A stretch of 63,785 bases of DNA, counting the filler, from Calcarisporiella thermophila CBS 279.70 (lineage: Eukaryota; Fungi; Calcarisporiellomycota): NCBI RefSeq assembly GCF_041956535.1. It is 8 parts of 8 records of this genome, joined end to end, with 100 filler letters (N's around TTAATTAATTAA, not from the genome) between each part and the next. Parts side by side here need not be neighbours in the genome. Positions count along the whole stretch, not along the records: positions 3,990 to 17,786 come from NW_027192210.1; 7 more parts are not named here. One strand, 5' to 3'. A program made the translations under genes and the position numbers. Under the pieces are notes generated by a model. The model did not search any database. It was given only the letters and a program-made list of their open reading frames with translations, and was not told the DNA's origin. Of this stretch, positions 1 to 63,785 are shown piece by piece; position 1 is the first letter of the stretch, and each line of letters opens with the position of its first letter.

Positions 1-18
1 CGTAACAATTCACGTGGA

Positions 19-90
19 AGCGACGTGGAACAGTGGAAGTTCGTCAGGCTCATAACCTGAAGGTCAAAGGATCGAAACCTTTCGTCGCTA
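19..90 (+). tRNA. initiator tRNA-Met (CAT)
   Basis: Cloverleaf AGCGACG...CGTCGCT-A, anticodon loop CT-CAT-AA, A1:U72 pair and T-loop ATCGAAA (A54, A60), typical of eukaryotic initiator tRNA. Confidence 0.95.
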
Positions 91-1036
91 ATCTTTTAAA
101 ATCGTATCCTTTTGATACTTCAGCAACTGCCATTTTCTTTAGATCTAGATAATCTTTCTTTTTTAACATACTACAAATGCCGTCCTTCACTAATGGCCGA
201 TCGGTAACAGACCAATATAATAGGATATGAAATCTGTGATTTTAGCATAAGTTGTTCTAAAAGTTTCCTAATATATCCTCATAACCATAATTTTATATTT
301 AGGAAATATAAACCAAATATAAAAACTTAAATGGCTTTCCAATATTATTTCTACAATACATAGACCAAATAGGAAATAGTAAGATCTGTTTTAAAATTCT
401 ACTTATATAATTTCTTAATCATTTGATCTCTTATTGGAAACTAGGGGCAAAAACAAATGTACTTAAGATAAATGAATTTTGTTCGCATTTTTGTAAGCTA
501 GGCGCTAAATTCTTAGGCAAGTGTGTGTAGCTTGGATTATTGAATCAAACAAGCTTGTACCTTATTCATCTCAATCTAAGCACCACTGTTTTTTTTATGA
601 AGCATTGGATTCTCAATTCCCATCATATCTAAAACAGTGGTTTAAAGTTACTAATTCTCACCAGTTCATTGAAAATAATTGCTATTAAATGTGAGTTCTT
701 AGAGATTAAGGAATATTTTCACAACTTTGTTTTCAACTCAACACTAGAAGCATGCAATAAGATTATTGCATACCTCTAGTACACCCTCTACAATGGTATG
801 TATTACTAATCTTGATTCCCATCAGCAATATTTCCGATTTTGTCCTAATATAAGATTTTCCTTTTTTATTATAATTATGTAAATAAATTTCCGATATAAT
901 TTTCTAACGAACTATACCCTTTCTTTCGTTTATATTACGCGTACGGTCTCCTCTATCAAAGACCGCACGATACTGTTAGAGTCTCTGTAACATGAGCTCA
1001 CAATATTCACTAAGGAATTTTCCTCCTATCTTCATT

Positions 1037-3487
1037 ATGAATTGGGGGCTCTTTAGTTCCATTACTCTCCTTTTCTTATTCTGCTCAATAGCTAATGCGC
1101 AGACAACTTCTATTGACTATAACAAATACGTGGATTTGTTTATAGGAACAGGACCTGGAGGGTAAATAAGTCATAAATTTTAACTACTGTATCAACATTT
1201 CGCACTTACTTTATTTTTACTTTAAGGCATGTATTTCCTGGCCCCAGTTTACCCTGGGGAATGGTAAAGCCAGGGCCAGACATGGATAGCCCTGAGCCAC
1301 AAGCTGGCTATTTTCTTACTGGAAATGTAACTGGATTTAGTCAGCTCCATACCGATGGAACCGGAGGTGGCGGCCCATATGGGAATGTAAATTTCATGCC
1401 TGTCACTGGAGAAAATTGGTCCTTAAAAGACTATTCAAGTGTACGTGTCAATGGCTCAGACACTGCTTCCCCAGGCTATTTTTCTATTGGCCTCAAACGC
1501 TATGGGCTTAAGGTAGAGCTTACGACTGCCGCACGCGCCTCACTTCATCGTTACACTGCAACTGGTACTTCTGCGCCCATTACCGTAATTATTGATATGC
1601 AACACGACCTCATGAAGAGTTATCAAGGAGGATTTGTGCGAGTTATCAACGACCATACTGTGGAAGGCTGGGGGACCTACCTTGGATCGTTCAATCGGGA
1701 AGCTCCTTTCAAAGTGTACTTCCATGCGGAGTTCGATCGAAAAGCCTCAAAGGGGAGATTTGGTGTATGGCGAGATGAGGTGATGAACAGTGGTCCTTCG
1801 GAGGCCAAGGGTGATAGAAACACACCAGTGGGGGCCTATTTCACATTTCCTGGCACCGAAAAATTGGTTCAAGTGCGTGTCGGAATTTCATTTATATCTA
1901 TTGCCAATGCAAAGCAAAACATGAATCATCCTGAGGTGGGAGTGCCAAATTTCAATTTTTCAAGTGTACGCAAAAATGCAGAGCAGGCCTGGAATCGAGC
2001 ACTCTCCCGCGTGCATATCGAGGGTGCAACAGAAGACCAGATGAAACTTTTTTATTCATCATTGTATCGGACAATGCTTATGCCAGTAAACAGGACAGGT
2101 GAAAATCCTAGCTGGAAGAGCACAGAACCATATTACGATGACTTCTACTGCATTTGGGATACTTTTCGGTGCTCCCATGCATTGTACACCTTGATCCAGC
2201 CAGATGCTCAGGCCGAAATGCTGCGGTCCCTCATCGACATGTCGCGGAATTACGGGGGCTGGCTACCAGATTGCCACATGAGCAATAATCCAGGGTTAAT
2301 CCAAGGTGGCTCTAACGCGGACACTCTCCTTGCGGATGGAATCATTAAAAATCTAGGACGCGGAATCAACTGGGAACATGCTTATTCGGCAATGCTTAAA
2401 GATGCTGATGTAGAGAGCCCCGATTATGAACTGCTCGGCCGAGGATCGGTTGAATTTTATAAGACTCTTGGATATATCCCCAAGGATAATGAATTTGATG
2501 GCCAGGCAAAGCATCATTCGACTGCATCGCGGACTCTAGAGTATGCCTATAACGACTTTACAATTGCTCAAGCTGCAAAACACCTTGGCAAGATGGACGA
2601 CTACCGAAGGTTCAAGAAGCGAGCGGACAATTGGCAAAAATTGTGGAATCCAAACGTTAGCGACAGCGGATTTACTGGATTTATTCAGCCACGGCTCAAA
2701 AATGGTTCATTTTATTTCTTCCATCCTCAATACTGTGGTCCTACGATGAACCGCCATAGTTGCTACTATGGATATCCTACCGAATTTTACGAGACCTCTA
2801 GTTGGGCCTATTCCTTCTATGCGCCACAAGATATTGCCAAGCTTATCGAGTTGATGCAGGGGCCCGAGACATTTGTGCGACGGATCAACAAATTGTATTC
2901 ATCTGGATTCTATGATGTGGTAAATTTTATCGTAGGAAAACTGTGGCAATATTTGGATTCATTAACAATACTATCACTAGGGAAATGAGCCGGTATTTAT
3001 GGTACCATATCTCTATATTTGGGCCGGGAGACACGACTTGACAGTGGAGCGCGTTCGCGAGGTGGTTATTAAAAATTTCAATACCACAAAATATGGCCTT
3101 CCGGGTAATGATGATGCAGGGGCCATGGGCGCTTGGGTTAATTGGGCTATGATGGGATTATACCCTGTCGCGGGACAAGATTTTTATCTGCTGTCTTCAC
3201 CCTTCTTCCCTCTCATAACAATTGATCTTGGAGATGGGCACACGTTTACTATCAAAGCACACGGCCTATCTCCTACCAGCAAATATATTCAGCGTGCTAC
3301 ACTCAATGGGAAGCCTCTGAAAGGTGCCTGGTTCCGACACAAAGATATCATCCAAGGGGGTGACCAACCGACCTCAGCAGATACAAACACTCAAACGAAG
3401 GGATTGTTGGAATTATGGATGGGGGATAAACCTAGTGATTTTGGAAAATCCGATTTTCCGCCCTCCTCTTCGACAGAGAAAGAGTAA
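1037..3487 (+). CDS. Secreted GH92 alpha-1,2-mannosidase (3 exons; introns ~1162-1226 and ~2920-2980)
   Basis: Signal-peptide-like N-terminus; GH92 motifs WGMVKPGPD, WDTFR, SRTLEYAY, GNEP (across the intron), LPGNDDAGAMGAW; GT..AG introns restore the frame. Confidence 0.9.
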
Positions 3488-3698
3488 ACTCTTCTTGTTT
3501 CGATATGACTGATACCACAGCACTATTTCTGACAATTAAAAAAAAATGTAAAAAAAATTATTTATTAATCGTGTATTGTTAAAATTAGTGTTTCTTATTT
3601 ATGCACTTGCAATAGTACTAAGCAATTTGCCTTATAAAAAAGGGCTAACTATGATTTATATATATATTTCTGAGGCTCGATGAAAAACAAAAAATACA

Positions 3699-3770
3699 TA
3701 GCGACGAAAGGTTTCGATCCTTTGACCTTCAGGTTATGAGCCTGACGAACTTCCACTGTTCCACGTCGCT
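3699..3770 (-). tRNA. initiator tRNA-Met (CAT), second identical copy
   Basis: Exact reverse complement of 19..90. Confidence 0.95.
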
Positions 3771-3784
3771 CTCACGTGAATAAG

Positions 3785-3839
3785 ATAATTCGAGTCATAT
3801 ATCAAGTTATCCAAATAAAATTTAAGCTCCGACATAAAT
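3785..3839. repeat. tRNA-upstream element, copy 1
   Basis: 46/55 ungapped identity to 56146..56200; separated by 14 nt from the 5' end of the mature tRNA. Confidence 0.8.
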
Positions 3840-3889
3840 AATAATATTTATGTCATGGGGGAGGGTTAGTGTAGTGGACTATCCCTGGG

Positions 3890-3989
3890 NNNNNNNNNNN
3901 NNNNNNNNNNNNNNNNNNNNNNNNNNNNNNNNNTTAATTAATTAANNNNNNNNNNNNNNNNNNNNNNNNNNNNNNNNNNNNNNNNNNNN
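3890..3989. other. Artificial contig/gap linker (also 17787-17886, 21906-22005, 25267-25366, 54051-54150, 56209-56308, 61912-62011)
   Basis: 100-nt N runs with a central TTAATTAATTAA six-frame stop, identical at all seven sites. Confidence 0.98.
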
Positions 3990-4034
3990 AATTATTCCTT
4001 TATTTGGCCAATATGCCATGTATTAAATTATCTA

Positions 4035-5636
4035 TTAAACTTTGCCCATAACGGAGCGATTACATGTAAGTTTTAGCAGGAATATAATTAAACCAGAAAG
4101 AAGAGTCATGAACCCGGAAAATAGAATTGAAGGCAAATAAGGATTGCTTAGAGAGGGTTTATGAAGTGCAGCGGCGATAGGAGTACCAACAAGGTTGCCA
4201 ACAAACGTAGAAGCGAACACCAAACCAAGTGCGCTTGGAAGATTTCCAATTCCTATGAGAGTAAAGGCATGTTAGGGCTCACTTTCTACCAAGATATATA
4301 TATAGTGAATGAATATAATTACCACTTAATTCTGCCGTCACCACTCCCACCAGTGTTACGAATCCTCCTCCGAAAAATCCATAAAATAATGAAAAGATAC
4401 ACATGGGGGCGAATGAGAATGAGAAATTCCAAATAAGGAGTATTGAGAGAGAGGAAAAAATTAAGCAAAAGCACATAACATTGATTCTTCCGAGGCGATC
4501 GGCAGCTAAACCTAGGACAATTCGCCCAACAGCATTGGCCCCATTCATGAGAGCAACAAACAACGAACCATTTTCTCTACCGAGCCCAATCGTAAACGAA
4601 AATTCTAATATTCGCAATTTTTAGTATGGTTAATTTCCATGATTGTAGTCAGAGCATAATCAACATACCAGGAGTCAGGTAAAATGGCACGACATATGCA
4701 AAGTACTCAATGGCGATGGCCACAATATATAGTGCAAGCTTTTTTTGCTTGAGTAGTGAAACGTCGACAGTGAACGGGCGAGCTTTATCCCTGACTACTC
4801 TTCCCTTAATCAAGATGGTGGCAGTGGCCAGCATAATAAACGCCATTATTCCTATAATGCGTAGCGTCCACCCGATTCCAATGACGGCAATTAATTTGCT
4901 CGTCACCGGGCTGAGAACTAGTCCTCCAATGCCTGTCCCACATACTGCAATGCCTGAAGCAAGGCCTCGGTGTTTTGTAAACCATTCAGGTATAGTTCCT
5001 ACCGATGGGAAGAAACTTAGTGAAGAGCCAAGTCCATACAAAACACCTTGAGTCAGGAAAAGTTGCCAAATCTGTGTGAGATTAGAGTAGAAGCGGTTCA
5101 AAGAATCAGAAGCTTTTCTCAATAAATAAAGAAGACTACCTGAGTAGAAAATGATGCTAGGATTAGGCCAAGTGGAAGAATGATTGTAGCAGCCGCCAGT
5201 AGGGTCCTGACACCAAAACGGTCCACCAACGGGCCATTTATAGGTCCACACACGACTACCAAAGCAGTGCCCACAGTTCCAATTAGGGATATTACCGATG
5301 GCGATGCTTGCCCTTTGAACTGAACATTTTGATAGTATTCTTCATAGACACCCCAGGTCAGACCATAGCCAAATATGACCCATTGACACAAGAATGCCCC
5401 GAGAACTACGAGCCAACTTGAATAAAATAGGATTAGCCAGTAATCAAAAAAGTGAGCTAACGACAGCTTATACCCTACCCATAACCTCCATCAGGTGCTT
5501 CCGTTGTAGTTGGAGTATTCTCGGCTATTCGATTTTCCTCAACAGTCGAGATATCTGTCTCTGGCTCTACCGAAGAATCACCGAGATTTCCATTTTGTTG
5601 CTTCTCTGAATCTTTGCTCCAGGTTTGGTGGCTCAT
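4035..5636 (-). CDS. MFS monocarboxylate (MCT/Mch-type) transporter, multi-exon
   Basis: Motifs GPLVDRFG, TQGVLYGLG, EWFTKHRGLASGIA, GRIVLGLAADRLGR; hydrophobic segments spread over spliced ORFs. Confidence 0.88.
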
Positions 5637-7028
5637 TTAGAGATTGCGAAATTTAGCGAAAAAAATAAAAAACATAAAAACAGAAATCGGTTGTCCAGTG
5701 AATCCTCAATTATATTTAGGTAAAAAATATTCTACAATTTGTTAAACGCCTTCGGACATGAATTAGTAATTGCCAACCCATATACTGCTTAAGATATCGG
5801 AGAAGATTACACAGCCAAGCGTGTCACAGAGTAACACGGGTAATAGTTTTATATTTTTTCAAAGTGCCCTTAATTATGACGCCTAAATTGTTTACCTAGA
5901 ATACAAGAAATTTGGCGAGTAGGTGTATTTCCCAATTTCGTTGCAGTTTAATCTATCTATTCGGTTTTCAGCCCCTGATCGTTTTTATCGTTAAGAAGCC
6001 ACGCCTATTGTAGATTGTTTTGAATTAAATTCCTTCGGCTATTAACCGTAGAAATAAATATTCATTATTACGAAAATGGCTTAATATCACACAATTATAT
6101 TATATCGGACATTAATTTTCGAGGATGACTTGTTCGAATAATTTTATTTCAACAGACAATAAATTCCAATTCCGGTCCTTCGGGGTAAGTATACTTTAGG
6201 TCCCTTTCGGATCGCTATTAGATCCAGCTAGTTAAACTCGTCTCCGGTTTGATGCGGAGAATAGATACTTCTTAATTTCATCTAGGGTTTCGCAATACAA
6301 ATTTTAGGGTAGTGATAAAATAGATCCTATGTTGATACAATGTCATATTATCGAAATTCAATTACATTAGACTGTATTAGGTTTCAAAGATGTTGTTAAA
6401 TACAATATAGTTGCAATTCTGGGAGGGAGAGCATTGCTGCAGAAAAAGAAATATGGTAAATAATCTACTATTTATAGGGGATTATCGTGCGAAAGTTTTA
6501 AAGCTGTTATTGATATGCATTTGTTCTACAATATTTTTTTATCCAGCAAACTTCGGCTCCATATACGTTCATCTTGTATTCCAAGTTTTCACATATTTGG
6601 ACTAGAAATACTTTAAGCTTTTTTTTTTACCAAGCATCTTTAGATTGTGGCCATAGTTGAGTATGATAGAGCACTGATGAGTTCATTACTACAACGGTCT
6701 CGGAGATGATTCAATCATTACCGCCGCATTAATGTTTAAAGAGCCCCCAAGATATCAGTTTAATCCAATAGTAAGGCTATAAACGAATACATAATACAGA
6801 TTCAAGCAATCAGAATGTATATTGTTTGTGTGGCGATTCATATTGCGGTATTTCAATCACACTCATTTATCCTTCATCATTGGCACCGCCTCAGGATTGC
6901 CGCACTATATAATAAATACCATTTCTTCGTACCAGAGAGACAAACATTATCAAAAATCTTACACTTTTATTTACATTTTCTAATACGTTTTCAATCAGCC
7001 CAAACTCGTATCAGGTCAAAAAAGGGAG

Positions 7029-9454
7029 ATGTCAATTGTCCAGAATTATTCCATTAAGCATGAAAATGGACTGCCTTTCACCATTTATGAATGGAAAGAT
7101 TCCGAGACCGATGCGGTAGGATGGATTGCCATTGATGGCTCGACTCCTTCATCCGCCGGTGGCGGCTTATTCATGTCGGCCTCTGCGACTCTCATGGAAG
7201 TGTGTGATATTGCCAATACTATGAGCAACAAGATGTGCGTATCTCGAGTTAGGACGATTCGTGGTGCCAAGGGAGGAATTCGCTTCAACCACAATGACCC
7301 ACAGGCACGAAATGTTTTGAGGAGGTTTCTCCGTGATAACAGGCATATTCTAGAAAATTATTGGGGTACCGGTGCCGATCTAAACACAAACCACGAAGTC
7401 ATCGATGAGCTATGCCAGGAAGAAATTGGTATTCCCACTGCTCTCTATTCACTCTATAAATCCCAGGGTTTGGAACATGAAACTGAGGAACTGCGTAGGC
7501 CTCTTTCTTTCCAAGCCAACCCCTATCATAATCTAAGTGAAGCATCTGTCGGGTACGGTGCGGCCATATCGCTCCTAGAGATGCTCAAGCTCTACAACCA
7601 AGATCTGATTGGCCATGCCAAAGTAATAATTCAAGGTTTTGGTACGGTTGGCAGCACTTTTGCATATTATTTGCATACCCTTGGAATTGGACAAGTTGTC
7701 GGTATTACAAGCATTGATGGCATGTATATTGACGAAGAAATGGATATTATCCAGCTATTGGAAACTCGGCATAGTCGAGTTGGAGAAAGTTCTTACGATA
7801 ATACATCAATTGAGATTTGTTTGACTGAAGAGCAGCTTAATTCTGGGTGCTACAACAAGCGCTTAACTGATGAGGACAATGAGGCTTTCCTGAAACGGTA
7901 TATTAATTTGAATCCTATTTATTCGATAAATTTACTAATTTACAAAATTGTATTAAACTCTTCATTTAACATAGCTTTGTCAACAGCGTACAGGCTGATG
8001 TGTTTGCCCCTTGCGCTGGACGGTATTGCATGACCCAGGGGATCCTCGACACTTTAGTAAATTATACCTTTGCCGCTTCTTCAGGCTACCGTTTCATTGT
8101 AGCAGGGGCAAACAATATCTTTGGGAAATACGTAAACGGAATAGCTGAACGCGCTTCCAATGAGGAGCAAGCAAGGTTCTTAAGCATCTTGGCAGATAAT
8201 CGTATCCAAATGCTGCCTGAGTGGGTCTCGAATTCTGGAACATGTTCGCTATTCATGCTCACATCCACCCGGCGGTATGACAGCGATTCTGATGTCGTAA
8301 GCAAAATCCTTCAAGATATTAGCAAAGATATAACTCAATTTACATGGAATGCGGTACGAAACGAACTGCCATTGCACAATAAATCATCGCTCAAGCTATA
8401 CGACCTTTGCACCGATTATGCCAGCAAGATTCGCAGCTCACAGCTCACGGCTCCATCAAAGGATGTTCCTATTTCAACGCTGAAGCTCTCTACAATACAA
8501 CACTATCACCTCATTACTAAAGACTTGGATTCGTGCCTTCCATTCTACCGCGATAATTTCAATTGTACTCTGTACCACTTCACCAAGCCTATCGCCAACA
8601 TTGATAACGAGATCTTTTCGCGTCAGTGTATTGTCAAGTTTAATACAGAAAATGATCCATTCATTATTATCTCAGAGAGCCCAAATCGTCGTTTAGAGGA
8701 CTGTGGTATTGTGTATATGGCCTTCCATGTACAGGATACTATAACGGACGCTAGGAAGGAGCTGGAAAGAAACTCGTATGGTTACAAATACATCAGGCAG
8801 CATCCTTTGTGGAATACGGACGCAATTCTGATAGATCAGCAAGATAAAAATGGTTGCAACACCCTTCTATTGGCAAATAGCACCAAGCTCGATGATCTAG
8901 ACAACACTTGTGTCAGAGTGGAGAGACACGGTCAAGAATCATCGCTCCATGTTAAGGGTATGGATCACTATACTGCAATCGTCCGCGATGCTGATGCTGC
9001 ATTACGCTTCCATGTTGACTTTCTTGGTTACCGGCATATCGATACAAAGAAGCTCAATGTTGGTACAGCACCTGAGGGTGAATATGATATGATCAACTAT
9101 GTACTGGGAGTTCCGAGCGACGATAAGCGCGTTTTGGTTCTCACGGAAGGATTAACCAAGGAGAGTATCTTTTATAAACTTCTCGAGAAAAAGGGTCATT
9201 CCTACATTCACCATATTGCTCATGAGTTGGATAATCTCGAGAACGCCCTTGATCGAATCCGAAAGACAGCCTATCAGCCTACAATGGATAAAATCAAAAA
9301 CGATCTTGTGCTTGGTTTGAAGCAGATATTTATTAGTGACGAATTCCTCAACCATTTCGTTGAGCTTGTAGAACGCCCTACAGTAGTTAGCCATGGTACA
9401 TTTACCAATGACAATATTGCCGCCTTGGCTCGTAGTATGAACAAATACGTCTAG
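7029..9454 (+). CDS. Glu/Leu/Phe/Val dehydrogenase fused to tandem VOC (HPPD-like) domains, 782 aa; intron 7898-7974
   Basis: AGGG, GAKGGI, GTGADL, IQGFGTVG, then after splicing ADVFAPCAG, IVAGANN, PEWVSNSG; C-terminus has DHYTAIV, IHHIAH, LKQIF, VELVER, TFTNDNIAAL. Confidence 0.85.
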
Positions 9455-10054
9455 GAGGATTGTTAATTATTGTGTTAGAAGCTTAAATATTTTTATAGTT
9501 TAAGTATATTTACATAGTTTATATTCATTTTACAATACATATTTATTTATATCACCCTTACGTTAAAACATATGAAGTAGGCTGATTCGAGTTTAGAGTA
9601 TAATGAAGATAGTGTTAAATTAACTAAATTCATTAGTGACTATTACAGTATTCTATGTATCTATCATTATTAAAGATATTAAAGAGTACCCTGAAATAAG
9701 TCATAGATTAATAAGCTATCTTTTTGCTTTTTTTTTAGAATATGAATTACATTCATGACCTAAATAAAAGGTCCCCTTTGTCACTGGCTATTGGCTAGTT
9801 ACTATGTATAATACGGGAATATCTACATTTGAACTCAATTGGGCTAAATATAATGTATTCTAAGAGTGCGGAGTGGAAATTTTTATGATTTTAGAATATA
9901 AGCCACAGGCTATTTTTGTTAACTACGTCAGCCTAATACAGAATTATGGAGTATACCTCGGATTTAATTACACGTGAAAAGTGTAAATGAAATTTATAAC
10001 TGGTAGTCTTAAGATTCCATCTCTCCACAGAGAGCTTGCCACCAAAAAGTATTA

Positions 10055-11104
10055 ATGGAGGAAAAAACATTCAACTCAATCACTTACAAAGTAAATGGTC
10101 GAATTGCTACTATTACACTTTCTCGGCCAGAAAACCTGAATGCTATTGACATTTTCATGGGTGATGAAATTGCCAAAGCAGTAGAGCTTGCAAATTATAA
10201 TGATGATGTACACTGTATAATTCTCACGGGAGAAGGACGCTCATTTTGCGCAGGCTATGACCTCAAAACTTTTGCCGAAGTGGGGGAATTTTCACAAGGA
10301 ATGCCATGGGATCCTACAATTGATTACCAATACATGTGGAGCAACACCAAAAACTTTATGAGTCTCTGGAAAAGTTACAAGCCGACCATCGCGAAAGTCC
10401 GTGGACATGCTATAGCAGGAGGAAGTGACATCGCATTATGTTGCGATTTGGTAGTGATGGCAGAAGATGCCAAGATAGGATATCCTCCGGCGTAAGTAAA
10501 TGCTAGTTAGAGCCAATCTATATTCGTTTCGAAACATAAGAAAGATTGAGCACAGTGATGTTTTGTAATTTTTACTAGGCGCGTTTGGGGATGCCCCACT
10601 ACGGCCATGTGGGTAGGTATTTGTACTATTATTGATTACCAGAGTGATGTTTATAAAAATGATCGCTACCTCAATAATTCTATTATATAACATCAGGTCT
10701 ATCGATTGGGAGCGGAAAAGGCAAAACGTATGCTCCTAACTGGTGATCTTATTACTGGTAGAGATGCAAAAGAAATGGGCTTGGTTATTGATGCCGTCCC
10801 CGAATCAGAGCTAGATGCATATGTTGAAAAGCTGGCTAACCGCATTGCAGCCGTTCCGCGTAATCAACTTTTAATGCAGAAAATGGTAATTAACCAGGCC
10901 ATTGAAACGAGTGGGATGGAGGCAACACAGCGATTGGCAACTATTTTTGATGGCGTGGCCAGACATACTCCCGAAGGTATTTGGTTCCGAAAACGCTCGG
11001 CCCAGGTTGGCTTTAAACAAGCCGTCCAGGAGAGAGACGGAGGTGAGCCAATTGCACCAGGAGTTGAGCATAAGACACTATGGGCTTTGAAAGCAATGCT
11101 TTAA
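10055..11104 (+). CDS. Enoyl-CoA hydratase/isomerase (crotonase) family, 3 exons
   Basis: ITLSRPENLNA, FCAGYDL, IAKVRGHAIAGG, DAKIGYPP, AKRMLLTGD. Confidence 0.9.
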
Positions 11105-13043
11105 TGATGTATTAACAACAATTAGTGAATTGACATAGCAAAGAATTGAATAATATAAACAAGTCCTTAATAGTTCGGAAATGAATGATGTGAATGATTT
11201 CTATACAGTAGAGTAGAGTAAAGCACTTGAAATCCAATATGTCATCAACTGATGACTTCATCCACAGAGTGCCCAACCTGATGAAAGCAACTTTAGACAA
11301 TTCAACAGAAGTAAAGGCTTGCCAAACTCATTACTCCGACCAAGCTCGCATAGAAGAAGAGTTCGAAATCGGAGAGAAAGATATCGTTTCAATGACTAAC
11401 ATTCAACCAATGTCACAGACTCAACGACTATCGATAACGTTACAGCACAAGCCACAAAGTTGGTAATTTTGCGAGATCATAGACAAGGAAAGACTATAAA
11501 TGTGAGAAACTTGAAAATAAAAAGAACCTCGAGCTTTCAGTAAAACATTGTATTGACTATTAATCGTTTTGTCCTAGTTAATCTTAATATATACTTAGAG
11601 CGGTAATAGTTTTCCTTCAATTTTGCTTCGATAAATTCCCATCCAATATCAAAATTACCTTTATCTAAGTAGGACTGAAATTTTACGCCTCTGATTTTTT
11701 TAACCCATGGAGTGATATGAAGCCTTACTGTCCATCAATTTTATAGGTTTGTTTCCATGATTAACCTAACTAATATCTATGAAAAAGATTAAAGACCCCA
11801 TAACGTATATACAAAAAAGAAAGTATGCCTTTAGGTAAATATTACTGATTGACCAAGGGCTATTACTGGCGTTGGAAAGTTGTTCATTTAAAATATTCAG
11901 AGTGATAGTAGTAGCTTTGATATTCGTGTATAAATGTACACATTAAGGTTTTTAGATTATTCTCAGACAATCCTAGCGCTACTTTCTGATATTTTCTTAG
12001 TATATTAGCAGATTGTATGGGATGAGTCAATTTATATATAATGCTGCACTAGATGCACTAATTTTATTCACTATACAATAAGATTTATATTTCTTGGTCA
12101 TTGCTGCAATTTAAAGTAGGGAGTATGATTTCATTGTTAGAATACTTATTTATATTTCGAGAATTAGTAAAGATAGATGGGGTATAAATAACTGCTACCG
12201 ATTAAATGAATTTTAACTTATAATACATTGCACAGTTCATGCTTATGAGCTATTTCGAGACTTTATAATATATTATCAATTAATTATTGAACCGAATCTA
12301 TATATTCATTTATCAAATTAAAACTATAACCTAGTTTTAATTTTTATAATATAAAAATTGTAGTCTTATTAATTAATATATCATATTCTAGAATTTTTTT
12401 TATGTTGACTGTTCGATTACGCACATCAGTTTCACATTCAGGTTTTCCGGGGTAAGAAACGCCATTCACTTCACTTAACCTTGTGTGACCTTCCTTCAGA
12501 AATTCTATAATTTCAAGAATTCACCCAATGCCTGCACATTGAATGCCCATTTTAAGTACCATAAACATTGCTTCTTTATTGCATCCATTTCTAATCTATT
12601 TTTCAGAGTTCGTCTAACAACATTCAGAAATTTACCAATTATTAATATAGAACGTAGAGCGTGTGAGAAGTTTATGGATAGATAGCAAGCATAGTTGCTT
12701 TAATACAGTTTATGGTGAAATATAAAATTTCGAAAATAAAGCTGTGGCAGTGAATTTGCTCAACGCCTATTCTCAAACCTGGATTTGCCTCGGTTTGTCG
12801 CCTGTTCACTGAGAGAACATGTGTCGATCAGAATAAACAAATCTTAGCTGCTTACGAATCAAAAAATATATCTGCCAAAATGTATCATATTTTCCGTCAT
12901 TGAGACCAACCATATTTCGTAAAATACTTCAGTTTAGCTTTTTATTATAAGCACAGGCTAATTTTCTCAGTAAAAAGAATTTTTCAACCTTCGTCTCTCA
13001 ACTTTCTACTTTTCTTTCGTCTCCTTTATTACACTCTTTCACA

Positions 13044-14233
13044 ATGGATCAAAAGACTGTTGATCCTAAATTATGGAAAATTGCTCACGACGAGAAGGTA
13101 GCTGTATTTATCCTCGGTAAGTGCTTTTTAAAGATAACAACAACTCAATATTATTACTAGAGGATAATATTTAATATTTGTTATATCCCACTCTAAACTT
13201 TTTTTTTGCAAATAGGAATGATCTTTTCGATATTTATATTAAACATATATCTTTCTATTACGATGCTGCGAAAGTTTACTCAAACCGTATACTGGCTTTG
13301 TCTCCTTGCCAACTTAATGGGTCCTATACGTCTAATTGGGTTCCTAGTCCCTTATCTTGGACCCCCAGGTGGCAACTGCAGTTATGTATGCTATTTGACT
13401 AACGTTCCACATGAAATATCACTGGATGCTGTTACCGGCATCTTGTAAGTGATTTTGAAATATTTTCTATATTTTTATTCCATTTAACCAGATAAGTTTT
13501 TGTAATTATTTTAGAATGATAAAGGCATATGCATCCTATAATCGCCAACTATTCATCCCCATTATCACCGCATTTCTGATAGCTGGTTCAATCACGGCCC
13601 ATTTTCTTCACAATGCTCAAGCAGTATATGTAAAAAGCCCATTTGGCGGATGCTCTAATATCCCGTACATGCCTTATGTCATAATGTGGTTTGCGTTCAT
13701 CTGGGCCCAAAATGCTTTCCTTAATGTTATTTTTTGTATCAAGCTATTTTCAGTACGGAAAAATTCGATTTATCGCAGCCTTATCCGCGATGGAGTATTA
13801 TTTCTTCTTTTGCTCACGCTATCGAATATAATCACAATGATACTAATATACTTTCATGTACTCGGAGACGAATCGACCATACTATTTGACGTTGACTGTA
13901 AATTTACCTCTCATTGATGCATATACTGGATTAATAGCTAACATATTACATTTTTCTTCAGTAATTTTAGCCTGCAGTCTCATTACTTTACATCTCTGGA
14001 ACTGTGCATGCTTGCGATCTGAGAATTCCAGTTTTCAGAATATAAATAGTCATCCTCAAGAATCATTTAAAGACAGTCTTTCGCATGCAGCACCTTCAAA
14101 TTTTCAACCGAAAATTTTACCGAGGCAAGATCGTTCATTTCTACCAACAACGTATATTGATTCATTCGAATTAGATAATGGTCTGGAGTTGAATGGATGC
14201 TCAAACAATAGAGTGGAACGAATAACTTTATGA
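13044..14233 (+). CDS. Multi-pass membrane protein (GPCR-like fungal family), multi-exon
   Basis: Consecutive hydrophobic exons separated by GT..AG introns; SLIRDG motif before a TM helix; polar C-tail. Confidence 0.55.
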
Positions 14234-14608
14234 TGATAAATGCTATATATTTATATTGAACCTGCTTCACTATCCTGAGTTACCACATATTATTTACCTG
14301 TCTATAATGATGCTCTTTTATAATTATATATATATGATTGGTATGATTTAACTAATCATATTACTTGGACACTTAGTAAAATATTATATATCGAGGATAT
14401 ATTTTGTAGTTTGCATTTTTCGGGATTATCGTGGAATGTGATGCGGAAATGTGGGTTTTCATATATGAATTAAGGAGCGGAACGTTAGTGCATGAATGGC
14501 GACTTGGATTGTGACAGTGAGAGCTTGGGTTGTATGATGGACTTAATTGAATCGCGCAGGGTAAGAGGGGAACTCTTAGGAGACATTTAGCCCTATAATT
14601 CTTACTTA

Positions 14609-14950
14609 AGCCTAGCGTATGCGACGGCTTAAGGGAAATGGACAAGGCAAAGTCAGCAGTCCACGCTTCACGATGATGAGGCCGGTATATTGCATAAAAT
14701 GAGCTGGTTCAAAGAATAAAACAAACAATAAAAAAAACTTGTTAAAAATAGATGTTCAAAACTATAAGAAGGAGTCACTCAAGAAATTGTCTCTTTGGAT
14801 GTTCCAAGAAGAGGGAAGGGAAAAAGAACTCAAAACCAAAAAAAAAAAATAAAATAATAAAAAAAAAAATATTTTGAGGGGAGGGAGGTGAAGCGTGGAC
14901 TGCTGACTTTGCCTTGTCCATTTCCCTTGAGCCGTCGCATACGCTAGGCT
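14609..14950. mobile_element. Short non-coding DIRS-related element with 63-bp inverted repeats
   Basis: 14609-14671 and 14888-14950 are reverse complements (62/63). About 14652-14720 matches the terminus of the DIRS remnants at 34960 and 59210. Confidence 0.7.
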
Positions 14951-15484
14951 AAAATAAGAAGAATTATGGAATAAGGATTCATTGAGTCCACATTACGAAA
15001 TCGTAAAGGTAGGGTTCGCGATTCTATATGTTTTCACATCTCTACGATTTCTATAAGAATTTTAACTAATTCCTCTATTGGAGTATTTTTGTAGGATTAA
15101 GAGTTATTATACGATCGACAAAGATATATTTATAAAGAATGAAGCATTGTTTATTAAAAATACAACTAGTTCATTTATAGAAGCATTTGATGGAATGTAG
15201 GGATATAATTGATTGGACTTTATATATATTATCAGTTCAATACGCGCCAAAATTTGTGCTGTTGTTAGATCGTTTATCGAATCATCCTCATAAGTCGTGT
15301 GATGAGGTTGTTTGTCCATGTTTGAACAGTGGAGCAGCGAAGCGAAAATTGAAAACATAGGATCCATTGATACAAACGCCAATCCTGTACTTGCATTAAT
15401 TGGGATAGCTATTCAATAAACTGCTCATATTGCCATTTTTCGTTTTTTATTTGCGTAGTTACTGCGTTTATGTTATCTATAGGC

Positions 15485-17786
15485 TTAAACAATAGCATAA
15501 TCATCATTGATAAGTCGTTCTATTGCAGGTCCTTCGTCACAAACTTGATGATATCCTTTAGAGTGCGGATACACTCTCTCTGCTCTTCTGACTCTAGTAA
15601 TATGGATATTCTCATCAAAGAAAATATCCATATTACTAGAGTCGATATAGACCATGACGTCTTCCTCCACAAAGCCATTCTCGATTCTCTGCTTCACATA
15701 AGATTTCGGGGTGTTGTTTTGAACTCTTGGAAATAGGAGGTGGATTCGTAGTATTCCTTTAAGTTCCACGGGTACCTTCGATTCTTCGAATTTTTGTCTG
15801 ATTCCCTTTAATTCTTCATGTTTGTCGGCCTTCTTACTTATAAAACTAAGGCGTATGTCACTTGACGAATCGTTTTCATTACATCTGTCCTTTGGTATGG
15901 AGGATGAGTAAAGTTTGATCGCTAGAGAGCCAGCATATTCTCTATCAAAGAACCATGCACCGTCCTGACGTGTTCCAGGTTGTTCTTCAAGCAGCTTATT
16001 AAGCGGTCGATTCACTAGAAAGTTGAGGTCGCCTTCCACGCCGCTGCCCAAACCATACCCCTCTGCTGCTTTGATTTCATCAATTTGAATCGTAAATTTG
16101 CTGCACCATCCAGGTAGATTTAACCATTTTAGAAATGGTAGATTCGAAAGCTGATATCCATTGAAATGTTGTAAAGAGCATCTTACTAGCGCCTCGAATG
16201 CGTTTCCATTAGTAGTCGAGTTCGCGCCCAGAAATTGAATAATTTTGTCCAGTTGTTGAAGGTGAGTAATGTATGATGCATCGATGCATTTATTTCGAAG
16301 TACCTCCTCTATAGCCTCAATAACCAATGGCTCATCCATGACCCAATGGAAGCTATTATTATCGCGGCGCAGGGCACATAAGTTGTTAACAAAGTCGCAC
16401 TCCGATTTGTATGGGAATGAAATCTTGCCACGATGAAGTTTGAATGCCATAACCATGCGACAAAGAAGAGGTATGATTTCCTTGTACTTTTCAATTTTGC
16501 TTTCAATTTCTGCAACTAGGTCCACTCTCAACTGTTGAATAGTCTGATTCATAGCTTTATCAATCAATTCTTGCTTGGATCCAGTACCAGAATCGCATAA
16601 AACAGAGAGCTCCTTAATGACTCTGGTTCCAAATCGAGCACGTCCACTGAGCTTCTGTCGCTTGGCATCGGCAATTACACAACCATCCAAGTTGAGAGTC
16701 CTTTTTAACATTTTCTCCACAGCCTCACCATCACCTGATGGGAAGTTGACAATATTTATTAAATTCTCAGGCTTACCGATCGCCGTATAGACATGCTCTG
16801 CATTGCCAAGAGATAGTGAGGTTCCAAGGACAATCAAAGTCGCGCGTATCCTGGAAACTGATGAGCACAAAGGTGTGAGAAAGCCACGGCGATATATACT
16901 CTTTAACATAAACTTGTTGTCCATTAGATCCTTCTCGCTCTTGTTGACTGCTGATGGTGCAATAAACCGACCTTTCAGGATGTATTCATCTGCTATATGC
17001 ACCTCATCTAATGCAATTGCGAGTCCTCTATTGCCGATCTTCTCCGCAATTATGTCCTGAACTCGTCGGAACATTGCTCGAATTGTGATGTTATCATACA
17101 CACGTAGTGCTTCCACTAGTTCTCCGATTGTTGATATTCCATTAGTAGTCTGCTCGCGGAAGAATTGTTCTGGTGAGAGGTCACTATTAATGTCGAAGAG
17201 CATCAACAGGAACAACAGGCGAGCTAGGAACTCTAGGTTGATACGATCTTCGATTAAGTCTTTCAGCGTGCTGTCCTTGGACAATACCTGATCAAATGAC
17301 TCTGGAGGCTTCTCATGTACCCTGCGATGAAAATCATAGGCTTCTTTCGCGAGATTGTCAAAATTTGGATCCTGAAATCCCGGTGGTTTGCGAGAGTGCG
17401 GATCAGAACATACAACGTACACAACAAAGTGATGTCTTGCCAAATCAACTACTGTGGCTGTTTTCCCTGATCCTGACCGAGCAATCAATGCTACAACGCA
17501 GTGGTCAGTTGACTTGCTAGCGTCGCCGTTAACAATATCAAGCAAAGTTTGAGGATTGTCTGAAGTTACTGTTGGTTCCATGTCCAACAACTTTCCGAGC
17601 ATTGGTAGGTTGATGTCTGCCGCTGTATGGCCATATGGTAAAATGGATTTATAGAAGCGGCCGAATATTTTCTTTTGACTCTGCTCGACGCTAGCATTAT
17701 CCACTATGTGAGCTTTGTGGCTCTTTTTCGATATGGAGATGATTTGGTTCAGTGTTGCAGTAATTCGGTCATGTTGAACGAATATT
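15485..17786 (-). CDS. Crinkler-like P-loop NTPase + PD-(D/E)XK nuclease protein (5' truncated by linker)
   Basis: Walker A ARSGSGKT, Walker B AIALDE, GNAFE helix, RQDG...SLAIK nuclease-like core; intronless; frame open up to the gap. Confidence 0.7.
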
Positions 17787-18637
17787 NNNNNNNNNNNNNN
17801 NNNNNNNNNNNNNNNNNNNNNNNNNNNNNNTTAATTAATTAANNNNNNNNNNNNNNNNNNNNNNNNNNNNNNNNNNNNNNNNNNNNCCTATAAATTCGGG
17901 GTGCTATTCAATGATATCCTAGTTTTACCAGAAATGCATTTATAACCGGGGTAGCGGTTGGAACAGCACATAGTGTAGATCCAACAGTGTTTAATAATAA
18001 AGCCGCTGTTATAATATTCCATCCATTCAGGAGATATGAGCATTCAAAGGAAAATTGTTAAAACACGCTGTCACATTTTTCCCTACTTGTAATACTACAT
18101 CATTAAATTGAGACTCAAATTGTTTGACATTGCAATAAAAAGGTTGATTTCCAAAATCCAATAAATAAAATCAAACATGAAATTATTTTAGTATTTTCTT
18201 CTTTCGTATGCATATTACATTCGTAAAATTTATTTACTGAATATGTTTGATACGTGATAATAAACCATCAAATAACAAGTCTTGGGCCAAAAGGATGAGG
18301 TGTTTATGCCGACTTACCAGCTTTCTTACATCCAATTTTTACCGCATTTTAAATGTTCTTACAGTGTAAATTAAATGATTTTGTAGAGATTCCTAAGTAA
18401 GTTCATTAAAAAGACTTTTATTGGGGATACTCTCTAACGACTAACCAGAGTATATTTTATCATATATTTTGCCATCTTGCTATCATACAGTATTGATTTG
18501 GCTTGGTTTACTAATAGCCACACATACTATGACTATTTCATGAATTATCAACGTTTAGAATAGGATATATTGCTGCAGTTTGTTTATATGATGATAATTT
18601 ATAACGAGAATATTGATAGATAATATGTCTGCATGGT

Positions 18638-20761
18638 TTACCAAGCAGCATCTACATGAATACGCCATAGTTCGCGATAGCCGTTCTGATATGCTGTACG
18701 TGTATGGTGCAATGCCATGTTGTCGTTGATGAGGATATCGCCCTCTTCCCACTGGTGGCGATAGCATACACGCCTGTCGTATAATAAGGTAGTCAGCTTC
18801 TCACAAATATCATCGCTCTCCTCTTTGCTGACGCCTAGAATAGTGACATATGTAGGTTGGCATGCAGCTGTTTTGGATTCGGGCCAGGGCTCATGGAAGC
18901 GTAATGTTGGTACGTCAGTCACAGGATGAGGCGATATCAATGGTAGTTTGATGGATCTGCCTCCAAATGCATCGTTAGCTGGCGTATAGCTGGTCCATTC
19001 GAGTTTGCTGAGCTTCTCAAGGGACAACTCAGCTGGGAGCAGCTCAAGTAACAGTTTGGATGACGAGAAAAGGGTCATTCCGCCCACGGCAGTGCTTGCT
19101 TTGTTGCGGAACATCTGGAAGCTGTAGTATTCAGTAAGTAGAAGAAATTAGACTAACCTTGTCAGGAGATTGTACAAAGAAGGTGGCTGTTACTTACAGT
19201 GGTGGCCTTGGAACGAGTTCTCCTTTGTCATTTTCGGCCATCTTAAAGCATCCATCATAATGGAAAGGCATGTCTTCTTGAGTCAAGACATTGTTCATGT
19301 TGATATCAGCGTTCTCTCGAACTTCGAGAATGTCCCCAAAAGGCCACATCTGGATCTCACCCAGCTCGGAAGCTTTCTTGCGGAAGATGTCCTTGTCAAT
19401 GGGCATCGCGAAGCCACGAAGAACGACAGGAGAGTTGGAGAGAGCGAGATGTCGAACCTTTTGCATGTCGACTTCTACGAAATTGTATTCCTGACCTTTG
19501 CACGCAGGTTTGACCAGGATTCCGCACGGATATAAGAGCTCAAAAGTGAGATCCATACCCTCCCATTCGTAGACACCGTTGATCTCTCGTAATAGCCAAG
19601 GTTTTCCCTCTTTGAGTATGACTTCGCATTTCGCCTTGTCCGGGATATTCTCGCTATGAAGCACAGCCAAGTTCACGTTGCCGTCTTGATATGGCGTATT
19701 GTGCCAAGGGGTTACAGGCTTCTTGATAAAGTCGCTGCCGGGGAACAAAGCTATAGCAAGTTTGTCCGTGTTGTCGGCGGCATGGATCGAAAGACGGACG
19801 TTCGAAGCGAATTTCTCAGCAATAAGGTTTGCAAAGCACTACTCGGAAATTTGCCCAATCTTTTTAGTTTCGATCGTGACGAAAAAGTTAAAAATGTCTA
19901 CTAGCTTTGCCTCTGCTTACCTTGCCGCGCTTGATCATCTCCTTGGCAATGATGCTTTGCGCTTTCTTCTGTGCGGTTTTGCCCTCCTCACCGCGCATAA
20001 TCTCATCCAGGTCAAGAGCAAGAAAGCGAAGGTAGCCACGATAAGTGGCCAATGCATTGGGATCTTCTGCGATTTTTTTCTCAAAGTCATAGCCTTCGGG
20101 AAGGTATTCGTTGAGGAGACGAGCCTTGGTACGGCCAATTTGCTCGACATACTGCTCTTCTGTCTGTGGAACTGGCTCACCCATCAGTTGGCTAACGCGA
20201 ACAAACTCGATGTATTTTAGGTCGAGGTTCTCTGCCATCTTGCGGATGCCCATGCCATATCGCCAAGTGTCTTCGTCAGACACGCTCAAAAGGTCTTTAC
20301 ATATAGAAAGGATAAGAGCATACGGGTTAATGCGCGGACCTTTCATCTTATCACTATAATAACATTATTTCCTTACCGTTGTATACTAAACCGTCACTAA
20401 CAATAATAATCCTCGCACCGGCGAAGTAGACTTCCTCAATAGATTGGCAAAGACCATTCAAATGGATCAGGGAAAACTCATCAGCTTTGTCGGGATAAAC
20501 ACCTATCACCTTGCGTATGCTGTTGGGGCTCTTGAACGGATACGCCGGAAGGACCATATCGATCTGTTGGCCGCTCAACACCATCGTTCGAACCTTGGCA
20601 TGAATCTTGGGACGACCAATTTTCTCAAACTTGTCAAAAGGACTAGTGATACGATATCGAGCAAGAATATCGCATATCTTGTGGGCTAAGTGATCGGCTT
20701 TTAGATACTTGCTAGACTCGTGGCTCGGTTGTATGAATGTAGTAGAGGATAGTTTAACCAT
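18638..20761 (-). CDS. Isocyanide synthase (Dit1/PvcA) fused to TauD-type Fe/2OG dioxygenase (PvcB-like), 627 aa; introns 20295-20376, 19839-19920, 19122-19197
   Basis: LPAYPFKSPN, IVSDG, VRLSIH, TPWH (isocyanide synthase); FHYDG, HQWEEGDILINDN, HHTR, RELWRIH (TauD); all four exons splice in frame. Confidence 0.9.
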
Positions 20762-23700
20762 TATGTTGATATCAGGGTTAGGCGGATCGCGGAAGGGAGG
20801 GAATTTATGAAAGAGCTTGAAATCAATGAAAAGAAATATTGAGGATGGAAAACTTAGAGAGATAATGTGCAACGGCAGAGCGATGCTTCCTTTTATATAA
20901 TCGAAACAATGATAGGTCCGATGCTTCTAAGTATCCAAACACATAAAGTATTGATATTTCTTATGGATAATAGCAAGGACTAGCGTTAGACGACGAGTCT
21001 GAATTGACTTTCCATATCTGGGTTACTCCTCCAAATAGAGAGGATTGTTTGAGGATTACAGTCGAGATCTGGGTAGATTGCTTACAAATCCTGCTATATC
21101 TAAAAATGGATATCCCGCCAAGGATTTCGGCCATCCTTTGACTAACTCGGAATCCTCTACACCTCCTTAGAAGGTAAGGGATCAATATGTGATGATTTAG
21201 AGACAAGGTCCGAGACGCTCTTATCCAAAATCAGCTATAGCCTGTAAATGAAGATTAAGGGTGGAAGGAGAACAACTCTCTCAGAATGGTCCAGAGAGAG
21301 TAGACAAAATTACAGTAGTTGCATGTCATCCAGAATCAGGGTAGAAACTAGGGTGATTGGTTTCTGGCTCATAATCAATCCTTACAAAAAGTCCGCAAGA
21401 TGAAAACAAATAGATAACGTACAGTAGCATGTATAAAGAATTGAGAATGTTCACGATTCCTTATATATGTACGAACTTCCCACGTATTTTTTCAGGATTT
21501 TTTTTATATGAACAAAGGTTTACAAATTAAATTATATTGTAGATATTTGAACTCCGAAGGATTTATTAAAGGAAAGTTCTATTTGTACCCGGGTATAACT
21601 ATTAAATACCGCTAAGTTAGTTAATTGGCGGTTAGCCAAATGAAATGCAGGCTATACATTCATTGTCTAAGATCATCTAGCATGCTCACATTCCCGCCCA
21701 TTATACACATATTAATTAATATTTATTTTACACTAATACTTATTTAATATTTATGTTTACTTGTATCTTATTATTTTGATACATGAGTGATTTTAATTAT
21801 TTCCCACCCTCTGGCTACCTTGTTCGCAAGTGGCCGTGAATTATTTACTGTTTGTTTAATCTTTTATACTTTGCTGGTTGAGTAATAAAGTGGCGCAGTC
21901 AAATGNNNNNNNNNNNNNNNNNNNNNNNNNNNNNNNNNNNNNNNNNNNNTTAATTAATTAANNNNNNNNNNNNNNNNNNNNNNNNNNNNNNNNNNNNNNN
22001 NNNNNGATTCATCGCCTATTTTCTATTTTAATTTAGCCTAACCAATTAGACTGATCTTTAGAATAATCTTTACAATGATCTTCAACTTAATAAAGATTAC
22101 GCGTAATAGTTCAATGGCTGTTGGGAATCGAACTCTTATTGAATCCAAGTAAAAAGTGAAGACAAATAAAGCAAAGACACTGGATTTTTAATGGAGACAA
22201 ATTACAAAACAAGCACAAATGCATGATTGAAAAAACAAAAAACAAGTACGTGAACAACAAATGACTAAAGGCGAACAAACATTATAAAAGATCAATAAAC
22301 ATTATTATTAGATAGAAAAATACTGTTGCTTGGAACTTGGTCGAGTAATAGTGCCACTGTGAACGTGCTGTAAATCCTGAGCCCTCCTAAGATCAAAGCG
22401 GACACGCTACTTACCAGTTTACCACTGTTTCCAATCGTGATGCAGGTTCTAACTGTGGGAGCCTTTTTATGCAATCCGAAATCCACTTCCAACAAACCAC
22501 TGTCAAATCGGATACAGACAATACTGTGAAGTCGTAGCCTTTCTCTTTGCTAGAGAACAAGTCTTCTAGGACACATTTGTGCTGTATTCATTTGCCCATC
22601 GATTTTTTGAAAGTGGATAACAAATGCCCATAGAAAGATTTCCAAAGCGCAGTCTGCACCTCTATCGCGTTCAGTGGCGAACTGGTGGCTGCCTTGCCCG
22701 GTTTGATAATAAAGCATCCAATAGTCGATTCAGTAAAAGAAGAGGAAAATCGAACGTATAAACTGGTCCTCCTATTATCCTTCCTGACAACAATAATAAT
22801 TAAGAGACCGATTCAAAACCTCGAGCCCGCTTTGAGCCCGCGTGATGTAGAAGAGCAATCCTCTTGATTCCAGTCAAATCTGTCGCGAGAAGCAAATTCC
22901 CGATCAAGGAATATATCATATCATCAAATCTCACTAATGTAAGCAATAGCATGAAGTGACTATTTGCTCGTCGTCTAATTGTATGCATCCACTTACCATT
23001 CACAACCCCAGAGTTGTCATAGTTTTCGGATTTACACCTTCTGATAGAGGATTATTTGACTGGGAATGGATGCTAATATAAAAAGCTAAGTTCAATTAAA
23101 TTTTTCTGTTCGAAAGTTTGAGTGTTTGAATGCATACCTCGCAATAGAAGTCCCGATAGCTTGGGTATTAAAAATATTCTTGAAAACTAAACTGGCAGTA
23201 ATGTATTTCATTATACTGCTCAAAAAAAAAACAGCTCCATCTGGCTTTCTTTAAGCAGGTAGTGATGCAGGTGGATTTTATCTTTTTCTATCAACCATCT
23301 TCTCATTCAGCTTAACCGATCTCTTCGAATCAAACGGTACGGATTGGTAATACTTCAGCTGGGATTCTAGAGCAGCATTTCTCTCATACTCCAGTAGGTT
23401 GAAATAAAAGTAGAGTTGAAACTACAGTGGATCCACAATTGCTTGTAAATCCTATGTTAGATAAAGGATAGAAATAAAAGAATAGCCTTATGGGGAAAAG
23501 ATGGAGAGTGCGAGAGTGTAAAATCTACTAATATGCAAAATAATGACATTTTATAAATAAGCCACCTCCAATATAACATAATGTAAAACTTGCACGGTAT
23601 ATCGTGTTCACCAAGGCTATACTGTACAATAGGTACAATTACTATTGCACCTGCATCCCTATAGGAAGTCACATAGGGGAAAAAATAGGGAAAGTATAGA

Positions 23701-24291
23701 GGAATAACGTGGAAAACATAGGGAACACCTCACTTTCCCCATGATTTCCTGAAATTTCCTCTAAATTTTAAGAGAGACTGTATGTTGTTGCCTGATAAAA
23801 AATGAATTATTCTAACAAGAGAAAGAACGATGCAGATAAGATGCGGCAATAGCATATGCTATTGGATACAGAATATTTTTATGTGTAAAACTATTCTGTA
23901 TCCAACCTAAAGAATGCTTAGGCAACTTCATCCTCTTTTTCAAGACATGATACAACTTCAAAATACCAATGGTGAAGATGAACGAGACCAAGAGACCTTG
24001 CTTACACATTCAGTTGGATCTATAATATAACCGCATCCAAGGAGAAAATGAGGATATACTGTAAATTACAGCAATGCTCATTGCTTTGCTTTCGATGTCC
24101 GATATACGCTCTTTTGTGGATACAGTAAATCATATTTCCTCTCTTTATTTTATTCTCTTTATTTTTTTTTCCGGCCCATTCCATTCAATACACACCATCT
24201 AACTACTGCTGCCACAGGGCAGAGTCGATTTGTCCTGTAGCTCCCTAAAGTGGAGTCCTTGATTTTATTTTGATGAAATATTACAATGTTC

Positions 24292-25266
24292 TCATCTCAA
24301 CAATTCATTCCTTGCAAAGTAAACATGAGTTCCTGTCTTTCCCCGTACTGAATTCACCTGCCAAAATTTCGACGTCGCACACGAGGCAGGAACAACGCCA
24401 ATCTTCCGAAAGTGTTCCCAGAGTTGGTTGTCCAATTCCTGTGCACCCTCCTTACTAAGGCACGACACAACTTCAAAATATTGCTCACGGTATGGGAGCT
24501 CCCATCCTTGGGACCAGAAGCTTTTTGGGTTTTCCGGCGGTGCAAAATACATCTCGAACCGCTTAATCCATTTCAAGCTGCGCCCATCCACGCAAATAAA
24601 GTGCGGTCTTTTGACATAATGACAGATAGCCTCGTAAGTGAGAGTGGGTGGATCATGAACCACTGACGGGTCCCGTAAATGCATCTCCGGATTCGGGAAA
24701 CTCGCCCAAATATCTACTGTAAATTGGCCTATGATTCTCGCCGCGCTCTCCTTCAGATACTCTGACCTCGCTAACAACATCGAGGGTGTAAGATGTGCCT
24801 CATCCCTCATCTCCGAGATTTTTCCATTAGCTCTCTCATAAGCCAAGATCGCTTCTCTTCTAGTTTTTAAAATGCCGAGTGAACCATGTCCTACGGGAAT
24901 AAACTTAGCTTTGGCCGTGTCTGCGCTCGCCATCTCCTCTGCCTTTCTTGCCATCCTTTGACGTTTTTCTGCCAACTCGGGGCGTTTTCGAGAGAAATAA
25001 TTGGTTTCAAATCGCAGCTTGTCGTCCACTCCGAGCTTGTCTCTGGCCACATTCACCTGCAAGCGTCTCCAGTCGATTTTGTCTGTAAATGGGGCATTAT
25101 ACAATACAACTGAATTCTCTATCCCAAGAAGGCGGTTAAGCTCGCGATACCAAGAGACATCTTCAGGGCGGGACACTAAACTTTTGATCTGATTGCAAAT
25201 ATACGCCGCTAACCGTCTCCTCGACGGCTGCCCTCGTTCACGAGAGGGTAATTTTGCAAGGGCTCG
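24292..25266 (-). CDS. Hypothetical protein, intronless, 5' truncated by linker
   Basis: At least 324 open codons; no catalytic motif I can name. Confidence 0.55.
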   Translation of the reverse strand, partial: RALAKLPSRERGQPSRRRLAAYICNQIKSLVSRPEDVSWYRELNRLLGIENSVVLYNAPFTDKIDWRRLQVNVARDKLGVDDKLRFETNYFSRKRPELAEKRQRMARKAEEMASADTAKAKFIPVGHGSLGILKTRREAILAYERANGKISEMRDEAHLTPSMLLARSEYLKESAARIIGQFTVDIWASFPNPEMHLRDPSVVHDPPTLTYEAICHYVKRPHFICVDGRSLKWIKRFEMYFAPPENPKSFWSQGWELPYREQYFEVVSCLSKEGAQELDNQLWEHFRKIGVVPASCATSKFWQVNSVRGKTGTHVYFARNELLR

Positions 25267-25827
25267 NNNNNNNNNNNNNNNNNNNNNNNNNNNNNNNNNN
25301 NNNNNNNNNNTTAATTAATTAANNNNNNNNNNNNNNNNNNNNNNNNNNNNNNNNNNNNNNNNNNNNCCGCAGTCTATTTATCGAAAAATTTTGTTCAGGC
25401 TGAATAAACTGAGTGTATTACTTTGTCTCGTCTTCCAACATTATGATTTTACGAATATGTATAATGAAGGAATTTTAAGAATAACGCTCTTACCATTCTA
25501 TAGGAAACCCTTGTACACACGGTTTAAAATGTAAAAAAAAGTACCCAAAATGTGATAACGAGCAAATCCGTAAATCCAATGGCATAAAATAAAATATAAT
25601 TTACTATGGTTTGGCCTGTGCAACCGGAGAGGGTAAATAATTGCCGATTGCGCCCAATTCTCTTATTTTCCGGTGAATTTTCCGAGAATTTAGGCCACAT
25701 CAGATTTTTAATGCTGACATATGTGCTAAATTATTAATATCCCCCCTGGCACTTTCGGTGCATCCATTCTATATAAAATTGCTATCTTCGAACTAGCTAT
25801 GAGCCCTAGCCAAGAAAGAAAATCAAT

Positions 25828-27062
25828 ATGTCTTCTCCATCCAAACCCATCATTGTCGTATGCGGCGCTACTGGCGCGCAAGGTAACAACTGTCTCCTAT
25901 CTCTGTCTCTTTCTCCTCTTATGAACGTTTCCCCATTAGGTGGCTCGGTTATCAATTCGCTGCTCCACGAGGCCGATAAATATCACCTACGCGCCATCAC
26001 CCGAAACTCGGAATCTAAAAAAGCAAAGGAACTGGAATCAAGGGGCGTTGAGTTAATTCAAGGAGATTTGAATAAGGAGGAAGATCTTTCTCTCGCATTC
26101 GCAAATGCATATGGCGTATATGCCGTCACCAACTTTTGGGATCCTTCGATAAAGAATCCAGCTCAGGAAGAGGAACAAGGCAAACTTATTGCCGATGTTG
26201 CGAAGAAGTTGGGGGTGCAGCACTTTGTTTTCAGGTAGGGATGACTCGAGTTATCTAATTTGCTGGGCTCTATACATATCCATCTTAACATAGTGCTTTG
26301 GACGATGTCGAGAAAGTATCGAATGGCAAGTATCGCAACGTGTTGCACTTTAACAATAAGGCCCATGTGTTGGAGTATATAAAGAGCATCGGCTTGCCCT
26401 ACACCGCCATCAAGGTTGCTTTTTACTTTGAGAATTTGACAGCCTTTATGGGCCCCCAGAAACAGGCAGATGGCTCTTATGTCATGAAAGGAATTGTTCG
26501 ACCCGACACTAAAGTGCCTATGTTCCCGGCAACTCTGGATGTTGGGGTAAGTATTACGTAACATTACACTAAATACACCTTTTTCTTATAATTGTTATTA
26601 CATATTTATAGCCCGTGGTTTCCCAAGTTTTTGCTAATCGCGAAAAGTTCCTTGGAAAGTCGATAGATGTGGCAAGTGATGAATACTCGTTCCCCGAGAT
26701 AGCCGAAATTATGTCAAAAGGTCAGTGGTTACTTGCATTCCCTCCTGTTCAATTATTTACCTGTACCAATCCTAAGTTGCTGGCATCCCGGTTCGATATC
26801 AATATATTCCCCCGCAAGACCTTTCCAAAGAGCTTCCTTTCATAGCCGGCAACGATGAAATGCGTGAAATGTAAAGAATAATAGATTATGCACTGAATCC
26901 TAAAGTTTTCTGATAGATAAATGTACTGGATGTAGGCTCGAGTATTTCAATGACTTTGGCTACTTCGCAGGAAGAAACTTCAAGAAAAGTCGCCTCGTCG
27001 ACCACAAATTCACCACTCTTGAAGAATTTCTCCGCAAGATCAATTGGAAGCTTCCGCAGTAG
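25828..27062 (+). CDS. NmrA-like/HSCARG atypical SDR, multi-exon
   Basis: VVCGATGAQGGSV (across the intron), RAITRN, YAVTNFW, HFNNK. Confidence 0.9.
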
Positions 27063-28652
27063 GTAGCAAACGGGCAAAATAGGAAGAATTTCATTGAAGG
27101 ATACTCTGTCGTTCGCAAACACCTTCGCCTACAATTTATCATCGCTCGGCATCGAACCATAATGTGGAATTTTTACTAATAAACACTTTTTATCTCAAAT
27201 CGAATCATCTCTTAAAACATTAACTAGCATTTACCCGATAAAATGCCTCCCCATCTCGAACAGGGCTTCAAATATGATAAAGTGTCTCTTGAAGATTGAT
27301 TCTGGTCTTATTACTGGTGAGGTCAATTATTGGAATCCGGCTAGTTCCGCTATTTACCTTGCTTTCCTTGGTTTTTTCTTTGTCAGCCATGGGTTCTGTA
27401 AAAATCTTATAACTTATTATTTTGGGAGCTTATTTCCGTGGTTTTTGTGTTTATTTGAAATGACAATTGTTTTTCCGAATCAATTTTAAATAGTTCTCGT
27501 GATCGTGAAAGCGAGAGCTTTGGCAAAGCACTTGGTTTTTCTTCTCGAAGGGATGCTTGATTTTTATCCCCAGGTAACCAATTGAGTTTTCTTGAGCTCG
27601 TTTTTGTTGAGTAGCTCATTATTATAAGTGTTAGAACTTCTGTCATAACACTGGGGTCTGGGACCAATATCCTTTCAAATCTCTATATTAGTATACCTTT
27701 TTTTTTCATGGTAAATAGATTTATTCTGGAACTTTGGTCAATGCGTTTAGCTGAAATGTAATACTACACTTTCTTGTTTGATTACTTATAAGTTCCTCTT
27801 TAAGTTTGTTGCAATCCCTCGCAAACATCGTTTTCCTCTCCTCCACAAATCACTGATCGGAATAGGGTCTTACCAAACGGAAAAATGTAAACATATGTTT
27901 TCCGTGGAATTATGCAATGATGCAGAGCACTCCATTTCAAGGAGTACATTAAAGAGTGACAGTGATAAAAGCGATGAAGATGGAGATACACAAATGCAAC
28001 AACCTCTTAGCTCGAACAAGGAGACAAAGAGTGGCTCTTATAGTTTTGCAATTGAATATCTATGTGGGCAACTAATAGGCTTCTCACTCAATTTATTATT
28101 TTATGTTCTAGCTCGAAATTCTGCTAAAGACGCTGCAAACAAGAAACAGTATATTCCAAGAAGAAAATAATACGATTTACGAGTAACAAGGCAGAGGCAA
28201 GAGAGAAGAATCGATTATTAATAGACGCTTCAATTCACTAAACTCATCTCTTGTGAACAGGAGACAGCAAAAGAAATAGCAGAACCACTACTACCACCAG
28301 ACAGGGGAGTAGAAAGAAGAGAGGGCAACACTGTAGAAACGCTAGTAGAAAGAATCGCCAACGCAATGCTCGACAAAATAGTATTAATTAAATTTACTAT
28401 ACTGCTTTTCCGTAGTTTCAGATTAATCTGAAATCGTTTCAATGTCCCCTGATAATAGCATCTCTAAAAGGGTAATTCGAATTACATTGTGAAAATTCCC
28501 ATAAGTATAATTCATTCTTTGAATAATGCCACCCTGTATAGTCCAAAAGTTGCATGTCAACGCATTTTTTTAATTTCAATCTCAGGCACTTTAATTTATT
28601 AGAAAATAACCTTTATGATCTATTGTTTCTCATTACAGCCAATCTTCAATAT

Positions 28653-30004
<1,352 letters not shown>

Positions 30005-30898
30005 GTTATATTCCTCAACAGGAATGGTGGGACCATGACTTATATATCGGCTGCTTCCATGTTTCTTATCGAGAATTACACGTTAATGTGTCAGGTAAAT
30101 ATAAAATAGAGAGATTAATCTTGAGCTATTATATAAAAAGATGGAGGTAGAATCATAAGACTTTTACAAGCCAAACTTCACTTATTTTAAATAAACGGAG
30201 TTGACACACTTCAGTGCTACATCGACTTTAAGCATCTTTCAAGTTTTGGCCGATTCTTACTCCTTTTCCACCATTCTTAGTATATTGTTTAAAAAATATA
30301 TTTTTTGGTGCAATTTTTGATTTTTACCAGTCCAAAAAATGAGCATTGGATTCCGGATTGGTATTGGTTCGAAGTTATGGAGAATCCAGGGTTATACGCT
30401 CAACTATATGGCTCGCTAGTACTTACTGGTATAATTAAATCTCAGCAATTGCTTAGAAACGGAGTGTTAACCAAGATTTACCGAGTTTAATTTTATATGT
30501 ATACAGATATTTTGTATTACCTTCCCTGGAAATACCGTTGGTGTCGACGGGTAATTACTTAAATATTCTTCTAACGGAGGGAATAAATGGATTCATTCTG
30601 CTGGCCTGAATGGTACTTTTTCTTTTTATTTAAATGGTCCTCGCATTATACATATGACTGAAGTGACTTTGAATAGCATTGTAACATCCAAACCAGTTTA
30701 CTAAAAATTCTGTTTATTCGAACAGATATAAAATTCTTAGTTGGGACTCCACTTGCTTGATATTCCCAAATGTAAACGGGAGATTCAAAAATTGAGGCTT
30801 AGGATAACATTTCAGTTATATATAGTGGAAAACTAGATTTTAACTTTAGCAAGGATTTAATCTCAAAACACTTCTCAATCCCAATCACACTTGAAATA

Positions 30899-32657
30899 AT
30901 GATATCATACTCATTGTTTCTCCATGCACCGCCACGATCACGTCGTTATTATTTACTGCTAGGGTTCATATTAGTAATTGCAGTAGTCACCGTTGGCCAT
31001 ACGATATTCGGCATATACGATAACAAATCTATCAATTCACCCATCAATTCAGATGAGCGCATTGCCACACCGGAATCTAATATTCCCGACCATTCTACAG
31101 ATATAAATGTGAGTAAAAATCAACATAGCCCTATACTACATCCCAATCCATTCGCCGCCGAGTATGTTTACCCGCATCAATGCAATGACTTTTCACACTT
31201 GCCTAAGCAATCGATCCCTCGAACGTATAATTTGCGTCGCCCTAAGCAAGGACGGAAATTATTGGTATTCCACTGGCAGCAATTGACATACAACGATCAC
31301 GACTACATAAAATGGAACGAGATTGAAAATGAACTATGTCCCTACCCATCAGATCTAATCGAATTTTGGATTGCTTTTCGGAAAACCCTACCATCATATG
31401 TTGGAAACCTACCTCCTGCATTCGGTGAAAACTGGCCAATAGGATATGCACCATGTTATTTTTTCCAGTTAGAGAGACAGTCGAGTGTAAAGTGCGAGCA
31501 AAACGGTATTGAGTTCGAACTTACAAGTAACTATACAAGATTCAGAGAAGCGGATGTGTATGTGGTGTATTTTTAATACTTTTTTCAATTGAAAGTCCTT
31601 GAGAATCTAATAATCTGAGATATTGTAGGATTTATCTTGACTATCCATTTTACCTCAATATGAAGGGCGAGCCCCCTTATTACAAGACACGATTATTGCC
31701 ACCGCGGTTACCTAATCAAGTGTGGTGGGTAAGTCATCAGACGCTAGTGTTTTGTTATCAGTTTTATTTGTTTTTCTAAGATTAGCCCTAACTTATATCA
31801 CCTTTGAATTTGAAAAGTATTCATATGGTCGCGAATCTCTTGCTTATTATCCTTTTGTATCACAAGCAAATCTCTTAGATCGATTTGACCTATCAATTGG
31901 CGCTCCGGGACCAATGCATGATCTTTTTTACCCTCTTCACCCAATATCAGATGTTTCGCCTTTTTACCAAAAGACTGCGTTTAGCGAAATCAAGAAAGGA
32001 AAATTACCCATTGGCACCTCTGCTGACCCAGTAGTCGCCATTATGATTTCGAATTGTGATCCCCATAACAAGCGCAATGATATAATGAAGGCATTGTTTG
32101 AGCTGGTGGAAGTTCATTCCTACGGAAAATGTTTTAACAACAAGAAGCTCCCGAAAGATGTCGTCGAAAAGTATGATATCCCGGAAAACTATGATACCTA
32201 TTTTGGCGATTGGCCCGCAATAAAACGCGACGTTTTTTCAAGATATTGGTTTGCGTTTACTCCTGAAAATTCGAATTGTGTAGATTATGTTACAGAAAAG
32301 GTAATAACATTTTGAAATAGTTTTGAAATTGAATTGAATGAGTTCTCTATAGGGTTATTTACTGATCTTCTTCTCTAGATATACGATGCCCTTCAAGCCA
32401 ATTTAATTCCGATATATCTAGGGGCTTCTAATATACGGGAATTTGTACCGGAGAATAGTGTCATAGTGGTGAATGATTACGAGGATATGAACGCTTTGGC
32501 AGCACATTTGCGGGAATTGATGCAAGATGAGAAGAAGCTGGCTAAATATTTCGAATGGAAAACTCGACCACAAAGTGAATTTTGCAAAAAATGTAACAAA
32601 AACATTTTCATTAGGAAAGAATGTCAATTGCTAGACCGCGTAAACTGGGTTGAATAG
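30899..32657 (+). CDS. GT10 alpha-1,3-fucosyltransferase, paralog A
   Basis: Type II TM anchor; ISNC, VHSYGKC, FAFTPENSNCVDYVTEK-IYDAL..IPIYLG motif. Confidence 0.9.
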
Positions 32658-33258
32658 ATATTATCTCCCAAAACTATTTATTTTTAATAGAATATTTATG
32701 TATTGTAACAATATTAAATTCCTTGGAAGATATTGTTAAGCTTTATTATAATATTAATATTTAATAATGATAAGCAATTAATAGACGTAAAAAGTTTGCA
32801 GACAGGCATTTTTTCCAACACTTGAATTTAAGAGGGCTGAGTAAACGTAAATAAAGTACAAGTGCTTATCAAAAATTTCATAGTTCATATAAAACGCTTC
32901 AGTTAGCGACAATGTGAAGCATACTGTAATTTCTATACCATAATGAAATTAAGAGCAAGCCTGGCAGAAAACCTGGTATGACATAGATATGCTGTGCTGC
33001 TTAACTACAAAAATATGGGGCAACTCTTATTTATAAGTGAAAATGCCTCGCAATAACTTTCGTTTTAAGTTTACAAAAAAAGCTACAATCATAATAATAT
33101 ACCTTGACGTGTATGACACCTGGTGTTATAAGTTTTATATAGAATTCAATATCAGTTGGTAATGAACATTATTAAAATTGAGGGATGTTAAGTATCTTAT
33201 TGAAGAAGCTTTATATTCATTAAAATTGTATTCACACAAACTTATTTAAATTCTACAT

Positions 33259-34903
33259 CTATTCTACCCATGTTGCGCGGTCCAACAGTTGGCATTCCTT
33301 CCTCTCAGAAATATTCATATTACATTTTTTACAGAATTGCGCTTGTGGGCGTTTCTTCCAATCGAAATACTTGGCCAATTTCCTCTCATCCTGCATTAGC
33401 TCTTTCAAATGCTCCACCAACTCATTGGTATTCTCAAAATCGCTGGCCACAATGATACTATTTTCAGGCACGTATTCACGAATATTAGGTGCTCCTAGAT
33501 AGATTGGAATTAAATCCGCTGCTAAAGCATCATAGACCTACAAAATTTTTGTCGAGTCAGTAAACATAATATACACATTATGCAAAAATCTTACCTTTTC
33601 TGTAACGTAATCTACACAATTCGAATTCTCAGGAGTAAATGCAAACCAATAGGGAGAAAATACATCACGTTTTATTGCGGGCCAATCACCAAAATAGGTG
33701 TCATAATTATCTGGTATATTGTATTTCTCCATGATGGGCTTGGGTATTTTTTTATTGTTAAGGCACTTCCCATATGAATGTACCTCTACTAAAGAATTCA
33801 ACTCTTGCATAATTCTATTACGTTGATTCTGCGGTTCGCAGTTCGAAATCATCATGGCAATAATTGGGTTAGCGGAGGAACCGATGGATATTTTTTTTTG
33901 TTTAATTGCGCTAAAGTCAACGGTTGTGTAGTAAGGTGCAAGATCTGATATAGGTAGTAGTGGATAAAATATGTCATGCATTGGCTCGGGCGCTCCAATT
34001 GATATGTCAAACCTGTCTAAGAGATTGGTTTGAAATGCAAAGGGGTAATAGGCGAGAGATTCGCGGCCAAATGAATACTGGACAGTATTAAAAATGTGTG
34101 AAAATACATGTTAAAATCGAATATAAACTTCCAGAAAAAAGCTAGCAAACATACTTACCCACCATACTTGATGCGGCAATTTTGGTGGTAACAAGCTTGA
34201 TTGGAAAAAAGGTGGCCTACCTTTAGTGTTGAGGTAGAACGGATAGTCCATGTAAATACTGAATTAAGAATATTAATTGTGCTATCAAGGTTCAAGATTT
34301 TAGATGTTACTAGTTATTAAAAGAAACAACTTACATATCAGCTTCTCTGAATCTAGTATAGTTGCTAGTTATTTCGAACACGATACCATTCTGTGCACAT
34401 TGGACACTTGGCTGATTATCCAAACGAAAAAAAAAACAGGGTGCATATCCTAGAGGCCACCTTTTACCAAAGAAAAAGGGTACATTATCATGTAAAGAGT
34501 GTATAATATTTCGATAGCTGTTCCAAAAGTCTATCAAATCCGATGGATAGGGACACAATTCTTTTTCTATCTCTTTCCAATTAGGCTTATTATCGTATGT
34601 CTGTTGTTGCCAATGAAATATCACAACCTTGCGCCCTTGCTTTGGACCTCGGAGGATGTAGGTTCGAGGAGTTTCTTGTTTATATATATGGGTAAAATTA
34701 TTGCATTGATGAGGATAATCATACTCAGCTACGAAAGGATTTGAATATAACTTTGTCTCTTGCGTATATGTATAATCATATAAAGTATAGAACACGTATC
34801 CCATGTAGATTAGGCCAAAAATCATGACAAAACTAAGTATCAAGTAATAACGTCGCGATCTTGTTAGACCATGGAGACATCTGTAGTTCATCTTCCGAAG
34901 CAT
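33259..34903 (-). CDS. GT10 alpha-1,3-fucosyltransferase, paralog B
   Basis: Same motifs and intron positions as paralog A; tail-to-tail orientation. Confidence 0.9.
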
Positions 34904-34959
34904 AAAAAATTCTTAAAAGAAACGAATTGTTAAGTATTTACTATACTCGACCTGATAAA

Positions 34960-35760
34960 AATATACTGCGGACTTTGTCAGCAGTCCACGCTTCACGATG
35001 ATGAGGTCGATTTATTGGATAAAATGAGCTGGTACAAAGAAATATAGATAAAACTAAACAAACTTATTTTCTCCAGAGCTTGGAGCAGCTACGACAGAAG
35101 CTCAGGCACAAGATTGGGGAAGGGAAGCCAGCCCATATGCCAATCCACCCTGGACAATGATAGCACGGGTTCTTCGGAAGGTGATGTTGGAACAAGTGAA
35201 TCTAACAGTAGTAACTCCGTATTGGCCATCAGCCCCATGGTTTCCCTATTTACTACAGATGAAACTGGAGGAACCGACCTGGATACCGAGGAAGGCAATT
35301 TGTCTGGCGTCAACACAGACAGAGCACCCACTGAAGCTCAAATCATGGTATTTGACCGCATGGCGTATCTCAGGGAAGAATTGAGGAAAAAAAAAATCGC
35401 TTCTCTAGATACAGCAATTGCTGCTACGCGGCAAAGGCAGACTGGCCAAGCCTCGCAACTATTCTTCAGCGCAAAAGAAATGGCAGCAAACTTTGCTCCG
35501 TCTTTCCAAGCCCCAGCGTATGCAATAGCAGTCTTTTTGGCTGAGCAACACCAACAAGGGAAAGCCGCAAAGTCTTGTCAACTTTATCGTTCAACAATCG
35601 GCGAGATTCAATCAGGTGAAAACTCTCATCGGGACCCCTTGGTCGCCAAGATCCTTAGAGAAGTAGCTAGAGAGGCGCCACCTATCAATCTTGCTGAGAG
35701 ATCGGTGGACATCACCTCGATCATTGTACATTATAAAAAGACAGTGGCAAGCTAGAGGAA
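34960..35760 (+). mobile_element. Internally deleted DIRS1-like (tyrosine recombinase) retrotransposon remnant
   Basis: Shared terminus; overlapping frames encode the DIRS methyltransferase-like tail (IARVLRKV..VVTPYWPSAPWFP..LTAWRISG) and a YR N-terminal-like region (AVFLAE..YRSTI..DPLVAKIL). Confidence 0.75.
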
Positions 35761-36985
35761 GACTCCTTGAAGGAACAAAGATTTTTCTGATTACAACGGA
35801 CTTTCAGCCAAGTCTTCAATTTTATCGCGATGGATTATGTCCATCTTTGTGATTGCCCGGCTATGCTAGCTATCAGTCCCGGAGAACCAAATAACCCAAC
35901 CGTATTAATTACCGTCTACGAAAGACCAATAAATTTAGCTTCTTGTTTTGCCCTCTCAACAGGAAGATGTTGAACAATTTGTTGAGTTGATATAACACGA
36001 GTAACCAAGATGAACAGAACATCGTCGTCCACACATTTTGGAAATCCCAGATTAGCAATTTCCCAAAGGTTCCAGAGATTTAGAGGATTGCTGCTCAAAA
36101 CTTGACGGCTCAGTGCTCTCCAATTGGAGAATTTGTTAGACGTTATGAACCGGTGTTTCAAAGGTATTTCGTTATTCGAACTGCGTTGGCCTGATAGTGA
36201 ACTTTAAATTGTTAGAGCAGTGGGGAATCCAGTAGTAAGATCTGAGCGTTCTACTCTCCATTCAAACCCAATATTAACTGCGTAATCTGCCATCCGCTTT
36301 GTTATTTCGTCTCGATCTTTGAACATAGAAGATTTGAGAACAGAAATGGAGACTTCTACGACGCGATCTCCAAGATAGCAGAATTCGAAAATGAAATATC
36401 AGAATTGAATGTGACATTTTATTTATTTGCATTTATCATTTAATATTTATGTACATGTATCTTCGTTTTGGTTACTTGTGGTGACGGGTTCACATGAAGA
36501 CCTCAGATAATTTGTAAAACAATGATTTGGATGAATTTCGCAATGGATTTACATAAATATAAAATTGATATAAGAAAAATAGTTTTTATGCACAATGTCT
36601 CAAAGCATTGGTTGGTATTAGAATATTATTTTCAACATTTCATATAAGTCAGCTATATTTATCATAAGCTATTCTTGCCCGATCCAACAGTGTTACTTTC
36701 TCATTGTTTTATGAATTCATTATGAACTAATTCTTCTATACGCATTCGAGTTAGACCACTTATTAGTGGTCTAACTCGGAGGGAGAAACTCACAAGTTAC
36801 TCATAAACACTAATGATTCACATTTGAAACCGAAAGATAGAACTCTCGTTTGGTGAGATAATTAATGGAGATTTCATTATTTTCAGTGATTATATTATCG
36901 ATTAATTTATCACATTAATACAATAAATTATTAACATTCACTGAATTAAAAGCGTAGGTAAAAATGGTCAAATGTTCTCAATTTA

Positions 36986-37865
36986 TTAACTCTGTGCCGC
37001 GAGAAAGTCTCGGTATTTAAGCACTATACAGTACAACCAGCCCATTCTAACAAGTGTTTGGGCACTTGTCATAACTGAGCTCCATCTTCTCTTATTGAAA
37101 AAGCCAAGGGTAGAGTGAATCAAATAAAATCCTCTAGGAAAAAGATCAGCGTAGAGAAAGAACACTAAAACTGAAGAATCATTCGCAACCATCGCATAGG
37201 CACCTGTGAGCATGGCGATGAGTTCAAGAATGGGATTGAGCTGCCAAGGTGCTCCGTTGACGAGGCAAGCGTGAATGAATCCAAGTGATATCACCAGGTT
37301 AAATACAATATGCTGAATGAGAAATAGTTGCCAGATAGTTTTAAATAAAGTGATCTCAACCGTATCAGAGATGGCAGAGTGGAGCTGGTACTGGCTATCA
37401 GTCACTTTCTTGGTGAAAAGCGTGTATTGGTAGAGTTGGAAGACGCATATGCACACAAAAAACTATTAAAAAATATAAAATGTAATCAGCTCAATCCGTG
37501 TCAAATTGTTAGAGTGCATTCATATCGGTAGTTGTAAAATGGTCAGTCTTAAATAGATAAAAAAAAAAAAATACGGCGTTTACCTCATTGCAAAGAGCAC
37601 GCAAAAAGTTATTTAAAAAAATATCAAAAAAAGGTAAGTCTTTCAATAATCTACAATATCGCCTAATATTGGATATAGCTGAGTAGGCAAATTTTGCGGT
37701 AAAGCAGAGTATTAGAGGAGGGCTACAACTACGAAGAAGTACTGAAACGAGATTTAGGAAACAAATTACAAGGCCAAAAATATCGCATTTTATCTGATTC
37801 CACAACTGCTTTGGTGTAATTGACTGTGGAAGAGACTCTTGATACTGGTAGAGTTTAATCGGCAC
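36986..37865 (-). CDS. Hypothetical membrane protein (exon structure uncertain)
   Basis: Two adjacent hydrophobic ORFs on the same strand with splice-like signals between them. Confidence 0.35.
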
Positions 37866-38720
37866 ATTTATGCGCCGGCAGGTCTCCAGCTATTGTCATT
37901 GATAAGAATTAGAGAAATAGTAAAAAAAATCCCGAGAGATTATGTTATAATCTTAAATAAAAAATAGTTATTTAATTCTCCCTTATAAAAGAAAATTACT
38001 TACAGCAATTTCTGCTAAAGTTAATGCAATTATTGTATCGGTCGAGAATTTATTTTCCAATATAAGCGAATTGAAAGTTACGTATAATGTCCTCAAAGAA
38101 GCTATGCTTTTTGAACACAACTATAATAAATCGTGTGAACATACTAAAAAGATTCAGCGGGTTGCCAAGCACAGATGAATGCTTGCTTAATTGAATCAGA
38201 AATTCCCTTTTTATATAGCTCAAAATAAGGGGGAAAAGTTACCTGTGATACTGTGAGATAAACTTTGTATTCATTTTTCTATGAGTAAATAATTGCAAGT
38301 TAATTCGAAAAAAGAAAAATAGAGATATAACTTATTCTGGGTTAAATATCTCCTACAACATCTGATTAAATAAGGAGTTAAATTGTTATTCTCATGGGAT
38401 GATTAATGGAAATATTGATGGATGAAAGGGTAGAGGTAACTAATTATCTTCAACCGGAAACCTGTAAAAGCACTTTGTACCTGGATATTAAATTTATACA
38501 AGGTATGAGTGTGGCTCAATGAGGCTATTTGGTCGGAGCTTTATAATTGTAAGAAGAGATAATTACTGAAATTATTACTCATTTGTTAAAATATACGGTC
38601 ATTATTGTTGGATAATACCATAGGTGTTATATAATATTAATGAAATATAATTAAGTAGTCAAAATGCATAGTCATTTTGTAACTGTATAATTGAGAAGAT
38701 AGAAGGCAAGTTCTTTTAAT

Positions 38721-41324
38721 TCACCAAAGTGTGCATTTCTTATTCGGATTCATTCTAGATCCCGATGGACATTTCCAAGCACGAGCGAACTCTTCCGAAT
38801 TCATTGCTACTCCATTTACTCGGAACACTTCTGGAGAATGTTCGTTTGTAAGCAATTTCTGAAGCTGCATCTCAGGGGAAGAGTATCCACAGTAGGGCCG
38901 AGCACTTGCTATGAAAAATAACTGTTCACGGGTATAATGTTCTAGCCCAGGTAATATCTGGTCATGCAGAGATGGCTCGATGGATTTTTTCCATGCAAGG
39001 TAGGCCTGTCGAATTCCACCGTTATCTGCAATATTCTCGCTGAGGGTGTTTCGGCCATCTAGATACACTGTACTGCCATTCGGAGCGCGCATAGAGAAGT
39101 TGGAGTATTGATCAACAAAACACTGAGCTCTCATTTCAAAATTATGTGATGCCTCTTGGCTCCACCAGTCACGAAGCGCACCTTGACCGTCGTATTGACG
39201 GCCTTGATTGTCAAATCCGTGCTATGACGATTTTTTACGTTAGTATGTTTTATATAGGTGAAACATCACATGTATGCCAACCGTTATTTCATGCCCAACT
39301 ATATATCCAAGCGTACCGTAGTTGATATATGACGGTAGGTTAATGTGGAAGAAAGGTGGTTGAGCGCCTCCTGAAGGTACAGCTAAATGACCTAAAACTA
39401 GAGACTAAATCCCAACATAGAGAAAATAAAGAATTATATCAAGTTGTATCGGTAAGCTATATATTCAATGAAGCTCTTACGTGGTAGGCGTCAGCCGTGT
39501 ACGAAGTCATCCACCAGATATATCTGTCGGGTTTTTTACCCAGCATTTGAATTAATTTCGTAAACATGAACATTCTTCCTGCAACTCCTATCTCCTGGAA
39601 ATTGTCTGTGGAGACTTCGAAATCAGCATAGTATCTCTGTAAATCACTTGGTGACATTAAATTGGGAGACTCAGATGGATACCCAACCAAATATTTAAGT
39701 TCTTCAGCTTTTTTAAGGGCATTTACACGCGTCTTCTCATCAAGCCAATCGAGATGTGGAAGAGTCATGATAAATTCCTGGCGGATGTTATCTATTAACT
39801 CTTTAAGAGCATTTCTGCTTTCCGGCCCAAATCGGCGTAGTGCAAAGTGGCGACCGGGAACATGCCAAATAAATTTACTCACTTCATTTATACAAGTACG
39901 CCAGCGTGGTGAGTCAATGTTTCGTTTCGTACCAGAAAGGACATCGTTTAGCTTTCGTAGTGACTGTGTTAGTCGCTCAGGAAGATAATTTGCATACTCG
40001 CTAATTGTTCGCCAAAGCAAAAATGCTTGAATTGTGGGGGAATGTGTTTTTGCAATAATCGAGGAAAGATTCCCGGCATAATATGGCCAGCTCACAATTA
40101 GATCCACGTCTAAAGGTGCTGGACTCGCATTTGAATAGAGCTGCTTAAAATGACTATCCCAATCAAGGAGAGGGGCCAGGCGTTGAAGGGTAGTGATATT
40201 CATAAGATTATACGAAAGCTTGGGGTTACTCAATTGTTGTCTAGAGAAATAAAACCTCATTTTGTAAGAAAATAGACTTTAAAATAACTAAAAACATCGT
40301 CCTCACTGTGGTAAGAAATGCTCCATTAGCTGTTTTTCAAAAATGACGATTTTTTCGGAAATGCTCTCCCATGTTTTCTGTTCAATATCAGGCGTGTTTG
40401 GCCATAAATCCGCATCTGCCACAATTCCTGAAAAAGTTTCCGAAATAGCCATCCTATATGCGTGCACTAGCGTTTTATCCTGATAATATGCAAGAGCCGG
40501 CAACCCAAGTACTGGCTGCGTAAGCCGTAATCTGTTCACATTCATATCTGGCCAAAGCTCGTATTGGAAGAATGCGCTGATTCCGTAGTTCGCGATTAGG
40601 CCCAGCGCGGCACCTAGAGAACTCTTTATAGCATTATCATCATCTTTTGTATTATTTTCTGCATCACTGCTAAAATACTCAGGGAGCGGGCGAGGAAGTG
40701 GGAATCCTTCCAATACCAGCTTTAACACAGAAACCAAATTTTGGGCTCTTCCTTCATTAACTGAAGTACGCATGCACACCTCATATACCTTTTTGGCTTT
40801 TTCGAATACTTCCCTATCATTGAGCTCTTCTTCTCGTGTCAAATTCCCAACAGTACTACCATCATAATCTCCCTCCAATACATCTCGGATTGTTAGAAGA
40901 TTTTCCTCCTGCACCACATTAAACATAATCCATCTGGATGTTTCAGGCGGTATATGATGATGCTCTTTGAACCTCCCACAAGCGAAATCATAAAAGTTAT
41001 CGCATGGTGAGACGGATGAGTTAATGTCACGAAGAATACCCGCGGCAGTTTCGAGACAGACAGTTGTCGTGCAATATTCCTGATGTTTTATAAGCTTGCG
41101 CATGAATTTTAAAGTCATAGCATTAGAATTATTCATATAAACATTGATACCTTCACAATAGCAATATTATCGGGAAATTGAAATTTGAAATGGAAAATGT
41201 TTAAAATCCCAAGCCCCACCAATGCTAGCATAAATATCTGGAACCTTTTCCAGTATCTTTGCCAGGACTGTTGATAATAGTCAATGACAGATGGATCCGC
41301 ATGCTTTTTTACAATTCTACTCAT
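38721..41324 (-). CDS. M13 (neprilysin/ECE-like) zinc metallopeptidase, multi-exon
   Basis: N-terminal TM, PCDNFYDFACG, GHEIT|HGFD split by an intron, ENIADNGG, HSP..FRVNG, MNP..KC.LW. Confidence 0.92.
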
Positions 41325-42113
41325 GAAAAATTTCGAAGAGAATATGGAAAAGATTTCTTGGATTTCTCTCGATATTCCAATTACTCCGCTAATAATCTGC
41401 ATTTCATGAGATTACATTGAGCGTAGCTATAATAATTTAATGGTTTGTTCAAACCTCATATATACTGTAGCTGGTAAGGTAAATATATCAAAGGGAACAC
41501 AATTTTGATGGAATTATTTGTAATTTATTTTGATTTTGATTTTATTAATAGTTGGTCCTTTTGAAGTCCTTTAAAATGCTAAAGCGTAGCTTCTATGAAT
41601 TTTATCTTCCTACGCAGATACGAAAAGAAATTTGGTAAATCTATCCGTTATACCTTAATAATGTACAGTACAAAATTTCTGTCCTATTTTCTGGTTTTTA
41701 TACTTCTATTTGAATCTATAATATATTGAATATGAATGTTTACAATTTTGCAAACTTTTCCGAATGCAAACACACAGTTGTATAGTGAATTCAGAACTAA
41801 CTTTTGGATTTGAATATCCCGGATGCGCGAGTTGAGCTGTTTTTATGTGGATAGAGGAATCGATATTAAAATTGAAATATCTTTACGTTATACTGCAATC
41901 TTGAATTCGGACACCATGCAGATGGAAAGCTATATCAAAGATACCCTTCCAAAAGAGGATTTTAGTCCTTAATATAAAATTATACCGATTCAATTCCGAA
42001 TCATCGGTGCTCGATTTTGTATTTTATAAAAGTTTCAGCGGTTTCTGCAGGTTTGCGTCACTGCGATTAAGATTCTAGCAAAATATAATTTGCCTTCTAT
42101 ATTTACAACTATC

Positions 42114-43086
42114 ATGACAAACAGTGAATTGTCATCGACTCTCAATGCGGCAGAGGAATTTGTCAAAGAATACATGAGCAAGTATGATCCTTCTCATGAT
42201 TGGTTTCATGTAGACAGAGTAAGGAGACAAGGTGATTTAACATTTCGAAGACGATAAAATTCTAGCTTACTAATTCACCATTACCTTGGAACTCTAGCTC
42301 TCAAGATTGCCAAAGAGGAGATAAAGCGGAGGCCAGTCGATCTCGAGATCGTTGAATATGCAGCATTATTCCATGACATTGGGGATGCTAAATATATAAT
42401 TGCTGGAAGTAAAACAGCACGCGAGACGGTGCTGGAATTTTTCAAAGAGCACCAGTTCGACTCTGCAAAAGCTGAGCTTATAACTAACATTATTGAGAAC
42501 GTGTCCTATAGAAAAGAGCTGGCGGCTGTGCCGGATCCCTGGAGAGACAACTGCATAGAATTACATATGTAGGCAACAAATCATAAAATGCTTATATGTC
42601 TCTGAATCCTCGTTTTATCGTATGAAACTCCTCTATAGAGTGCAAGATGCCGATAAATTAGATGCCATGGGTGCTTTTGGTAAATTAATTGAATTTGCGG
42701 AGTGTTTTTCTAAAAAAATCAACAGCCCTTAATAATACATATTTATTTCACTTAAGGTATTTTACGATGCGCTGCTTTTAGTGGCGCCAAAGGTCGAGCC
42801 TTGTACAATCCCGAAGAGAAGCCCATTGAAAATATGACCAAAGAACAATACGATGCACAATCAAAGGCTGGACATGGAACCGCCATTTCACATTTCCACG
42901 GTAAATACAACCAATATCTGTATGAGCTTGCAAAACTCTGACCAAGAATATTTATGTCTAGAAAAACTGTTCCATCTTAAAGATAGAATCAAAACGGAAA
43001 CGGGTAAAATCATGGCCACTTCCAGACATAACTACATGATAGAGTTTGTTCAAACCATAGAAAAGGAGTATTCTATGGATATTTAA
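42114..43086 (+). CDS. HD-domain phosphohydrolase (YedJ-like), multi-exon
   Basis: DPSHDWFHVDRV, ALFHDIGDAKY, VQDADKLDAMGAFG, HFH|EKLFHLK. Confidence 0.85.
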
Positions 43087-44652
43087 AGAATATATAATAA
43101 TAGAGAGAATCTTTCCGTATCATTATAAGGACCACAAATCATTATACCTATAATCTTCGTTAAACTTTCTTGATACTCTACTTAGTCTCTTTTGATCTAA
43201 AAAGTGATCTAAACTCCAAATAGAACTATGAACCGCCATTGTCCCGATTTCAAGAGTTAGGCGAGTTTTTTAGCCAAGTTAAAACCGCTTATCCTTTGCT
43301 ATTATGTTGTGGAAGGTTCATTCAATATCGTAGTATTTGCACTTTGACTTGTACATTTACGGGAAATAGTCGGCTATATCTCAATTGGTCAGGAGCACTA
43401 GAAGTTTTGCCGAAAAGGTACAAATGCAAATGGACCAGTTGGCTCTGCAAAATTTACCAATAGTTATTTTTGCCAGTTTTTTCTGGACAGCATATGATTT
43501 GTCGTGGAACTACTAAGTAAAGAGAAATGACAGATATCACTTGGCAAACTGAGCAATGATTGAGATTTCACGCTCGAACCTCGCAAATACTCTTGGCATA
43601 GCGTATAACTGTGTACCACACTTTACATCACCGGAATTTGTGGGCGGAAGCGCTAAGATCCATTGCTATTCTAAGGATCAAGGGAATTCCAGTCTCCAGA
43701 TGGTCTTGAAGTATGTGGTGCAAAATCTCATCTCCACAGTGGTAAGGGCGAGTCGGCGATGCACCTATTGGGTTGCCTACTGACATAGGTGCCTGAGCTT
43801 ACTATGTCTCCAGATGGTATGTGTCTGGCGTAGTATAAAGCTTTGATACTCAATTAAGAAACATTGCGTTTGAGCTTTCTCTCAAAACATTGGTAAAGGC
43901 TATCATTAGAAAGATGAAAAGGGCGCATTTTTTATTTTCGTAACCCGAATTTTTAATGGTTTCTTATGAATCTTGGCGATTGCCATTTTTTTTAATCAGA
44001 AATACCAGTAGCTAGATGTTGCAGGTATCTATAGATTCTAACAAACAATGGAACAAAGTTGGCAATTGTGTTTCAAGTTTCAGGTTCCTTAATTATAGAG
44101 AAAAGGACAGTTTTACGCTTAAAGTTCAGGGGAAATCTCTGGATTAATGATTCTTGTTTATGTGGAACTTAGCAACCATGTGGCGAGGATATTCACTGTT
44201 GAATGGCTCCTCATAGTCTGACACTCCCTCGTTGTTCACTTTCTAATAGTTTTTTATGAGATGTAAATAGGAAATTTATGCTTTTGCCTACCTATTGGTA
44301 GACACTTTGCCAGCACACCTTGGCTATTAACTAGCAAATTCAACTCACGTTCGTACGCATAGACCATCTAACTAAGCATTTGTGTTGTATGAAAACCAAT
44401 GCTGCTACGCTTTGCCTCTTGCGCACTGATTTAAATTAGCCTACTCGCTCGGGACTGCATTCCCACGAAAATTGTCAAATAATTAGACCAATTAGATTCA
44501 GAAGGTTTCATTTGCCCATTAAAGGCCAAAATATTATAAATGGATACGTTGTTGCCTTTAAGGTCGCAGCGTACACTTAGGCCATACCAACAGCCGTTAT
44601 AAATAACTGGTTCTTTTGTTTTTATTTCCTGCATCATCATTCCGTATTCACC

Positions 44653-46092
44653 ATGAAAATTGGAGCCCACTCTACTTCATATTTATACACTTTATATATT
44701 TTTGTCGGACTTATTTCGCTAATCCCTTTCGTTAATGGAAAATGTGCCTCCATCTCGGTACGAAAGGAAATCCGTCAATGTTCGGATCAAGAACGCACCG
44801 ACTTCATCAACGCAGTACGCCAACTGAACCAAGGGACGCGTCCAAATCGCTTCGACTTGTTTACTAAGTGGCATTTGGATGCAACTGAGTACGCTCACAT
44901 TACTCCTCAATTTTTCCCCTGGCATCGTGCTTTTCTTCGTGAATACGAAAAAGCGTTGCAGAGCATTAACCCAAATGTTGTGCTCCCCTATTGGGTATGT
45001 AAGGGATATGGCATGTGTATCAAATATCAAGTGTCATTAACCTAAGATTTATGTAGAACTGGAGCGAAGATGCTGAAAACCCACTTGGAAGTCCAGTCTT
45101 CTCTGATAGTTGGTTCGGCGGCCGGGGTAGCAGCTGTGTTACGTCTGGCCCTATTGCAAACTGGCAAGTTTATTACCCAGATGGATCTCCTCGTTGTCTA
45201 CGAAGGGATCTTACTCTCAACAAAGAACAAGTGGCGTCCACAGCGGTTATCCAGAATATCACTCGTGGTACTGAAAGCTATGATGAATTTGAGAAACTTA
45301 TTGAAATCGTTCCGCATGGTAACATTCATGTCGGAATCGGTGGAGATATGGTAACTATGGCGAGCCCAAATGAGTAAGTAGTAGCTACTATGGAATCGCT
45401 GATTTGATTGAGGTATATTGACCAAAGCATATTCAACTAGTCCTATCTTTTACTTGCATCATGCGTATATCGACAAGATCTGGGCAGACTGGCAAAAGAA
45501 AGGCGAGCTTTTCGTATGGCGATATGGTGGAACCAACAGGGAAGACGGGAGCCGTGCTCTGATCTCCGACTTTATGAAACCTTTTAATGTCCAAGTTGCA
45601 TCCGTCATGCCCACCACTAGTGATTCCATGTGCTATATATACAGCGACTTCCCTGAATCTGCACCTCCTCCTCCAAATGGCACACCAACCACAGCCACTC
45701 TTGCAGCTCCATCCCCAACTGCAACTGTTGCAACACTCAGTAGTGTTCCAGACTCGTGGATTAGGATGCAAGGAGGGGATATAAACATGGCCAGGCAGGT
45801 AGAGGCCCGTCTGAATAGTATCGTCGATGGTATTAACAGAGACGTGAGACAACGACAAGGAGGAAACGGCAATGGGAACGGTAATGGGAACGGTAATGGG
45901 AACGGAAATGGGAACGGAAATGGGAACGGAAATGGGAACGGAAATGGGAACGGAAATGGAAACGGCAACGGAAACGCCGGAGGGAATGGCAGAGGAAACG
46001 CCGGTGGAAATGGCAGAGGAAACGCTGGTGGGAATGGAATAGGAAACGCTGGAGGGAATGTAACTGGAAACGCTGAAGGAGATACAAATTAA
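44653..46092 (+). CDS. Secreted tyrosinase with Gly-Asn repeat tail, 3 exons
   Basis: Signal peptide; RKEIR; CuA WH..AH..FFPWHR; CuB PHGNIH..SPNDPIFYLHHAYID. Confidence 0.92.
45862..46080 (+). repeat. Coding repeat (GGN-AAY)x19 followed by four 24-nt units
   Basis: Encodes (GN)19, then AGGNGRGN-like octapeptides. Confidence 0.95.
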
Positions 46093-47267
46093 TTTATTTT
46101 TGCTCAAGGCTCTAATTTAGACAATAGTAATTCACCATTTAGTACTTCAACCTATGAGTAATATGTAATTTTTTTAGGATGTCCATTTTAATGATTGGTA
46201 TAGCCTTTGATGCTTTTGTAAATAAATTATTATACACTTAAAGAAAAATATTTGAAACATCTCTCAAAAATTTCTCAGCTTTCTGTGTTGTAGAGTCAAT
46301 GCTATAATGACAATTGCCATAAAAAAATTATAATGCTTCTATTCATACTCTGATCCCCAATAACTTTTACTGAGCAATTGTATTTTTATACATTTCTTTA
46401 ATGAGTATGCGCCTTCCTAAACTTGTAATAGTTTAATTAATACATAATTAGATACATCAAACTGACTACAACTACGCATCGTTGCGAGTTTTGTGCGAAA
46501 ATTGTCACTCGTCACAGTTTTTTTTGCCTATTCAATGATATTCTTGAGGAAATAAAATCAAAGTTATTTTGGGACTGAACCTTCAAGGGATTAAGAATCT
46601 CGGGAGGTGCTCGTCAAACCAGAGTTTTAACAAAACGGATGATCTTTACGTGAGATAAGAGGAATATAATATTTGAATGAATTCTACTGATGCAACTTTA
46701 TCGATTTCACGAGTATAATATTTAATTAAAGAATATGAAGCAAATACCAAACTTGAATCCTCAAAAAGTAGGATCCGTATACTTAAGAGTTGTATAAATT
46801 AGCGCTGTCTTAATGAGAAAAAAAATGTGAGAGATAATGATCAGATATAACTATACTATAAATTGGGAACATTGTACAAAGTGAGCAAATTACAACTATA
46901 GAGAAATATCTGTTCGAGATTTCCAATGGATGTCAATTATAAATTTGAGAATCAATGTCAACCATATCTAGCGAATTTCATGATTCCTGAACTTTGAATT
47001 AAAAGCATTCGGGTTATCAATTAACGGTTTGTCATCGAAATTATTTTATGAGCATACAGAGTTTCTATGGAATTTTCTTTAGAAAAATACCTTTTTATTT
47101 AAAAGTTTAATGATTCAAACTGCTTTGTCAAAACAAATCTCTCGATTTGATTGCATTTTCTCTAGACTATACCTCCGCAATTAGAGGGAGATTATTAATA
47201 GCGGATACTAAGTTCCCATTCATTTGTAACTGACATCTCCATTGGTTTACCCTTCATTAAATAACAA

Positions 47268-48989
47268 ATGATGGCACAGAATGTCCAAGCAGGAACATTA
47301 ACTGTACATATACTTGAGGGCCATAGACTCTCTCTCCCACCCGGAATAAGCCTTCCTCCTGTATCACCAATAATTAGCCAACGTCGATCAAGATGTACTT
47401 CATTTTATCGAGTAAATTGGAGGGACCGTGTTAACCAGCTTCAAAATGAGTGCTGGTGGTTGCCCTATGTTGTTGTAGAGTTTGAAAAGGTAATTGAAAA
47501 TTCTTAGTGTGAAATGCGCAAGAAATGGCATGCAATTTCTTTATTAAGAGCGAAATTCTGGTCAAACCCCTTGGAGGTGATATGCAAAATCCTGCATGGC
47601 AATACGAAATAACATTGTAGGCACAGTTCACTTTATCATCATCGCAAAAACGTTAAGTTTATTTTTTCTAACAGTGACGTGACAAAACATTCGATTATCA
47701 ATTTCACTATTTATTTGCGTTCACCACCAGGAAATCCTTCAAAGAGCAGTGTAATTCTTGGTCGCTTAAAGATACAACCAAGCTTTATTGATCAGATAGT
47801 TCAAGACGAATGGTACCCACTCCAAGGCAGCACCGGTCAGCTTCATGTGCAGCTATTCTATCACCGAGATCGGGTATGAACCAAATGATTCGGCAGTAAT
47901 ATTTGGATACAAATGCTTAACCATGCTTTACCTTTTTAAATTAGAACAATAATCCATTGACAACCGGTTCCTTTGATTTACTGAAAGTGATTGGGGCGGG
48001 AAGTTTCGGTAAAGTAAGTATTATATATGAGCCAAACTTCGCTGGATAAACACTTAGCATCACGAAAAAACAAGGTATTGCAAGTGCGAAAGCGAGATAC
48101 GAGCCGTGTTTATGCCATGAAGATTATTCGAAAAGTTCATATAAATTTCTGCTCAGAAGTTTATCACACTCTGGCAGAGCGCATGGTGCTCGAGCAAATT
48201 AACAACCCATTTATAGTCCCGCTCAAATTCTATTTCCAAAGTCCTGAGAAACTATATCTAGTGTTTGCATTTATAAATGGTGGAGTTTTGATTGAGCATT
48301 TGCAGATGCTAGGCAAATTTTCAGAGGAACGCGCCCGGTTTTATACTGCAGAAATCTATTGTGCATTGGAGTGTATTCATGAATGCAACCTCATCTAAGG
48401 GTTTGCAATGATTGAAATTATGTTGTTTTATGCGATGTGGGAATAATTTTAGAAATTTTGTTCTATTTAATCTTCTAGGGACTTGAAACTCGAGAATATT
48501 CTCATCAATTACAACGGACATATTACACTAAGTGATTTCGGCCTCTGCAGGTTGAATATGGAGGAAAAGGGCACAATAAATACATTCTGCAGCACGCCAT
48601 AATATCTTGCACCAGAGTTATTACTTGGGCAAAAATATACCAAGGCGGTGGACTGGTGGGCACTCGGTGTTCTTCTTTACGAGATGTTAACAGGGTTTCC
48701 ACCGTTCTATGACAATAACATTAAAGAGTTGCACCGTAAAATCTTACAAGACGGACTGACTTTCCCCAGTGATGTTTCCACTGAGGCTCGTAGTCTGCTC
48801 ACTGGTTTGCTGACCCGCGATCCTGATCAACGATCTGGCAGTAACGGTGGGCAAGAGATTAAGGGCCACCCTTTTTTTGCTTCTGTTGACTGGTCAAAGC
48901 TAATGAGAAAGGAGATAGTACCGCCCTTCATCCCCTCAGTCCCTCAGACGAAAATTCATTGTATATCCGGATTTGAAGTTGGATTCTAA
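47268..48989 (+). pseudogene. Ypk1/Gad8-like C2-AGC kinase pseudogene
   Basis: WWLPYVVVEFEK, LLKVIGAGSFGKV, FQSPEKLYLV, DFG; TAA at 48396-48398 (conserved Tyr of IYRD) and 48600-48602 (Glu of TPEY); C-tail truncated. Confidence 0.85.
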
Positions 48990-49219
48990 TTCCATAATTT
49001 ATATAAATTATATCTTTGTGCGTACTATGTCTCAAGTGCTGTATGTCTAACGTGGGAATATTATTGAATTTGATGCAATTCAACTACGGCAAAATCCAGA
49101 AAATAATTATATTAACATCGATGCAAAGAGTCGAGAGAAGCCATAACTACAACTTAAATATAGATTCATAAACCATACATATTTATATCAAGAAAAGAAA
49201 AATCCTGTCACTTTTCCTA

Positions 49220-50283
49220 TCAACTTGATTCCTTCCTGATTTTTTCCTCGTATTCAAGAACTGATTCTAGAGCATTAGTGAGGTTTATTTTCGGCTCCCA
49301 GGTTGACTCGGAATCGCTATATCCCTCCCATTTCACCAAGTATTCCACTCGTCTTCTACGGCGAACTTTGCGAATTCTCTTGTTAACTATTTTCTCAACC
49401 GCATATTCTAGCCCTCTTGCAGTTTTGATGGGCGAAGGCGGAGATTTTATGCTATTTTTGGTTCCTTGCGAGCTCTCAGGAGAAGAAGTTTTCGGTGCAG
49501 CAGTTACTGGAGGGGGAGTTGCTGGTAAAGGGGCCACCGATGGAGGATTCTCTGATGAAGAAGTTTTTGATCCAGGAATCTGTGATGAAAAAGTCTTTGA
49601 TGTAGGTATAGCTGACGAAGAAGTAGAGTCATCCGAGTGATTTTGAATGGATACAGAGCGATTAGACTTGTAGGGAATATATCTGTTAATATGCGAAAAT
49701 TGAAACGGTTTAGGGGGAGAGCTTTCGACAATGGTTGCAGGCTTGCTTGGGTGTTTTGAAGATTGATTTGCGGAGGAAAATATATTTAATGGATTCATGA
49801 AACTAAATCTAGATCCAACTATTGTGGCAATTCAAGAAAAATATTAGCGAAAATTATATATTTGTATATCCAAGAGCTGGACAGAAACGAAGAAATAATT
49901 AGAGGATACCTACAGGTATTAAGTGTAGTAGATTTGGAGGATGCATCGCGAAGTTCCTCGGGATCGAAATTGGCATCAAAGTCAGGATTGGACTCGGAAT
50001 CATGTTTGGAGTCAGAACTCGTTAGAGAATCGATAATTGATTTGTCATCAGAAATAAGGGAAGAAGTAGGCTCAGGACTGGGTGCTTTATGGTTTGGAGG
50101 TGAATGCGGGGCGGCTATTGGGCTATCTGTAGCCATAGTTCTAGCGAGCTCCTCTGCTGCTCTCTCTCTCTGATTCTTCAAAAATTGCTCCGATTTTTTT
50201 TTATGCTTTAGAAGAGTTGATTGGCTCACCATCTTATTTCCTTTGCACACATTACAGTAGCAGCATACTCTAGGTGCAGGCAT
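49220..50283 (-). CDS. Protein with N-terminal CxCxxC..H motif, S/P-rich linker and C-terminal chromodomain (splicing inferred)
   Basis: CYCNVC..VSQSTLLKH; EYAVEKIV..VEYLVKWEGYSDSESTWEP; GT donor near 49908. Confidence 0.6.
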
Positions 50284-51619
50284 TATGACAGACAATTGGC
50301 AGCTGATGTTATCGATAAATTGGCATGCTCATCACGATTGCTGCAAATATTAAAAATGGGAACATAATTTTTCCAAGCGCTCCGCACTCCCACTCGTCCA
50401 TCTCTCGCCAATTAGATTACAAGTTGAAGAATAGGGATGACGTATCGGGTAAAAAGGAATCGCACATCTTAATTTAAGCTTAACTGACTGGGTAGGAGCT
50501 GATGGGCCAGTTCTCTAAGTTAGCATTGGCCCTAACAGTGCCAAGTTAAGGGTTTTCTAGTCGTGCAGAAGTATGCCTTGAGTCCTGAAGAAAGGACGAT
50601 GAAATTCGCGCTACAAATAAGTATTAATAATACAGCTATCGAACCAAAATAGACATCAATAACTGGTGGATTAAAATCATCTCTATTTTATAGGTATGAA
50701 ATTGCATGAAATCAACGCCAATTGATAATCCTAATATCGATTATAGTCAGGAATATGTCAGGTTTCACCAATTCCAAAAAATCTTAATATGAATCGGCTT
50801 AAATCCAGAAGAGGTTGGCTCGATTATATTAAAGACTAGCGATGAGGATCAGAAAATGGATTAGGATATATTTGAAATTAACCATTCTCTTTGAGTCGCC
50901 ATATCGCTTTTATTTAAAACACTGCACATCATGAAGCTATCAATCCCGAAATTAACCTAGATCAGCGAAACGAGAATAATGAGTAAATTCTGCGCCGAGT
51001 CCTTTTCTGTATCAAGAGGCTAGTGTTGTTTAGATACAGTATTACAGGAAAACACGTGTGTTTTATTGCTTCGAAATCCAAGCTCACTCTCTCAGCCATA
51101 TCCTGTGCTTATATGCAAAATGAACACCAAGTGCAGGATCCCTTTACGATCTATTACACGATAATCCAAGGAGATCCTATCCTCTCAGTGGCAGAGGGAT
51201 GAGTCATGCCATTGGGAGGCTCAACCTGGATCCATTTCCATTTGTATCGAATATATCTATTTTGTCCGATATTTTGGCTCAAGCTTTCTAAAGCAAACCC
51301 CTTTCCGCTCGGCAAAAGGGCACTAGCCCGCATTTAATTTCAGGGTTGTATCCATTATTGTTCTCCAGAGTAAAAACAATCAGAAGATTTCAGCACAACT
51401 CACATCTCGCCAATTTCATATTCTCATGAAATCGACCAATGGGCGATGTGGCACGGTTTTTTCAACGAAGAAGCGTGTGAAACCTAGCTTATAAAGGATA
51501 TCGTTTTGCGCCGAGTGAAGTATGCTCAGTACTCTCTGGAAGGTATTTAAATGGGATGAATTCTGCCAAAGCCTTCAGTTCTTCTTTATATCGGTACTAT
51601 TTGTATACCCTTATCAACC

Positions 51620-51787
51620 ATGAAAGTCTTAAATCAAATAGTTGTAGCCATGCTGCTTATGGCGGTAGCCCAAGCCTGCAATGTAGGGAGCGAATGCAAC
51701 ATTCAATGCTCACCTGGTAATAGCCCGTATTGTATTAATCACAATTGCTATTGTTGCCCAACGGGACACCCTGAGATCTGCTTGTAA
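51620..51787 (+). CDS. Small secreted 8-Cys peptide, CS-alpha/beta-like (not in ORF track)
   Basis: MKVLNQIVVAMLLMAVAQA-CNVGSECNIQCSPGNSPYCINHNCYCCPTGHPEICL*; ACCATG start context, TATA-like TTTATAT about 30 nt upstream, A-Q-A cleavage site. Confidence 0.8.
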   Translation: MKVLNQIVVAMLLMAVAQACNVGSECNIQCSPGNSPYCINHNCYCCPTGHPEICL

Positions 51788-52470
51788 TCTGATCGCAACA
51801 ATATCCTAATCATTTACGATTAATATTATCATTAACGATTTTAATATAAAAAAAATTGGAGTGATCTTGATAAAAATATGAGGTTGTAGTATCAATGCTA
51901 TGTCAATGAAAATTTTATGGATATATCTATTGGGTTTTTTCCCATTATCAGAAAACAATCGCCTGAAATATTTTATCTCTGTTCAATAAAAGCAATACTC
52001 GTTTTCCCCTCCTTTCTCTAGTGCAAAATTTGACTAATATCCTTTATAGTACTAAACTCGGACTTAGACAAATGGAACCCAAGATCTTAATCGTTGTGGA
52101 TCATATCAAATACCTTTTTCCACCATTACCGTCCTTTTCGCACTAAGATGATTATCTATGCTAGATTTTTTAAATTATACTTATGCACGTCGCATCTTCA
52201 AAACTGCTGGCTATGTAAAGTTTGCAAAAAGGAAAGGGTGGGCCCATTCAATTTACTTTTAATTGAGCTATCGAAGCATTTTCCACAACACTGGTATTTA
52301 AGTGGAGAGATTAAAAATTAATAATGAAATACTCTGGCTTAATCCCTTGTACTACTTTTGCAATCCAGTTATTCATTGCATTAATACTTGCAACAGCGCA
52401 GCAGAGAACCGAGTATTCAATGCTTATTTGACGGAGATGATAACAATATTTTATTATCTCCAAGAGTATT

Positions 52471-53503
52471 TCAATCTCTCCACCAGCGCTGCGACACTAT
52501 TCCAATTGTGCTGGCGATGATTAGCATCGATCCATACATGCCTAAAACAGTCGGGACTTCGTTAAAAAAGTATACATCAATTAAAAAGGTATATAGGGCG
52601 GCGCTTAAGCTAACCACCATGGTGGGAGTAGCGGGAGCTAATTGCAAACCCAAAGTCCAAAAACTTGCTGCTAGGGACGAACACAGCCCTTGCGACAAAA
52701 ATAAGTACCACATATCGCCTCTAGGCATCACAAACCCCCGAAAAGCAATCACGACGGAACAGAATATTGTGCTCACAACGCCAATGTTAAAGACATACAC
52801 TATTTGGTGCACTTTTGTTCCAACTTTGCGAACCAAGATGCATGCTGCTGAAGAGCCTAAGGCACCAACAATGCCAAAAAGAATTGGTAGCAACTCCACT
52901 GCGACAGAGGGATTATCGTGTTGAGAAATCCGCGATTCTGATATAACCATGACCCCACATAGTGAAACAATTACTGCACAAACCTCAAAAATCAATAATT
53001 CTTCTTTTAATATAATACGGGCAAGGACCGGTGTCAGCAAAGGGGAGATGGAAAAGATGACTAGATGAAAGACCGTTAGTTTTCTTACTTCTCCAAAACA
53101 CAGATTCCAGTGATTGTTAATTACCATTAGTAATAAACAAGGGCAATTTCGACAGCGAACTCAGAAATAACACCATTGTAAGACCTCCAAGTAAAGCTCG
53201 AAGAAATATCGCCCTTCTTGTCCCCACATTCCCGAGTGGATGCTGTCCAAAACATAGGCACCCCACATAACCAAACAGCAGCTTCATGAGGGAGCGGATG
53301 AATATAACCTCCAAGGAAGTCGTATACTTCATGCAAATTTTAGCCATCATATCTCCAACTGCCAGAAGGAAAGAGTTAAAGGCCATGCAGAAGAACCCAA
53401 GCATTTCGCGCTTGCGAATTTGGTTGGAGGTGACATTTTTTTGTGAATCAACAAGGGAATTTGTTTCCTCGCTATATTCCGTGCATTCTCTTGCAAGTAT
53501 CAT
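52471..53503 (-). CDS. EamA/DMT-family transporter, 2 exons
   Basis: EVIFIRS, FLRALLG, ISPLLTPVLARIILKE, LVRKVG; about 10 TM segments. Confidence 0.85.
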
Positions 53504-54210
53504 TAAACCTATTGCACTCTCCAAGTATCTCCAATATTAGAATGAAAGAAAAAAAGAGCTTAGGGGATACCTATCCGCAAAAGCGTGAATGGGACTATTC
53601 TATCGCTGTAAAACATGTGAGTGACCACAGGATACTCTCCAATAATGTGGTATGGATATAATCTTTGCTTATGCATAGCCAAATTCGGTCGAAATTTTAA
53701 TTAACGCCCGATATGAAAGATTGCAGTGTTCGCTCTGCTAACCCAGCGATAACCCAAAAAAAATTGAAAACAAAATGTATAAAACTTCACTCTGTGTTTA
53801 TTGAGAGTAGCAATGCATTGCTTACACCAATCCTTAATAAAAATAAATCAATAATTAAAACCGGCTATCTAACTAAAATAATGTTGTTAGATTAATATAT
53901 ACTTTCTTTGGCTAATGAATTTTTGTTAGATTAACTCCATATTAAAATAAAGGCCACAGTCATGGAGTAAAAGTTGATAAAATTAGGGAACGAGTAGCAA
54001 AATTAGCATAACAAGGAAAGATATTGATATATTAGTAAAAAAAATTTTTTNNNNNNNNNNNNNNNNNNNNNNNNNNNNNNNNNNNNNNNNNNNNTTAATT
54101 AATTAANNNNNNNNNNNNNNNNNNNNNNNNNNNNNNNNNNNNNNNNNNNNCGTACTATGACCAACATAACCTTTCGATCTACGATATCACCCAAAACTTT
54201 AGCTTTGGCT

Positions 54211-54303
54211 TCCCTTTCACTTTATTGCTTATAATAATGTAACAATTGTATTTTAGAGTCATCCTATATAATAAAGACTCGGCATTGATCAAAAAAAAAA
54301 AAA
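54211..54303 (+). mobile_element. Non-LTR retroelement-like 3' tail, copy 1
   Basis: Similar to 54585-54674; GAGTC/GACTC stem, AATAAA, ends GATC + A13. Confidence 0.5.
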
Positions 54304-54674
54304 CTGGGCCCGAATAAAGCGACAATTTGAACAGTTCCGAAGCAGGCGGGGTAAAATGGGCGCGGTGAAAGAAGGAGCTAATAGAACGGCTCTATAACTG
54401 GACTGGCGCAGTAGCCCCTACTACTAGCTCTTCTCTTTCTTCATATCTCTCTCTCCATATCACCTATCAAGTCTTTCCCTAATACCCACACTTAGTTGAG
54501 TTTTATTTCTCATCTACCTATTTGAGGAGAAAATTTGTCATGATCAACTTACCCCTAATTGCAATGTCGCGTCAATTCCTAGCTTTTATCTCATTTTATT
54601 ACTTTTAATAATGTAACGATTGTATTTTAGAGTCTTATTAAACAATATAGACTCACTTTTGATCAAAAAAAAAA
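54304..54674 (+). mobile_element. 5'-truncated non-LTR retroelement-like copy 2
   Basis: Same tail as copy 1 ending GATC + A10; pyrimidine-rich 3' UTR-like tract. Confidence 0.45.
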
Positions 54675-54687
54675 GACATATAGTACT

Positions 54688-54764
54688 GGGGTATAGTAGC
54701 TCTGTGATAAACGCTCCTCGGTGCCATCGAGATGGCGCGGGTTCGAATCCCGTAACCCCCACCA
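54688..54764 (+). pseudogene. Degenerate tRNA-Gly(GCC)-like sequence ending in CCA
   Basis: T arm GCGGG-TTCGAAT-CCCGT intact, anticodon arm CTCG-GTGCCAT-CGAG; acceptor stem mismatched, D arm degenerate. Confidence 0.6.
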
Positions 54765-56058
54765 GGACAAAAAAATGTGTCTGGATTCTCCACTAATTCT
54801 GTGCCTTGCTTGTCGTGTCCATGTTCTCTATTAGTATTATCTGTCTTTTCCATTCTGGTTCTCTACAATAATTCTCTCCGTCCTGTCGTGTCTTGCTCTT
54901 CCACTAGTACTGCCTCTGTCTTGTCGCGCCTGGCCTTTCCACTGTTATTGTCTCTCATTACTGTCCCTCGCTTGCCGTACCTGTCGTGTCTGCTTTTCTC
55001 TACTTGTCGTCTCTGATTACTTTACTATTATTGTTTCTTAATTGTTATCGATCCAGATTGTCGATAAGAATGGACAATGATCATCCAAACGAAGTAGCAC
55101 TCGTTGAACAACTAAGACACGAAATGCCAAAAACCGTGAGGTTCAAACGGTGGTCTGCGTTCATAGAGGTTAAAAATGAAACCTTCCATGAGTTTTAGTG
55201 TAAAGAAAGTTGGATACAAGTCCAAGGAGACGAATTATCCTTTATCCAAAACACATAACACAATATGATTATGCCGAATACCCTACCATCCGTACCTGCT
55301 CACTCACTAGATTCAGCGCTCTAACATCTCCATCTCTTATCGTATACATATTACAGATTTTATTCAAAATTTTTTCTTCTCCTTCTCATATTTCTACTAT
55401 TCTCTCTCCTTGAAAAATAGAAAAAGTATGCACACTCTCTGCACGTCCCGATTCTTGCACGTACTTGCTATTTGCTGATGTTTATCAATCTCTTTTATTA
55501 AGAAAATAAAAGAATACTTTTTAATAAAGATTCTCCTAATCAAAAAAAAAATTTAATTTTTTGCACATTGCAGTTTGGAAAATACGTGTTATCAACCTCA
55601 ATCACTTTCGTACAAATTCTTGGAGATTGTACAATTCAAGACTCCAAAACCACGAATTGCCAACAAAGGGTGATATCGAAAATTCGAGATATGACAACTT
55701 AGGTCGTCTACCAAACCTAATATCGGTCATAATGCATAACGCTTAACCATGCGAAACTACACTCAAAGAGCAGATGGAATGCGAGCTGCAGAAAATTGTG
55801 AGGTCCGAATGGTTGTCTGCGTCCACAGAGAATAAGAAAAGAAGAGTTAAAAGAGCTTTAACGTAAAGGAAGTTGTATACAAGTAGAACGAAGAGTTTAT
55901 GGGGCATTGGAAGGCGGCTACGAGTTCTTGGTGATAGACTATCTTCCACCTTAGTTCCCTAACCAATATTGTCACTGCTATGTTCTGAAAACCTCGATCC
56001 TTAAGTAAAAATTATCAAACTAGTCTATTAAATAAAATGAAATATTCTAGGATAATAT

Positions 56059-56131
56059 CGCCCGATGTGGGGGTCGAACCCACAGCCTTGGGATTAAAAG
56101 TCCCACGCTCTACCGATTGAGCTAACCGGGC
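56059..56131 (-). tRNA. tRNA-Lys (TTT)
   Basis: GCCCGGTTAGCTCAATCGGTAGAGCG-TGGGA-CTTTTAA-TCCCA-AGGCTGTGGGTTCGACCCCCACATCGGGCG. Confidence 0.95.
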
Positions 56132-56145
56132 TTTTCTTTGTTGTC

Positions 56146-56200
56146 ATAACTCGAGTCACATATCAAGCTATCCCAACGATATTCAAGCTCCGACATTAAT
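56146..56200. repeat. tRNA-upstream element, copy 2
   Basis: 46/55 identity to 3785..3839; separated by 14 nt from the 5' end of mature tRNA-Lys. Confidence 0.8.
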
Positions 56201-56499
56201 TAGGACCTNNNNNNNNNNNNNNNNNNNNNNNNNNNNNNNNNNNNNNNNNNNNTTAATTAATTAANNNNNNNNNNNNNNNNNNNNNNNNNNNNNNNNNNNN
56301 NNNNNNNNAAGTAAGAATTGTAATAAATTAATAAGGAGTTAAATCTTTCTCTCCAACTAAAAACCCCCGTCACAATATTCGAATAAAAGCTAAGCCCCAA
56401 AATTGATGGCTTGGTTTGATCCCAAATTAGGGTTTTTGCCAGCGGAGCTTAAAACTAGTTTATTAGGCGCTTGATTAACCTTGGAAAACAAGTACATAA

Positions 56500-58924
56500 T
56501 ATGCACTCCACTCACCAATCTTCTCAAAAAGGACACCCCGTTCGACTGGACACCCGAGTGCGACAGCGCCTTTAACCAACTCAAGCACGCTCTTACAACA
56601 TCGCCAACCTTAAAAATTCCCGACCCTCAGACTCCCTTCGTCGTAGCGACAGACGCTTCCGACTTCGCAATTGGAGCCGCGCTGATGCAGCCCGACAAAG
56701 ACAACGCGTTACAGCCGGTCGCCTTTGAATCAAGAAAAATGTTATAAGGAATATAAGGAAGGACACTTGGTTTTGCAAAGAAAAAATAAAGACAAGGTTT
56801 ATTCTAAAGACAAAAAGGGAAATTGACTAAAGAAAACTAAGGGAAAAGTGACATTGCGTGATTCCTAAAACTAATTCTGACGAATGATCGTGTGTCTTAA
56901 ATAATGTAAAAAGGCTAAAAGTATAACTAAGCTAAAGTGGGTTTCATGGGTAAATGCTTGTATTGTTCTCGGTGGATGGGTGTTGCTTGGTCTTTGATGG
57001 ATCAAGGTCGATGCTAAGCAAAGGTTCTAAGGACATTGAACTTGGCTAAGTTCATTTCCTTACAAATGTCGCCAGCTGAAAGGAACTACACCACCCACGA
57101 GAAGGAACTCCTTGCCATTGTCGAGGCGCTTCGCGAATGGCGCGTCTACTTGCATGGAAAGCACTTCAAAATATATACCGACCACGCACCACTGCGATAC
57201 CTCAACACACAGCCCACCCTGACGGGGAGACAAGCGCGATGGATGCAAACCCTCGAGAGCTACGACTACGAGATAATTTATCAGCCTGGCAAAAGCAACG
57301 TCGTAGCCGATGCACTGTCCAGAAGGCCGGACCTAACGATTAGCGCGATATCCACCTTGCAACCCCCTGAAGAATTCTTGACGGAAATCAAATCCAAGTA
57401 TACTAATGACCTTATATTTAACGACCTAGTGAAACATCTGGGAGACCCCGACTTGCCAGTACCGCGAGAGCTAAATCATCTGATCAAGTACTACGAGCTG
57501 CGGGATGGATTACTCTACTACGGAGACGAGAAAGAAGAAAAAAATCGCCTTTGTATTCCAGAAGATCCGGGGATTCGAACGAAACTGCTTCAGGAGAACC
57601 ATGATCTTGCAATAGCTGGACACTTGGGAGTGGAGAGAACTTATGAACGTATGCAACGCAACTTCTATTGGCCACGAATGATCGAGAGAGTCAAGAAGTA
57701 CATAAGAAGCTGCGACACATGCCAAAGAACAAAAGCAAACAACCGAGCCCCAATAGGCCTGCTCCAACCATTATCTACACCATCCCAGCGCTGGCAGCAA
57801 ATCTCTATGGACCTAATCACCCACCTACCAAAATCCAAAAGGGGTCACGACGCAATTATAGTATTCGTCGACAGGCTGTCCAAGATGGCTCACTTCGTCG
57901 CCACGAATACCACCGCCAACGCAGCCACCATTGCCAAAATATTCTTCGAGGTCATCTTTAGGCTCCATGGCATTCCACAAACTATTATATCAGACCGCGA
58001 CCCTAGGTTCATCAGTAACTTCTGGAAATCGGTACACCAACTCCTGGGAACGAAACTGGCTCTGTCATCAGCATACCACCCAGAATCCGACGGCCAAACA
58101 GAGAGAACGAACAGAACGTTGGAACAGATGCTCCGAGCCTACGCTTCGTATCATCAAAACGACTGGGATGAGCACCTGGTAGCGGCCGAGTTCGCATACA
58201 ACAATTCTAAACAATCCTCAACGCAAATGACTCCCTTTGAACTCAACTATGGACAACACCCACTCGCACCGACTAGCCTGCTGAACATGACCCAAAACCA
58301 GATCAATGTACCTGCCGCAGAGGAATTCCTACTTCGAATGTCTAATCTAATCAAGATCGCCTCGGACAACTTGACCACAGCAAAGGCAACTCAAGCTCAG
58401 TATGCAAATCAAAGCCGGCGAGAAGAAGAATTCAATGTTGGCGATAAAGTCATGCTATCCACCGCCAATATTAATCTCGTAAACCAAGCACGGCAAGCTA
58501 CGAAGAAGCTCTCGCATAAGTACATTGGCCCATACGAGATCACTGAAAAAATATCTCCAGTTGCATACTTGAATAACGCCCAAGAATTAGTTACCGAGTA
58601 CGAGGAACAAGCCAACAAAGAGGGGGAGCATTCTTAAGGTGGGGAGGGATGTAAGGAAACAGACCCGACACCTGTCACGACTACCAAATATTACCTAGTA
58701 CCAGTGACACTTAATTAACCTGTGTAACAATTCTCCATTCTCGCCTGATCTTGTTTATCGCCTGATTTTTCTTTGATTCCTTTAAATAGACAACTACATG
58801 TTATTAAACCTTACCTTGTTTTTTACCTAGTTTTTGACCTTGTTCTTAACTCAGTTTTACCTTGTTTTACCTTGTTATTCTTATTATTTTATTATTATAA
58901 AAACCTTGTTCTCGTCTCATTACA
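56500..58924 (+). mobile_element. Ty3/Gypsy (chromovirus-type) 3' remnant: RT-RH linker, RNase H, integrase, PPT 58636-58649, 3' LTR 58650-58924
   Basis: TDASDFAIGA, ERNYTTHEKELLAIV, GHLG..C..C zinc finger, ISMD/SDRD/DGQTE integrase core; purine tract followed by TGTAAG...ATTACA. Confidence 0.93.
56743..57064 (-). mobile_element. Solo LTR (322 bp) inserted in the Ty3 RNase H, 5-bp TSD AATGT
   Basis: Removing it restores ESRKMSPAERNY; termini TATAAGGAA...TTCCTTACA; AATGT at 56738-56742 and 57065-57069. Confidence 0.92.
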
Positions 58925-59210
58925 GTGGGAACTTTTGGGAGTAGTGCGTCTTGCAGCTCCCTCTCGGAATCGCTCTCTGACCCACTATGAAGAATTTCGG
59001 GTTGGGAACTCATCTTAAACGGAAGTATCCAGCTCAAAACGGCCGAGGAACATCTCCTTGGTCGATTCATATTTATAGCAAAATCACGTTCAGATTATCG
59101 TACGATTTTTTTTTTGTTTACGTTTTCTTTATTCTTTGTACCAGCTCATTTTATCCAATAAATCGGCCTCATCCTGAAGCGTGGACTGCTGACAAAGTCC
59201 GCAGTCTATT
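58925..59210 (-). mobile_element. 5' end of a DIRS-like element, cut by the Ty3 LTR
   Basis: 59135-59210 is the reverse complement of the terminus at 34960; the downstream acidic ORF start MSSQPEILHSGSESDSE runs into the LTR. Confidence 0.65.
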
Positions 59211-59320
59211 ACAAATTTATCAGTCTTACATCCCTGATTTGATCAAATTTCACTATGATTTATCGAGGTAAATCATTGTTTTATTTATGCTTTCTAACAA
59301 ATTTCGTTATGATATTTTTT

Positions 59321-59565
59321 TGTAGGGTAAAGAAAACTAAGGAAAAAGTGGCATTGATTGATTCCTAAATAATAATTCAGACAAATGATCGTGTCTTAAA
59401 TAATGTAAAAAAGGAAAAATATACAACTAAACTAAAGTGGGTTTTCATGAGAAAATACTTGTATTGTTCTTAGCGGATGAATGTTACTTTGCCTTGGATG
59501 GATCAAGGGCCTTGTTAAGCAAGGGTTCTAAGGACAATGAACTTGGCTAAGTTGATTCCCTTACA
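59321..59565 (-). mobile_element. Diverged, internally deleted solo LTR of the same family
   Basis: Aligns by eye with 56825-57064; TG...CA ends. Confidence 0.8.
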
Positions 59566-60195
59566 CTTTCCGTATGTTTGCTTCACGCCAATTTTCTGTA
59601 TGTGTTTCTGGGTTTATTCATTATCCCCGAATTTTAACTGGGGCGGTGCTCTACAGTTTATCCATAGTTTAGTTAACAATTTATTTACTCTTGATTTAGA
59701 ATGGATCTGTGCGCTTATATCCTTATAAAAAGCTAATCTGTTCAATTTACATTAACTCTTTGTATAAATTGGAATTGACTCAAGTATATAATAAGGGAAC
59801 GGTATCGTAGTCTAACCGCTAAACAGTGAGTATGAATGTATAAGAATATCTAAGAGGGATAATCCTTACTTCAATACCCTATCACTTTGACTAACAGAGA
59901 CGTTGATAGGGCAAAATACATTCATACTTGTCATTTTATTGGTGGCGATTGGCAATACGGCTATATCTGCAGTTTTCAGACGTATAAGATATGAATATCG
60001 GCTAAAACCTATAAAATATAAGGAAAAGAGTTCAATAAATATATAGAATTTTGATTAAGAATAAAAGCAGAATAGGGTGAGGACACATAATACTTAAGAT
60101 CATATCCATCTCTTCAATATAAAACCTTTTTTTCTCTTCTAAATAAGATCCTAATGGTTGAAACTGTTACAATAGCAGCAATAATCATCATCCCA

Positions 60196-61911
60196 TCAGC
60201 GACTTTTCCCCGAAAGCTCAACTGGCACGGCATCCCACCATATTGCATGTAGATTAGCACATGTGAAACGTTCTGTCCTGACAAAAATAGTGGCAGGATC
60301 AACCACCACACCGATCCCTACTCCCACCAAAGATTTCAGATGTTGTTGGTCTGCTCCGTCCCCAGGAAGTATAGCAACCATGCACCCGTGGTGCAATGCG
60401 TAAGCCAATACCGACATCTGTGCAGCACCACAGCTATGAACATAGGCTATGGTTGGTCTAGGTCCATGGGTTGGCGGTATGTACGGTTTCCAAACTGGGA
60501 ACTCCTCTGAATCTCCATCGGTTGCTGCTACGCTCATAAACCAACCGCCTCTCAGTTTTTTGACGGCGTAAGCTAACAGGTGCTCGCGCCATGTTTGTTT
60601 AACAGCAGCTTGAACTATAAAGGATGAATCACCCATATCAGATGCCTCATCAGACGCGCCAGGTGCGAAGTGTAGATGGCTAGGTGTTACTATCATGCCA
60701 ATATCCGCACCTCTTTTAAGGGCTGATTCTGTTGGCACTAGAGAAGACATTCCTAGAATGAGCCCAAGTGTTGAATTACCGCAGAAAAATTCTTCTATGG
60801 TGCATTGAGACTGAGTTACGCAGCGGTCATCCTCTGCCGCTAATGTACAGTGGATGGTTTGGCGGCTACGGGCCCAGCGGCACCAACCCATATAGACACC
60901 CCGTACCCACGTTGGTCTGGCTTCACTGGTATTTACAGGTAGGCTTGGACGCTTATTTCGGTGCCTTTCTGCCAATGAACAATTCCATAGTCGCTTCATT
61001 GTACCACAAACTGTGCCCTTGGATGAGAGTTCATAGGCGATTGGATTTCGCCAGGTGTCTAAATCAGCCATCCATCCAAATGATTGCCAAACTTCAGCGC
61101 TGTGTCCACGCGTATTAATTACTGCGCCAGTTCCAAGGGCCATAATGGCAATTTTAGCCCAGTGTATTTTGTTGGATGATGTCCTATCAGCATGTAGGGG
61201 GCATGGAATATTAATATCCACCCGTCGACCTGTGAGTAACTCCAATCGGGATGCAAGTTCTCTGAATGGATCTTGCTTGCCACAAACCCCTTTCATCGCA
61301 AATATTAAGAGGCGGATAGCCAATCCTTGCTCCAGAAGAGGCCGAAGCAGAACATCTACAAGAAACCATGGTATGTTGCTCACCAGAACTCGTAGCTCTT
61401 TTGTTTTCTTTTCAATTCTCTCCTCATCTCTGGCGAGAATAAGCTTATAACAGACCAGCAGAGATGTATGCACTGCCTCTGCTATAGTTACCACTCGTTG
61501 TGATCCCTCTAGCTGCCTTAATCCAACACTTACTGCCCTTCCACCAGAACTTGCAGCTATCACTCTTTGTAGAGCAAAACATTGGGCCTTCAACTTACCA
61601 ATTGTAGCAAGGAGCAAATTCAGTGTGGGTGCTGTCGCATGTGCCACACTAGGACTCACTTCATAATGTCCTGCTATTGACAGCGCTTGTAGGTAACCGG
61701 CTAAAGGCTCTGAACAAATCAGACGTTGCGATCCGAGTAGCCCAAAATGCCCTGTTGCATGCTCAATGAATTGCTCGGTTATCCATGCTCCAGGTCGGAG
61801 CGTTCCCTGCGTGATTGCAATGACGGCCCACTTTCCGACGTCTCTTACTCCTCGATCAGATACCCACCACTTCAATGTATCTGACTCATTCAAGCACTCG
61901 GTCAACCATGA
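60196..61911 (-). CDS. Intronless ORF (5' truncated) with a divergent GT-B/UDP-glycosyltransferase-like C-terminal half
   Basis: KIAIMALGT and YVHSCGA..YALHHG..VAILP..ADQ resemble GT1 N- and C-terminal motifs. Confidence 0.5.
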   Translation of the reverse strand, partial: SWLTECLNESDTLKWWVSDRGVRDVGKWAVIAITQGTLRPGAWITEQFIEHATGHFGLLGSQRLICSEPLAGYLQALSIAGHYEVSPSVAHATAPTLNLLLATIGKLKAQCFALQRVIAASSGGRAVSVGLRQLEGSQRVVTIAEAVHTSLLVCYKLILARDEERIEKKTKELRVLVSNIPWFLVDVLLRPLLEQGLAIRLLIFAMKGVCGKQDPFRELASRLELLTGRRVDINIPCPLHADRTSSNKIHWAKIAIMALGTGAVINTRGHSAEVWQSFGWMADLDTWRNPIAYELSSKGTVCGTMKRLWNCSLAERHRNKRPSLPVNTSEARPTWVRGVYMGWCRWARSRQTIHCTLAAEDDRCVTQSQCTIEEFFCGNSTLGLILGMSSLVPTESALKRGADIGMIVTPSHLHFAPGASDEASDMGDSSFIVQAAVKQTWREHLLAYAVKKLRGGWFMSVAATDGDSEEFPVWKPYIPPTHGPRPTIAYVHSCGAAQMSVLAYALHHGCMVAILPGDGADQQHLKSLVGVGIGVVVDPATIFVRTERFTCANLHAIWWDAVPVELSGKSR

Positions 61912-62079
61912 NNNNNNNNNNNNNNNNNNNNNNNNNNNNNNNNNNNNNNNNNNNNTTAATTAATTAANNNNNNNNNNNNNNNNNNNNNNNNNNNNNNNNN
62001 NNNNNNNNNNNATGAAAAAGCCACTATGACGTATCAGTTTCATTATGTCACTCTCAATATTACGTCTACAAAATGACAT

Positions 62080-62190
62080 CAGTGGGGAGACCTAACAACC
62101 TGCGCCTCCGTTGCCGCTGCCCTGTGCGACCGCCGCGCTGTCGCTGGTCCCCCGTCGCTGGTCGTCGCCGCCATTTTGAAAAAAATATTT
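62080..62190. mobile_element. Possible DNA-transposon terminus
   Basis: Starts CAGTGG; GC-rich island with repeated GTCGC/GCCGC motifs in very AT-rich, ORF-less DNA. Confidence 0.25.
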
Positions 62191-63489
62191 TTTTCTTCCA
62201 TTCAATATTTATATAGTATATTACAAATTATACAATACCCAACAACTTATTCTTTCACACAACTTATTCATTGTTCATTGTCTTTATCAAAATATATTTA
62301 TACAAATCCATTCTCCATTTTAACATAAATATACACCATCCTATTTTATCTCATAAAAAATTTAATTCCATCTTTTGCACTCATACAACCTTTCCACTAA
62401 CTCTTAGTCGCCATTCAACACTTCTCCGAATTGGAATTCTCCATTTCGACATTGTTAACTTTCACTCTTTATTGTATATTCACTTAGAAACATGTCTTGA
62501 ACACCTCTATATTATATACTCTACATTCTGAAATTGCTGAGAAATTGCATCCTATCATTGTACATAATATACTTATATTGCTTTTCTGCTAATTCTATTT
62601 TTATTATGCATCGAAATAATTTATCCGCTTCCTCCTAATTTTGGACCCTTTTAAATTTATTCGAAATCTCCCTCTTGACATATAGCTGTCTTATAAATTT
62701 TCTCTTTGAACCTTCCTTAAATACCACGTTATAATCTACTTCAATATTAAAAACTGTATTAATTGTTATTTCTCTTATTCTCGCCTTCACTTCCTCTGAT
62801 TCTCTCCATATACAATCAACGAACTTTCTAGTTTATACAATTAGTAATCCGTTACTTCGCTACAAATATGCTCTGAAATTCTGAAATCATCCCCTAATTT
62901 TATTTACAAAAATAAACCTTGTGATGATAACCAGGTAATCAATAGTGTTAAAAATACCCACACTTTTGGTACATCGTACCAATAAACTTAAATAATGCTA
63001 TAAACCTTTTACTACCGTGCCTGCCATAATCCATCCCTTTTCCTTTCTATGCAATACCTCTTACATCTAAAAATATCTTTTGGACTATTTATTATCAAGT
63101 TCAAAAAAAACCCCTAGATTTTCAAACTCGGATTCTGCACAACACTCTATTATATAAAATAAATTTCACTACTTTTATCGATGGCCTGTTCTTGGGTCTG
63201 AGCCTATTATTACATTGCTTGTTAAATAAGGTACGAGGATTCACTTTCTCCACTAAGTTAGCTGCTTTCACACCATGCTTATGAGTCCCTCGGCTTAACT
63301 ATATGTAATCCTTTTTTACATGCCACTTTTGTCTAATTTACCTTGCGAACTTTATAGTACTATCTTAAGAATTTAATTACTGATCAGAAATCCTTTTTTT
63401 TTCATTTCTTTTTTTTTCATATGCGATAATTTCAAGAGTTTTTTGTTACGACTGCAGAATAAAATACAATTGTCCGCGAATATTCAGCC

Positions 63490-63785
63490 TATAAGGAATA
63501 TAAGGAAGGACACTTGGTTTTGCTAAGACAAGGCTTATTCTAAAGACAAAAAAGGGAAATTAACTAAAGAAAACTAAGGGAAGAGTGACATTGAGTGATT
63601 CCTAAAACTAATTTTGACGAATGATCGTGTGTCTTAAATAATGTAAAAAAGGATAAAAGTATAACTAATCTAAAGTGGGTTTTCATGGGTAAATGCTTGT
63701 ATTGTTCTTGGTGGATGGGTGTTGCTTGGTCTTTGATGGATCAAGGTCGATGCTAAGCAAAAGTTCTAAGGACATTGAACTTGGC
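63490..63785 (-). mobile_element. LTR copy of the solo-LTR family (runs off the window)
   Basis: Near-identical to 56743-57046, including the TATAAGGAA terminus. Confidence 0.9.

Follow-up and report, generated by a model that had tools for sequence, protein, structure and literature searches.

The stretch of DNA analysed here (the window) comprises 63,785 nt, filler included, joined from eight parts of the Calcarisporiella thermophila CBS 279.70 genome, and all positions count along it. Two overlapping plus-strand open reading frames, 7029-8033 and 8000-9454, were found by sequence analysis to be one gene of 782 codons. The frames are bridged by a 77-nt phase-2 intron (7898-7974) with GT at 7898-7899, AG at 7973-7974, a branch-site match (TACTAAT) at 7933-7939 and a GC content of 18%, against 44% and 43% in the exons. 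Exon 1 (7029-7897, 869 nt) and exon 2 (1480 nt) join in frame. The sole full-length relative recovered by word search, the 784-residue Basidiobolus meristosporus orthologue P0001, contains the same four Pfam families and is colinear with both exons across the junction (67% identity over exon 1 and 47% over exon 2). Its own 50-nt intron 2, also in phase 2, lies in the same Arg codon. Splicing of the 77-nt intron is predicted on the basis of this conservation, and the single fused gene proposed in an earlier sequence-only reading of this DNA is confirmed. The gene is single-copy in the 28.2-Mb, 116-contig genome.

Exon 1 encodes the ELFV dimerisation/substrate domain and the first half of the NAD(P)-binding domain, as assigned from Pfam and from alignments to glutamate dehydrogenases (GDHs) in the PDB. 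Exon 2 continues with the rest of the NAD(P)-binding domain and the dehydrogenase C-terminal helices (7975 to about 8440; alignments and orthologue model), followed by a degenerate N-terminal VOC domain (approximately 8480-8926; weak family matches and a fold match) and a predicted catalytic VOC domain (8951-9454, stop codon at 9452-9454). The exons were searched separately, exon 1 matching the Pfam families ELFV_dehydrog and ELFV_dehydrog_N and exon 2 Glyoxalase, and the full-length structural model was made from the public orthologue P0001.

Divergent from the fusion lies a multi-exon MFS transporter gene of the MCT type (MFS_1; minus strand, 4040-5636, ATG at 5636, 3' end approximate). Its best NCBIfam match was an L-lactate MFS model, below cut-off, and the Basidiobolus fusion has a divergent neighbour to which it is 53-63% identical. 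The divergent MFS gene was absent beside the fusion at four other fungal loci, and the fungal fusion neighbourhoods share nothing beyond this link between two genomes. The transporter is a candidate substrate importer or product exporter. A second MCT-type transporter (G000:C14:33333-33779) is 64% identical to the window copy; other paralogues are mostly below 50%. A functional link to the downstream intron-split enoyl-CoA hydratase gene (plus strand, 10055-11104; best NCBIfam match PRK08272) was considered and rejected, as the gene is not syntenic at four other fungal loci. Further along are a multi-exon gene for a hydrophobic membrane protein (plus strand, 13206-14233), with no Pfam match in the two exons scanned, and a 739-aa open reading frame (minus strand, 15485-17704) that has a P-loop and only a weak AAA_22 match and may resemble the Crinkler-like proteins of early-diverging fungi.

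The claim that the two exons together complete a Glu/Leu/Phe/Val dehydrogenase was upheld. PF00208 scored above cut-off on exon 1 alone, PF02812 matched at E 4.5e-5, and residues 22-460 of the P0001 model (full-length pLDDT 88.3) matched GDH at Z 31 and LeuDH at Z 28. Mapping from the GDH alignment placed the MxxK Lys at 7221-7235, the GAKGG Lys at 7263-7277, the catalytic Asp (in GADLN) at 7362-7388 and GxGxxG at 7632-7652, all on the plus strand. No aligned fusion, and none of 26 stand-alone members, departs from the catalytic Lys, the carboxylate-binding Lys or the Asp, and GxGxxG is conserved. Fold, Lys/Lys/Asp and GxGxxG are thus shared with the Glu, Leu, Phe and Val (Trp) dehydrogenases, whereas the pocket differs. 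In both fusions and stand-alone members, GDH Lys89 and Ala163 are replaced by Gly, Val377 by Ala, Ser or Cys, and Ser380 by Phe or Tyr (C. symbiosum numbering); in the window the Ser380 position is a Phe within NSGTCSLF (plus strand, 8231-8254) and the Lys89 position a Gly. In GDH, Lys89 and Ser380 bind the gamma-carboxylate. NCBIfam GDH models gave 16-32 bits for exon 1 and at most 65 bits for the full-length fusion P0007, against cut-offs above 500, and no equivalog cut-off was reached. These data predict a functional dehydrogenase fold whose pocket is larger and non-polar, and an enzyme that is not a GDH.

The exon 1 search returned 43 proteins, 41 of which belong to one GDH-like subfamily (32-40% identity) from bacteria and Pandoraviruses. 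Unlike the known ELFV dehydrogenases, this is a separate, unnamed subfamily with a GGGLF motif, and bacteria, Pandoraviruses and fungi all have members. Where the second Rossmann strand ends, 25 of the 26 stand-alone members have Asp or Glu and 8 of 10 fungal rows have Ser, which hints weakly at altered cofactor use. Two Streptomyces loci (L006:8724-14232 and L007:8803-14244) carry the subfamily inside two glycosylated-metabolite clusters, between an FAD monooxygenase gene and an HpcH aldolase-like gene, a Trp halogenase and a flavin reductase; these surroundings hint at Trp or halo-Trp as a substrate of the subfamily. At a third locus (L008:2050-13300) the dehydrogenase comes first in a cluster with KS III, FabA-like, ACP, ThDP enzyme, methyltransferase and P450 genes.

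A word search with the VOC domain alone found no relatives, but a profile search of 1.84 billion cluster representatives found 47 clusters at E <1e-30. The motifs named in the sequence-only reading were all located: DHYTA (8963-8977), HHIAH (9209-9223), LKQIF (9317-9331), VELVER (9359-9376) and TFTNDNIAAL (9398-9427). The three putative metal ligands, His6 (8966), His88 (9212) and Glu138 (9362), are each conserved in 55 of 55 aligned VOC members, as is Phe127 (9329), with Gln125 (9323) in 53, Arg142 (9374) in 54 and Asn155 (9413) in 51. The same reading had assigned two VOC domains with a His/His/Glu triad; the triad was found in the second domain, but the first is degenerate, with unconserved ligand columns and no triad, and hhalign gave only P=5.5% between it and the active domain. 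The first domain is modelled as a structural partner, as in HmaS and HPPD.

Structure comparison placed the C-terminal half nearest HmaS. Residues 462-784 of P0001 matched the whole HmaS chain at Z 25.2 over 283 aligned residues, the best structural match, followed by HPPDs (22.6-23.0), extradiol dioxygenases (19-21.5) and an epimerase (15.9). For the single catalytic domain (AlphaFold pLDDT 87.8, C-terminal helix 153-166), VIA-align ranked HmaS 2R5V best (Z 16.3, 158 aligned), with epimerases at 14.2-14.4 and 133-134 aligned. Foldseek by contrast listed methylmalonyl-CoA epimerase first by E-value, although query TM-scores were 0.71-0.73 for HmaS, AcmP1 and rice HPPD and 0.61-0.64 for epimerases. 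Also counting against an HmaS-type reading, hhalign favoured the genome's epimerase (97%) over its HPPD domain (72%), and identity to HmaS is 19-23%. A PDB sequence-profile search put HPPDs on top. With HmaS (2R5V; AcmP1, 7YVV) the protein shares the degenerate N-terminal domain, the His/His/Glu of the C-terminal domain and two HmaS/HPPD hallmarks, the Gln-x-Phe strand and the C-terminal helix with its Asn. It differs in identity, in pocket residues, in the fused ELFV dehydrogenase and in having no NRPS context. Domain order is not uniform across the family (L004:11359-12402 against window 8480-9451; P0061). In many prokaryotic members the active VOC domain precedes the degenerate one, a swap relative to the HmaS/HPPD order seen in the fungal fusions and in a protein of Mastigella eilhardi.

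Residue comparisons set the protein apart from each named family. With HPPD it shares the fold, the metal triad and the Leu427 position, and alignment of Gln125, Phe127, Arg142 and Asn155 indicates that the HPPD Glu394-Gln379-Asn423 network and Phe381 are kept (PMC6750108). The HPPD Ser267-Asn282-Gln307-Gln293 network is however wholly replaced (by Asn/Tyr, Thr, His and Ile/Val); mutants of these HPPD residues lose 12- to 3700-fold in efficiency (PMC6750108). HPPD has a long insertion after the second His and ahead of the Gln-x-Phe strand that is lacking here, and TIGR01263 (cut-off 277) was missed by all members, the best matching at E 4.7e-13 and the window domain not at all. The HmaS Ser201 position is Asn in 53 of 55 members and the Ile216 position Thr (HmaS numbering); the Ser201 register was taken from alignment A5, and Ser is also absent in the hhalign register, one residue off. 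From methylmalonyl-CoA epimerases, with which the core VOC fold and His..His..Glu are shared, the domain differs at the position of the catalytic Glu48 (Asn in 53/55) and at the fourth-ligand position, Gln65 (Val in 54/55), which would leave a three-ligand site with three open coordination sites. It also has a two-domain arrangement and 25 extra residues with a helix, where the epimerase chain of about 135 aa ends at the last ligand strand. Type I extradiol dioxygenases, compared by overall fold, gave family scores of at most 21 bits. The earlier judgement that the C-terminal half is HmaS/HPPD-like rather than epimerase-like thus holds, on the structure matches and the missing epimerase Glu and fourth ligand. 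A housekeeping role for the fusion as GDH, HPPD or epimerase was rejected, since the genome has its own elsewhere (two GDHs, two ordinary HPPDs and an epimerase). In a neighbouring family (P0126, P0146), single-domain HmaS-like VOC proteins are fused to chorismate mutase, a further link between this VOC branch and aromatic 2-oxo acids.

Gene context in prokaryotes links the VOC subfamily to two other enzymes. In a deltaproteobacterial and a Flammeovirgaceae MAG, the dehydrogenase gene, a VOC gene immediately after it (45% identity to the catalytic domain) and a gene for an FAD oxidase resembling cytokinin dehydrogenase (CKX) stand in that order. Across 55 prokaryotic loci, the oxidase lay within 4 kb in 29 of the 30 with enough flank and a deaminating enzyme was present in 25. 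When loci were grouped at 70% identity into 18 lineages, the oxidase occurred in 16 and a deaminating enzyme in 13 (L-amino acid oxidase, LAAO, in 6, HisC-type transaminase in 4, GDH-like in 2, Tyr-type transaminase in 1). No other neighbour recurred in more than two lineages, and no homogentisate-pathway, NRPS, carrier or Hmo gene recurred near the 55 loci. The enzymes are also fused into single chains, as LAAO-VOC-oxidase, transaminase-VOC-oxidase, VOC-oxidase and oxidase-VOC. This linkage across prokaryotic lineages is new, and the deaminating enzyme beside the VOC gene is of four interchangeable kinds. The strongest pointer to an amino-acid-derived 2-oxo acid as the VOC substrate is that three unrelated classes of 2-oxo-acid-making enzyme fill one slot. 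The closest characterised relatives of these partners act largely on aromatic amino acids. The HisC-type partners may be ordinary histidinol-phosphate transaminases; the one at L080 passes the hisC cut-off and is convergent.

The CKX-like oxidases (L004:12917-14347 and most loci of L009-L026 and L044-L080) have a plant CKX as best PDB match (E 7e-45). Two residues with roles in CKX, the His that is flavinylated and the TD-motif Asp, are kept. Their tight linkage or fusion to the VOC subfamily suggests a non-cytokinin function. Counting against a role as hydroxy-acid oxidase are the retained CKX-type residues, since CKX acts on amines and not on hydroxy acids. No close homologue was found in the C. 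thermophila genome, the best match being 33% identical over the FAD domain only.

Taken together, our results favour, if by no wide measure of confidence, an enzyme that converts a bulky, probably aromatic amino acid through its 2-oxo acid to a mandelate-type 2-hydroxy acid and CO2. The dehydrogenase would oxidatively deaminate a bulky uncharged L-amino acid with NAD(P)+, most likely an aromatic one (Phe, Trp or Tyr). The C-terminal VOC domain would then bind Fe(II) through His/His/Glu and chelate the 2-oxo acid, and O2 would drive decarboxylation and hydroxylation of the former C3 in the manner of HmaS and HglS, yielding a 2-hydroxy acid one carbon shorter and CO2. HmaS and HglS convert 2-oxo acids by such chemistry (PMC7286885, PMC3720870, PMC13109320), and as HmaS takes aromatic and some aliphatic 2-oxo acids (PMC3720870, PMC13109320), Leu or Met may also be a substrate. 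HglS/FLO7 (DUF1338), also a VOC enzyme using Fe(II) and O2, makes the (n-1) 2-hydroxy acid from a 2-oxo acid of amino-acid origin (PMC7286885). It matched at Z 10.8-11.8, no sequence similarity to it was found, and the pocket of the fused dehydrogenase is non-polar, not of a kind that suits a dicarboxylate. The same steps appear to be encoded in bacteria and archaea by separate or differently fused genes. There the CKX-like oxidase probably oxidises the hydroxy acid further, standing in for Hmo or D-2-hydroxyglutarate dehydrogenase; in this fungus no such partner was found, and the gene beside the fusion is instead the divergent MCT-type transporter. The layout parallels the HmaS, Hmo and HpgT module, likewise a deaminating enzyme, a VOC enzyme and a flavin oxidase (though Hmo uses FMN, and the partner here is FAD-dependent and CKX-like), and HglS followed by D-2-hydroxyglutarate dehydrogenase is similar. 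The two-step logic first proposed for this gene, from amino acid through 2-oxo acid to oxygenated product, is supported by the prokaryotic context and fusions, whereas homogentisate, one product then suggested, is unlikely as the HPPD Ser-Asn-Gln-Gln network is absent. The fusion would work like HmaS or HglS yet falls outside the HmaS, HPPD, epimerase and GDH families. The missing Ser201 and the lack of recurrent NRPS and Hmo genes make it less likely to be an HmaS, not less likely to work like one.

Other readings of the VOC half are unlikely. It may use Fe and O2 with another outcome (hydroxylation at a different site, by HPPD-type attack on the ring giving homogentisate or as in KIC-to-HMB conversion; an aldehyde from C2-C3 cleavage; or ring opening of the extradiol type), as the close structural scores of HPPDs and extradiol dioxygenases, the lead of HPPDs in the PDB profile search and a pocket unlike that of HmaS would allow; replacement of all four HPPD network residues, the two ordinary HPPD genes and the lack of recurrent homogentisate-pathway genes argue against this, and we give it a small chance. 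We rate just below it a non-oxidative, epimerase-like metalloenzyme: a tautomerase, racemase or lyase that would use Co, Mn or Zn in place of Fe and O2 and whose substrate would be the 2-oxo acid or a compound derived from it. The family stands apart from three epimerase rows in the tree and lacks the epimerase Glu and fourth ligand, Gln-x-Phe and the C-terminal helix are conserved here and absent from epimerases, and the genome already has a normal epimerase. Epimerases nonetheless lead the Foldseek ranking, an HH motif precedes the second ligand as it does in them, and TIGR03081 is the best NCBIfam match of all 55 members, with the window domain at 34 bits far under its cut-off of 115.

A biosynthetic direction is improbable. 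In this scheme an unlinked oxidase would convert the mandelate-type product of the VOC domain to the aryl-glyoxylate, which the dehydrogenase would aminate to an arylglycine for a secondary metabolite. The three-gene module does mirror HmaS, Hmo and HpgT, the Rossmann-strand Ser of the fungal fusions would fit, and the Fusarium copy lies among an AMP-binding enzyme and methyltransferases. The commonest prokaryotic partner, however, is the irreversible L-amino acid oxidase (6 of 13 lineages), NRPS and carrier genes do not recur, and the fungal neighbourhoods have in common only the two-genome MFS link. Least credible by far are two separate genes or an annotation artefact. The splicing prediction does rest on conservation, but the intron interrupts the Rossmann NAD(P)-binding domain, the dehydrogenase-VOC junction lies within the single open exon 2, Basidiobolus has the intron at the same position, and full-length intronless fusions exist (Fusarium, P0194).

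The dehydrogenase-VOC fusion is uncommon but not unique. It was also found in Trametopsis, Jaminaea, Fusarium sp. NRRL 66182 and several sequencing-run assemblies, and as fragments in Claviceps. The Basidiobolus and Fusarium fusion proteins are ORY00583.1 and KAF5025562.1. The ESM Atlas holds a 72-member cluster (789 aa), all eukaryotic and mostly Ascomycota, named only 'putative VOC domain-containing protein'; members come from Zoopagomycota, Basidiomycota and Ascomycota. This is a real gene of uncharacterised architecture: in the literature searched, which omits most subscription journals, no paper described the architecture, a fungal HmaS fusion or the bacterial and archaeal modules. This agrees with the suggestion that no characterised protein with this architecture is known, although the architecture itself is shared with that cluster. 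Papers on pyrroindomycin genes and GDH pocket mutants were likewise not found in the literature searched.

Quick trees with SH-aLRT support were made for both halves. Both bring together fusions from several fungal phyla. On the dehydrogenase side, nine fusions and their nearest neighbours, a Pandoravirus group, form one set (99) whose internal branching order the tree does not settle; this set is nested in the prokaryotic subfamily, a long way from true GDH. On the VOC side, support is 85 for the group of nine fusions and 92 for its pairing with the Mastigella protein as nearest neighbour, and both belong to a family (96) in which prokaryotes predominate. The stand-alone Pandoravirus members (L005:10001-11323; P0015, P0016, P0027) include one record annotated as GDH though the glutamate pocket is missing; a search of viral contigs gave no VOC relative, which suggests that Pandoraviruses have the dehydrogenase alone. 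Horizontal acquisition, proposed from the bacterial-type N-terminus, agrees with the prokaryotic type of both halves, but the event looks ancient, not recent, and is not specific to this genome. A recent transfer into it was rejected on the shared intron, an exon GC like that of the neighbours and the fungal grouping in both trees. The pattern fits a single old event of acquisition and fusion, with patchy loss afterwards; later transfer between fungi may also have occurred. The glycogen synthase of C. thermophila shares 67-85% identity with its Basidiobolus counterpart and the intron layouts of the two genes differ, so the two fungi are probably not close relatives.

To our knowledge, few VOC-fold enzymes oxygenate a 2-oxo acid on their own (HPPD, HmaS/HPDL and HglS). 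The present family would add a subfamily of this type whose pocket is distinct and whose three-enzyme context is conserved. More tentatively, and as a proposal that could well be wrong, deaminase, HmaS-like VOC enzyme and CKX-like 2-hydroxy acid oxidase may form an unrecognised amino-acid alpha-oxidation module in bacteria, archaea, an amoeba and fungi, possibly capable of repeated shortening. If so, some uncharacterised prokaryotic 'cytokinin dehydrogenases' would gain a function. Mandelate and benzoylformate have reportedly been proposed as intermediates between phenylalanine and benzaldehyde in fungi, with no enzyme named; under the same condition, the fungal fusion would provide a native mandelate-synthase route from phenylalanine. 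Engineers couple a deaminase to HmaS to convert amino acids to chiral hydroxy acids (PMC13109320), so a natural one-chain enzyme for this conversion would be useful. Cultured carriers include Flavobacterium amniphilum KYPY10, Hyalangium rubrum, Basidiobolus meristosporus CBS 931.73 and Fusarium sp. NRRL 66182.
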